From: an uncultured Sulfurovum sp.
GTDB taxonomy: Bacteria; Campylobacterota; Campylobacteria; Campylobacterales; Sulfurovaceae
Direction: 5' to 3'
NCBI GenBank assembly: GCA_913055205.1
Contig: CAJXJN010000007.1
Location: 11,294-75,293, forward strand
DNA length: 64,000 bases
Part shown: one piece after another, positions 1-64,000 of the stretch
Numbering within the stretch: position 1 is the first letter of the stretch
How the letters are laid out: every line of letters begins with the position of its first letter
The notes under the pieces: model-generated
Databases searched by the model: none
Seen by the model: only the letters and a program-made list of their open reading frames with translations
What the model was told of the DNA's origin: nothing
Made by a program: the position numbers and the translations under genes

Positions 1-3053
<3,053 letters not shown>

Positions 3054-3055
3054 AA

Positions 3056-3892
3056 ATGAAGATACAATTAGCATCGAGTTATGGATTTTGTTTTGGTGTA
3101 AAACGTGCGATTAAAATAGCCGAAGAGCATAAAGGCAGTAAAACCTACGGCCCTCTTATTCATAATAAAGATGAGATCAACCGCCTTAAAGAGGGGTTTA
3201 ACATAGGACTGGCTGAAAAATTTGAAGATGTTGCTCCTGATGATGCTGTTGTGATCCGTACACACGGTATCCCCAAAGATGAACTTACAAAGCTGAAAGC
3301 ACAGGAAAACAGTATTATAGATGCAACATGTCCCTATGTGACCACACCACAGAACATCGTGGCTAAAATGAGTGAAGATGGGTATAGCATTGTGATCTTC
3401 GGTGATAAGAATCACCCTGAGATCAAGGGGGTTGTAAGTTATGCGAAAGATCTGAGAAATGCGTTCATTGTAGAAGATGAAAAAGCATTAGAAGGACTGC
3501 CGATACTCTCTAAAGTAGCACTGGTCGCACAAACCACAAGAAAACCGGAAGATTTTTTAAAGATAGTCAATGCTCTTATCCTTACACATAAAGAGGTAAG
3601 AGTGTTCAATACCATCTGTAATGCCACATTTGAAAATCAGGATGCAGCGGCAGAGCTTGCGAAAGATGCAGATGTAATGATCGTTATAGGCGGGAAACAC
3701 TCTTCCAATACCAAGCAGTTGCATTCTATCTGTAAAAGTTATTGTGAGACGAGCTATCTGATAGAGAATGAAAAAGAGCTCCAACCGGAATGGTTCGAAG
3801 GTAAAGAACTTTGCGGTATCTCTGCGGGTGCCTCTACACCAGACTGGATCGTACAGAATGTGATCAATGAGATCCAAGAGATAAAAAAATAG
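3056..3892 (+). CDS. ispH: 4-hydroxy-3-methylbut-2-enyl diphosphate reductase
   Basis: [31 protein letters not shown] motifs. Confidence 0.97.
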
Positions 3893-3902
3893 AGTTGAAA
3901 GC

Positions 3903-5183
3903 ATGAATACTTTAACACTGAAACCTATCAGAAAAATAGAGGGAGAGATCAATCTTCCAGGCTCTAAGAGCCTTTCTAACAGAGCATTGCTGCTTGCAGC
4001 ACTTGCAGAAGGTACAACAGAGATAACAAATCTTCTTGACAGTGATGATACCAGACATATGTTGAATGCATTGAAGCAGCTTGGTATTGAGTACATACTC
4101 TCTGAAGATAGAACACGGTGTAAAGTTGTAGGAAATGCCGGACCTATAGGCAGTGAAAAAATGCAGGAACTGTTTTTAGGAAATGCCGGCACTGCAATGC
4201 GTCCGCTCTGTGCAGCATTGTGTTTGGGACAAGGTACCTATCTGCTTACAGGTGAACCTCGTATGAAAGAGAGACCCATAGGGCATTTGGTGGATGCTTT
4301 GAGAGAAGCGGGTGCAAAGATCACCTATAAAGAGAATAAAGGGTATCCGCCGCTTGAGATAGAAGCAAATGGTTTGAGAGGTGGTGAAGTAAAGATAGAA
4401 GGTAGCATTTCAAGTCAGTTCTTGACAGCACTACTGCTTGCTGCACCTATGTCGAAAGAAGATATGACTATAACCATCATAGGTGAACTGGTTTCCAAGC
4501 CTTACATAGATATTACATTGCATATTATGAAAACTTTTGGAGTGGAGGTTGTAAATAAAAATTATAAAACCTTCCATATCAAAGGGGGACAGACCTATAA
4601 AGCAGTGGATTCTTTTATGGTTGAGGGAGATGCCTCTTCCGCTTCCTATTTTCTGGCTGCAGCTGCTATAAAAGGCGGGACGGTTAAAGTGACAGGTATA
4701 GGTAAAAAGAGTATCCAAGGAGATATACAGTTTGTTGATGTACTTGAAAAGATGGGCGCAATTGTAGAGTGGGGTGATGATTTTGTTTCTGTGACAAGGG
4801 GTGAACTCCATGGTATCGATATGGATTTTAACCATATCCCTGATGCTGCGATGACCATTGCTACTACAGCTCTTTTTGCCAAAGGTAAAACAATACTGAG
4901 GAATATCTATAATTGGCGCGTGAAAGAGACAGACAGACTGTTTGCCATGGCAACAGAGCTTAGAAAAGTAGGTGCTGAAGTAGTGGAGGGAGAAGATTAT
5001 CTGGAAATCACACCTCCGGAACAGCTTAAACATGCAGCTATAGATACCTATGATGACCACAGAATGGCAATGTGTTTCTCTCTTTTAGCGCTGGATCCTG
5101 TTTCTGTTACTATTAATGAACCTGAATGTACCGCTAAAACGTTTCCTACGTACTTTGAAGTGCTTGAAAGTATTTCTTCGTAA
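3903..5183 (+). CDS. aroA: 3-phosphoshikimate 1-carboxyvinyltransferase (EPSP synthase), class I type
   Basis: [58 protein letters not shown]. Confidence 0.97.
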
Positions 5184-5212
5184 GTCTTTATTATCATTTT
5201 ATTTTCTAATAT

Positions 5213-5319
5213 CCGTCATCCTCGTGCATGACACGGGGATCCGAACTTGATATACAGTGTTACTTTAATATTTTTTGAAGTTTAAATTCCAGATCCCAGA
5301 TCAGAGTCGGGAATAATGG
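5213..5319. repeat. CGTC-tagged REP-like composite palindrome, copy 1
   Basis: cgtcATCCTCGTGcatgaCACGGGGATcc hairpin plus a second tcccagatcagagtcggga hairpin ending ataatgg; related copies at 30982, 43375, 44955. Confidence 0.65.
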
Positions 5320-5602
5320 AAATGTCAGTTTTTTGGCGGAATTGTTGTTGGGATTATATTCATATTGAATTGTAGATAGGGAAACAAATTCAGGATGATG
5401 TATGAATGTATGGTCTGATTTTTACATTTTCTTCCAAAATAATTTAAAAAAATAATTATGAAAACTTAAAAATAACTAATTTTATAAATCTTTTGATAAA
5501 GAATACTTAGTGTGAGCGTTGATTACTAGGCTTTGTTTAGTAAGCATTTTTATAAAAAAAAAGAGTATAATAACGCAAAATTAGGCACACATAAGGATAG
5601 GT

Positions 5603-7255
5603 ATGAAGTTCGAAGATATCGAAATAGAAGAAGTAGATTTTGAGGCGATGCTCGAGGAATCGTTTAAAAAGTCAGAATCAAAAAGTGATTTAGTTACAGG
5701 TACTATTGTTAAGATAGATGAAAAAGAAGGTCAGGCGATCGTTGATATCGGTGGTGGCAGAGATGCAAACCTTTCTCTTGAAGAGATCAAAGATGAAGAA
5801 GGTAATATTACGTTTAAAGAGGGTGACACTATTGATGTAGTCACTATGGGCAGAGGCCGTATATCTCACACAGCAGCACTCAGCAGAGCGGCACTTAACG
5901 AATTTATTGCTGAGTATGACGAAGATCAAGAGTACATCATTGAAGGTATAGTTACTAAGAAAAACAAAGGTGGCTATGTTGTTGAGGTAGATGTTTTAGA
6001 ATTCTTTATGCCACGTACACTCTCTTATCTCTCTTCAAAAGTAGACCCTATAGGGAAAAAAGTTAAAGCAGTTATCGTTAAAGTAGATAAAGAGAAAGGT
6101 TCTGTAGTTGTTTCAAGAAAAGAACTTATTGAACGTGATAAAGCGAAAACAGATGAGATCGTTGCTAGACTTCTTGAAAATAAAGAGCCTGTGATTGGTA
6201 CGATCAAGAAGATCACTTCTTACGGTATGTTTGTAGATGTTGGCGGTATGGATGGTCTTGTTCATTACTCACAGATCTCTCATAAAGGGCCTGTAAACCC
6301 TTCAAAATATTTCCAAGAGGGTGATGAAGTAAATGTTATCGCTTTAGATTATGATAAAAAGAAAAGACATCTTTCTCTCTCTATCAAAGATGCAAATCCT
6401 GATCCTTGGGCTGATATCGATGCGATCATCGGTGTAGGAGATACAGTAACAGCAACAGTAAGTAATATAGAACCTTATGGTGTATTTGTGGATCTTGGTG
6501 AAGATCTTGAAGCCTTCCTTCATGTGTCTGAAATCTCTTGGGACAAAAATGTGAAACATCCAAAAGATTACCTCGAAAACAATGAAGAGATCAATGTTGA
6601 AGTGATCGAGATCGATAAAGAGGGTAGAAGACTTAGAGTAAGTCTTAAAAACCTTCTTCCTAAACCAATGGATGCATTTACAGCTGAAAACAGAGTAGGT
6701 GATGTTGTAACCGGTACAGTAACATCTATCACTGATTTCGGTGCATTTGTAAGAGTAGGTTCTGTAGAAGGTCTTCTTCATAACCAAGAGATCTCTTGGG
6801 ATAAATCAAAAAATGCAAAATCTGAACTCAAAGTAGGTGATGAAGTTGAAGTGAAGATCATCAAGATCGATAGAGATGCAGGAAAAATCTCATTGAGTAA
6901 AAAAGCACTTGAAGATTCACCTGTAAAAGCATTTGCTCAAACGCATAAAAATGGTTCTATCGTAACCGGTACAGTAAAAGACAAAAAAGACTTTGGTGTA
7001 TTCATTGCACTTGAAGACAATGTGGATGCACTTATCAGAACAGAAGATCTTCACCCGCTTAAATTTGATGAGATCGAAAAAGGTCAAGAGATCAAAGGTG
7101 TGATCAGCTTTATCGATGCCAACAGCGACAGAATCAGAGTTTCTGTAAAAAGACTTGAGCGTCAAGAAGAGAGAGAAGCGATGGAGCAACTTAACTTGGA
7201 CCAAGATGATAGCATGACTTTAGGTGATGCATTTGGCGATAAATTTAAAAAATAA
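5603..7255 (+). CDS. rpsA: 30S ribosomal protein S1
   Basis: Repeated S1 domains (YGMFVDVGGMDGLVH, YGVFVDL, FGAFVRVG, FGVFIAL); AAGGA RBS. Confidence 0.96.
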   Translation: MKFEDIEIEEVDFEAMLEESFKKSESKSDLVTGTIVKIDEKEGQAIVDIGGGRDANLSLEEIKDEEGNITFKEGDTIDVVTMGRGRISHTAALSRAALNEFIAEYDEDQEYIIEGIVTKKNKGGYVVEVDVLEFFMPRTLSYLSSKVDPIGKKVKAVIVKVDKEKGSVVVSRKELIERDKAKTDEIVARLLENKEPVIGTIKKITSYGMFVDVGGMDGLVHYSQISHKGPVNPSKYFQEGDEVNVIALDYDKKKRHLSLSIKDANPDPWADIDAIIGVGDTVTATVSNIEPYGVFVDLGEDLEAFLHVSEISWDKNVKHPKDYLENNEEINVEVIEIDKEGRRLRVSLKNLLPKPMDAFTAENRVGDVVTGTVTSITDFGAFVRVGSVEGLLHNQEISWDKSKNAKSELKVGDEVEVKIIKIDRDAGKISLSKKALEDSPVKAFAQTHKNGSIVTGTVKDKKDFGVFIALEDNVDALIRTEDLHPLKFDEIEKGQEIKGVISFIDANSDRIRVSVKRLERQEEREAMEQLNLDQDDSMTLGDAFGDKFKK

Positions 7256-7264
7256 AGGCTATTG

Positions 7265-8854
7265 ATGTCAAAAAAGACGATTGTTGTTTGTGATCATATA
7301 CACCAAAGTGGATTGGACATCCTTGCAAATGATAGTGAAATAGAACTTATAAATGCAGCAGATGAGCCTAAAGATAAGCTCATTGCTGAGATTATTCCTT
7401 TAGCAGATGTGGCTATTACCCGTTCTTCTACGGATGTAGATGATGCGTTTTTGGCTGCGGCTAAAAAAATCACAGCTGTTGTACGTGCAGGTGTGGGTGT
7501 AGATAATGTAGATATCCCTGGTTCGAGTAAGCAGGGGATTGTTATCATGAATGTTCCTACTGCTAACACTATTGCAGCAGTAGAACTTACCATGACACAT
7601 ATGCTTTCCTGTGCAAGAACATTTCCTTATGCACACAATAACCTCAAGCTTGACCGTGTATGGAGAAGACAAGACTGGTATGGAACTGAACTTAAAGATA
7701 AAAAGCTTGGTATTATCGGTTTTGGTAACATTGGTTCAAGAGTAGGAAAAAGAGCAAAAGCTTTTGAAATGGATGTACTTGCTTATGATCCATACATTGA
7801 TCCAAGTAAGGCAACCGATCTTGATATAGCTTACACAAAAAACTTTGAAGATATCTTGGCATGTGATATTATCACTATCCATACTCCAAAAACTGAAGAG
7901 ACTATCGGTATGATAGGGGCTGAAGAGATTGCTAAGATGAAAGATGGTGTCATACTCATTAACTGTGCCAGAGGTGGTTTGTATGATGAAGATGCACTTC
8001 TTGAAGGTTTGAAGTCAGGGAAGATAGCAATGGCAGGTATCGATGTATTTAACAAAGAACCGGCTACAGATCATCCTCTGCTTGATCTTGATAATGTAAC
8101 AGTGACACCACATCTTGGTGCCAATACAAAAGAGTCACAACGTAATATTGCGATTCAAGCAGCAGAAAATGCAATAGCAGCAGCAAAAGGTATTGCATAT
8201 CCTAATGCGCTTAATTTACCTATTAAAGAGAATGAATTACCTGATTTTGTAAGACCATACCTTGAACTTATTCAAAAGATGGGACACTTATCTGCGCAGA
8301 TCACAAGAAGTGCCGTAAAGTCTATCAAAGTAACTGCAAAAGGACCTGTGGCTGACTATATTGAGTCTATGCTGACATTTGCCACTGTGGGAGTACTTAC
8401 AGAGTCTTTGGCAGATCAAGTGAATTATGTGAATGCTGAGTTTGTTGCCGAAGAACGTGGTATAGAACTTAACAAAGAAGTAAAACCAAATATAAGTGGT
8501 TTTACGAATAAAGTGGCTATAAAACTCACTACTGCAGAGAGTACGATCAGAATAGCAGGTACAGTATTTGATGATACCGTTCAACGTATTATCGAAATAG
8601 ATGACTATATTCTGGATGTTGAACCAAAAGGAACTATGATCTTCTTTAGAAACACAGACACACCGGGTGTGATAGGTGATGTAGGCAAGATCATGGCAGA
8701 AAATGATCTTAATATCTCTGACTTTAGATTAGGAAGGGACAGTAAACAGCAAGCCTTGGCGGTCGTACGTGTAGACGGACAGATCTTTAAAAAAGTGCTT
8801 GATGAACTCTCATCACTGGAAGCATGCATTAGCGTAGCTCACGCAACACTTTAA
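7265..8854 (+). CDS. serA: D-3-phosphoglycerate dehydrogenase with C-terminal ACT domain
   Basis: RAGVGVDNVD, GIIGFGNIG, NCARGG, TPHLGANT, ACT motif DTPGVIG. Confidence 0.96.
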   Translation: MSKKTIVVCDHIHQSGLDILANDSEIELINAADEPKDKLIAEIIPLADVAITRSSTDVDDAFLAAAKKITAVVRAGVGVDNVDIPGSSKQGIVIMNVPTANTIAAVELTMTHMLSCARTFPYAHNNLKLDRVWRRQDWYGTELKDKKLGIIGFGNIGSRVGKRAKAFEMDVLAYDPYIDPSKATDLDIAYTKNFEDILACDIITIHTPKTEETIGMIGAEEIAKMKDGVILINCARGGLYDEDALLEGLKSGKIAMAGIDVFNKEPATDHPLLDLDNVTVTPHLGANTKESQRNIAIQAAENAIAAAKGIAYPNALNLPIKENELPDFVRPYLELIQKMGHLSAQITRSAVKSIKVTAKGPVADYIESMLTFATVGVLTESLADQVNYVNAEFVAEERGIELNKEVKPNISGFTNKVAIKLTTAESTIRIAGTVFDDTVQRIIEIDDYILDVEPKGTMIFFRNTDTPGVIGDVGKIMAENDLNISDFRLGRDSKQQALAVVRVDGQIFKKVLDELSSLEACISVAHATL

Positions 8855-9047
8855 GTTAACTTCTTTTCGTGGGTACGCTTACCCGCGATACAGTTCACTA
8901 TTTTAAATATTCAAAAAATTGATACAAACATTAATTTTTAATCATTAAATTAAATTCAATTAGATATAATCGCGAGTATATTGCTATAGCGCCATGTTAT
9001 GCTATATCTTTCGCTATAATAAATATTTATATCAGGAGTTTACGATC

Positions 9048-10406
9048 ATGTTTATCAAAAGAATCCTTCTTTTAGTGCTCATATCATTGCCGCTTGTTGC
9101 AAATGTAAAGCATTTAAGTCTTCATCATGCTATTGAAATATTAAAAAAAGACAACTTAGAACTTAAAATATCCCGTTTTAATGAGCAGATGAAAAAGTAT
9201 GAAGCAAAAGTTGCAAAAGGGTTGAACTACGGTAAGCTCGATGTAACGGTCATGGGTATGCGTTCCAATGATGCGGGGAATGTATTTGGATTTAAGTTGC
9301 AAAGCAGGGAAGCAACTTTTGGTGATTTTGGTTTTTCCGAATTTGATGGAACAAATCCAAATATATTAAATGTACAACCTACAGACTTAAATTATCCAGA
9401 AGCAAGAAATCATTTTCAAACAAAGTTCTCTTATATGCTTCCACTCTATACCGGAGGGAAATTGACTGAGTATGGACATATTACAGAATCTTTATATCGT
9501 ATGAGCCAGTTTGATACAGAAAAACTTCTTAATGAAAAGATCTTTCAAACGAAGAAAGCATTTTATGATATCTCATTGGTGGAAAACTATATTACCAATC
9601 TTTCAAAAATTATTCATAATATCAATAAGCTGGAATCGATCGTTAGAAATATGAAGAAAGAGGGATATGCAAAAGATATTGATCTTCTTGAGGTACAGGC
9701 CCGTAAAGCTGAAGCGCAAAGTATGTACAATCAGGCAAAACTGAACAAAGATCTTGCATATCAATTTCTTTCTTTTCTACTCAATACAGACGTAGTTTCT
9801 ATTAAACATATGCATGATATGGCACCTATGCCTCATATTAGCAAGCAAGAGCTTGAAGCGAATAATATTGACATACAAAAAGCACAATTGGGGTTACAGA
9901 TTACAAAGATGGCAGTCAATGCTGAAAAAGCAAATTTTCTTCCGGAAGTAGGAGCATTTGCTGAGTATGGCAGTGCTGATGACAACTTGTGGAATGAATT
10001 TCTTGAAAAAGATTCTTATACCGTTGGAGTACAAGTAAAGTGGAATATCTTCAATGGTGGAGTTGATGCTGCGAATCTGGAAAAAGCAAAAGTCAATTAT
10101 ATGCTGGTACAGGATCAAGTTAAATTGGCTAAAAAAGGGATAGCGTTAAAAGCAAAAAAACTTAAAACTGAAGTGTTAAGTGCAAATGCAGATATCCAAA
10201 GTTATAAAAAACAGTTAAGGTTTGCACGAAAAGTGTATGAGAATTATCGTGCACGATATAAAGAAGGAATGGTTTCTATCTCCGATGTACTTATAAAACA
10301 GTCAAAAGAGCTTGAAATGTTGTTGAAACTTTTAACGGCAAAGAATAAACGCAATACAAAAATATTTGAACTTGACAGTATTTTAAACAGAGGAGAAAAA
10401 GTATGA
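9048..10406 (+). CDS. TolC-family outer membrane efflux protein
   Basis: Signal peptide from ATG 9048 (AGGAG RBS); OEP repeats (PLYTGG, WNIFNGG); upstream of MFP and RND genes. Confidence 0.85.
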   Translation: MFIKRILLLVLISLPLVANVKHLSLHHAIEILKKDNLELKISRFNEQMKKYEAKVAKGLNYGKLDVTVMGMRSNDAGNVFGFKLQSREATFGDFGFSEFDGTNPNILNVQPTDLNYPEARNHFQTKFSYMLPLYTGGKLTEYGHITESLYRMSQFDTEKLLNEKIFQTKKAFYDISLVENYITNLSKIIHNINKLESIVRNMKKEGYAKDIDLLEVQARKAEAQSMYNQAKLNKDLAYQFLSFLLNTDVVSIKHMHDMAPMPHISKQELEANNIDIQKAQLGLQITKMAVNAEKANFLPEVGAFAEYGSADDNLWNEFLEKDSYTVGVQVKWNIFNGGVDAANLEKAKVNYMLVQDQVKLAKKGIALKAKKLKTEVLSANADIQSYKKQLRFARKVYENYRARYKEGMVSISDVLIKQSKELEMLLKLLTAKNKRNTKIFELDSILNRGEKV

Positions 10407-11200
10407 AGAAAATTATAATATTAATGGCAGTGGCATTCCTGACAACAGTAAGTGCGATAGAAATAAACTTAAGCGGTTCTGTCGTTTCAGATAACCAAAA
10501 GATGATGACAAGCCGTTATATGGGATTTGTAAAAAATATGGCGGTAAGTGAAGGTGATATTGTTAAAAAAGGGCAGTTGCTTTATGAGATCGACTCTAAA
10601 GAGATAGAATCGGCAGAAAGACAGGTTGATCTTGCCATTTCTCAAGCAAGACTTGCCCTGCAAATGAATAAAAATCAGCTCAATAATGTTCTTGTAAATC
10701 TTGCAAGACATAAAAGGCTCTATGCGAAAAAAATGGTTTCAAAATATGAATTGGAAAATCTTCAACTTGCTGCAAAAAATTTAAAAGATATGGTTGAAAT
10801 TGCCCAAAAACAAGTCAATCAGGCATTAGCAAAGAAAGAAGAGGTATTGAACCAATATAACTATCTTAGGATAGAGGCACCCAATGATGGTGTGATCGTA
10901 GCTAAAAAAGTCAATGAGGGTGAAATGGCTATCCCTGGTATGCCGGCAGTTATTCTTACGGATCTAAGTAAATTGAAGATTGTTGCAGAGATCTCTGAAA
11001 CACAACTCAAATATATTAATTTGGGTAAAAAAGTAGATGTTGAGATACCATCTATGGGTTTTGTCACTACAGGCACGATCACCTCTATAATTCCTAGTTC
11101 AAACCCAATGACACATAAGTTTAAAATTAAAATAAAATTTGACCTTCAAGGTCGTTCTGTTTATCCTGGTATGTATGCCAAAATCTTGATTAGGTCATAA
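10403..11200 (+). CDS. RND efflux membrane fusion (periplasmic adaptor) protein
   Basis: Lipoyl-like halves (VSEGDIVKKGQLL; IEAPNDGVI), coiled-coil hairpin, PGMYAK C-terminus. Confidence 0.9.
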   Translation: MKKIIILMAVAFLTTVSAIEINLSGSVVSDNQKMMTSRYMGFVKNMAVSEGDIVKKGQLLYEIDSKEIESAERQVDLAISQARLALQMNKNQLNNVLVNLARHKRLYAKKMVSKYELENLQLAAKNLKDMVEIAQKQVNQALAKKEEVLNQYNYLRIEAPNDGVIVAKKVNEGEMAIPGMPAVILTDLSKLKIVAEISETQLKYINLGKKVDVEIPSMGFVTTGTITSIIPSSNPMTHKFKIKIKFDLQGRSVYPGMYAKILIRS

Positions 11201-12810
11201 TGATGGAAGAAAAAAAAGAGTATCAAGTAACGGATTATGCAGGTAAATTAGCAAAAGGTTTTTTACGAAATCCTCTTACGGCAGTGTTAGGTGCTTTTTT
11301 GCTCATTATGGGCTATCTTGCACTTAATGTCATGCCCAGAGAAGAAGATCCTCAGATCGCTATCTCAGGGGGAGCAGTCATAGTAGCCATGCCGGGAGCA
11401 TCTCCCAGAGAGATAGAAAACATCATTGTAAATCCTCTGGAAAGAAAGCTTCGTGAGGTGAAGGGGATAGAACATGTTTATGGTATGGCCATGGACAATG
11501 TGGGGATCGTGAACGTTATGTATTATATTGGTGAAGATAGAGAAGATTCAAATTTGAAACTCTATGACAAGGTCATGCAGAACATGGATAAAATGCCAAA
11601 AGGAGTGATGCAGCCTCTGATCAAACCATTTGATATTGATATTGATATCCCTATCATTACAGTGGCATTCTATCCAAAAAATGGAAGCAAAGTGGATGAT
11701 ATTGCACTTTTTGAAATGGTACGTAAAGTACAACAAGAACTCAACGCAGTTGATAATGTAGCGAAAACAACACTTCAAGGGGCAAGAAAAGCACAGTACA
11801 ATATTGAAGTAGATATGGGTAAACTTTCAGCCTATCATCTCTCTTTAGGGCAAATTATGCAGTCCGTACAGTCCGTAGCAGTGGATGTACCGGATGTCAA
11901 AGGAAGAACCAGAGACAATAAACTGGTTATTTTTGGTATAAAAAATGCCATAGAGAGTGTAGATGATGTAGGCAGTGTTATTGTTGCCCAATATATGGGG
12001 TCACCGATCTATCTGAGAGATGTTGCCTCTGTGACAGAAGGTGTGGATATTCAAAACTTTCAAACAGCAAAAATTCGTTTCAAGGAAGATGAAAACAGCA
12101 CAAAGCTAAGTAAAGAAAAGAGTCAGATCACACTTACAGTAGCGAAACTTGCAGGAACGAATGCCGTATTCGTAGCGGAAGATGTTCTGGAAGTTCTCAA
12201 AGAACATGAGAAAGAGTTTGCAGATGCAGGTGTCGGTTATCTGATCACACGTAACTATGGAGAGAGAGCGAATGAAGCGGTCAATGAGTTGATGCAACAC
12301 TTGGTGATCACTATTATAATCATTGCCCTTATGCTTGTATTTGCTTTAGGGTGGAAAGAGTCTCTTATCGTTACTTTTACTGTACCTGCTATTTTGGCCA
12401 TTACACTGTTTATTGCTTATCTTTCCGGACAGACGATCAATAGGATCACACTTTTTGCTTTCCTTCTCTCTTTGGGGTTACTCGTGGATGCAGCTATCAT
12501 TGTGATCGAAAATATTCACAGGCATCTGCATAGTCACGGCATTGAAGATAAAGAGATGGATGAACTGCTTGTAGAAGCAACTGATGAGATCGGTGCACCG
12601 ACCAATATCGCAACACTTGCGATCATCTTGACCATGGTACCTATGGCATTTGTCGGAGGGATGATGGGGTCATTCATGAAACCGATTCCATATAATGTAC
12701 CTGTTGCATTGATCGCTTCTCTCTTTGTAGCGTATATCTTTACACCATATTTAAGCTTGAAACTGTTAAAAAAACCTGAACATGGACATCATCAAAAGGA
12801 GGCTAAATAA
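11200..12810 (+). CDS. RND permease, N-terminal half protein
   Basis: TM1, PREEDPQI, PGASPREIE, LGLLVDAAIIVIENI; 536 aa, about half an AcrB. Confidence 0.88.
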   Translation: MMEEKKEYQVTDYAGKLAKGFLRNPLTAVLGAFLLIMGYLALNVMPREEDPQIAISGGAVIVAMPGASPREIENIIVNPLERKLREVKGIEHVYGMAMDNVGIVNVMYYIGEDREDSNLKLYDKVMQNMDKMPKGVMQPLIKPFDIDIDIPIITVAFYPKNGSKVDDIALFEMVRKVQQELNAVDNVAKTTLQGARKAQYNIEVDMGKLSAYHLSLGQIMQSVQSVAVDVPDVKGRTRDNKLVIFGIKNAIESVDDVGSVIVAQYMGSPIYLRDVASVTEGVDIQNFQTAKIRFKEDENSTKLSKEKSQITLTVAKLAGTNAVFVAEDVLEVLKEHEKEFADAGVGYLITRNYGERANEAVNELMQHLVITIIIIALMLVFALGWKESLIVTFTVPAILAITLFIAYLSGQTINRITLFAFLLSLGLLVDAAIIVIENIHRHLHSHGIEDKEMDELLVEATDEIGAPTNIATLAIILTMVPMAFVGGMMGSFMKPIPYNVPVALIASLFVAYIFTPYLSLKLLKKPEHGHHQKEAK

Positions 12811-14531
12811 TGAAAGGCTTACAACAATTCGTATATGGCATCCTTAGCAGTAAAAAGAAAAAAACATTAGTGATCGTTCTGACAGCTGTAGCATTTTTTG
12901 CTTCATTGTTGATGTTCCCTTCCAAACTGGTACTTGCAAAAATGCTTCCGGGGAAAAGTGATAATACTTTTTCTGTTTATGTAGATACACCTACAGGCAG
13001 TTCAGTGGAACAGACGAATATGGTGAGTCAGTGTATCATTGACATTTTAAAAGAGGAAAAAGAGGTGATGAACCTAGAACTCTTTTTAGGACAGGGGATT
13101 CCTCTTGATTACGCCGGACTTGTAAAAGGTGCCAGTATGAAAAGGACAGAGAATGTCGCAGAGATCTCTGTGAATCTTACCGATAAACACAGCAGAAATG
13201 AGCCTTCGTTCCTGATGGTACAGAGACTCAGACCTGTTGTAAAGCAGAAGTGTCTGCCTATCGTTAAAGGAACGAACATTAAGTTCATAGAACAACCTGC
13301 CGGTCCTCCGACACTTGCCTCAATCGTACTTGAAGTGCATGGTGATAACCTGGATAAAGTACGTGATATCTCTATGAAAGCAGCCCAAATTCTAGAAAAA
13401 ACAGAAGGGCTTGTTGATGTGGATGTCATGGCAGATGAAATATTTGATAAATATGAACTTGTACCTGATAAAGAGAAGATCGCAAGAAGCGGATTAAGTG
13501 TGAAACAGGTCAATAACATTCTCTATCTTGCTTTTGAGGGTATGGTGATAGCACATAAAAATTCAAAGAATGTCCCGGATCAGATCCCCATGTTCCTTGT
13601 CCTTGAAAAAGAGAGTAAAAGTCTTGCATCTTCAAACGAAGATGCACTGAGAAGCAAACTTTCATCATTGAATTTGATGAATCTGAAAGGAATGATGGTC
13701 CCACTGAGCGAAGTAGTCATGCTGCGTAAAGTAAAGTCAAATCCTATGATCATGCATAAAGACCTTTCCCGTATGGTCAATGTCATTGCAGAGACGGATA
13801 TGGTCTCTCAGGTCTATCCTTTACTTGAGGCAAGAGATGTGATGATAGAAACATTTTCCAAGGACTATGATATTGAGAAGGCAGGATTTACAACGTACAT
13901 GTTCGATCTTTATTTGACGGATAAAAAAACAGGAGAGAAATTCCTGCTTCGTTGGGATGGTGAGATGAAAGTAACCCTGGATACATTCAGAGATCTGGGT
14001 GGAGCATTTATATCGGCATTGGTATTGATCTTCCTGCTTTTGGTGATCTACTATAAAAGTTTTGCCATCAGCGGTATCATCCTTCTTGGTTCATTCCTCT
14101 CTTTGATCGGGGTGATCGTAGGACACTGGGCAGCGAACCTTTTCACAAATGAGACCTTCTTCCTGACGGCGACGTCATTGATCGGGTTTATTGCATTAAT
14201 GGGGATCAGTTCGAGAAATTCACTTCTTTTGATCGATTTTGCCAAGTCATTGATGGAGTGTCAGGGTATGGAGAAAAAAGAGGCGATCGCAGTGGCTACA
14301 GCAACAAGAGCAAAACCGATCGCACTAACGGCAGTAGCGATCATACTCGGGTCTGCACTGCTTGCAAGCGACCCTGTCTTTGGCGGGCTGGGAGTAGCAC
14401 TTATCTCAGGAACTGTTGCCGCGGTATTTGTATCGTTGCTTTTTGTTCCTGTACTCATGCATAATGCAAAAGCAATGGACTTTGATGTTGCTGATCATTG
14501 TGATATGGATAATATCTCTATTACAAAATAA
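12810..14531 (+). CDS. RND permease, C-terminal half protein
   Basis: Own AAGGAGG RBS with TAATG coupling; GPPT, LIGFIALMGISSRNSLLLIDF, RAKPIALT motifs of the second AcrB half. Confidence 0.88.
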   Translation: MKGLQQFVYGILSSKKKKTLVIVLTAVAFFASLLMFPSKLVLAKMLPGKSDNTFSVYVDTPTGSSVEQTNMVSQCIIDILKEEKEVMNLELFLGQGIPLDYAGLVKGASMKRTENVAEISVNLTDKHSRNEPSFLMVQRLRPVVKQKCLPIVKGTNIKFIEQPAGPPTLASIVLEVHGDNLDKVRDISMKAAQILEKTEGLVDVDVMADEIFDKYELVPDKEKIARSGLSVKQVNNILYLAFEGMVIAHKNSKNVPDQIPMFLVLEKESKSLASSNEDALRSKLSSLNLMNLKGMMVPLSEVVMLRKVKSNPMIMHKDLSRMVNVIAETDMVSQVYPLLEARDVMIETFSKDYDIEKAGFTTYMFDLYLTDKKTGEKFLLRWDGEMKVTLDTFRDLGGAFISALVLIFLLLVIYYKSFAISGIILLGSFLSLIGVIVGHWAANLFTNETFFLTATSLIGFIALMGISSRNSLLLIDFAKSLMECQGMEKKEAIAVATATRAKPIALTAVAIILGSALLASDPVFGGLGVALISGTVAAVFVSLLFVPVLMHNAKAMDFDVADHCDMDNISITK

Positions 14532-14621
14532 TCTCTCTATTTCTTTTGGGTACTCCTACCATGGGGTACCTTTTAACCAAGCATTTGCTATAATCATTCA
14601 ATTAATTTTCAAGGACTAACT

Positions 14622-15188
14622 ATGGCTACAATCGGAATGGGCGACATCAAAAAAGGTGCAAGACTCGAAATCACAGGAAACCCTTATAAGGTAACAGAAT
14701 TCCAACATGTGAAACCGGGTAAAGGTGCAGCATTTGTACGTATGAAGGTTAAAAATCTTCAAACAGGAAAAGTGATCGAAAAAACAGTGCATGCAGGTGA
14801 TAAATTCGATGTACCTGAATTAGAGCAGAAAACCATGCAGTTTCTTTATGATGACGGAGAGATGCTTCAATTCATGGATACAACTACATTTGATCAAATT
14901 GGGCTTACACATGAGCAAGTAGGTAAAGAGACATTTGATTTCATGATCGATGGTATGGAAGCAGAAGTACTTTTCCACAATGGACAAGCGATCTCTGTTG
15001 AGATCCCGCAAACAGTTGTACTTAAGATCGTAGAGACTCCACCTAACTTCAAAGGTGACTCACAAGGTGGTAAAAAACCTGCAACACTTGAGAGTGGTGC
15101 AGTGGTACAAGTCCCGTTCCATATTCTTGAAGGTGAGATGATCAAAGTCGATACTGTTGAGGGTAAATACTTGGAGAAAGCAAAGTAG
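14622..15188 (+). CDS. efp: Elongation factor P
   Basis: [25 protein letters not shown] motifs. Confidence 0.97.
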
Positions 15189-15274
15189 TTTTTTCTGCTT
15201 GAAAAAAAGGAAACAAGGGAATTTGAAATATGATGCAAATTCCCTTGACAGGTGGGTCAAAATCTATAAAATTT

Positions 15275-15320
15275 CTTAGCACTTAGCACTTAGCACTTAG
15301 CACTTAGCACTTAGCACTTA
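15275..15320. repeat. Heptamer tandem repeat (CTTAGCA)6 + CTTA
   Basis: Read directly; six perfect copies abutting the stop codon of the minus-strand gene. Confidence 0.95.
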
Positions 15321-15321
15321 A

Positions 15322-17433
15322 CTATTTAAATATTTTTTCACAATCTTTTACAATCGCACCAGGTGCTGTAGCAATCGTCATGAATTCTGACATTTGCAGC
15401 AGAGGATACATCACTGAGATATAATATTTCGGATCCATGATCTTTGCTTTTCCATCTTCTATAAGAACCGGATAGGGAAGTAGTGCTGCATTGTTCGTAC
15501 CGATCCTTCCTGTAAATTTACTGGTTCTTTTTTCTAATTTTACACCTATAAGTGCTGAGCCGTTCTCTAACTTTTGTATAAAGAGGACTTTTTTGTTATT
15601 TTTGATCTTCTCTAAAAGATCGTTTCCTGAGGCTACAACGGTCATATCCTGATACTGGGGCATACCATGCATAAACTGGTATTTTGGCAGAAGTTGGAAC
15701 TTTAGCTTGTCTTTGGAGTTCAAAAGATCTTTGAAATGGGTAGTGATCTTTGCCAGTGTATCTTTTGATATTTTGTCATCATATTCCTCTTGCATGAATG
15801 CTTTAGCCAAATAGACCGGGTTGGTAATACTGATGTGGTTGTCTTTTTTATTGACCAGAAGTCGCAGAGAAGCCATAAAGCCTCTGTTAGGTTTACTTGC
15901 CATTTTCACTAATGTCTCATCTGTAAAGACTATAGAGATAAGATCCCCTTTTTTATTCACAGGTGTTACGGAAATGATCTCAAAACCGGCTTCTTTCAAT
16001 TTTAATTTTGCACTCTTTACATTCATGAATTTGCCTCTTAGGTAAGCAGAGGTCTTTCCATTTGTCACTTTACCGATATTTGTACTTGTGTTTTGTGGTT
16101 TGGCTTTCTTTTTATGCTGATTGCTTGGTACATAGTCAGGTGGTACACGTTTTGAAAATTTGATGGATCTTGTATTTCCATCCATTCCACCACTGGTGGT
16201 TTTTATCTTGATGACTGAAGGTACTTTTGGTGGTTTTGGAATAGTGATAGTGATAGTTTCTCCACCATTCTCTATGATTTGAGTTTTAGCTTTCGTCTCA
16301 ACTTCAGGAATTTTAACTTTGATGACTTCTTCTTTTTTGGCAGGAGTAGGCACCACCTCTATTTTTACTTCAGGCTTAACCCCGCCCATCTCATTCTTGG
16401 GAGCAGCAGTAAAAAGCAAAGGATTGACATTCGCAGTAGCCTTCATACCAAGTGCGGTTAAGATCTCTGGGATCTCTTTGTCAAGCTTCTCAACAAGTCC
16501 TACTCTTTTTTTGTCCGTGATGCCAAGTGTATCTGTCCAGTTGTGTAGTCTATACATACCTACAACAATTCTGTTTGTTCCTTTTGGGATAAACATATAC
16601 ATGGTGCAAGGAGCAAAGAGTCCGGCATCAGGTCGTGCACCTTTGTTGTCGAACATATTGTAAGAGAACTCCAGATGACATAAAGAGTATGTCCAGAAAG
16701 CATCGTAGTCTTTCAGTATCTCCTCTGCATCATCTGTAGATTCCATGAAGTTATGGTATCCCGCGATAAGATAATGTTTATCTATAAAGGCAAGCTCAAA
16801 CTTGTTCTGGAACTCATCTAGAAAATCTTCCATATCATCAGGTGCTTCAAACTCATATTCAAAATTGATCATGGTTTTTTCAGGAAGTTTGTTTATAGGT
16901 ATATAGGTTTTTTTACCTCCAAGCTCTTTGGCTATCATTTCATCAAGTGATTTAAATGTTGCAGTAAATTTTTCTCTAACCTCTTTATTGGTAATGCCGA
17001 GAATATCAAGCATTACTTTAGGCATAAGGTGACCCACCTGTGTTACATCCTCATCAAGCTTTTTTGCTATAAGCATATTAAATGGAGCAAATCCAGCCAT
17101 ACGAGGATCTATATTGAGTAGAGGAAGTATCACTTTATCATTGACAACAGGCATAAAACTGAGTATATCCAGTACAGTTGAACCATACTTTTTCTTATAC
17201 TGGTCATTGACTCTTTTATGCGGATCAGTGAGGTTAAACCTGATAGTTTTTAATTTCTCTTCAACTAAAGTATTATATTTTTCTTGTACGTCACCATTGA
17301 GTGTAAAAAAAACAGCTAGAGAATTATTATCCGGAGTGTTTGTACTATTTGTTGATTGTGGAGCAGTTGCCAGAAGTAATGAAGGTATAAAAAGCATTAG
17401 ACTTAAAAGAATCACTTTTTTTAACTTGTTCAT
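15322..17433 (-). CDS. Secreted multi-domain protein with tandem DUF302-like repeats (paralog of 36330-38249)
   Basis: Signal peptide MNKLKKVILLSLMLFIPSLLLA after AAGGA RBS; repeated GFAPFNM / GLFAPCTM / ALLPYPV motifs; Pro/Lys-rich linker; family call from motif memory only. Confidence 0.6.
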   Translation of the reverse strand: MNKLKKVILLSLMLFIPSLLLATAPQSTNSTNTPDNNSLAVFFTLNGDVQEKYNTLVEEKLKTIRFNLTDPHKRVNDQYKKKYGSTVLDILSFMPVVNDKVILPLLNIDPRMAGFAPFNMLIAKKLDEDVTQVGHLMPKVMLDILGITNKEVREKFTATFKSLDEMIAKELGGKKTYIPINKLPEKTMINFEYEFEAPDDMEDFLDEFQNKFELAFIDKHYLIAGYHNFMESTDDAEEILKDYDAFWTYSLCHLEFSYNMFDNKGARPDAGLFAPCTMYMFIPKGTNRIVVGMYRLHNWTDTLGITDKKRVGLVEKLDKEIPEILTALGMKATANVNPLLFTAAPKNEMGGVKPEVKIEVVPTPAKKEEVIKVKIPEVETKAKTQIIENGGETITITIPKPPKVPSVIKIKTTSGGMDGNTRSIKFSKRVPPDYVPSNQHKKKAKPQNTSTNIGKVTNGKTSAYLRGKFMNVKSAKLKLKEAGFEIISVTPVNKKGDLISIVFTDETLVKMASKPNRGFMASLRLLVNKKDNHISITNPVYLAKAFMQEEYDDKISKDTLAKITTHFKDLLNSKDKLKFQLLPKYQFMHGMPQYQDMTVVASGNDLLEKIKNNKKVLFIQKLENGSALIGVKLEKRTSKFTGRIGTNNAALLPYPVLIEDGKAKIMDPKYYISVMYPLLQMSEFMTIATAPGAIVKDCEKIFK

Positions 17434-17594
17434 ATGCATCCTTTGAAGATATATCATATTTGCCTGTGTTAGGTTAATATATTAGGATAGCATAAGGTTT
17501 ATATATATAATAAATTAAAATTATAATTTATTATCAATAGAAATGAAAAGCTACCAAAAGTGACGGGCAGCTTTTCTGAAGTTGAAGTCAGAAA

Positions 17595-18137
17595 TTATTT
17601 TTTTGCAGCTTCTTTAAGTTTAAGGTATTCTGCATATTCTTCAGCTGAAATTGTTTTCTCTCCTACATTGTCGGAAACATCTTTTACTGAGTCTCTTGTA
17701 TTATTTGATACTGTTTTTGTTGCATCATTGATATCTTTGGATACAGAAACAGCAGAATCTTTCATCTCCTTTGAAGCAATCGTTGTGCTGTCTTTAAGAT
17801 CTTTTGTTGTATTTGTGATAGAATCTTTTGTATCTTCAGCAACTTCAACGGTAGCATCTCTAGTATCTTTACTGGTTGAGACTTCAGCTGTTTTAAGGTC
17901 ATCTGAAACTTTAACTGCAGAGTCTTTTGCATCTGCACTGACATTGGTTACTGTTCTTTCTGCACTTTTACTTGTTTCAACAGCACCGTCTTTCATAGAC
18001 GCTACACTGTCTTTGGCATCTTTACTCATACTGATAGCTGCTTCTTTCATATCTTTGAACATATCTCCGAAACTGAAATCTGCTTGAGCAGTTGTTATGA
18101 GTGCAGCAGCAATACATGATATAACGGTTTTTTTCAT
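17595..18137 (-). CDS. Secreted hydrophilic protein with 11-residue repeats (LEA/apolipoprotein-like)
   Basis: Signal peptide ending AQA; AAGGA RBS; about 10 imperfect 11-mers (KDSAVKVSDDL, KDSTTIASKEM, KDSAVSVSKDI). Confidence 0.7.
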   Translation of the reverse strand: MKKTVISCIAAALITTAQADFSFGDMFKDMKEAAISMSKDAKDSVASMKDGAVETSKSAERTVTNVSADAKDSAVKVSDDLKTAEVSTSKDTRDATVEVAEDTKDSITNTTKDLKDSTTIASKEMKDSAVSVSKDINDATKTVSNNTRDSVKDVSDNVGEKTISAEEYAEYLKLKEAAKK

Positions 18138-18309
18138 CTTTCTATCCTTTTACTTTTTTAAGATAATCCAATCTTAGCACCATGTATTTGAAATAAAACT
18201 TAAACAGTATAAAAAAAAGTAATTAAACTTCATGATGATTATCAATGCAACTGCTTTATTAAAGTTAATCTGTTACAATGCCGGTATCATTAATTTTAAG
18301 GAACATATC

Positions 18310-18720
18310 ATGAAAGAATTACTTGTCGGATTAATATTTGTGATAACATTTGCTTCGGCAGAAGGATATACACAAAGTGACAGGATACTTGATATGCAAA
18401 AAATGGCACAGGCCATGCAGGATATACAGTCAGGATTTTTTTACAACAATGCAGATATCGTACAGGCAGGAGTTAAAGATCTTAGAGAGACGATCATCAA
18501 AGTACGTCCTATAGATTCAGAAGTAAACAATAAAGATATTTATGAAAAATGGCTCAATAATGATCTGAAAATGACCACTAAAATACAAAAGAAGATACGC
18601 AAAAAAGCTGAAGTGCTGGAAGAACGTTTTAAAGACGGTGATGCAGTACAGGCACTGCAGGTCTACAGCAAGATAGCAGGGCAATGTATGAAATGTCATG
18701 TACGTTTGAGAAAGTGGTAA
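18310..18720 (+). CDS. Periplasmic c-type cytochrome (class II / cytochrome c'-like)
   Basis: Signal peptide, helical body, single C-terminal CMKCH heme motif; AAGGA RBS. Confidence 0.8.
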   Translation: MKELLVGLIFVITFASAEGYTQSDRILDMQKMAQAMQDIQSGFFYNNADIVQAGVKDLRETIIKVRPIDSEVNNKDIYEKWLNNDLKMTTKIQKKIRKKAEVLEERFKDGDAVQALQVYSKIAGQCMKCHVRLRKW

Positions 18721-18731
18721 ACTGTAGATCT

Positions 18732-19523
18732 ATGAAAAAATTATTAACTGTAACTTTTTTACTCATATCATCACTTGCTGCAAGTGATATTACTTTAACG
18801 GGTACGGTTGTCTCTGACGGTCAGAAGATGATCGGTAGCCGCTATATGGGATATGTAAAAAAAGTATTTGTCAAACTTGGTGATAAAGTGGAACGTGAAG
18901 ATGACCTTTATGAGATAGAGTCTGCTGAGTTTGATATGATGAAATCACAAGCAGATCTCATGTTGGAGCAGTCAAAGATCGTTGTAGAGTTTTGGCGTAA
19001 GCGATTACAAAATATCAACAAACGTAAAGATAGATTTAAAAATAAAAAAAATATTCCTCTAATGGATATAGATGACTTGGAAGCACAGGCTGAAAATGTC
19101 AGCGCAATGCTGGATTCTGCTCAAGTCTTGGTAGAGCAAGCTTCTATTAAAGCCAAACAGATGGCAACGATATTTAACTATCTTAAGATGAAAGCACCTT
19201 CAGCAGGGGTTGTAGTACAAAAAAATATTAAAGTAGGTGACATGGTGATGCCTGGTATGCTTACTATTATGTTAGTTGATACGGAGAGTTTGGAGATAGA
19301 TGTTTCTCTCTCTGAAGGCATCATAGGTAAAGTAAGAGAGGGGCAAGGACTTGCCGTGGAAATACCTTCTGTAAATTATAAAACCATAGGACGTATCAAA
19401 GCGATCATCCCCGATGCAAACCCTATGACACATAAGATCAAGATGCGTATATCATTTGATAGGGGAGAGGCAAATATCTTTCCTGGTATGTATGCAAAAG
19501 TAGTTATTAAGAGTGATAACTAA
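18732..19523 (+). CDS. RND membrane fusion protein (paralog of 10403-11200)
   Basis: Shares SRYMGxVK, NPMTHK, PGMYAK with the first MFP; signal peptide. Confidence 0.85.
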   Translation: MKKLLTVTFLLISSLAASDITLTGTVVSDGQKMIGSRYMGYVKKVFVKLGDKVEREDDLYEIESAEFDMMKSQADLMLEQSKIVVEFWRKRLQNINKRKDRFKNKKNIPLMDIDDLEAQAENVSAMLDSAQVLVEQASIKAKQMATIFNYLKMKAPSAGVVVQKNIKVGDMVMPGMLTIMLVDTESLEIDVSLSEGIIGKVREGQGLAVEIPSVNYKTIGRIKAIIPDANPMTHKIKMRISFDRGEANIFPGMYAKVVIKSDN

Positions 19524-19600
19524 AAGATATTTTCTGTTTATATAGATTTATGTTTTATAAAATGGTACACTATTATTAATTAGATTTTAGGAGTACTTGT

Positions 19601-20554
19601 ATGGAGAATATTTACGATTTAATTATCATTGGTGGAGGGCCTGGGGGTATTGGTTCTGCAGTAGAAGCAAAAATACTTGGTCTGGAAAAAGTATTGATGA
19701 TAGAAAAAACAGACAACCACTCTCATACTATTCGAAAATTTTATAAAGATCAAAAACGTGTCGATAAGGACTGGCAGGGTCAAGAAGTAGAGCTTGAGGG
19801 AAATGTTGCCTTTGTAGATGGTACCAAAGAGAGTACCTTGGACTACTTTGATAAGCTTTTAGATGATGAAATGATAGATGCACGGTTTAACTGCGCAGTC
19901 GAGAAAGTAGAAAAAAAGGGTGATATATTTTTTGTAACATCAGGATGTGGTGTAGATAAAGCTAAAAATATCATTGTCTCCATAGGCCGTATGGGTAAGC
20001 CAAACAAACCTTCTTATAAGATCCCCCTTTCACTTAAAACCCAGGTTAATTTTAATTTAGATAAATGCAGCAATGGTGAAAAGATCCTTGTTGTAGGTGG
20101 CGGTGACAGTGCGGTTGAGTATGCATGCGAGTTAAGTGAGACTAATGAAGTGACATTGAATTACCGTAGAGATACTCTGACCAGACCAAACCCTACCAAC
20201 CAAGAGATGATCATCAAGTATAGTGAAGATGAAGCCGTGACTTTAAAATTGGGTGTAGATATAGAGAGTTTGGAGAGTGAACACGGACAAATCAAAGTCA
20301 ACTTTTCCGATGGTGCTGAACTGTTCGATAGGATCATTTATGCAATTGGCGGGACAACACCGAAAGACTTTCTGAAGAGTTGCGGTATTACCCTGGATGA
20401 TGCAGGTGAGCCTATCTTTGATGAGAATTATGAGAGTGAGGTCAAAGGGCTTTATATTGCTGGAGATATCGCCTTCAAAAGTGGTGGAAGTATTGCGATC
20501 GCACTGAATCACGGGTATCGTATCGTAACACATATACTAAAAAATAAAGCATAG
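19601..20554 (+). CDS. Thioredoxin-reductase-like FAD/NADPH oxidoreductase (FqrB-like)
   Basis: GGGPGG FAD motif, GGGDSA NADPH motif, GLYIAGD; no CxxC active site, as in epsilonproteobacterial flavodoxin:quinone reductase. Confidence 0.75.
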   Translation: MENIYDLIIIGGGPGGIGSAVEAKILGLEKVLMIEKTDNHSHTIRKFYKDQKRVDKDWQGQEVELEGNVAFVDGTKESTLDYFDKLLDDEMIDARFNCAVEKVEKKGDIFFVTSGCGVDKAKNIIVSIGRMGKPNKPSYKIPLSLKTQVNFNLDKCSNGEKILVVGGGDSAVEYACELSETNEVTLNYRRDTLTRPNPTNQEMIIKYSEDEAVTLKLGVDIESLESEHGQIKVNFSDGAELFDRIIYAIGGTTPKDFLKSCGITLDDAGEPIFDENYESEVKGLYIAGDIAFKSGGSIAIALNHGYRIVTHILKNKA

Positions 20555-20563
20555 GAGAACAAA

Positions 20564-21124
20564 ATGGCAAGTGTACTTTTACCTTTAGCAAGCGGATTTG
20601 AAGAACTTGAAGCAGTAGCACTTATAGATGTGATGCGTCGTGGTGGTATAGAAGTGTGTGTAGTGTATCTTGAAGATGAGCTTCATGGTAGATTGGTCAC
20701 CGGAGCCAATGGTATTACGGTCGAAGCAGATATGTCTATCAAAACAATTATCGCTGATGACTTTGATATGATTGTACTCCCCGGTGGTTGGGGTGGAACT
20801 CATGCATTGGCTGAAAATGCACGTGTGATAGAACTTATCAAAGAGTTTAAAGCCAACAAAGTAGTGGGAGCTATGTGTGCTGCCCCGTTTGTACTGAAAA
20901 AAGCAGGTGTATTGGGTGAGAACTATACCTGTTACCCTGGTGCAAAAGAGGAAATAGACCATCCAGGCTATAGAGATGATCTCAAAGTGGTTGAAGATGG
21001 TAATGTACTCACTTCACAAGGTCCGGGAACCGCTGTATGTTTTGGTTTGGCTATCCTAAAAAGACTTGTGGGTGAAGAGAGTATGCAATCTGTGAAGGAT
21101 GGAATGTTATTGGATTATTGTTAA
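20564..21124 (+). CDS. DJ-1/ThiJ/PfpI family glyoxalase
   Basis: GFEELEAV, LPGG, AMCAAP, TSQGPGTA. Confidence 0.92.
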   Translation: MASVLLPLASGFEELEAVALIDVMRRGGIEVCVVYLEDELHGRLVTGANGITVEADMSIKTIIADDFDMIVLPGGWGGTHALAENARVIELIKEFKANKVVGAMCAAPFVLKKAGVLGENYTCYPGAKEEIDHPGYRDDLKVVEDGNVLTSQGPGTAVCFGLAILKRLVGEESMQSVKDGMLLDYC

Positions 21125-21146
21125 TTCGTTGTGGAAGTTGGTTTTA

Positions 21147-21166
21147 GGAGGTCGGCTTTAGCCGAC
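21147..21166. repeat. Short REP-like hairpin (GGAG/GTAG type); may also act as terminator
   Basis: ggagGTCGGCTttAGCCGAC perfect stem; resembles gtaggtcgg at 47175. Confidence 0.45.
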
Positions 21167-21242
21167 TAATATCCAATTTAATTGCACAGCTAATACACAC
21201 ATTTTTTTTATACTGTTCATACCTTCTCAAAAAGGAGATGCT

Positions 21243-22991
21243 ATGAACACTCGTTTCAGACATTTTGGTGAACTTTACTCTTACCTTGAGGAACAACCTC
21301 CTAAAGAGGATTTTTTACACCATCGTATAGCAGATGGATGGAGAACATTTTCTAAAGCAGAGTTCCTTTTTACTATTCGTTATCTTACTTTGGCCGTCTA
21401 TGAAAATGGATGGAGAGGTAAACAGATAGCTATTGTAGTATCCCCTTCTCCTTACTGGGTGATGCTTGACTATGCGTTAATGCTCTGTGGTGCTGTATCT
21501 GTACCGCTTTTTACAAATATCTCTTCAAAAAACCTTCTTTTTGAGTTTTTGGATGCTTCCATACATACTGCCTTTATAGAATCCAAAGAACAAGAAAATA
21601 TCATACACAGAGCTGATAAAAGTATAGAGCTTATCTACCTGGGTGAGCACAAAAGTGGCTATAGGACTTTTGGAGAACTGGTAGAAAAAGGTAAAGAGAT
21701 CGATAAGGAAAATCCACAGCTTTTTGATGAACTGCTTTATCATATAAAAGCAAATGATCTGGCTACCATTGTCTATACTTCCGGAACTTCCGGAATCCCT
21801 AAGGGAGTAGAACTTACCCATGAAAATCTCATTTCCCAGATCCATGCAACCTCTTTAAATTATCAGTTTGACAGAGAAAAAGATGTTGCATTCAGTTTCT
21901 TGCCTCTTGCACACATTTTTGAACGTATGGTGATGCACTTTTATCTCTCAAAAGAGTTGAGTATTTACTTTGCTGATGATGTGAAGAATGTAGGGATATT
22001 ACTCAAAGAGGTCAATCCTACAGTCATGACCGTAGTGCCAAGGCTACTGGAGAAAGTCTTTTTTAAGATGAAACTCAAAGCAATGGAGGGTAACCTTATC
22101 AAGAAAGCACTTGTCTCACTTGCCTTTTACCGCGCAACTACAAAAGACCCTTATGTCAAAGCTTCGTTGCTTGATAAAATCCTGGATAAACTTGTATACA
22201 AAAAACTTCGCTTGGCACTGGGGAGAAGAATGCGCATGATGATCAGCGGAGGGGCTGCACTTTCAGATATGTTGTATCGGTTCTATCTCAATATCGGCGC
22301 ACCTGTTTATCAGGGGTATGGACTGACTGAGTCCAGTCCTGTGATCTCTGCCAATACACCTAAAGATAACAAAATAGGTACTTGCGGCAAAGCCTTTCCC
22401 GGTGTTGAGGTGAAAGTAAATGCTGATGGAGAGTTGCTTGCCAAAGGTGTAAATGTGATGCGCGGGTATCACCATAATGAAAAAGCAACAGCAGAAGCGA
22501 TAGATGCTGATGGATGGTTGCATACAAGCGATCTGGCCAGTGTGGATGATGAAGGGTATATTACGATCACAGGAAGAAAACGGGAATTGTTTAAAACCTC
22601 TACAGGGGAGTTTGTCTTCTCTGCGTATATAGAGCAGAAACTTATGAGCAATGGATGGTTTGAACATGCCTTGCTCATAGGGGATGGAAAACCTTTTGTT
22701 ACTGCTTTGCTTTTTGTTGAACCGGACTTTTTAGGACGTTTGGCAACGCAAATGAAAAATACACCCAGAAAGGCACTGGAGTCAGAGAAGTTTAAAATAA
22801 TGACGGATAAATTCATCACCAAACTCAATAAAGAACTCGACCACTGGGAAAAAATACGACAATTCAGACTCATTGGTGATGTATTGAGTATAGAAGAGGG
22901 GGAGATCACTCCCTCTATGAAGTTGGCAAAGAAACAGTTGATGGAACGCTATCACAACGAGATCGAAGAGATGTATAGGGGTCATCTATGA
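21243..22991 (+). CDS. fadD: Long-chain fatty acid-CoA ligase (AMP-binding)
   Basis: YTSGTSGIPKG, FLPLAHIFER, QGYGLTE, GWLHTSD. Confidence 0.88.
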   Translation: MNTRFRHFGELYSYLEEQPPKEDFLHHRIADGWRTFSKAEFLFTIRYLTLAVYENGWRGKQIAIVVSPSPYWVMLDYALMLCGAVSVPLFTNISSKNLLFEFLDASIHTAFIESKEQENIIHRADKSIELIYLGEHKSGYRTFGELVEKGKEIDKENPQLFDELLYHIKANDLATIVYTSGTSGIPKGVELTHENLISQIHATSLNYQFDREKDVAFSFLPLAHIFERMVMHFYLSKELSIYFADDVKNVGILLKEVNPTVMTVVPRLLEKVFFKMKLKAMEGNLIKKALVSLAFYRATTKDPYVKASLLDKILDKLVYKKLRLALGRRMRMMISGGAALSDMLYRFYLNIGAPVYQGYGLTESSPVISANTPKDNKIGTCGKAFPGVEVKVNADGELLAKGVNVMRGYHHNEKATAEAIDADGWLHTSDLASVDDEGYITITGRKRELFKTSTGEFVFSAYIEQKLMSNGWFEHALLIGDGKPFVTALLFVEPDFLGRLATQMKNTPRKALESEKFKIMTDKFITKLNKELDHWEKIRQFRLIGDVLSIEEGEITPSMKLAKKQLMERYHNEIEEMYRGHL

Positions 22992-23024
22992 CAAGTATTA
23001 AAATATAGTATATGGAGGCACTGA

Positions 23025-34703: not shown

Positions 34704-34905
34704 GGGCTGTTATCTTCTTCCCATCGTCCGAGACAGTGAAAGCACTTATTATTTTGGAAGTTTCCACTTCCTTCCTCTCTTGTATACTGCAATATGATCT
34801 AATAATCATTTCCCGAATTTAAATCCACCGCTAGGTGGCATGTAATCAGATAGATTTCTTTTTCACCTAGCGGTGATTCTGTCTTATATTTAAGTCTAAA
34901 GCTAT

Positions 34906-34936
34906 GTAGGCATTCCCCACGTAAAGTATGGGAATG
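34906..34936. repeat. GTAG-tagged REP-like hairpin
   Basis: gtaggCATTCCCcacgtaaagtatGGGAATG. Confidence 0.45.
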
Positions 34937-34999
34937 AGATTGTAATTTTATGCTAGTTTAAGTTAATAAATGTAAGAATGTTGGAAAGGGTGCACAGAA

Positions 35000-35025
35000 G
35001 CATAGAAAGCGGTCACTTTCTATGC
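35000..35025. terminator. Perfect 10-bp hairpin, candidate bidirectional terminator of the small-peptide locus
   Basis: GCATAGAAAG-cggtca-CTTTCTATGC, 11 nt beyond the stop of the 35037-35147 ORF. Confidence 0.6.
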
Positions 35026-35036
35026 CTTGTGAGACA

Positions 35037-35147
35037 TTAGTCTTTGTCTGTGTTCTTTTGCTTCTTACAGTTTTTATAATCAAGCCACATAAATATCACT
35101 TTCAATACGCCAACTATAATAGCAAGTATGGGAATTACTTCCATCAT
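35037..35147 (-). CDS. 36-aa single-TM peptide, candidate Fst/Ldr-like type I toxin
   Basis: Hand translation MMEVIPILAIIVGVLKVIFMWLDYKNCKKQKNTDKD; GAGGGG SD; TATAAT at 35252-35257 (minus); downstream hairpin. Confidence 0.65.
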   Translation of the reverse strand: MMEVIPILAIIVGVLKVIFMWLDYKNCKKQKNTDKD

Positions 35148-35358
35148 ACACCCCTCATTTTAAATTTTTACCACCCACAATATAAATTCCTAGCCCGACC
35201 TAAGTAAACTAAAAAATAAGAACACCACCAATTTGCAAAGGGTGCGAGAGAATTATACATAGAGATTTTTACATGAGATAAAAATATGTCAAATTGTCAT
35301 ATTCTTCTTCCTTTAAGCTATTCCAAGTAAACTTATCTAAAATAGACAGGAATAAGCC

Positions 35359-36048
35359 ATGCTAAAAACACTTATCTCTTCATTACTCATTCTCTCAGCA
35401 ACCTATGCAGAAATCAAACCGACCATCCTACACGACCTAAGCGTAGAGATCAGCTACACTACCCCAGACGGCAAAGTCAAAAAAGTCACCATTGCCAGAG
35501 ATATGGACTTGCGTTGCAGGCAGATACCTTTTAATGCCAGAGAGTATTGGGAGGGGAATTATGCAAGCAGGGATGTGGCGGATTTTTGTAAAAAGACATT
35601 CATCACTACAGCAGGGAAGATCGCTCCTATGAAGATGCATGATAAAGTGGAGACTTACGGAGAGCTGGAAGTGTTGGATTTTCTGGAAGATATGCAGGAT
35701 GACAAAGAGCTTCTTTTTGTGGACAGCAGAAAACCGCAGTGGTATGAGAGTGTCAGTATTCCCAGTGCCATTAACATACCCTTTACCTATTTTACCGACT
35801 CTAAGAACATCAAATTCAAACAGGAAGCACTCATACGTTTTGGAGTGAAGAGTATAGAAGGCGGGTATGAGTTTACCCATGCCAAGACCATACTGTTCTT
35901 CTGTAACGGTGTATGGTGCAGACAGTCTCCCCAGATGATAGAAGCACTCCTTGCATTAGGATATCCGCCTCAAAAGATGAAATGGTACCGTGGGGGAATG
36001 CAGAGTTGGCTGAGTCTTGGGATGACTTCTACACGTTCTCCACAGTAA
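35359..36048 (+). CDS. Periplasmic rhodanese-like sulfurtransferase
   Basis: Signal peptide; VDSR, IPSAINIP, active-site loop FCNGVWCRQS, YRGGMQSW. Confidence 0.85.
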   Translation: MLKTLISSLLILSATYAEIKPTILHDLSVEISYTTPDGKVKKVTIARDMDLRCRQIPFNAREYWEGNYASRDVADFCKKTFITTAGKIAPMKMHDKVETYGELEVLDFLEDMQDDKELLFVDSRKPQWYESVSIPSAINIPFTYFTDSKNIKFKQEALIRFGVKSIEGGYEFTHAKTILFFCNGVWCRQSPQMIEALLALGYPPQKMKWYRGGMQSWLSLGMTSTRSPQ

Positions 36049-36329
36049 CAAAAAGCTTTTATTACACACTCTTTTCATACCCCAGACAGGACATTCCGGT
36101 ATGGCCAAATGGAAATTGCTATGAAAAGACTCTCACTTTAAACCCTGAAAAACAAGATCATTACCTAGCAAGTCATTGTAATGATAAGTGTTGTATTAAG
36201 CGGTTATTTTTACTTTTTGTATCAAAAAATAAAATTTTTTATAAAACTACAACATAAATATAAATTATAGATTCTATTAAGATTCATCAGATAAAATATA
36301 ATTATAATTTCTAATAGTAAAGGATTTAA

Positions 36330-38249
36330 ATGAAACTGACTAAAATTCTATTGGCTTTAATGCTGGTAATGGGATATGCAAATGCTGTTGATGTACAGTC
36401 GAATATAGCAAAAACAAAACTCACAGGTGAACTTTACGGTTCAGAAGGCAATCAAGAGGCAGAGATAGATGAATTGATCAAAAAGATAGGTACCATCGGC
36501 TATGGCACGGTAGCAGCCAACAGAAACATACAAGTACATTATTATAATAAATTTAAAGAAAAGGGTATAGAGATGATCTCTTTCTTTGGTGTGGTCAACA
36601 AAGAGAAGCTCAGACCGCTTTTGCTAAAGAACCCGGATTTCGGTGCATATGCTCCGTTTAATTTTCTGGTCTATAAAACGTTGGATATTGAAAACGATGA
36701 TAATACATGGTATGGACATCTTGCACCGAGTACGATGCTCGATATCATTGATGAAAAAGATCCGGATACAAGAAAAGCCTTTGCTGATATGGTGGGTGGA
36801 TTTGATGCGTTGGTAAAAAAAGAGATGAAACCGACTAAAACAAAAAGATTTGAGCATTCAAAACCGCTTCCTGAGCACGGACTTACAAAAATGGTGAAAA
36901 AATTCGAAGCACCGGATGACCTTGAAGAGTTTATAGAAGATTTTGTCATGGAGCATGACGGACGTTTTTCAAAGCATGATTTTATTATTGCAGGGTTTAT
37001 AGACTTTAAATTCGAGTATAGCGATATGGATCTTGAATTTGAAAAATATGATGCATACTGGGTCTCACTGCTTTGCCACTTTAAATTCTCAAACTCTATC
37101 TTCAACAGAGGTATTCCTGAAGCAGGTATGTTCGCACCTTGTTCGATCTATTTCTATATTCCTAAAGGAACCAATGAACTTCATGTGGGGTATGCAAGTG
37201 TAGATAACTGGATCAATGCATTGAATTTTAAAGACCAAAAAACGATCGACTATATGAGGGCTATTGATGCAGAAGTAATAGAAACTTTCAGAGAGTTAGG
37301 ATTTGAACTTGAAGCACAAGGTGCAAAAGTACCTGAAGTCATGTCACTGGATGAGGAAAATAAAGCACTCAAAGCAAAGATCAAAGAGTTGGAATCAGAG
37401 TTGGCAAAATATAAAAAAGGTGCTCCGGTGACTGTACCGGCAGTTAAACCGGCAGCTAAAGCAGTTGAACTTCCTAAAAAGGTTTTTACAGGTAAAAAAT
37501 TGGTTATCGGAGGTAAAGCACCCAAGGAGCTTACAGCATATTATGCGGCAAATCCGCAAACTATTGACGGATTGAAAGCAAAGTTGAAAGCGGCTGGTTT
37601 TACAGTACTTGCCACAACAAAAATACTCAATGGAAAAACTGTGGTCACTGTTACAAATGATGAACTGAAAAAAACCAATACTTTTGCTGCTACGCTTCAA
37701 GTACTGGTGAACGGGGAAGATGAAGTACGTGTACAGAACCCTTCCTATTTCGGAGCTGCATATCTTCAGGAAAAATTTAAATATGGTCAATTCTCTGCAA
37801 CACTGAAAGCACTGCAGGCAGCTTTGGGTGATATGTATGAAACAAATGACAAATTTGAGTTTGATGATCTTGCAAAATACCAGTTTATGTTCGGTATGCC
37901 GTATTTTGATGATACGATTACGGTAGCAGAGGGGGAAAATCTTATAGGGAAACTCAGTGGTGAAAAGGCTTCAAAATACGTTGCCTATACACTGAAACTT
38001 CCTAATGGAGCAAGCATCGTAGGACATAAACTCAGAAGCCGCACCAATAAATTTCTTCAAAAGATCGAGGCAGAACGCAATGCCGATATCTTGCCTTATG
38101 AATCAATGATAAAAGATGGCAAAGCAGTTATTCTGGATCCTAAATACTATTTGGCACTTTCTCTTCCGCTTTTGAGTATGTCAGATTTTATGAAGATCGC
38201 ATCTGCACCGGGTGAAATAGAAAAAGATATTAAAAGAGCCTATAAATAA
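36330..38249 (+). CDS. Secreted multi-domain protein with tandem DUF302-like repeats (paralog of 15322-17433)
   Basis: Signal peptide; GAYAPFNF, GMFAPCSI, KYQFMFGMPYF, ILPYE...DPKYY; collinear with the 711-aa ORF. Confidence 0.6.
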   Translation: MKLTKILLALMLVMGYANAVDVQSNIAKTKLTGELYGSEGNQEAEIDELIKKIGTIGYGTVAANRNIQVHYYNKFKEKGIEMISFFGVVNKEKLRPLLLKNPDFGAYAPFNFLVYKTLDIENDDNTWYGHLAPSTMLDIIDEKDPDTRKAFADMVGGFDALVKKEMKPTKTKRFEHSKPLPEHGLTKMVKKFEAPDDLEEFIEDFVMEHDGRFSKHDFIIAGFIDFKFEYSDMDLEFEKYDAYWVSLLCHFKFSNSIFNRGIPEAGMFAPCSIYFYIPKGTNELHVGYASVDNWINALNFKDQKTIDYMRAIDAEVIETFRELGFELEAQGAKVPEVMSLDEENKALKAKIKELESELAKYKKGAPVTVPAVKPAAKAVELPKKVFTGKKLVIGGKAPKELTAYYAANPQTIDGLKAKLKAAGFTVLATTKILNGKTVVTVTNDELKKTNTFAATLQVLVNGEDEVRVQNPSYFGAAYLQEKFKYGQFSATLKALQAALGDMYETNDKFEFDDLAKYQFMFGMPYFDDTITVAEGENLIGKLSGEKASKYVAYTLKLPNGASIVGHKLRSRTNKFLQKIEAERNADILPYESMIKDGKAVILDPKYYLALSLPLLSMSDFMKIASAPGEIEKDIKRAYK

Positions 38250-38415
38250 CAGAAATAATGTAATACAAAAAACATATGGGGGCTTTCCCTGTATGTTATT
38301 GTGTAATATAGAAACAAATAATAAAGATAACTTTTTCGTAACCTGTCATTTCAATCACCTCCAACGATAAGAGTGCTACAATTCTTCTACATAAAACTTA
38401 ATTTAAGGAATACAC

Positions 38416-40599
38416 ATGTCTAAACCAACTATTATTTGGTCAAAAATCGATGAAGCTCCGGCTTTGGCAACCTACTCACTTTTGCCGATCGTAAGTAAAT
38501 TTACGAATGCAGCAGGTGTAGATGTAAAAGTAAGTGATATCTCTTTGGCAGGTAGAGTACTTGCTGCTATGGGTCTTGCTGAAGACGAACTTGCAAAGTT
38601 GGGTGAATTGGTAGTTAAACCGGAAGCCAACATCATCAAACTTCCAAATGTTTCAGCGTCTATCGGCCAGCTTAAAGAGTGTATTGCTGAGCTGCAGTCT
38701 CAGGGCTTCGATATTCCTGATTTCCCGGAAAATCCTGAAACTGAAGAAGAAAAAGCGATCAGAGCAAAATACAACCCTTGTCTTGGGTCTGCTGTTAACC
38801 CGGTACTCAGAGAAGGAAACTCAGACAGACGTGCTGCAGCAGCAGTTAAGAGATATGCACAGCAGCACCCACACAGACTTAAGGCGTTTGCTGAGAACTC
38901 AAAAGCATATGTAGCACACATGGAAGGTAACGGAGACTTCTATGGTAATGAGCAGTCAGTAACAATGGACAAGGCTCAGAAAGTGAAGATCATGCTTAAC
39001 GGTAAAGAACTTGCAGCGATCGATGCACTTGAAGGTGAGATCCTCGATGCTACATTCATGTCAGTGAAAGCACTGAGATCATTTATCAAAAAATCAATTG
39101 ATGATGCAAAAGCAAACGGTGTGCTTTGGTCTATTCACCTTAAAGCAACTATGATGAAGATCTCTGACCCGATCATGTTCGGTCATGCGTTTGAAGTATT
39201 CTTCCAGGAAGTATTTGACAAGTATGCAGATGTATTCAAAGCATTGGAAGTAAACCCTAACCTTGGTATGTCCGATCTTGAGAAGAAGATCGCCGGTCAT
39301 GAAAAAGAGGCAGAGATCAAAGCGGCATTCCAGGCGGTTGTAGATTCTGATTCTCCAAAGATCGCAATGGTCGACTCTGATAAAGGTACTACGAACTTTA
39401 ATGCTTCAAATGATGTGATCATCGATGCTTCTATGCCTGTAGTGGTTAGAGAAGGTGGTAAACAGTGGGATAGAAATGGTGATGCAGTCGAGTGTGTTGC
39501 GGTTATTCCTGATTCTACTTACGCAATGTTCCACCAAGAGATGGTAGCGGACTGTGTGAAAAACGGACAATACGATGTTACAACTATGGGTAACGTAGCA
39601 AACGTTGGTCTTATGGCACAAAAAGCAGAAGAGTACGGTTCTCACCCGACAACATTCGAGATTGCAGAAGCGGGTACGGTAGAAGTTCTGAATGAGAATG
39701 GTGATGTACTGATGAGCCATGAAGTGGAAGCCGGAGATATCTGGAGAATGTCACGTGCGAAAGATATCCCGATCAAAGACTGGGTAAGACTTGCGGTTGA
39801 AAGAGCAAGACTTACAGGAAACCCTGCGATCTTCTGGTTGGATGAAAACAGAGCACATGATGCGCAGATGCTCAAGAAAGTCAATAAGTATCTTGAAGAG
39901 CATGACACTACAGGTCTTGATATCAAGATCATGGATATAGCAGCAGCGACAAGATATACAAATGAGAGAGTAAGAGCGGGTAAAGATACGATCTCTGTAA
40001 CAGGTAACGTTCTAAGAGACCACCTTACTGATATGTATCCGATCTTGGAGCTTGGAACATCTGCAAAAATGCTTTCTATCGTTCCATTGCTTGCAGGCGG
40101 AGGACTCTTTGAAACAGGTGCGGGCGGATCAGCGCCTAAGCACGTAGACCAGTTCCTGGCTGAAGGTCACCTCAGATGGGATTCACTTGGTGAGTTCCTT
40201 GCATTGGCCGAATCACTTAGAATGGAATACCAAAAGAGTGAAAACAGCAAGATCGGTGCATTGACAGAAGCACTTGACAAAGCGAACCAGGGTTACCTTG
40301 ACAACGACAAAGCACCGTCAAGAAAAGCAGGTGAGCCTGACAATAAAGCATCTCACTACTATGTTGCAAGATACTGGGCTGAAGCATTGAGTACTCAGAC
40401 GGCAGATGCAGAACTTGCTGAGAAATTCGCTCCGGTTGCGGATGCACTCGCAAAAAATGAAGAGCAAATCATTTCTGAATTGCTTGCAGCTGAAGGTTCT
40501 GCGAAGGATATCGGTGGTTACTACCATCCGGATGATGCGAAAGCTGAAGCTGCGATGAGACCATCTGCTACACTTAATAGCATCATTGATGCTATCTAA
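38416..40599 (+). CDS. icd: Monomeric NADP-dependent isocitrate dehydrogenase
   Basis: [46 protein letters not shown]. Confidence 0.96.
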
Positions 40600-40617
40600 G
40601 TCTTAGACTTAAAACCT

Positions 40618-40641
40618 CACACGGGGCACTGTGCCCTGTGT
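40618..40641 (+). terminator. Hairpin after icd
   Basis: cacacggggcac-t-gtgccctgtgt GC-rich stem. Confidence 0.5.
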
Positions 40642-40783
40642 ATCACTTCTTTGCATCTAGTGTAAAAAGATGCACATAGAACGGTTGTTGCCTCGTTTGT
40701 CGCAAAGCATAATTGATAACTGACATTATGATTTATGTTTTGCTTTTGAGGTGTTCTATGATTCTCACAAAAAAAGGATTTAG

Positions 40784-41734
40784 ATGAAAAAAGGTAAAAA
40801 AGTATCGATTATAGGTGCCGGGAATGTTGGGGCTACAGTAGCTTATTCACTTGCGATGAAAGGTGTATGTCACGAGATTGTACTTAGAGATAGGAATATT
40901 AAGATAGCAAAAGGTAAAGCACTTGATATGAGTCAGGCAGCAAATGCTGCCAGAATGCATACACTTGTATCGGTAGCTGAAGATGCTTCAGATATGGCTG
41001 GTTCAGATGTAGTCGTTATTACAGCAGGGAGTCCAAGACTTCCTGGTATGAGTAGAGATGACCTGCTTATGATCAATGCAGAGATCACTAAACAAGTGGT
41101 GGCAGATGTGAAAGAACATGCACCGGACTCAGTCATCATCATGGTTTCAAACCCTCTTGATGTGATGACCTATGTGGCACTTAAAGCGTCAGGTTTTCCT
41201 AAAGAGAGAGTCCTTGGTATGGCAGGGATTTTGGATTCTGCAAGAATGGCACACTTCATTCATGAAAAGATCGGTTACGGTGCAGGGCAGATCCGTGCTT
41301 CTGTAATGGGTGGACATGGTGATGATATGGTACCGCTTCCTAAATTCTCAACGGTAGCAGGAGTACCTTTAACGGATGTACTTGATGAAGAAGAGATTCT
41401 TGAAATAGTAGAAAGAACTAAAGGTGGCGGTGCAGAGATCGTAGGATACCTGAAAACAGGTTCTGCATACTATGCACCGGCAAAATCGACAGCGATCATG
41501 GTAGAGGCTATTCTTAAAGATACGAAGCAGATCCATCCATGTGCAGTCTATCTTGATGGTCACTACGGACACTCTGATGTAGTTTCAGGTGTACCTGTCG
41601 CACTGGGTGCCAATGGTGTGGAAAAACTTTTTGAAATGACACTCAGTGAAGGTCAAAAAAGAAGATTTGCCAAGAGTGTTGATTCGGTAAAAAGTATGAT
41701 CGATATACTTAAAGAAAAAAACTTTTTTGACTAA
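40784..41734 (+). CDS. mdh: Malate dehydrogenase (LDH-like)
   Basis: [30 protein letters not shown]. Confidence 0.95.
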
Positions 41735-41743
41735 GGAATGAAA

Positions 41744-42595
41744 ATGAGAGAAATTGAATTTGATGTTGTTGTCAAAGCAGTAAGAGATATCATTGTACAT
41801 TGTGGTACCGATTTACCAAAAGATACTTATGATGCACTGGAAGAGGCTATGGAGAAGGAAGCATCACCTGTATCTAAAGAGGTGATTCGCCAAATTCTTG
41901 AAAATGCAAATATTGCCAAAGATGAGAAGAGACCTTTATGTCAAGATACCGGTTTAGCGGTATTTTTTGTGAATGTAGGTGATGAAGTAAGAATTAAAGG
42001 CGGACTTCTAAGAGATGCGATCAACAAAGGCACAGAGCAAGGCTATACTGAGGCATACCTAAGAGCTTCTACTTGTGAACCATTCAGCCGTGCGAACCTA
42101 AAAGATACAGTGGGCTATAACTTGCCTGCGATCATTCACTTTGATATCGTAGCTGGTGATAAAATAGACATCGAATATGCTGCAAAAGGCGGTGGAAGCG
42201 AAAATGTTTCAAGAGCAAGAGTTTTCCCTCCGGCTGCCGGTAAAGAAGGGATCATCAATTATGTAAAAGAGGTGATCTCTGATGCAGGCGGAAACCCTTG
42301 TCCTCCGATAACTGTAGGTGTAGGTATCGGTGGTACATTTGAAAAAGCATGTATCTCTTCCAAACATGCTCTTTTTAGAGACATAGGATCCGTTCATCCG
42401 GATCCGGAAATGGCAGAGATGGAAAAAGAGATCCTTGATGAGATAAATAAGCTTGGTATCGGTGCTATGGGAATGGGTGGGACAAAGACGGCTTTGGCTG
42501 TTCATATCGAGTCCAACCCTTGTCATATCGCTTCACTTCCTGTTTCGGTCAATGTTCAGTGCCACTCATCACGACATACACACATCACAATATAA
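41744..42595 (+). CDS. Fe-S class I fumarate hydratase alpha subunit
   Basis: [28 protein letters not shown]. Confidence 0.9.
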
Positions 42596-42607
42596 GGGAG
42601 AGTAGAT

Positions 42608-43165
42608 ATGGCAACTTATACTTTAACCACCCCACTTACTTCTGAAGATACAAAACAGCTTGTAGCAGGTGATACAGTTTTACTTAATGGTACGATATTT
42701 ACTGCTAGAGATGCAGCACATAAAAGATTGGTAGAGCTTATCGAAAAAGGTGAAGAGCTTCCTTTTGACCTAGAGGGTTCTGTTATCTATTTTGTCGGAC
42801 CAACACCTCCTAAACCGGGTGATCCTATCGGTAGTGCCGGTCCAACAACAAGTTACAGAATGGACTCTTACTCTCCAACCATGTTGAAAAATGGTTCCAA
42901 AGGAATGATCGGAAAAGGAAAACGTGATCAAGCTGTGAAAGATGCCTGTGTCAAATATGATGGTATCTACTTCGGTGCTACAGGTGGAGCAGGTGCACTA
43001 CTGGGTAAAAAAATCACATCAGCAGAGGTGATCGCATATCCGGAACTTGGTCCAGAAGCAGTACGTAAGATCACTGTTGTAGATTTTCCTGTAACGGTTA
43101 TCAATGATACCCATGGTAATGACCTCTACCAAATGGGTAGAGAACAATACGAAGTCAAGGACTAA
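42608..43165 (+). CDS. Fe-S class I fumarate hydratase beta subunit
   Basis: TARDAAHKRL, GPTTSYRMD, MIGKG, LGPEA. Confidence 0.9.
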   Translation: MATYTLTTPLTSEDTKQLVAGDTVLLNGTIFTARDAAHKRLVELIEKGEELPFDLEGSVIYFVGPTPPKPGDPIGSAGPTTSYRMDSYSPTMLKNGSKGMIGKGKRDQAVKDACVKYDGIYFGATGGAGALLGKKITSAEVIAYPELGPEAVRKITVVDFPVTVINDTHGNDLYQMGREQYEVKD

Positions 43166-43295
43166 AGTTCAGTATAGAGACGGAGTAAATCCTGAGTCAT
43201 GTAAGGATTAAAATCCAATACAGTGAGGAAGTAAATTCCGAGTTTTATAAAAAATAAAGCTTAATATAAACAACTTTCTAAACTTTCTTCATATC

Positions 43296-43328
43296 TAAAT
43301 ATCTACACATTCGATGTGTAGATATTTA
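43296..43328. terminator. Perfect 15-bp inverted repeat
   Basis: TAAATATCTACACAT-tcg-ATGTGTAGATATTTA. Confidence 0.55.
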
Positions 43329-43358
43329 CCACAATCCTCAAATTATTATTTTAAAAAT

Positions 43359-43491
43359 TCAACTTTCGCATGTACGTCAACCTTGTATTTGGTACGGGGA
43401 TCTACAAACCTGATACACTGTAATTAGTTAAAAAATATTGTAGATTCTCAGTGAAGCTGAGAATCATGATGGAATGATAGGGGAAAGTTGA
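43359..43491. repeat. CGTC-tagged REP-like composite palindrome, copy 3 (degenerate) inside an outer 9-bp inverted repeat
   Basis: cgtcaaccttgtatttggtacggggatct ... gattctcagtgaagctgagaatcatgatgg; flanks tcaactttc/gaaagttga. Confidence 0.55.
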
Positions 43492-43548
43492 GTTCATAAT
43501 AACAATATGATATAATTATTTTTAATAGTGCTCAACAAGGAGTAGCAA

Positions 43549-44946
43549 ATGAAATATAGAATAGAAAAAGACACAATGGGAGAGATGAGAGTTCCTTCCG
43601 ATAAATATTGGGCTGCACAGACACAAAGATCTATACATAACTTTGAAATCGGTAATGAAAAAATGCCTTTGGAAGTAGTGTATGGATTTGCTAATTTGAA
43701 AAAAGCTTGTGCACTTGTTAATAATGAGCTTGGTCGTTTAGATGATGAAAAAACTTCTGCTATCTCTCAGGCATGTGAGAGTATCCTGGCAGGAGAACTG
43801 GATGACAACTTTCCTCTGGTCGTATGGCAAACAGGTTCAGGAACACAGTCAAATATGAATGTGAATGAAGTGGTGGCAAATAAAGCAACTGAGATCCTTG
43901 GGGGAGACTTCACCAAAGACAAACTTGTTCACCCAAATGACGATGTAAACAAAGGTCAAAGTTCCAATGACACCTATCCGACAGGTATGCGTATCGCTGA
44001 AGTGGTTGCTGTGACAGATAACCTTATCCCTGCACTTGAACAACTAAAAGCGACATTAGACAGTAAAGCAAAAGCATTTGCTGACATCGTAAAGATCGGT
44101 AGAACACACCTTCAGGATGCAACACCGCTTACATTGGGTCAAGAACTTAGCGGATATGTAGCGATGTTAGAGACAAATCTCAAGCAGATCAATGATGCCT
44201 TGGTGTATTGCCGTGAGCTTGCCATCGGTGGTACAGCAGTGGGTACCGGACTAAATTCTCATCCGGAGTTTTCACAAAGAGTCGCAGCACAACTCAATAA
44301 CTTCATGGCTAAAGATTACGGATTTGTTTCTCAGCCAAATAAATTTCATGCACTGACAGGACATGATGCTGAAGTGGTACTTTCCGGAACACTGAAAGCA
44401 CTTGCAGCAAACTTGATGAAGATTGCTAACGATGTGAGATGGTTGGCTTCTGGTCCCAGATGTGGGTTAAGTGAGATAGAAATTCCTGCAAATGAGCCAG
44501 GCTCATCCATTATGCCGGGGAAAGTCAACCCTACACAAGCTGAAGCAATGACCATGGTAGCAGTACAAGTCATGGGTAATGACACAACAGTTGGTATTGC
44601 TGCAAGTCAGGGTAACTTCGAGCTTAATGTGTTTAAACCGGTGATCGCCTATAATATTTTACAATCAATAAGACTTCTCGCAGATACAATGAGAAGTTTT
44701 GATACAAATTGTGCAGTGGGTATAGAACCAATCCGTGATAACATCGAGAAATTCCTCAATGATTCGTTGATGTTGGTAACAGCGCTCAACCCTCATATCG
44801 GGTATGAAAATGCAGCCAAGATCGCCAAAACAGCACATGCGAACGGTACAACACTGAAAGAAGAAGCCATTGCACTGGGATTGCTTACTGCTGAAGAGTT
44901 TGATGAATATGTTAAACCTGAAGATATGATTGCTCCCAAGGTATAA
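43549..44946 (+). CDS. fumC: Class II fumarate hydratase
   Basis: [31 protein letters not shown]. Confidence 0.97.
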
Positions 44947-44954
44947 ATATTTTT

Positions 44955-44987
44955 TATCATCCTCATGCACATGATACGGGGATGACA
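44955..44987. repeat. Collapsed single-hairpin copy of the CGTC element
   Basis: tatcatcctcatgcacatgatacggggatgaca; near-identical to the left arm at 5214. Confidence 0.55.
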
Positions 44988-45118
44988 GGTATTTCTTCTC
45001 CAACTGTGTAAATAATTACCACTTTATTAAAATCACCCTTAATAATAATTCAATTAATCCAATATTATCTACCAGAGACGTATAATTATGCAACTTATTG
45101 TAATTTAAAGGAGTACAC

Positions 45119-55911: not shown

Positions 55912-55940
55912 AGTATAACATTTTTTTTAGAGGGTGTCAA
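55912..55940 (-). promoter_or_regulatory. Sigma70-type promoter on minus strand, divergent from mod
   Basis: TTGACA-17 bp-TATACT with TGn extension. Confidence 0.6.
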
Positions 55941-55986
55941 AGTGTTGTTTGGGTAAAATATCTTATACTATTTTTAGGAATGCCTT

Positions 55987-57813
55987 GTGACTTTAGAGAG
56001 CCTTGATATCAAACAGCAGAAACTACGAGAACTTCAGCAGATAGTACCTGAGATATTTGAAGATGGGGAGATCATCCCTGAGAAGTTGAGAGATATTTTT
56101 GGTGAGCAGGTCAATGAGAGTGCGGAGCACTATAGCTTTACATGGGCTGGTAAGCGTGACTGCTACAAGACCATCCGTGAAAAGACCCATGCTACACTTA
56201 AAGTAGATGAAGAGGTGGCTAATGATAGTGATATTCCTGATGGTGAGAATGTCTTCATAGAGGGAGACAACCTAGAGGTACTTAAACTTCTTCAACTCTC
56301 GTACCATAAAAAAATCAAGATGATTTACATCGACCCACCCTACAACAAAGACAAGGACTTTGTCTACTCGGACACATGGGGTGACAGCATACACAACTAC
56401 CTCGTGCAGACAGACCAGCTCCGTGACGAGGGCTACACCACTACCAAAACCAACAGCACAGGACGCAGACACACCAACTGGCTTAACATGATCTACCCTA
56501 GACTATGGCTTAGCCGTAACTTACTTAAAGACGATGGGGTTATCTTTGTGAGTATCGATGATGACGAGGTGCATAATTTGCGGAAGGTGATGGATGAGAT
56601 TTATGGGGAGGAGAATTTTGTAGCCAATGCTATTTGGGAGAAAAAATATAGTCCTCAAAATGATGCAAAATGGCTTAGTGATAATCATGACCACATATTG
56701 ATTTATGCTAAAAACAAAGAAATATGGCGACCAAATTTATTGCCTCGTACAGATGAACAGAACGCACGATATAAAAACCCAGATAATGACCCGAGGGGAA
56801 ATTGGAAATCTACAGATTTATCTGTTAAGACCTATTCTGAAAAAAATGATTATCCCATTAAAACACCTTCTGGAAGATTAGTTAATCCGCCAAAAGGGAG
56901 ATGTTGGTCAGTTTCCAAAGTAAAGCTTCAAAAACTTATAGAAGATAAAAGAGTTTCATTTGGAGATGATGGTGATGGTGTACCAAGATTAAAAAGTTTT
57001 TTATCAGAAGTGCAACAAGGAACAGTACCATTAACAATATGGAAATATAAAGAAGTTGGTCATAATCAAGATGCATTAAAAGAAATAAAAGACTTATTTG
57101 ATGGATATGCTTATTTCGATACACCTAAACCGACCAAATTACTAAAGAGAATGTTACATTTAGGAAGTAGTGAAGATGACATCATCTTAGACTTCTTTGC
57201 AGGAAGCGGTACCACAGCTCATGCAGTGATGGACTTAAATAAAGAAGATGAGAAAAATGGGAAAATAGGAAATCGTAAATATATTTTAGTTCAACTCCCT
57301 GAAGCTACAGACGAAAAGAGTGAAGTCTACAAAGCAGGGTACACGAAGATAAGTGATATTACCAAAGCACGTATTAAAAAAGCTATGGAAGCTTTGAAAT
57401 ATAAAGAGGGTTTCAAATCATTCTATCTTGACAAATCTAACTTCCAGGTTTTTGAAGAGGTCAAAAAACGCCCCGATATGAGCTATGAAGAGATTGAAAA
57501 GATGCTCAAGATGAGTATGTTCCATGAAAACATCCTCACTCAGGGAGCTAAAGAGTTGGACATTGTCTATGAAGTGGGGCTCAAAAACGGCTTTACACTG
57601 AGTGCAGAGGTAGGAGAGGTGAAGTCTGAGAAATACAGTTTCATTACCCTAACAGAAGAGGAGAGAGTCTTTTACTTTAGCTTCGATAAAAAGATAGAGG
57701 GTGATATCGTCCATGATGTACCTAAAGATGCCAAGCTCATTTGTTATGAAAAAGCCCTCACGACCAATGTAAAGCTGAACTTGCGTGAGAATTTGGATCT
57801 GGAGGTGTTGTAG
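55987..57813 (+). CDS. mod: Type III restriction-modification methyltransferase (Mod)
   Basis: IEGDNLEVLK, IYIDPPYN catalytic motif, FDTPKP, DFFAGSGTT SAM motif; upstream of res. Confidence 0.94.
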   Translation: MTLESLDIKQQKLRELQQIVPEIFEDGEIIPEKLRDIFGEQVNESAEHYSFTWAGKRDCYKTIREKTHATLKVDEEVANDSDIPDGENVFIEGDNLEVLKLLQLSYHKKIKMIYIDPPYNKDKDFVYSDTWGDSIHNYLVQTDQLRDEGYTTTKTNSTGRRHTNWLNMIYPRLWLSRNLLKDDGVIFVSIDDDEVHNLRKVMDEIYGEENFVANAIWEKKYSPQNDAKWLSDNHDHILIYAKNKEIWRPNLLPRTDEQNARYKNPDNDPRGNWKSTDLSVKTYSEKNDYPIKTPSGRLVNPPKGRCWSVSKVKLQKLIEDKRVSFGDDGDGVPRLKSFLSEVQQGTVPLTIWKYKEVGHNQDALKEIKDLFDGYAYFDTPKPTKLLKRMLHLGSSEDDIILDFFAGSGTTAHAVMDLNKEDEKNGKIGNRKYILVQLPEATDEKSEVYKAGYTKISDITKARIKKAMEALKYKEGFKSFYLDKSNFQVFEEVKKRPDMSYEEIEKMLKMSMFHENILTQGAKELDIVYEVGLKNGFTLSAEVGEVKSEKYSFITLTEEERVFYFSFDKKIEGDIVHDVPKDAKLICYEKALTTNVKLNLRENLDLEVL

Positions 57814-57819
57814 TGGGAG

Positions 57820-57848
57820 TTGACATTTCCGGTGCACCATGCTATAAT
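57820..57848 (+). promoter_or_regulatory. Consensus sigma70 promoter between mod and the Abi gene
   Basis: TTGACA-17 bp-TATAAT with TGn extension. Confidence 0.8.
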
Positions 57849-57854
57849 GCACGC

Positions 57855-57900
57855 AACATACTTCCTCCACCTCTTTACAATGTGCCAACGAGGAAGTGCT
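57855..57900 (+). ncRNA. Candidate structured leader / antitoxin RNA of the AbiF-like gene
   Basis: Perfect 8-bp stem ACTTCCTC (57860-67)/GAGGAAGT (57890-97) with inner cac/gtg pairing, directly after the promoter. Confidence 0.5.
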
Positions 57901-57904
57901 TCTT

Positions 57905-58777
57905 ATGATCTCCCAAAACTTCACAAAAGAGCACCTTAACTATGATAAACAGACAGCCTTGTTAACGTCCCGCGGCTTGGTAGTTACAGATACAGATTTG
58001 GTACGTAAAAAGCTGGAGCATATCAGCTACTATAGATTGAGTGCCTACTTCTTGCCGTTTCAGAAAGAAAAAGATATTTTCAATCCTGATACGCGATTTG
58101 AAGAGATTCTCAGGGTGTATTATTTTGACAAAGCACTACGCAAGATCGTATTTGATGCCATAGAAACTTTGGAGATCAACATCAGAGCCAACATAGCCTA
58201 TAACCTCTCCAAAGAGGTAGACCCCTTTGGCTATATGGACAAGGAAAATCTAAATATTGGCTACACTGAGTATATCAATCTCATGCAAACCATACAGAGA
58301 GAGACAAACCGCTCCAGAGAAGCCTTTGTGACGCATTTTAAAAAGCAGTATAACTCTGACATACTTCCTGTTTGGATGATGGTAGAGATCATCTCTTTTT
58401 CGACACTTTCTAAGCTGTTTAAGGCACTGAAGCCAGAGCATGAAACCATGACAGCCAAACTGAACATACCGCCAAAAGTACTCAAAAACTGGCTGCATGT
58501 TATCAATCATATACGCAACATCTGTGCACATCATGGAAGAGTATGGAACAAACAGTTTGCTATCAAAGCACTCCTCCCTAAAAAAGTAACAGCGTTTCAG
58601 GGATTAAAAAATGACAAGATATTTGTAGTGATACTTATGTTGAGTTATATGTTTGATCAGCTAGAAACAGCGGATGGATTTAAAAGCAAAATAGTCTCAT
58701 TACTGGAAGAGTATCCTGATATATCTCTGCAAAGTATGGGATTTAGTGAAGATTGGAAAGAGAGATTATGCAACTAA
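57905..58777 (+). CDS. Abi family (AbiD/AbiF, Abi_2) HEPN RNase
   Basis: Q..LL.SRGL, ISYYRLSAY, YYFDKALR...IETLE, LPVWMMVEIISF, HEPN R-x4-H motif RNICAHH. Confidence 0.88.
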   Translation: MISQNFTKEHLNYDKQTALLTSRGLVVTDTDLVRKKLEHISYYRLSAYFLPFQKEKDIFNPDTRFEEILRVYYFDKALRKIVFDAIETLEINIRANIAYNLSKEVDPFGYMDKENLNIGYTEYINLMQTIQRETNRSREAFVTHFKKQYNSDILPVWMMVEIISFSTLSKLFKALKPEHETMTAKLNIPPKVLKNWLHVINHIRNICAHHGRVWNKQFAIKALLPKKVTAFQGLKNDKIFVVILMLSYMFDQLETADGFKSKIVSLLEEYPDISLQSMGFSEDWKERLCN

Positions 58778-61320
58778 AATACACCACCCAACCCCACCAA
58801 ACCAAAGCCATAGCGTCCATAGTTGATCTTTTTCAAGGGCAGAACAGGCAAGTATGCGAGTATGATATCTTCGATGGTGAAGCAGTGTGTGGTAATGGAT
58901 ATATACTGGATGATGTTGCTATACTGGAGAACTTGCAACGGGTGCAAAGAGAGAATGCCATAGAGGAGTCTTTGATGTTACAGAGTCGTGACTTTTCTGT
59001 GGAGATGGAGACAGGTACAGGGAAGACCTATGTGTACATCAAGTCTATACTTGAACTATATGAGAAGTATGGGTGGAATAAGTATATCATCATTACCCCG
59101 TCAATAGCCATACGCGAGGGAGTGCTGAGTTCTTTGGCTAGCATGAGGGCACATTTTGAGTCACAGTATAAATTTCCTTATGATTATTTTGAGTATGATT
59201 CCTCCAGACTTGGGAGTTTGAAGCATTTTATCCGTGATGATGGCTTACAGATAATGGTAATGACCATAGACAGTTTTAAAAGAGCCAATACCATACTCAA
59301 CATGCCCCAAGAGGGATTTGCAGGGACACCCAAAGAGAGTCTACAGAAGACAAATCCTATACTTATACTCGATGAACCACAGAATATGGAGAGTGAGTTA
59401 AGCAAAACCTCTATAAACGAGTTAAATCCACTCTTTACCCTTAGGTTTTCTGCAACACATAAAAACTATTACAATCTTATTTATACACTTACGCCAAGAG
59501 AGGCACTGAGTCAAGGACTCGTCAAGCAGATAGATGTACTGGCACTGAGTGAAAACCAAACGGTGAATGACAGCTATGTGAATGTACTCAAGATAGAGAT
59601 AGATAAAAAGTCTAAGAGACCTGTGGCAACGTTGGAACTCATCGTGAAAAACAAAGATGAGTTTGTCACAAAGTCTGTCAAAATAAAAGGAAATGATAGC
59701 CTTAAAGAGAAGACTAAAAATCCAATCTACTCTGGGTTTATAGTCGATGAGATCAATGCCAGAGAGATGTATATACAGTTTGAAAATGGTTTACGTTTAG
59801 AGGTTAGTCAGATCAATGGACAAGTTAAACGGCAGATACAAGAACAGCAGATAACTGAAGCCATAGCTATGCATATGAAGAAATATGAAGAGCTCAAAAA
59901 GAAAAACATCAAAGTGTTGAGTCTCTTTTTTATCGATAGGGTGGCTAACTTTTTGACAGAAGAAGATGGCTGGATGCAGGATCATTTTTGTAAAGAGTTC
60001 GATAGACTCAAAGTTGGGTATGAGAGTTTTAAAGATGCGCATACCGAGGATATATATAAATACTATTTTGCCAAGAGAAAATCCGGGTATATTGATGACT
60101 TGAAAAATAATGACAGTGATAGAAAACTGGCAAAAAAGACCTATGACCTTATTATGAAAGAGAAAGAGAAGCTTTTGAGTTTTGAAGAGAAGACGAGTTT
60201 TATCTTTTCTCATAGTGCATTAAAAGAGGGCTGGGATAATCCTAATGTATTTTTCATTACGACACTTAACGATACAAAATCGGAAATGAAAAAACGCCAA
60301 ATTCTTGGACGTGGTGTGCGTTTAGCTGTTGATAGATTTGGAAATAGGGTAGAAGATAAAGAGATCAATAGACTCACAGTGGTTGCCAATGAGAGCTTTG
60401 AAGCATTTGCAAAAGGTTTGCAATTGGAGTATGAAGCTAGTGGTGTTAACAGTGGAACAACAGTTAATAATATTAAAGAGAAAAAGAAAGCCAAACGTAA
60501 GTATACTGAAGCACAATTAAATGATGAATTCAAGGTATTGTGGAAAAAACTAAAGAGCAAAACAATTTTTGAGCTTAAGTTAGATGAAGAGAAATATAAA
60601 GAAAAAGTTATTAGAAAACTACAAGATATAGAAACTAGAGAGCAAAAAATAGTAAAGCAGTTTGGAACTATAGCAGATGAGATCTATGGTTATGTGGCAG
60701 AAGAGAAGAGTTATGCACTTCACTTTGAACAGACGCTTCCTGATTTGGTGAGTGTGATTGAAAAAGAGACAGGTATCACTAGAGGGATGATCATAGATAT
60801 ACTCAATGCTGTAGATTTGAAACCGTTTATACGAAACAGTGATGAGTATGTAAAAAGAGCGATAGAGGCTTTCGATGATGCTAAACATGAGATACTTACA
60901 GAGAGTAGTGATGGTATAGCCTATAAAGAAAGTGGTGAGTATTATGAGTTTGTAAATGTTTTTCCTGAAGAACTGGAGGGATATGATCTTGAAGCGTGTA
61001 AAAAAGGTTTATATGATGCAGAGCAGTGGGATTCAGATATAGAAAAAAACTTTATAGACTGTGCAGATATGCAATTTAAATTTTTTGCAAAACTTCCTAA
61101 GCGATTTAAGATCAAAACACCACTTGGAAATTACAGCCCTGATTTTGCAGTGATTAAGTATGATGAGAGCGAAGGAGCTTTTGTGGTAGAAACAAAAGGA
61201 AGTGATAAGAATAGAGACATGAGAAGTAGAGAATCATGGCAGATAGCTTATGCTAAAAAGCATTTTAAGTTTTTAGATGTGAAGTATAGGGATAAGATTA
61301 AGAAGTGTAATGATATATAG
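58768..61320 (+). CDS. res: Type III restriction endonuclease subunit (Res)
   Basis: METGTGKT Walker A, ILDEPQ, RFSATH, EGWDNPN, QILGRGVRL, C-terminal PDF...ETKG nuclease motif. Confidence 0.94.
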   Translation: MQLKYTTQPHQTKAIASIVDLFQGQNRQVCEYDIFDGEAVCGNGYILDDVAILENLQRVQRENAIEESLMLQSRDFSVEMETGTGKTYVYIKSILELYEKYGWNKYIIITPSIAIREGVLSSLASMRAHFESQYKFPYDYFEYDSSRLGSLKHFIRDDGLQIMVMTIDSFKRANTILNMPQEGFAGTPKESLQKTNPILILDEPQNMESELSKTSINELNPLFTLRFSATHKNYYNLIYTLTPREALSQGLVKQIDVLALSENQTVNDSYVNVLKIEIDKKSKRPVATLELIVKNKDEFVTKSVKIKGNDSLKEKTKNPIYSGFIVDEINAREMYIQFENGLRLEVSQINGQVKRQIQEQQITEAIAMHMKKYEELKKKNIKVLSLFFIDRVANFLTEEDGWMQDHFCKEFDRLKVGYESFKDAHTEDIYKYYFAKRKSGYIDDLKNNDSDRKLAKKTYDLIMKEKEKLLSFEEKTSFIFSHSALKEGWDNPNVFFITTLNDTKSEMKKRQILGRGVRLAVDRFGNRVEDKEINRLTVVANESFEAFAKGLQLEYEASGVNSGTTVNNIKEKKKAKRKYTEAQLNDEFKVLWKKLKSKTIFELKLDEEKYKEKVIRKLQDIETREQKIVKQFGTIADEIYGYVAEEKSYALHFEQTLPDLVSVIEKETGITRGMIIDILNAVDLKPFIRNSDEYVKRAIEAFDDAKHEILTESSDGIAYKESGEYYEFVNVFPEELEGYDLEACKKGLYDAEQWDSDIEKNFIDCADMQFKFFAKLPKRFKIKTPLGNYSPDFAVIKYDESEGAFVVETKGSDKNRDMRSRESWQIAYAKKHFKFLDVKYRDKIKKCNDI

Positions 61321-61459
61321 CAGAATCTTCTGAATGTATAGTCTTATTCAGAGAGTTCAATGTTCAATGACTGAATATTTTTTACTCTAAGTTAGAAAAC
61401 AGATAACAACACTCTGCTATAATAGCATCAATAATAATTTACAATAATGGAAAAATAAA

Positions 61460-62644
61460 ATGACTTTAGAACAACAAGACAAACAATATGTGCTTCAAAC
61501 CTATGCACGTGATTATACAAACTTTGTAAAGGGTGTGGGCTCTACACTTTATGATGAAAATGGACGTGACTATATAGACTTTGCATCAGGGATCGGGGTG
61601 AACTCTGTGGGCCATGGCAATGAGAAGTTGACACAGGCTATTTGTGAGCAGGCTAAGAATATCATACATATCTCAAACTTGCAGGTAATAGAACCGCAGG
61701 CAAAGCTGGCACAGCGTATTGTAGAACTAAGTGGTTATGATATGGGTGTATTCTTCGCAAACTCCGGTGCTGAAGCAAATGAAGGGGCTATTAAGATAGC
61801 GCGTAAATACGGTGAGACGAAATTTGAGAATAAGCGTTACAAGATCATCACACTTGAACACTCTTTTCACGGTCGTACCATCACTACTGTCAAAGCTACA
61901 GGACAGGAGAGTTTTCATACACCTCATTTCTCTCCTTATCCGGCCGGATTCTCTTATGAAAAGAGTATAGAAGATGTCTATAAGGCTATAGATGATGAAA
62001 CAGTAGCCGTGCTTATAGAACTTGTACAGGGTGAGGGTGGTGTTCAGTCCTTTGAAAAAGAGGAGATACAAAAACTTGCAGCACATTTAAAAGCTGAAGG
62101 TATTCTGCTTATTGTGGATGAAGTACAGACGGGTGTGTATAGAACAGGAGAGTTCCTGGCATCAAATCTCTATGAGATAGAACCGGATATTATTACCCTT
62201 GCCAAAGGTTTAGGCGGTGGAGTACCGATCGGTGCAGTGATGACAAAACATAAAGATGTCTTAAGCGCAGGCGATCATGGAAGTACGTTTGGCGGGAATT
62301 ATTTGAGTACAAGTGCCGGATTGGCTGTATTGGATGTATTGGAAGGTTTGTATGAGAGTGGAGCTATCGCCGAGGTACATTTATATTTCGAACAAAAATT
62401 AGAAGCTATGGCTAAAAAATATAATACTCTTTTTAAAAAAGAGGTTGGACTGGGACTTATGCGTGGATTGCGTGCTAAAAGTTCTGATATTCAAGGTGCT
62501 ATCATAAAAAATAGTTTAAAAGAAGGTTTGATCGTATTAAAAGCAGGGCGTAATACGGTACGCTTTTTACCAAGTATTACCATTAGTAAAAATGAGATAG
62601 ACAAAGGGTTTGAACGTTTTGAAAAAGCTATATCTTCTTTGTAG
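61460..62644 (+). CDS. argD: Acetylornithine aminotransferase
   Basis: NSGAEANE, SFHGRT, DEVQTG, LAKGLGGG, HGSTFGGN. Confidence 0.9.
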   Translation: MTLEQQDKQYVLQTYARDYTNFVKGVGSTLYDENGRDYIDFASGIGVNSVGHGNEKLTQAICEQAKNIIHISNLQVIEPQAKLAQRIVELSGYDMGVFFANSGAEANEGAIKIARKYGETKFENKRYKIITLEHSFHGRTITTVKATGQESFHTPHFSPYPAGFSYEKSIEDVYKAIDDETVAVLIELVQGEGGVQSFEKEEIQKLAAHLKAEGILLIVDEVQTGVYRTGEFLASNLYEIEPDIITLAKGLGGGVPIGAVMTKHKDVLSAGDHGSTFGGNYLSTSAGLAVLDVLEGLYESGAIAEVHLYFEQKLEAMAKKYNTLFKKEVGLGLMRGLRAKSSDIQGAIIKNSLKEGLIVLKAGRNTVRFLPSITISKNEIDKGFERFEKAISSL

Positions 62645-63812
62645 TTTATTATTTTCCTCTGTGCTGGCAGATGAGTTGAGTGATATACTCTCAGACAATA
62701 AAAATATACTATTTGACTATGAGTTCCGATCAAATACTGCTCAGAGTGATATGCTTGAAAAGAGTTGGATCAATCCTATTACGTTGCAGTACAGTAAAAG
62801 TTACTCAAAACAATTTACTGATCAAACGGTCCAGACGGGTAGTTTCAGTATAGGTATCGATCAACCTATTTTCCGTTCGGGTGGGATTTATTTTGCTATT
62901 AAATATGCCCAGGCACTTAGAGGAGCAAATGAAGCAGAGATCAAACTTAAAAAACGTGAGATGATAGGCTCTGCAGTTAAACTACTCTTTGAAATGAAAA
63001 AGATGAATCTGGAACAGAAAAAACTGGCACTACTCATTAAAAATGATAAGCTTGATATTCGCCAAAAACGTGAAAGTTATGAAGCAGGACTGATAGATAG
63101 CAGCTTTTTGGATCAGGCTATTCTCAAAGCCAATCAGGATGAGACAAAAAAGTTGGAAACAGAGATATCTTTAATGAAACTCAAACAAAGCTTTGCACTT
63201 TTGAGTGAGAAAGATCCAAATAAACTGAAGCTGCCAAAACTAAAACTTATCTCAGCACAACGTTATAAAGGTTCGAATCTTGAACTGGTTCGAGATAGAC
63301 TCAGAGCTAAAGAGAAGGGTTATAATGCAAAGATGACTTGGGCTAAGTATCTTCCTTCCATATCTTTACAGGGAAGGTATACAGATGCAGACCTTAATCC
63401 TCTTTTTCCACAATCCGGACTTGAAGAGAAGTATTGGACTTATGGGTTTACTGTCTCTATGCCATTGAATATCAATATGTTTTCAGATATAGAAGCTTCT
63501 AAAGTAGCACACCTTAAAGCACAAACTGAAGTGATAGAGCGTAAACATACTATAGATGAAGAGTATAAATTGATTCAAAACAAATTGAAGATCATAGAGA
63601 AGAAAATAAAACTTGCACGTAAAGATGAAAAACTTTATGCAAGACTTTACAAAACAACAAAAAATCTTGCCAAAGCAGGTGAAAAAACTTCTTTAGATAC
63701 AGCAATGATGTTTAATTCACTCAAAGTAAGAAAACTTGATCAAAAAATATATGAATTAGATAAACAGATAGAGCTTATAGAACTCTATACAAAGGTCGCT
63801 AATGCAATTTAG
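62619..63812 (+). CDS. TolC-family outer membrane protein
   Basis: Probable TTG start MKKLYLLCSLLFSSVLA signal peptide; QPIFRSGG, YLPSISL OEP-like motifs. Confidence 0.7.
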   Translation: MKKLYLLCSLLFSSVLADELSDILSDNKNILFDYEFRSNTAQSDMLEKSWINPITLQYSKSYSKQFTDQTVQTGSFSIGIDQPIFRSGGIYFAIKYAQALRGANEAEIKLKKREMIGSAVKLLFEMKKMNLEQKKLALLIKNDKLDIRQKRESYEAGLIDSSFLDQAILKANQDETKKLETEISLMKLKQSFALLSEKDPNKLKLPKLKLISAQRYKGSNLELVRDRLRAKEKGYNAKMTWAKYLPSISLQGRYTDADLNPLFPQSGLEEKYWTYGFTVSMPLNINMFSDIEASKVAHLKAQTEVIERKHTIDEEYKLIQNKLKIIEKKIKLARKDEKLYARLYKTTKNLAKAGEKTSLDTAMMFNSLKVRKLDQKIYELDKQIELIELYTKVANAI

Positions 63813-64000
63813 TACTTATATGAATGAATGGCTCTATGGAGAAGAGGGGTATTATAAAAACTTCAAGGACATAGGTAAATCAGGTGATTTCTATACGGCA
63901 GTAAGTACAAGCAGATTTTTTGGTGCAAGTATTGCGAACTATTTTTATTCACTTTTAAAAGAGGGAAAAGCGGACAGAAACGGCTGGCTTATAGAAATAG
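63802..64000 (+). CDS. MidA/NDUFAF7-family SAM-dependent methyltransferase (3'-truncated)
   Basis: Hand translation MQFSTYMNEWLYGEEGYY...IGKSGDFYTAVS. Confidence 0.8.
   Translation, partial: MQFSTYMNEWLYGEEGYYKNFKDIGKSGDFYTAVSTSRFFGASIANYFYSLLKEGKADRNGWLIEI

What the first reader, a model, noticed from the sequence alone, without database searches (positions are those of the whole stretch)
34950..35260. Unannotated Fst-like type I toxin-antitoxin locus between dnaE and the rhodanese gene
Seen: a minus-strand 36-aa ORF below the ORF-track cutoff (MMEVIPILAIIVGVLKVIFMWLDYKNCKKQKNTDKD) with one hydrophobic helix, a VG...WLD core and a charged tail. It has a TATAAT box about 105 nt upstream and SD region GAGGGGUGU. 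The 9-mer GCACCCUUU occurs at the very 5' end of the predicted mRNA (35237-45) and again beyond a perfect 10-bp hairpin (34985-93). It can pair across all nine SD-region bases (with G-U pairs). A convergent plus-strand RNA from about 34970 would read AAAGGGUGC, complementary to the mRNA leader, and end at the shared hairpin. Established: direct repeats read in opposite directions plus a bidirectional terminator is the layout of the Enterococcus par (Fst/RNA II) family; the type I system described in Campylobacterota is AapA/IsoA. Inference: a par-like type I TA in a lineage where I know of none. The antisense promoter is only a weak match (TGcTAGTTT near 34950).
Basis: partly seen in the sequence, partly recalled or inferred. 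Interest (0 to 1): 0.8.

Follow-up and report, generated by a model that had tools for sequence, protein, structure and literature searches.

The report
New RNA-controlled toxin family in Sulfurovum
The gap between dnaE and a rhodanese gene holds an unannotated, self-contained module: a 35-aa membrane-peptide gene in a tightly folded mRNA, faced by a promoter for a small antisense RNA. It is one copy of a previously undescribed type I toxin-antitoxin-like family found only in vent Sulfurovum, and it appears wired to the cell's DNA-repair regulon.

Summary

They are not chance. The 360-bp block 34944-35302 is one of 3 copies in this genome. At least 47 copies occur in 25 of 116 Sulfurovum species genomes. 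None was found in 148 other Campylobacterales genomes.

Across 41 diverged copies the following are conserved:
- the toxin promoter;
- a 5'-terminal anti-SD and the SD;
- the ORF, with a coding signature (pN/pS 0.46);
- a Y-shaped 3' RNA domain with strong covariation;
- a second anti-SD;
- on the opposite strand, a TAnAAT -10 in 37/41 copies at a fixed distance.

Conservation stops abruptly beyond these elements. This supports a convergent antisense sRNA of about 78 nt (about 34985-35062). It overlaps the last 8 codons and the 3' UTR, and its 5' end also pairs with the mRNA 5' end.

The peptide is not an Fst/Ldr homolog by HMM.

New finding: the toxin promoter carries the genus-wide palindrome that also precedes recA, recQ, recG, addB, radC, dprA, comM and a lexA-like gene.

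No transcript or toxicity data exist.

The parts
35284..35302 (.). 19-bp palindrome ATATGTCAA-A-TTGTCATAT. It is the operator of a genus-wide DNA-repair/competence (SOS-like) regulon and lies 26 nt upstream of the toxin -10.
   Evidence: There are 20 sites in the own genome versus 0 for the reversed control. The genes downstream are RecA, RecQ, a RecG-like helicase, an AddB-like nuclease, RadC, DprA, ComM, a LexA-like S24 protein and Y1 transposases. Spacing to the -10 is fixed. The motif is present in 40/41 Sulfurovum genomes and in about 16 of 38 family copies at the same position.
35252..35257 (-). Toxin mRNA promoter -10 (TATAAT). The predicted start is G35245.
   Evidence: TATAAT occurs in 26 of 39 copies, and a -10-like hexamer in 31 of 39, 4-9 nt before the GYACCC box.
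35237..35245 (-). Anti-SD copy 1 (GCACCCUUU) at the predicted mRNA 5' end. It is complementary to the SD region and to the sRNA 5' end.
   Evidence: It is conserved as GUACCCUUU(U). 95.9% of cells pair with the SD versus 37-69% when slid. It is the only conserved sRNA:mRNA complementarity outside the overlap.
35218..35230 (-). 5'-UTR box (UGGUGGUGUUCUU; family consensus GGGGUAGUGUUCUU). It can pair with AAGAACAC at the ORF end and with anti-SD copy 2, forming a 5'-3' long-distance lock.
   Evidence: This is the RNAalifold consensus of 30 full-length mRNAs. 98.2% of cells pair versus 44-73% when slid, with little covariation.
35148..35156 (-). Shine-Dalgarno region GAGGGGUGU.
   Evidence: It is conserved as AAAGGGUAC or AAAGGGUGC, 6 nt before the ATG. 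It forms a local 5-bp stem with codons 6-8 that has compensatory changes (9 double-change cells, 0/500 shuffles).
35037..35147 (-). Toxin ORF of 36 aa from the first ATG. The likely start is the second ATG at 35144 (35 aa). It encodes a single hydrophobic helix, an invariant MWL(D/N)Y motif and a Lys-rich tail.
   Evidence: Codon-position entropy is 0.81/0.37/0.98, and pN/pS is 0.455 in frame versus 0.72 and 1.55 off frame. AlphaFold2 predicts one helix over residues 4-35 with pLDDT 80. The 50%-identity representative library holds 18 hits.
35000..35025 (.). Main hairpin (10-bp stem, 6-nt loop), shared by both transcripts.
   Evidence: It has many compensatory changes. For the whole 3' domain, 91% of cells pair versus 42-57% when slid, with 85 double-change cells and 0/500 shuffles.
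34985..34993 (-). Anti-SD copy 2 (GCACCCUUU) beyond the hairpin. Its complement forms the 5' end of the sRNA.
   Evidence: It is conserved in all 41 copies. 98.5% of cells pair with the SD versus 15-68% when slid. The U-to-C change in this copy is matched in copy 1 and by G in the partner boxes.
34944..34979 (+). Antisense (antitoxin) promoter: AT-rich upstream blocks TTTTAT and TTTAAG, then an extended -10 TGTAAGAAT (34971-34979).
   Evidence: TAnAAT occurs in 37/41 copies, always exactly 6 nt before AAGGG, with a free third base (C17, A14, T3, G3) and a preceding TG. The window copy is one of 4 deviants (AAGAAT with TGn). Conservation stops abruptly just upstream of TTTTAT.
34984..35062 (+). 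Predicted antitoxin sRNA of about 78 nt. It has an SD-mimic 5' end (GAAAGGGUGC), a closing stem ACACAGA/UCUGUGU, two hairpins and a U-rich tail. It is antisense to the 3' UTR, the stop codon and the last 8 codons or so.
   Evidence: MFE is -28 kcal/mol with z = -3.3. Covariance model R1 scores 82 bits, E 4.8e-18, at 34983-35063.

Best explanation
Window 34944-35302 is one copy of a self-contained type I toxin-antitoxin-like module that was inserted between dnaE and a rhodanese gene.

Minus strand. A sigma-70-type promoter is preceded by the genus's DNA-repair/competence operator. It makes an mRNA of about 265 nt that starts with an anti-SD 9-mer. The mRNA encodes a 35-aa single-helix membrane peptide and ends in a Y-shaped 3' domain followed by the same 9-mer.

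Plus strand. A conserved -10 just beyond that repeat makes an sRNA of about 78 nt. It is fully complementary to the 3' UTR and the last 8 codons or so. Its first 9-11 nt also match the first 9-11 nt of the mRNA.

Proposed mechanism. The mRNA is intrinsically poorly translated because its SD is sequestered. A local stem with codons 6-8 does this, and either anti-SD copy can also do it. A 5'-UTR box clamps the 3' domain. The sRNA, made in excess, forms a long duplex with the 3' end and clamps the 5' end. This marks the mRNA for RNase III decay. When the DNA-damage/competence regulon fires, toxin mRNA outruns the sRNA. The peptide then enters the inner membrane and arrests growth.

Shown: the sequence features, their conservation, the covariation of the 3' domain and the SD stem, coding selection, the insertion, and the operator's regulon.

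Inferred: both transcripts and their ends, the direction of operator control, the role of RNase III, and toxicity.
For: - Copy number and distribution: 3 copies in this genome. There are 47 copies in 25/116 genomes of the genus, 1-5 per genome, and 0 in 148 other genomes of the order. The search for related loci names the hosts as Sulfurovum or Sulfurovaceae MAGs.
- Insertion: the block is an insertion, because in G006 and G011 dnaE and the rhodanese gene are about 40 nt apart.
- The ORF is under coding selection and folds as one helix.
- The toxin promoter, 5' anti-SD, SD and 3' anti-SD are conserved.
- The SD/codon 6-8 stem covaries.
- The 3' domain covaries strongly.
- The AACACAGAC block is kept even where it is read in another frame (L010, L026), so it is constrained at the RNA level.
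- The antisense -10 TAnAAT occurs in 37/41 copies at a fixed distance with a free third base, and conservation ends abruptly upstream of it.
- The alternative IsoA-type antisense promoter in the 5' UTR is not conserved across subgroups.
- RNase III is encoded in the genome.
- The operator is shared with recA, recQ, recG-like, addB-like, radC, dprA, comM and lexA-like genes.
- Some copies are inactivated by a small dispersed repeat, as is known for chromosomal hok and aapA loci (PMC5416894).
Against: - There are no transcript, translation or toxicity data. The family is absent from the complete, single-contig Sulfurovum genomes searched, so no cultured strain is known to carry it.
- The window copy's antisense -10 is a deviant (AAGAAT with TGn).
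- The 3' domain folds about equally well on both strands (antisense more stable in 26/40, p = 0.08). Structure alone therefore does not prove an antisense transcript.
- The three long-range SD and anti-SD pairings are conserved but show almost no covariation. They are also mutually exclusive, so which of them forms is unknown.
- The sRNA 5' end is an SD mimic. Binding the anti-SD copies could in principle free the SD rather than block it.
- No U-tract follows the hairpin on the mRNA side.
- The peptide matches no known toxin family.
Confidence: 0.72

Rival explanations
1. It is a small membrane peptide of the DNA-damage/competence regulon with cis-antisense control, but not a toxin-antitoxin pair. 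The peptide would have a physiological role, for example modulating a membrane protein during repair or DNA uptake, and would not be toxic at native levels.
For: The operator is shared with repair and uptake genes. The copies in this genome lie among housekeeping genes, not mobile elements. Weak sub-threshold resemblance to PspB or Vpu-type single-pass helices is the only HMM signal.
Against: The family is multi-copy and patchy within one genus, and this copy is an insertion. Only about 16/38 copies carry the operator. The elaborate SD sequestration, the copies disrupted by insertions and the remnant copy in G137 that retains only the 3' (sRNA) part are typical of selfish type I modules.
Confidence: 0.13
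2. No antisense sRNA is made here. The conserved 50 nt beyond the hairpin would be part of the toxin mRNA 3' end (a fold-back anti-SD plus tail), and expression would be controlled only by mRNA folding and processing, or by an antitoxin encoded elsewhere.
For: The strand-asymmetry test is weak. SD and anti-SD copy 2 are complementary in 98.5% of cells. The window copy's -10 is imperfect.
Against: TAnAAT occurs at a fixed distance in 37/41 copies, with only its third base free and periodic T-tracts upstream. This is the pattern of a promoter, not of an RNA helix. No sense-strand structure involves it. The Lys-codon tail reads as a U-rich terminator tail on the other strand directly after a covarying closing stem.
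Confidence: 0.1
3. It is a non-coding dispersed repeat (REP- or MITE-like) whose ORF is fortuitous.
For: It is short, multi-copy and intergenic. REP-like palindromes lie next to it at 34825-34877 and 34911-34937.
Against: The codon-position pattern and pN/pS are frame-specific. SD-to-ATG spacing is conserved. Copies are only about 50% identical at protein level yet keep a hydrophobic helix and MWL(D/N)Y. Two conserved promoters are present.
Confidence: 0.03

Closest known systems
par (Fst/RNA II) of Enterococcus faecalis pAD1 and its Firmicutes homologs, including SprA1/SprA1as
   Same: It shares convergent promoters at the two ends of a compact locus and a shared structured region between them. 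It has a DNA direct repeat read in opposite directions, so the sRNA 5' end pairs with the mRNA 5' region outside the overlap. The mRNA has intramolecular SD sequestration. The peptide has a TM helix, a conserved Trp and a charged tail (PMC7472228).
   Different: There is no sequence homology to Fst or Ldr and no PXXXG motif. There is one repeat, not two. The repeat is an anti-SD at the very 5' end, not the translation start, so the sRNA cannot mask the ribosome site through it. The sRNA overlaps the last codons. The host is Gram-negative, whereas T1TAdb lists all layouts with a 3'-side antisense RNA as Gram-positive (PMC8594479).
TxpA/RatA and BsrG/SR4 of Bacillus subtilis
   Same: The antisense RNA is encoded on the 3' side and overlaps the 3' UTR and the end of the ORF. 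The long duplex would be a substrate for RNase III (layout per PMC8594479; RNase III gene present).
   Different: The peptides are unrelated. Here there is additional 5'-end complementarity and two anti-SD copies. The lineage is different.
AapA1/IsoA1 of Helicobacter pylori (the type I family described in Campylobacterota)
   Same: The phylum is the same. The toxin mRNA is built around SD sequestration by several alternative anti-SD sequences and a 5'-3' long-distance interaction. Chromosomal copies are multiple and some are inactivated (PMC5416894; PMC6733600).
   Different: [quoted passage not shown] Here the 5'-UTR antisense promoter is not conserved and the antisense gene lies at the 3' end. 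The RNA matches no Rfam family.
SOS-controlled type I toxins of E. coli (tisB/istR-1, dinQ/agrB, symE/symR)
   Same: The toxin promoter carries the operator of the DNA-damage regulon. That these E. coli toxins are LexA-controlled rests on my own knowledge; I did not read PMC5066626 (seen only as an abstract snippet).
   Different: The operator sequence, the repressor and the peptides are different. In those systems the antisense RNA lies on the 5' side (PMC8594479).

Membership tests
Fst/RNA II (par) family | Toxin homologous to Fst (Pfam PF13955) or to the Ldr superfamily member (PF13940) | tested here: not met
   Neither model hits the peptide or 12 relatives at E<=1-10. A six-frame search of the whole genome at E<=10 hits none of the three loci.
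Fst/RNA II (par) family | Superfamily signature: a conserved Trp between the TM helix and a charged C-terminus, plus P/D/S/T-XXX-G in the helix (PMC7472228) | tested here: inconclusive
   Trp21 is invariant and a charged tail is present. No PXXXG motif is present: P/S6 and G13 are 7 residues apart, and G13 is replaced by Ser in half of the copies.
Fst/RNA II (par) family | Convergent promoters for the toxin mRNA and the antitoxin RNA | tested here: met
   Conserved -10 boxes lie on both strands at fixed positions. Transcripts themselves cannot be tested here.
Fst/RNA II (par) family | Shared bidirectional intrinsic terminator at which both RNAs end | tested here: inconclusive
   A shared covarying hairpin is present. 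There is no U-tract on the mRNA side. On the sRNA side the best terminator is a closing stem with a U-run 35 nt further on.
Fst/RNA II (par) family | Two direct repeats (DRa, DRb) whose pairing with RNA II covers the toxin start codon and SD | tested here: not met
   A single 9-11-nt repeat is present. It lies at mRNA nt 1-11, about 90 nt before the SD. The sRNA 5' end has the same sequence as the SD, not its complement.
AapA/IsoA family | Antitoxin promoter inside the toxin 5' UTR, with the sRNA fully overlapped by the mRNA | tested here: not met
   A TATAAAT on the opposite strand of the 5' UTR exists only in one subgroup and is lost in the others.
AapA/IsoA family | Toxin mRNA with a 5'-3' long-distance interaction and successive anti-SD elements | tested here: inconclusive
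   Complementarity is kept in 96-98% of cells but there is almost no covariation.
[quoted passage not shown] | Small hydrophobic toxin ORF that is really coding | tested here: met
   There is frame-specific purifying selection, a single predicted helix and a conserved SD and start.
[quoted passage not shown] | Cis- or trans-encoded antisense RNA gene complementary to the toxin mRNA | tested here: met
   A conserved promoter plus a covarying sRNA-sized fold is present. This is evidence at sequence level only.
[quoted passage not shown] | Peptide is toxic and the RNA neutralises it | not testable with these tools
   This needs expression experiments.
Rfam antitoxin RNA families | Match to a curated covariance model | tested here: not met
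   No relevant Rfam 15 family matches at E<=10 over 34600-35450.

The most novel reading that the evidence does not exclude
This is a new architecture of type I toxin-antitoxin control. The antitoxin sRNA begins with a copy of the toxin's own Shine-Dalgarno sequence. It therefore pairs with both anti-SD boxes, at the 5' and the 3' end of the mRNA, and clamps the two ends together while the duplex triggers decay. The toxin promoter is a member of a previously undescribed LexA-like DNA-damage/competence regulon (operator ATATGTCAA-N-TTGACATAT) in Sulfurovum. To my knowledge, the best-studied members of the phylum (Helicobacter, Campylobacter) lack a classical SOS system.
Probability: 0.3. Interest if true: 0.78.

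Novelty: new variant of a known kind. Interest (0 to 1): 0.62.

Why it matters
Type I toxin-antitoxin families are hard to find and few are known; T1TAdb lists 24 (PMC8594479). In that census, every layout with the antisense RNA on the 3' side is from Gram-positive bacteria, and Campylobacterota contribute only the Aap/Iso families.

This locus adds several things:
- a family with no homolog among known toxins or Rfam RNAs;
- a par/TxpA-like convergent layout in a Gram-negative chemolithoautotroph from hydrothermal vents;
- an unusual SD-mimic sRNA 5' end;
- 41 diverged natural variants that already map the RNA structure by covariation.

The attached operator also defines a candidate DNA-damage/competence regulon for the whole genus Sulfurovum, which could be tested directly.

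A separate note from this scan (e1-5233823) reports another new type I family in Sulfurimonas. I did not check that note. If it holds, vent Campylobacterota may hold several undescribed families.

Tried and rejected
- Pfam and NCBIfam scans of the peptide and 12 relatives gave only sub-threshold single-pass-helix noise (Vpu, PspB, DUF5321). I rejected these as composition matches.
- An Rfam scan of the locus gave only chance hits (CPEB3, U6atac; E 2.8 and 9.8).
- I considered an IsoA-like antisense promoter inside the 5' UTR, because a TATAAAT lies on the plus strand at about 35184-35190. I rejected it because it is not conserved in the second subgroup or in L003.
- RNAduplex of the whole sRNA against the mRNA 5' part gave unrealistic duplexes full of loops and was uninformative. 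I replaced it with a scan for contiguous complementarity.
- The strand-asymmetry (G-U) test of the 3' domain was not decisive.
- I considered the TTGACA-16-AAAAAT promoter flagged by the consensus scan. Its TTGACA is half of the operator palindrome and the AAAAAT is not conserved in other copies, so I did not adopt it.
- The identical 25-nt insertion in three copies looked at first like an invertible promoter switch, because of an inverted copy upstream in L010. It turned out to be a dispersed repeat with about 13 copies in the own genome (exact or up to 2 mismatches); in L010 a copy also split the operator.
- Literature searches for type I systems in Sulfurovum or Campylobacterota beyond Helicobacter and Campylobacter found nothing relevant. 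A search for a recalled Campylobacter system name found nothing relevant either.

Full report
**1. Observation**

- The 36-aa ORF lies at 35037-35147 on the minus strand.
- TATAAT lies at 35257-35252.
- The SD region GAGGGGTGT lies at 35156-35148.
- A perfect 10-bp hairpin spans 35025-35000.
- GCACCCTTT lies at 35245-35237 and 34993-34985. These are the only two copies in the window (expected 0.46).

No Pfam, NCBIfam or Rfam family explains the locus.

**2. It is a family**

A six-frame search found two more copies in the same genome and many in the genus. A scan of 185,579 species genomes returned 42 loci. Nearly all were titled Sulfurovum, Sulfurovaceae, Campylobacterota or Epsilonproteobacteria MAGs.

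A profile search of 1.84 billion representatives found only 18 proteins. A covariance model of the 3' RNA domain (R1) gave the following hits:
- 3 in the own genome;
- 47 in 25 of 116 genomes of the genus, 1-5 per genome, and none in the single-contig complete genomes;
- none in 148 other genomes from 69 genera of the order.

In two relatives (G006, G011) the dnaE stop and the rhodanese start are about 40 nt apart. In the window the gap is 655 nt, so the module arrived by insertion. The other two own-genome copies also lie among housekeeping genes.

**3. Anatomy from 41 diverged copies**

In toxin sense the order of elements is:
1. an optional 19-bp palindrome;
2. the -10 TATAAT;
3. 6-7 nt;
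4. GUACCCUUUU (here GCACCCUUU);
5. the box GGGGUAGUGUUCUU;
6. a variable stem region;
7. the SD AAAGGGUAC;
8. 6 nt, then ATG;
9. the ORF ME..(hydrophobic)..MWL(D/N)Y(K/R).CKK.KNTDKD;
10. AACACAGAY and a small hairpin around the stop codon;
11. UCUCACAAGR;
12. an 8-11-bp hairpin;
13. YUUCUGUGUACCCUUUCC;
14. AWAAUUnUACA, then AT-rich sequence ending in AUAAA.

Beyond AUAAA, similarity stops dead.

The ORF is coding. Second codon positions are most conserved and third positions least (entropy 0.81/0.37/0.98). pN/pS is 0.455 in frame against 0.72 and 1.55 off frame. AlphaFold2 gives one helix over residues 4-35. Family spacing places the start at the second ATG (35144).

**4. The antisense gene**

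Read on the plus strand, the block beyond the second repeat is TTTTAT..TTTAAAG..TGTAnAAT-6 nt-AAGGG.
- TAnAAT is present in 37 of 41 copies, always exactly 6 nt before AAGGG.
- Only its third base is free (C17, A14, T3, G3), and it is preceded by TG.
- This is the signature of a -10 box with the AT-rich upstream region that, from my own knowledge (not checked here), is usual in this phylum.
- The window copy is one of four deviants (TGTAAGAAT, 34971-34979), readable as TGn plus AAGAAT.

The RNA would start at about 34984-36 with GAAAGGGUGC. It folds into a Y shape: a closing stem (AGGG.ACACAGA with UCUGUGU.CUUU), the main hairpin and a small hairpin.
- For the window copy, MFE is -28 kcal/mol with z = -3.3.
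- Across 40 copies, 91% of cells pair versus 42-57% when partners are slid. There are 85 double-change cells, and 0 of 500 shuffles reach the score.

The U-rich tail after the closing stem is the reverse complement of the Lys codons of the peptide tail. In L010 and L026 the AACACAGAC block is conserved although it is read in another frame. This part is therefore constrained as RNA.

The fold is nearly strand-symmetric. The promoter, not the fold, is thus the main evidence for the antisense transcript.

**5. mRNA logic**

RNAalifold on 30 full-length mRNAs pairs the 5'-UTR box with AAGAACAC and with the 3' GUACCC box, giving a 13-bp long-distance lock. It also pairs the SD (GGUAC) with GUACU in codons 6-8.

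| Pairing | Cells paired | Covariation support |
|---|---|---|
| SD with codons 6-8 | 98.7% | 9 double-change cells, 0/500 shuffles |
| 5' anti-SD with SD | 95.9% | too conserved to covary |
| SD with 3' anti-SD | 98.5% | too conserved to covary |
| 5'-UTR box with 3' domain | 98.2% | too conserved to covary |

In the window copy a U-to-C change appears in both anti-SD boxes, together with A-to-G in the partners.

Outside the overlap, the only conserved sRNA:mRNA complementarity is sRNA nt 1-11 with mRNA nt 1-11. It also shows that the sRNA 5' end is an SD mimic, not an anti-SD.

**6. Regulon link (new)**

The palindrome ATATGTCAA-N-TTGACATAT (window 35284-35302) has 20 sites in the genome against 0 for a reversed control, and nearly all are intergenic.

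It lies immediately upstream of RecA, RecQ, a RecG-like helicase, an AddB-like nuclease, RadC, DprA, ComM, a LexA-like S24/CI protein, three Y1 transposases, and two of the three toxin copies. It mostly sits 26 nt before the -10.

It occurs in 40 of 41 Sulfurovum genomes sampled. About 16 of 38 family copies carry it. The toxin is therefore probably co-regulated with DNA repair and uptake, as tisB, dinQ and symE are in E. coli (that comparison is from my own knowledge).

**7. Comparison**

The layout matches par in several respects: convergent promoters, a shared hairpin, and a repeat giving 5'-end complementarity (PMC7472228). It also matches TxpA/RatA-type loci, because the sRNA overlaps the ORF end.

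By T1TAdb's survey these 3'-side layouts are all Gram-positive (PMC8594479). The peptide shares only the loose Fst/Ldr signature (helix, Trp, charged tail) and fails the HMMs. The mRNA's multiple anti-SD design recalls AapA1 (PMC5416894, PMC6733600), but the antitoxin position differs.

I found no paper on such a system in Sulfurovum or other non-Helicobacter, non-Campylobacter Campylobacterota. An earlier scan note (e1-5233823) reports a different new type I family in Sulfurimonas. I did not test it.

**8. Verdict**

This is a real, conserved and previously undescribed family of type I toxin-antitoxin-like modules (confidence 0.72). It has a par/TxpA-like convergent layout in a Gram-negative lineage and a probable DNA-damage input. 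Transcripts, toxicity and the exact role of the SD-mimic 5' end remain to be shown.

Noticed in passing
window 35284-35302; own genome, 20 sites (e.g. C16:19189 before recA, C31:14482 before a lexA-like gene): The genus-wide palindrome (aaaa)ATATGTCAA-N-TTGACATAT(tttt) sits mostly 26 nt upstream of the -10. It precedes RecA, RecQ, RecG-like, AddB-like, RadC, DprA, ComM, a 217-aa S24/CI-like repressor and several Y1 (RAYT/IS200-like) transposase genes. This is a candidate SOS/competence regulon operator for Sulfurovum.
   Followed up: partly
L010:1310-1340, L026, L063 (ORF after codon 5); L010:1120-1150 (operator): A 25-nt element, GCCCGTAGGAAATGCCCTTGGGGTG, has about 13 copies (exact or up to 2 mismatches) dispersed in the own genome. 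It interrupts the toxin ORF at the same T^CA site in three loci, causing a frameshift and an early stop. In L010 a second copy splits the operator palindrome. It looks like a tiny mobile repeat that inactivates toxin copies.
   Followed up: partly
L116 (G137:C26:21100-22700), the same dnaE-rhodanese locus in a relative: The sRNA half of the module is kept at 95% identity. The toxin promoter, 5' UTR and first 13 codons are replaced by two unrelated ORFs of 231 and 151 aa. This is a remnant copy that retains only the 3' (sRNA) half.
   Followed up: partly
window 34825-34877 and 34911-34937: REP-like inverted repeats (CCACCGCTAGGTGG ... CACCTAGCGGTG, and CATTCCC-12 nt-GGGAATG) fill the rest of the inserted DNA between dnaE and the module. 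Similar GGTGGGAAT hairpins flank other copies.
   Followed up: no
L069:1740-3078, L058:1726-1878 and about 7 other loci: In about 9 copies the module lies directly upstream, in the same orientation, of a conserved gene. That gene starts MLRY(I/L)... and continues into what looks, by eye, like a YD-repeat (Rhs-type) protein (no domain search run). This may be a single orthologous insertion site or a real association with polymorphic-toxin loci.
   Followed up: partly
L003 (own genome C8:47478-47579): The third own-genome copy lacks the operator, the TATAAT and the 5' anti-SD, and starts 30 nt after the stop of a PP-loop (TilS-like) gene. Its SD and 3' anti-SD complementarity is extended to 10 bp (GCAAAGGGUG with UACCCUUUGC).
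   Followed up: no

What the first reader, a model, noticed from the sequence alone, without database searches (positions are those of the whole stretch)
57814..58777. AbiF-like HEPN toxin with its own promoter and structured RNA, nested inside a type III R-M operon
Seen: mod and res, normally adjacent, are separated by an Abi_2/AbiF-type gene with an intact HEPN R-x4-H motif (RNICAH) whose stop overlaps the res start. The 90-bp gap after mod holds a perfect TTGACA-17-TATAAT promoter. It is followed at once by a 38-nt hairpin (ACTTCCTC/GAGGAAGT) whose 3' arm contains the only SD-like sequence (GAGGA) before the ATG. Established: AbiF-family HEPN RNases can be neutralised by a cis-encoded ncRNA, and RNases embedded in R-M loci (PrrC in type I EcoprrI) act as back-up defence. 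Inference: this is a self-contained RNA-antitoxin/HEPN-toxin cassette giving layered anti-phage defence, and its promoter could also drive res independently of mod.
Basis: partly seen in the sequence, partly recalled or inferred. Interest (0 to 1): 0.82.

Follow-up and report, generated by a model that had tools for sequence, protein, structure and literature searches.

The report
AbiF toxin-RNA cassette inside restriction operon
Between the two genes of a type III restriction-modification system sits a complete, already-known kind of phage-defence module: an AbiF-type RNA-cutting toxin gene with its own promoter and a small conserved hairpin RNA of the kind shown to keep such toxins switched off. 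It is real but ordinary, apart from an RNA variant that the public RNA catalogue misses.

Summary
These are type III mod (55987-57813), a 12/12 sigma-70 promoter with extended -10 (57820-57848), a 38-nt hairpin (57860-57897) whose purine 3' arm is the only SD, an Abi_2 gene (57905-58777) with R204-x4-H209, and res (ATG 58768) overlapping the abi stop.

The protein matches the solved PbAbiF (PDB 8VZ6) at 4e-50. The hairpin is a conserved RNA. In 23 loci (protein identity 29-100%), 96% of stem cells pair and 9 of 11 pairs show compensatory changes. A metagenome scan that left the 3' arm free found 122 of 130 loci with at least 7/8 pairing and 53 distinct arm pairs.

Rfam's abiF model (RF03085) does not hit the window. 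It does hit homologous leaders with the same 37-nt architecture, so this is a divergent abiF motif with the inner helix swapped (CAC/GUG for AGC/GCU).

The mod-res junction is a variable cargo slot. Close Res relatives carry Fic, RhuM or AAA_21+DUF4276 there instead.

Both the RNA-antitoxin/AbiF pairing (2025) and Abi2 embedded in R-M operons (2013) are published. This scan has also reported AbiF-plus-leader cassettes many times on other DNA. Verdict: first reading supported; new member of a known kind.

The parts
55987..57813 (+). type III R-M methyltransferase gene (mod), 608 aa
   Evidence: Pfam N6_N4_Mtase 4.5e-36; PADLOC MTase_III 3.8e-174. The orthologue in G156 has a swapped central region.
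57820..57848 (+). sigma-70 promoter of the cassette: -35 TTGACA (57820-25), 17-nt spacer, TGn + -10 TATAAT (57840-48)
   Evidence: 12/12 match. A -10-like hexamer lies 5-6 nt upstream of the RNA motif in 23/23 homologous loci.
57854..57904 (+). 5' leader RNA, a divergent abiF-motif RNA; predicted transcript start about 57854-57856
   Evidence: CM R1 hit 57854-57902, 76.1 bits, the only strong copy in the window and in the genome.
57860..57897 (+). Hairpin. Outer stem 57860-67 / 57890-97 (the 3' arm is also the SD). Inner 3-bp helix 57868-70 / 57882-84. 11-nt loop 57871-81. 5-nt 3' bulge 57885-89.
   Evidence: Fold. Covariation: 96.4% of cells paired and 9/11 pairs with compensatory change, against 42-57% in slid controls. 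Gap-free alignment: 99% paired. 53 distinct arm pairs in metagenomes.
57905..58777 (+). abi gene, AbiD/F (Abi_2) HEPN RNase toxin, 290 aa
   Evidence: Pfam Abi_2 5.7e-55; PADLOC AbiD 7.6e-79; PDB 8VZ6_A (PbAbiF) 4.1e-50 over residues 8-286.
58514..58531 (+). codons of the HEPN catalytic motif R204-N-I-C-A-H209
   Evidence: Translation. R204, N205, A208, H209, R212 and N215 are invariant in 17 homologues.
58768..61320 (+). type III R-M restriction subunit gene (res), 850 aa; its ATG overlaps the abi stop by 10 nt
   Evidence: ResIII 2.1e-14 + RE_endonuc 3.9e-30; PADLOC REase_III 6.9e-195. Junction sequence.

Best explanation
This is an AbiF/AbiD-type abortive-infection cassette of the type III toxin-antitoxin kind. 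It sits in the cargo slot between mod and res of a type III R-M system in a Sulfurovum-like Campylobacterota genome.

Proposed mechanism:
1. A strong sigma-70 promoter starts a transcript at about 57854.
2. The first ~45 nt of the transcript fold into an abiF-motif-like hairpin.
3. By analogy with PbAbiF-AbiFr and AbiFCd-RCd22, the AbiF dimer binds this hairpin. Nucleotides of the single-stranded 3' bulge occlude the HEPN active site and keep the RNase silent.
4. The purine-rich 3' arm is also the abi Shine-Dalgarno. Folding, and presumably protein binding, therefore also throttles abi translation (autoregulation, as for AbiD1).
5. Phage infection is expected to upset the RNA/protein balance and release a non-specific RNase that arrests the cell.
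6. With no terminator and with overlapping stop/start, the same transcript continues into res.

Shown here: the anatomy, protein homology, RNA conservation and covariation, promoter and SD placement, and the slot's variability. Inferred from literature: RNA-protein binding, neutralisation, toxicity and the phage trigger.
For: - Protein: Abi_2 5.7e-55 and AbiD 7.6e-79. 4.1e-50 to the solved PbAbiF chain 8VZ6_A over nearly full length, including the RN.C.HH.RVWNKQ block. Rx4H invariant.
- RNA conservation: the leader is nearly identical in loci whose proteins are only 74-80% identical, with a compensatory change.
- RNA covariation: 23 loci, 96.4% paired, 9/11 pairs with compensatory change, 0/500 shuffles as good, slid controls 42-57%. 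The gap-free MAFFT alignment gives 99%.
- Independent scan: the pattern did not constrain the 3' arm, yet 122/130 loci have at least 7/8 pairs. There are 53 distinct arm pairs (375 WC, 36 G-U, 13 mismatches). The G-U pairs mean the structure works on the sense RNA strand only.
- Same architecture as Rfam abiF hits: L024 47.1 bits and L022 41.0 bits (GA 37), L027 36.8, L025 36.6, L006 24.4. All align with the window under CM R1.
- Cassette layout: -10 box 5-6 nt upstream in 23/23 loci; ATG 3-9 nt after the 3' arm in 21/23; the arm is 6-8/8 purines.
- Literature: the ncRNA neutralises AbiF by blocking the HEPN site (PMC12373285; PMC13064643 and PMC12737573 summarising Zilberzwige-Tal 2025). abiD1 translation is blocked by leader structure (PMC2661086).
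Against: - RF03085 gives no hit on the window leader or anywhere in the genome at E<=10.
- There is one hairpin and no terminator, unlike RCd22 with two motifs plus a terminator. No discrete short RNA is therefore predicted from sequence, and one mRNA supplies only one antitoxin hairpin.
- About a third of complete motifs with enough downstream sequence (29 of 89) are not followed by an intact Abi_2 gene. The RNA can persist or act without the toxin.
- No expression, binding or toxicity data exist for this lineage.
Confidence: 0.85

Rival explanations
1. The hairpin is only a cis-acting expression element that sequesters the RBS and perhaps weakly attenuates transcription. It keeps abi translation low until a phage factor or cold opens it, as described for lactococcal abiD1. 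It does not act as a protein-binding antitoxin.
For: The SD lies inside the 3' arm in all loci and the ATG follows 3-9 nt later. U-rich tracts follow the stem, and L028/L029 have a T6-7 run. AbiD1 precedent: PMC2661086.
Against: Loop (CUCU..AC.AU) and 3' bulge nucleotides are conserved far beyond what pairing needs. The architecture equals that of the abiF motif, for which direct protein binding and neutralisation are published (PMC12373285). Orphan copies occur in phage contigs without any downstream gene to regulate in this way. The two roles are not exclusive.
Confidence: 0.1
2. The promoter-leader module mainly serves the R-M system as an internal promoter and 5' UTR for res or hsdR. The abi gene is a dispensable passenger.
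For: There is no terminator before res, and stop/start overlap. In metagenomes the promoter-leader persists directly upstream of hsdR after abi has been truncated or deleted (L116, L136, L204).
Against: The module travels with Abi_2 into many non-R-M contexts: an ABC transporter operon, STAND, YobI and KAP NTPases. Close Res relatives with other cargo lack the motif. 60 of 89 complete motifs are followed by Abi_2.
Confidence: 0.04
3. The hairpin and promoter are chance features of a short intergenic spacer.
For: The fold z-score alone is modest (-2.2; 7/200 shuffles). Weak promoter-like sites are as common as in shuffles.
Against: Conservation, covariation and fixed spacing across dozens of loci and more than 120 metagenome contigs.
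Confidence: 0.01

Closest known systems
PbAbiF-AbiFr (Prevotellaceae AbiF with its cis-encoded ncRNA; PDB 8VZ6; Zilberzwige-Tal et al., Cell 2025, as summarised in PMC12737573 and PMC13064643)
   Same: Full-length protein homology (4.1e-50). Single HEPN Rx4H. A short hairpin RNA with a single-stranded bulge is encoded immediately upstream.
   Different: Different phylum (Campylobacterota). The RNA sequence subclass is not detected by RF03085. The 3' arm doubles as the SD. The cassette is embedded in a type III R-M operon. No biochemical data.
AbiFCd-RCd22 of Clostridioides difficile phi027 (PMC12373285)
   Same: Abi_2 toxin, a sigma-A/sigma-70 promoter directly before the RNA, the abiF motif, and co-transcription of RNA and toxin.
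   Different: RCd22 has two abiF motifs plus a Rho-independent terminator, and its TSS is 168 nt from the ATG. Here there is one motif, no terminator and a leader of about 50 nt. RCd22 sits in a prophage lysis module, this cassette in an R-M operon.
Rfam RF03085 abiF RNA motif (Weinberg et al. 2017)
   Same: Same 37-nt layout: outer stem, 3-bp inner helix, 11-nt loop CUCU..AC.AU, 5-6-nt 3' bulge. Same position before Abi_2 genes.
   Different: The inner helix is CAC/GUG instead of AGC/GCU (two compensatory swaps). The unpaired A before it is replaced by a paired C-G. The bulge is CCAAC rather than CAAAUC. The model reports no hit at E<=10.
Lactococcal AbiD1 (PMC2661086)
   Same: An AbiD/F-group toxin whose translation initiation region is structured and poorly translated.
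   Different: For AbiD1 the activator is a phage protein or cold. No trigger is known here.
HEPN toxins embedded in R-M operons (Anantharaman et al. 2013, PMC3710099; PrrC-EcoprrI)
   Same: That paper's Table 1 already lists Abi2/AbiF/AbiD as 'embedded in R-M operons'. It proposes the same layered defence logic.
   Different: PrrC has an ABC-ATPase domain and is held silent by the type I R-M proteins. The Abi here has its own RNA antidote and sits in a type III system.

Membership tests
AbiD/F group (Pfam Abi_2, PF07751) | Abi_2 domain above Pfam gathering score | tested here: met
   186.9 bits against a cut-off of 25.6, covering profile positions 2-184 of 184. PADLOC AbiD 7.6e-79.
AbiD/F group (Pfam Abi_2, PF07751) | Conserved HEPN R-x4-6-H catalytic motif | tested here: met
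   R204-NICA-H209; R204, N205, A208 and H209 are invariant in 17 sequences of 22-91% identity.
AbiD/F group (Pfam Abi_2, PF07751) | Full-length similarity to a characterised AbiF | tested here: met
   8VZ6_A (PbAbiF), E = 4.1e-50; query residues 8-286 align to chain residues 9-295.
AbiD/F group (Pfam Abi_2, PF07751) | RNase activity and toxicity to the host | not testable with these tools
   Needs expression and cleavage assays.
Rfam RF03085 abiF RNA | Score at or above the gathering threshold (37 bits) | tested here: not met
   No hit at E<=10 on 2.5 kb, on the 107-nt leader alone, or on the whole genome. Homologous leaders score 47.1, 41.0, 36.8, 36.6 and 24.4 bits.
Rfam RF03085 abiF RNA | Architecture: outer stem, 3-bp inner helix, 11-nt loop with CUCU..AC.AU, 5-6-nt 3' bulge | tested here: met
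   The window aligns column for column with the Rfam-positive L024 and L022 in gap-free A2 and in CM alignment A4.
Rfam RF03085 abiF RNA | Base pairs supported by covariation | tested here: met
   9/11 pairs with compensatory change, 96.4% paired, slid controls 42-57%. 53 arm pairs in metagenomes.
Rfam RF03085 abiF RNA | Located immediately upstream of an Abi_2 gene | tested here: met
   The ATG lies 7 nt after the 3' arm. 60 of 89 metagenomic motifs with room downstream precede Abi_2.
Type III toxin-antitoxin system | RNA binds and neutralises its cognate protein toxin | not testable with these tools
   Inferred from PbAbiF and AbiFCd studies (PMC12373285, PMC12737573).
Type III toxin-antitoxin system | Antitoxin RNA encoded directly upstream of the toxin on the same strand, under one promoter | tested here: met
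   Promoter, leader and ORF are contiguous.
Type III toxin-antitoxin system | Terminator between RNA and toxin that sets an RNA excess (ToxIN, RCd22) | tested here: not met
   No terminator-like site on the + strand. Only a weak U-rich stretch follows the stem. L028/L029 relatives do have a T6-7 run.
Type III restriction-modification system | Mod (N6_N4 MTase, type III) and Res (SF2 helicase + endonuclease) on one strand | tested here: met
   The same arrangement occurs in G156.
PrrC-type R-M-guarded anticodon nuclease | N-terminal ABC-ATPase fused to the HEPN nuclease | tested here: not met
   Only the Abi_2 domain is found in 290 aa.

The most novel reading that the evidence does not exclude
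The cassette may be functionally wired into the restriction system rather than merely parked in it. res is translationally coupled to abi in three independent Abi lineages (ATG..TAA or TAATG overlaps). Res output would then be set by the AbiF-RNA autoregulatory loop, and AbiF would be unleashed when a phage disables restriction, in a PrrC-like way.

In parallel, the promoter-hairpin module has a life of its own. It persists after abi decay in R-M loci. It also occurs as orphan copies in bona fide phage contigs, where it could be a decoy antitoxin against this AbiF lineage.
Probability: 0.15. Interest if true: 0.6.

Novelty: new member of a known kind. Interest (0 to 1): 0.33.

Why it matters
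- It extends the recently established AbiF-ncRNA toxin-antitoxin paradigm, the proposed ancestor of Cas13, to deep-sea/sulfur-oxidising Campylobacterota.
- A large subclass of the antitoxin RNA, with more than 120 metagenome contigs, is invisible to the Rfam abiF model. Annotation pipelines will therefore call these toxins 'orphan'.
- It documents that the mod-res junction of type III R-M systems in this order is a hot-swappable slot for toxin cargo (Abi_2, Fic, RhuM, AAA_21+DUF4276). This is useful for defence-island mining.
- None of this overturns current understanding.

Tried and rejected
Context came instead from the genome search, the fetch from genomes and one metagenome pattern scan.
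- Rfam on the window and RF03085 on the whole genome found no abiF hit. I did not take this as absence because homologous leaders do hit.
- A naive longest-hairpin finder picked wrong stems in about a third of loci.
- R1 did not find the visibly related but more diverged leaders of L019, L026, L028 and L029. It found no motif before the very divergent Abi_2 genes of L086/L087 or before other cargo genes.
- A second copy of the hairpin at the abi stop, as another agent reported for a different subfamily, is not present here. R1 finds one copy only.
- PrrC-type membership was rejected because there is no ATPase domain.
- A possible SRP or other sRNA in the 55700-55986 spacer was checked with Rfam. 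No family reached its threshold; the only match at E<=1 was an implausible eukaryotic snoRNA model (snoR116, E 0.11).
- Base composition does not mark the locus as foreign.
- Neighbour typing in the metagenome set used only a few tblastn queries, so the R-M fractions are lower bounds.

Full report
**Observation**

- mod ends with TAG at 57811-13, and a 91-nt spacer follows.
- The spacer holds TTGACA (57820-25), a 17-nt spacer, and TGn-TATAAT (57840-48). This is the only 12/12 promoter match in 7 kb, where weak promoter-like sites are as frequent as in shuffles.
- From 57860 to 57897 an 8-bp stem plus a 3-bp inner helix folds at -11 kcal/mol (z = -2.2).
- The purine run of the 3' arm is the only SD-like element before ATG 57905.
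- The ORF (290 aa) is Abi_2 (5.7e-55) and PADLOC AbiD (7.6e-79), with RNICAH at residues 204-209.
- res most likely starts at ATG 58768, behind a GGAAAGAGAG purine tract. It overlaps the abi stop by 10 nt. Both mod and res are clear type III R-M subunits.
- No terminator-like site lies on the + strand across the locus.

**Is the hairpin real?**

The fold statistics alone are unimpressive, so I turned to relatives.

Two genome loci with Abi proteins 74-80% identical carry an almost identical leader although they are not between mod and res. One of them has a compensatory stem change.

A protein search of 401 genomes of the same order gave 26 genomes with Abi_2 relatives of 27-93% identity. Read by eye, almost all of their upstream regions show the same layout, in this order:
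- a -10 box;
- a few bases, then AACA;
- a pyrimidine-rich arm;
- a short inner helix and a loop starting CUCU;
- a 3' bulge;
- a purine arm, then the start codon.

I built a covariance model (R1) from a gap-free 10-sequence MAFFT alignment. It finds one hit per locus in 22 of the other loci. In the window and in the whole genome it finds a single strong hit at 57854-57902 (76.1 bits).

Covariation results:
- On the 23-row alignment, 96.4% of cells pair. 9 of 11 pairs show changes on both sides. No shuffle of 500 reaches the observed pairing or covariation score. Sliding the partner by 1-3 columns drops pairing to 42-57% with 0-2 covarying pairs.
- That alignment was fitted to the model. The gap-free MAFFT alignment, which was not, gives 99% pairing and 6 covarying pairs.

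As an independent test I scanned metagenome contigs with a pattern that fixes only the AACA, the inner helix and part of the bulge. It leaves the whole 3' arm free.
- At least 120 contigs match, plus 10 viral contigs.
- 122 of 130 have at least 7/8 arm complementarity.
- There are 53 distinct arm pairs: 375 Watson-Crick, 36 G-U and 13 mismatched cells.
- The G-U pairs would be A-C mismatches on the other strand. The structure therefore belongs to the sense RNA, not to DNA.

**Is it the abiF motif?**

Rfam RF03085 reports nothing at E<=10 on the window (2.5 kb, or the leader alone) or on the genome.

The same model does hit the homologous leaders:
- L024 at 47.1 bits and L022 at 41.0 bits (gathering score 37);
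- L027 at 36.8 and L025 at 36.6 bits;
- L006, which is of the window's type, at 24.4 bits.

The Rfam consensus has a 6-bp outer stem, an unpaired A, the helix AGC/GCU, an 11-nt loop CUCUCAACGAU and a 6-nt bulge. It maps column for column onto the window. The window has CAC/GUG in the inner helix (two compensatory swaps), a paired C-G in place of the unpaired A, the loop CUCUUUACAAU and the bulge CCAAC. The window's RNA is thus a divergent subclass of the abiF motif that fails the formal Rfam threshold.

**The protein**

The protein matches the solved PbAbiF chain (8VZ6_A) at 4.1e-50 over residues 8-286, including the catalytic block. R204, N205, A208, H209, R212 and N215 are invariant in 17 homologues down to 22% identity.

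**Cassette anatomy across relatives**
- A -10-like hexamer (at least 4/6, mostly 5-6/6) ends 5-6 nt before the motif in 23/23 loci. The RNA therefore starts at the conserved AACA.
- A -35 is present only in the window's close kin and in L009.
- The 3' arm is 6-8/8 purines.
- An ATG follows 3-9 nt later in 21/23 loci.

The promoter, RNA and ORF therefore travel as one unit.

**What the literature establishes**
- The ncRNA upstream of AbiF binds the protein and blocks the HEPN site, neutralising a bacteriostatic RNase. This is shown for PbAbiF (structure 8VZ6; bulge nucleotides inhibit the active site) and for C. difficile AbiFCd-RCd22, which acts in cis and in trans (PMC12373285; PMC13064643; PMC12737573).
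- Upstream regions of lactococcal AbiD/F genes are more conserved than the genes themselves and are needed for cloning (PMC13064643).
- abiD1 translation is blocked by its structured initiation region (PMC2661086).
- Abi2/AbiF/AbiD genes 'embedded in R-M operons' were listed in 2013 (PMC3710099).

**Context**

Among 23 genome loci I found:
- type III mod-abi-res in the window, in G156 (same genus), in G026 (Abi 37% identical) and in G051 (29% identical, with extra genes after mod);
- type I hsdM-abi-hsdS...hsdR in three loci, and hsdM-abi in one;
- other neighbours: HsdR-like, type IIG, STAND, YobI, KAP and SMC-like ATPases, Ymh;
- one insertion into an ABC-transporter operon.

In the window/G156, G026 and G051 lineages the abi stop overlaps the res start, as ATG..TAA or TAATG.

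Searching with Res showed that the junction is a variable slot:
- the closest Res relatives (67-81% identity) carry AAA_21+DUF4276 (G363, G372; G313 has an equivalent-sized ORF pair that got no Pfam match) or Fic+HTH (G350) there;
- more distant relatives carry RhuM, unknown genes or a very divergent Abi_2;
- only some have mod directly abutting res (L070, L084, L092).

R1 finds no motif before these other cargos. Two metagenome contigs (L157, L160) combine a 68-71% identical mod/res pair with an Abi only 42% identical to the window's. This points to cargo exchange.

**Mechanism proposed**

The promoter fires at about 57854. The nascent 5' hairpin folds and hides the SD. The AbiF made from rare translation events binds the hairpin, with the bulge in the HEPN site. 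This both neutralises the enzyme and further represses its own translation. The transcript continues into res, whose start is coupled to the abi stop. Type III Res needs Mod to act (my own knowledge), so a mod-independent promoter for res is harmless. Infection is expected to free the RNase. Only the anatomy, homology and conservation are shown here; the rest is inference.

**Side results**
- Of 89 complete motifs with at least 950 nt downstream, 29 are not followed by an intact Abi_2 gene.
- Many of these are followed by truncated or internally deleted abi remnants, often directly before hsdR (L116, L136, L204).
- Others precede a conserved 50-aa ORF, a Fic gene or DUF3800.
- Nine of the ten viral-contig hits score 30-72 bits with R1 and lack abi. 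L213 (anti-repressor, DnaD-like loader), L214 (large terminase) and L219 (PhoH-like) are phage-like. They could be decoy antitoxins. Other agents of this scan proposed the same idea for other phyla.

**Prior reports and verdict**

This scan has reported AbiF-plus-leader cassettes many times before on other DNA (37 notes).

Verdict: observation confirmed and interpretation supported. This is a new member, with an Rfam-blind RNA subclass, of a known kind. Interest is modest.

Noticed in passing
L213:2008-2056 (-), L214:135-183, L218:9885-9933 (-), L219:2026-2074, L220:51-99 (IMG/VR contigs): Orphan copies of the window-type abiF-like hairpin (R1 30-72 bits) sit in phage-like contigs with no Abi_2 gene downstream. 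Neighbours include an anti-repressor, a DnaD-like loader, a large terminase and PhoH. L213 has a TGnTATAAT box 6 nt upstream. They may be phage decoy antitoxins against this AbiF lineage.
   Followed up: partly
L116, L136, L204, L108, L137, L154, L171, L185, L211 (metagenome loci); L054, L055 (genomes G423, G510): The promoter plus leader hairpin is retained in front of truncated or internally deleted abi genes, often immediately upstream of hsdR. The toxin is lost but the RNA and promoter are kept. This could be immunity/anti-addiction or a recycled promoter.
   Followed up: partly
L056:32-80; L059:341-388; L062:1501-1547 (-); L184; L058:678-727; L175: The same RNA motif precedes non-Abi_2 genes: DUF3800 (PF12686) before hsdS; a conserved 50-aa ORF with a T-x3-E-G motif (no Pfam hit) before hsdR; and Fic/DOC+HTH proteins.
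   Followed up: partly
L065-L069, L071, L085 (Res relatives; genomes G363, G350, G313, G372, G144, G118, G064): The mod-res junction of related type III R-M systems carries different cargo in the same slot: AAA_21+DUF4276, Fic+HTH, RhuM, or unknown ORFs. Most are tightly packed against the res start.
   Followed up: partly
window 55695-55986: The 292-nt spacer before mod holds an 11/12 promoter with TG on the minus strand (55940-55912) and a 10/12 one on the plus strand (55695-55723). The minus-strand transcript would cover a long imperfect hairpin (about 55800-55880) with only a 45-aa ORF. No Rfam family reaches its threshold.
   Followed up: partly
L030 (G156) versus window 55987-57813: The mod orthologue in the same-genus genome matches at residues 1-246 and 373-608 (81%) but not in between. 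This fits a swapped target-recognition domain.
   Followed up: no
L001:2307-5977: A 74%-identical Abi cassette with the same leader is inserted between the permease and ATPase genes of an ABC transporter operon. This is another case of nesting inside an operon.
   Followed up: no
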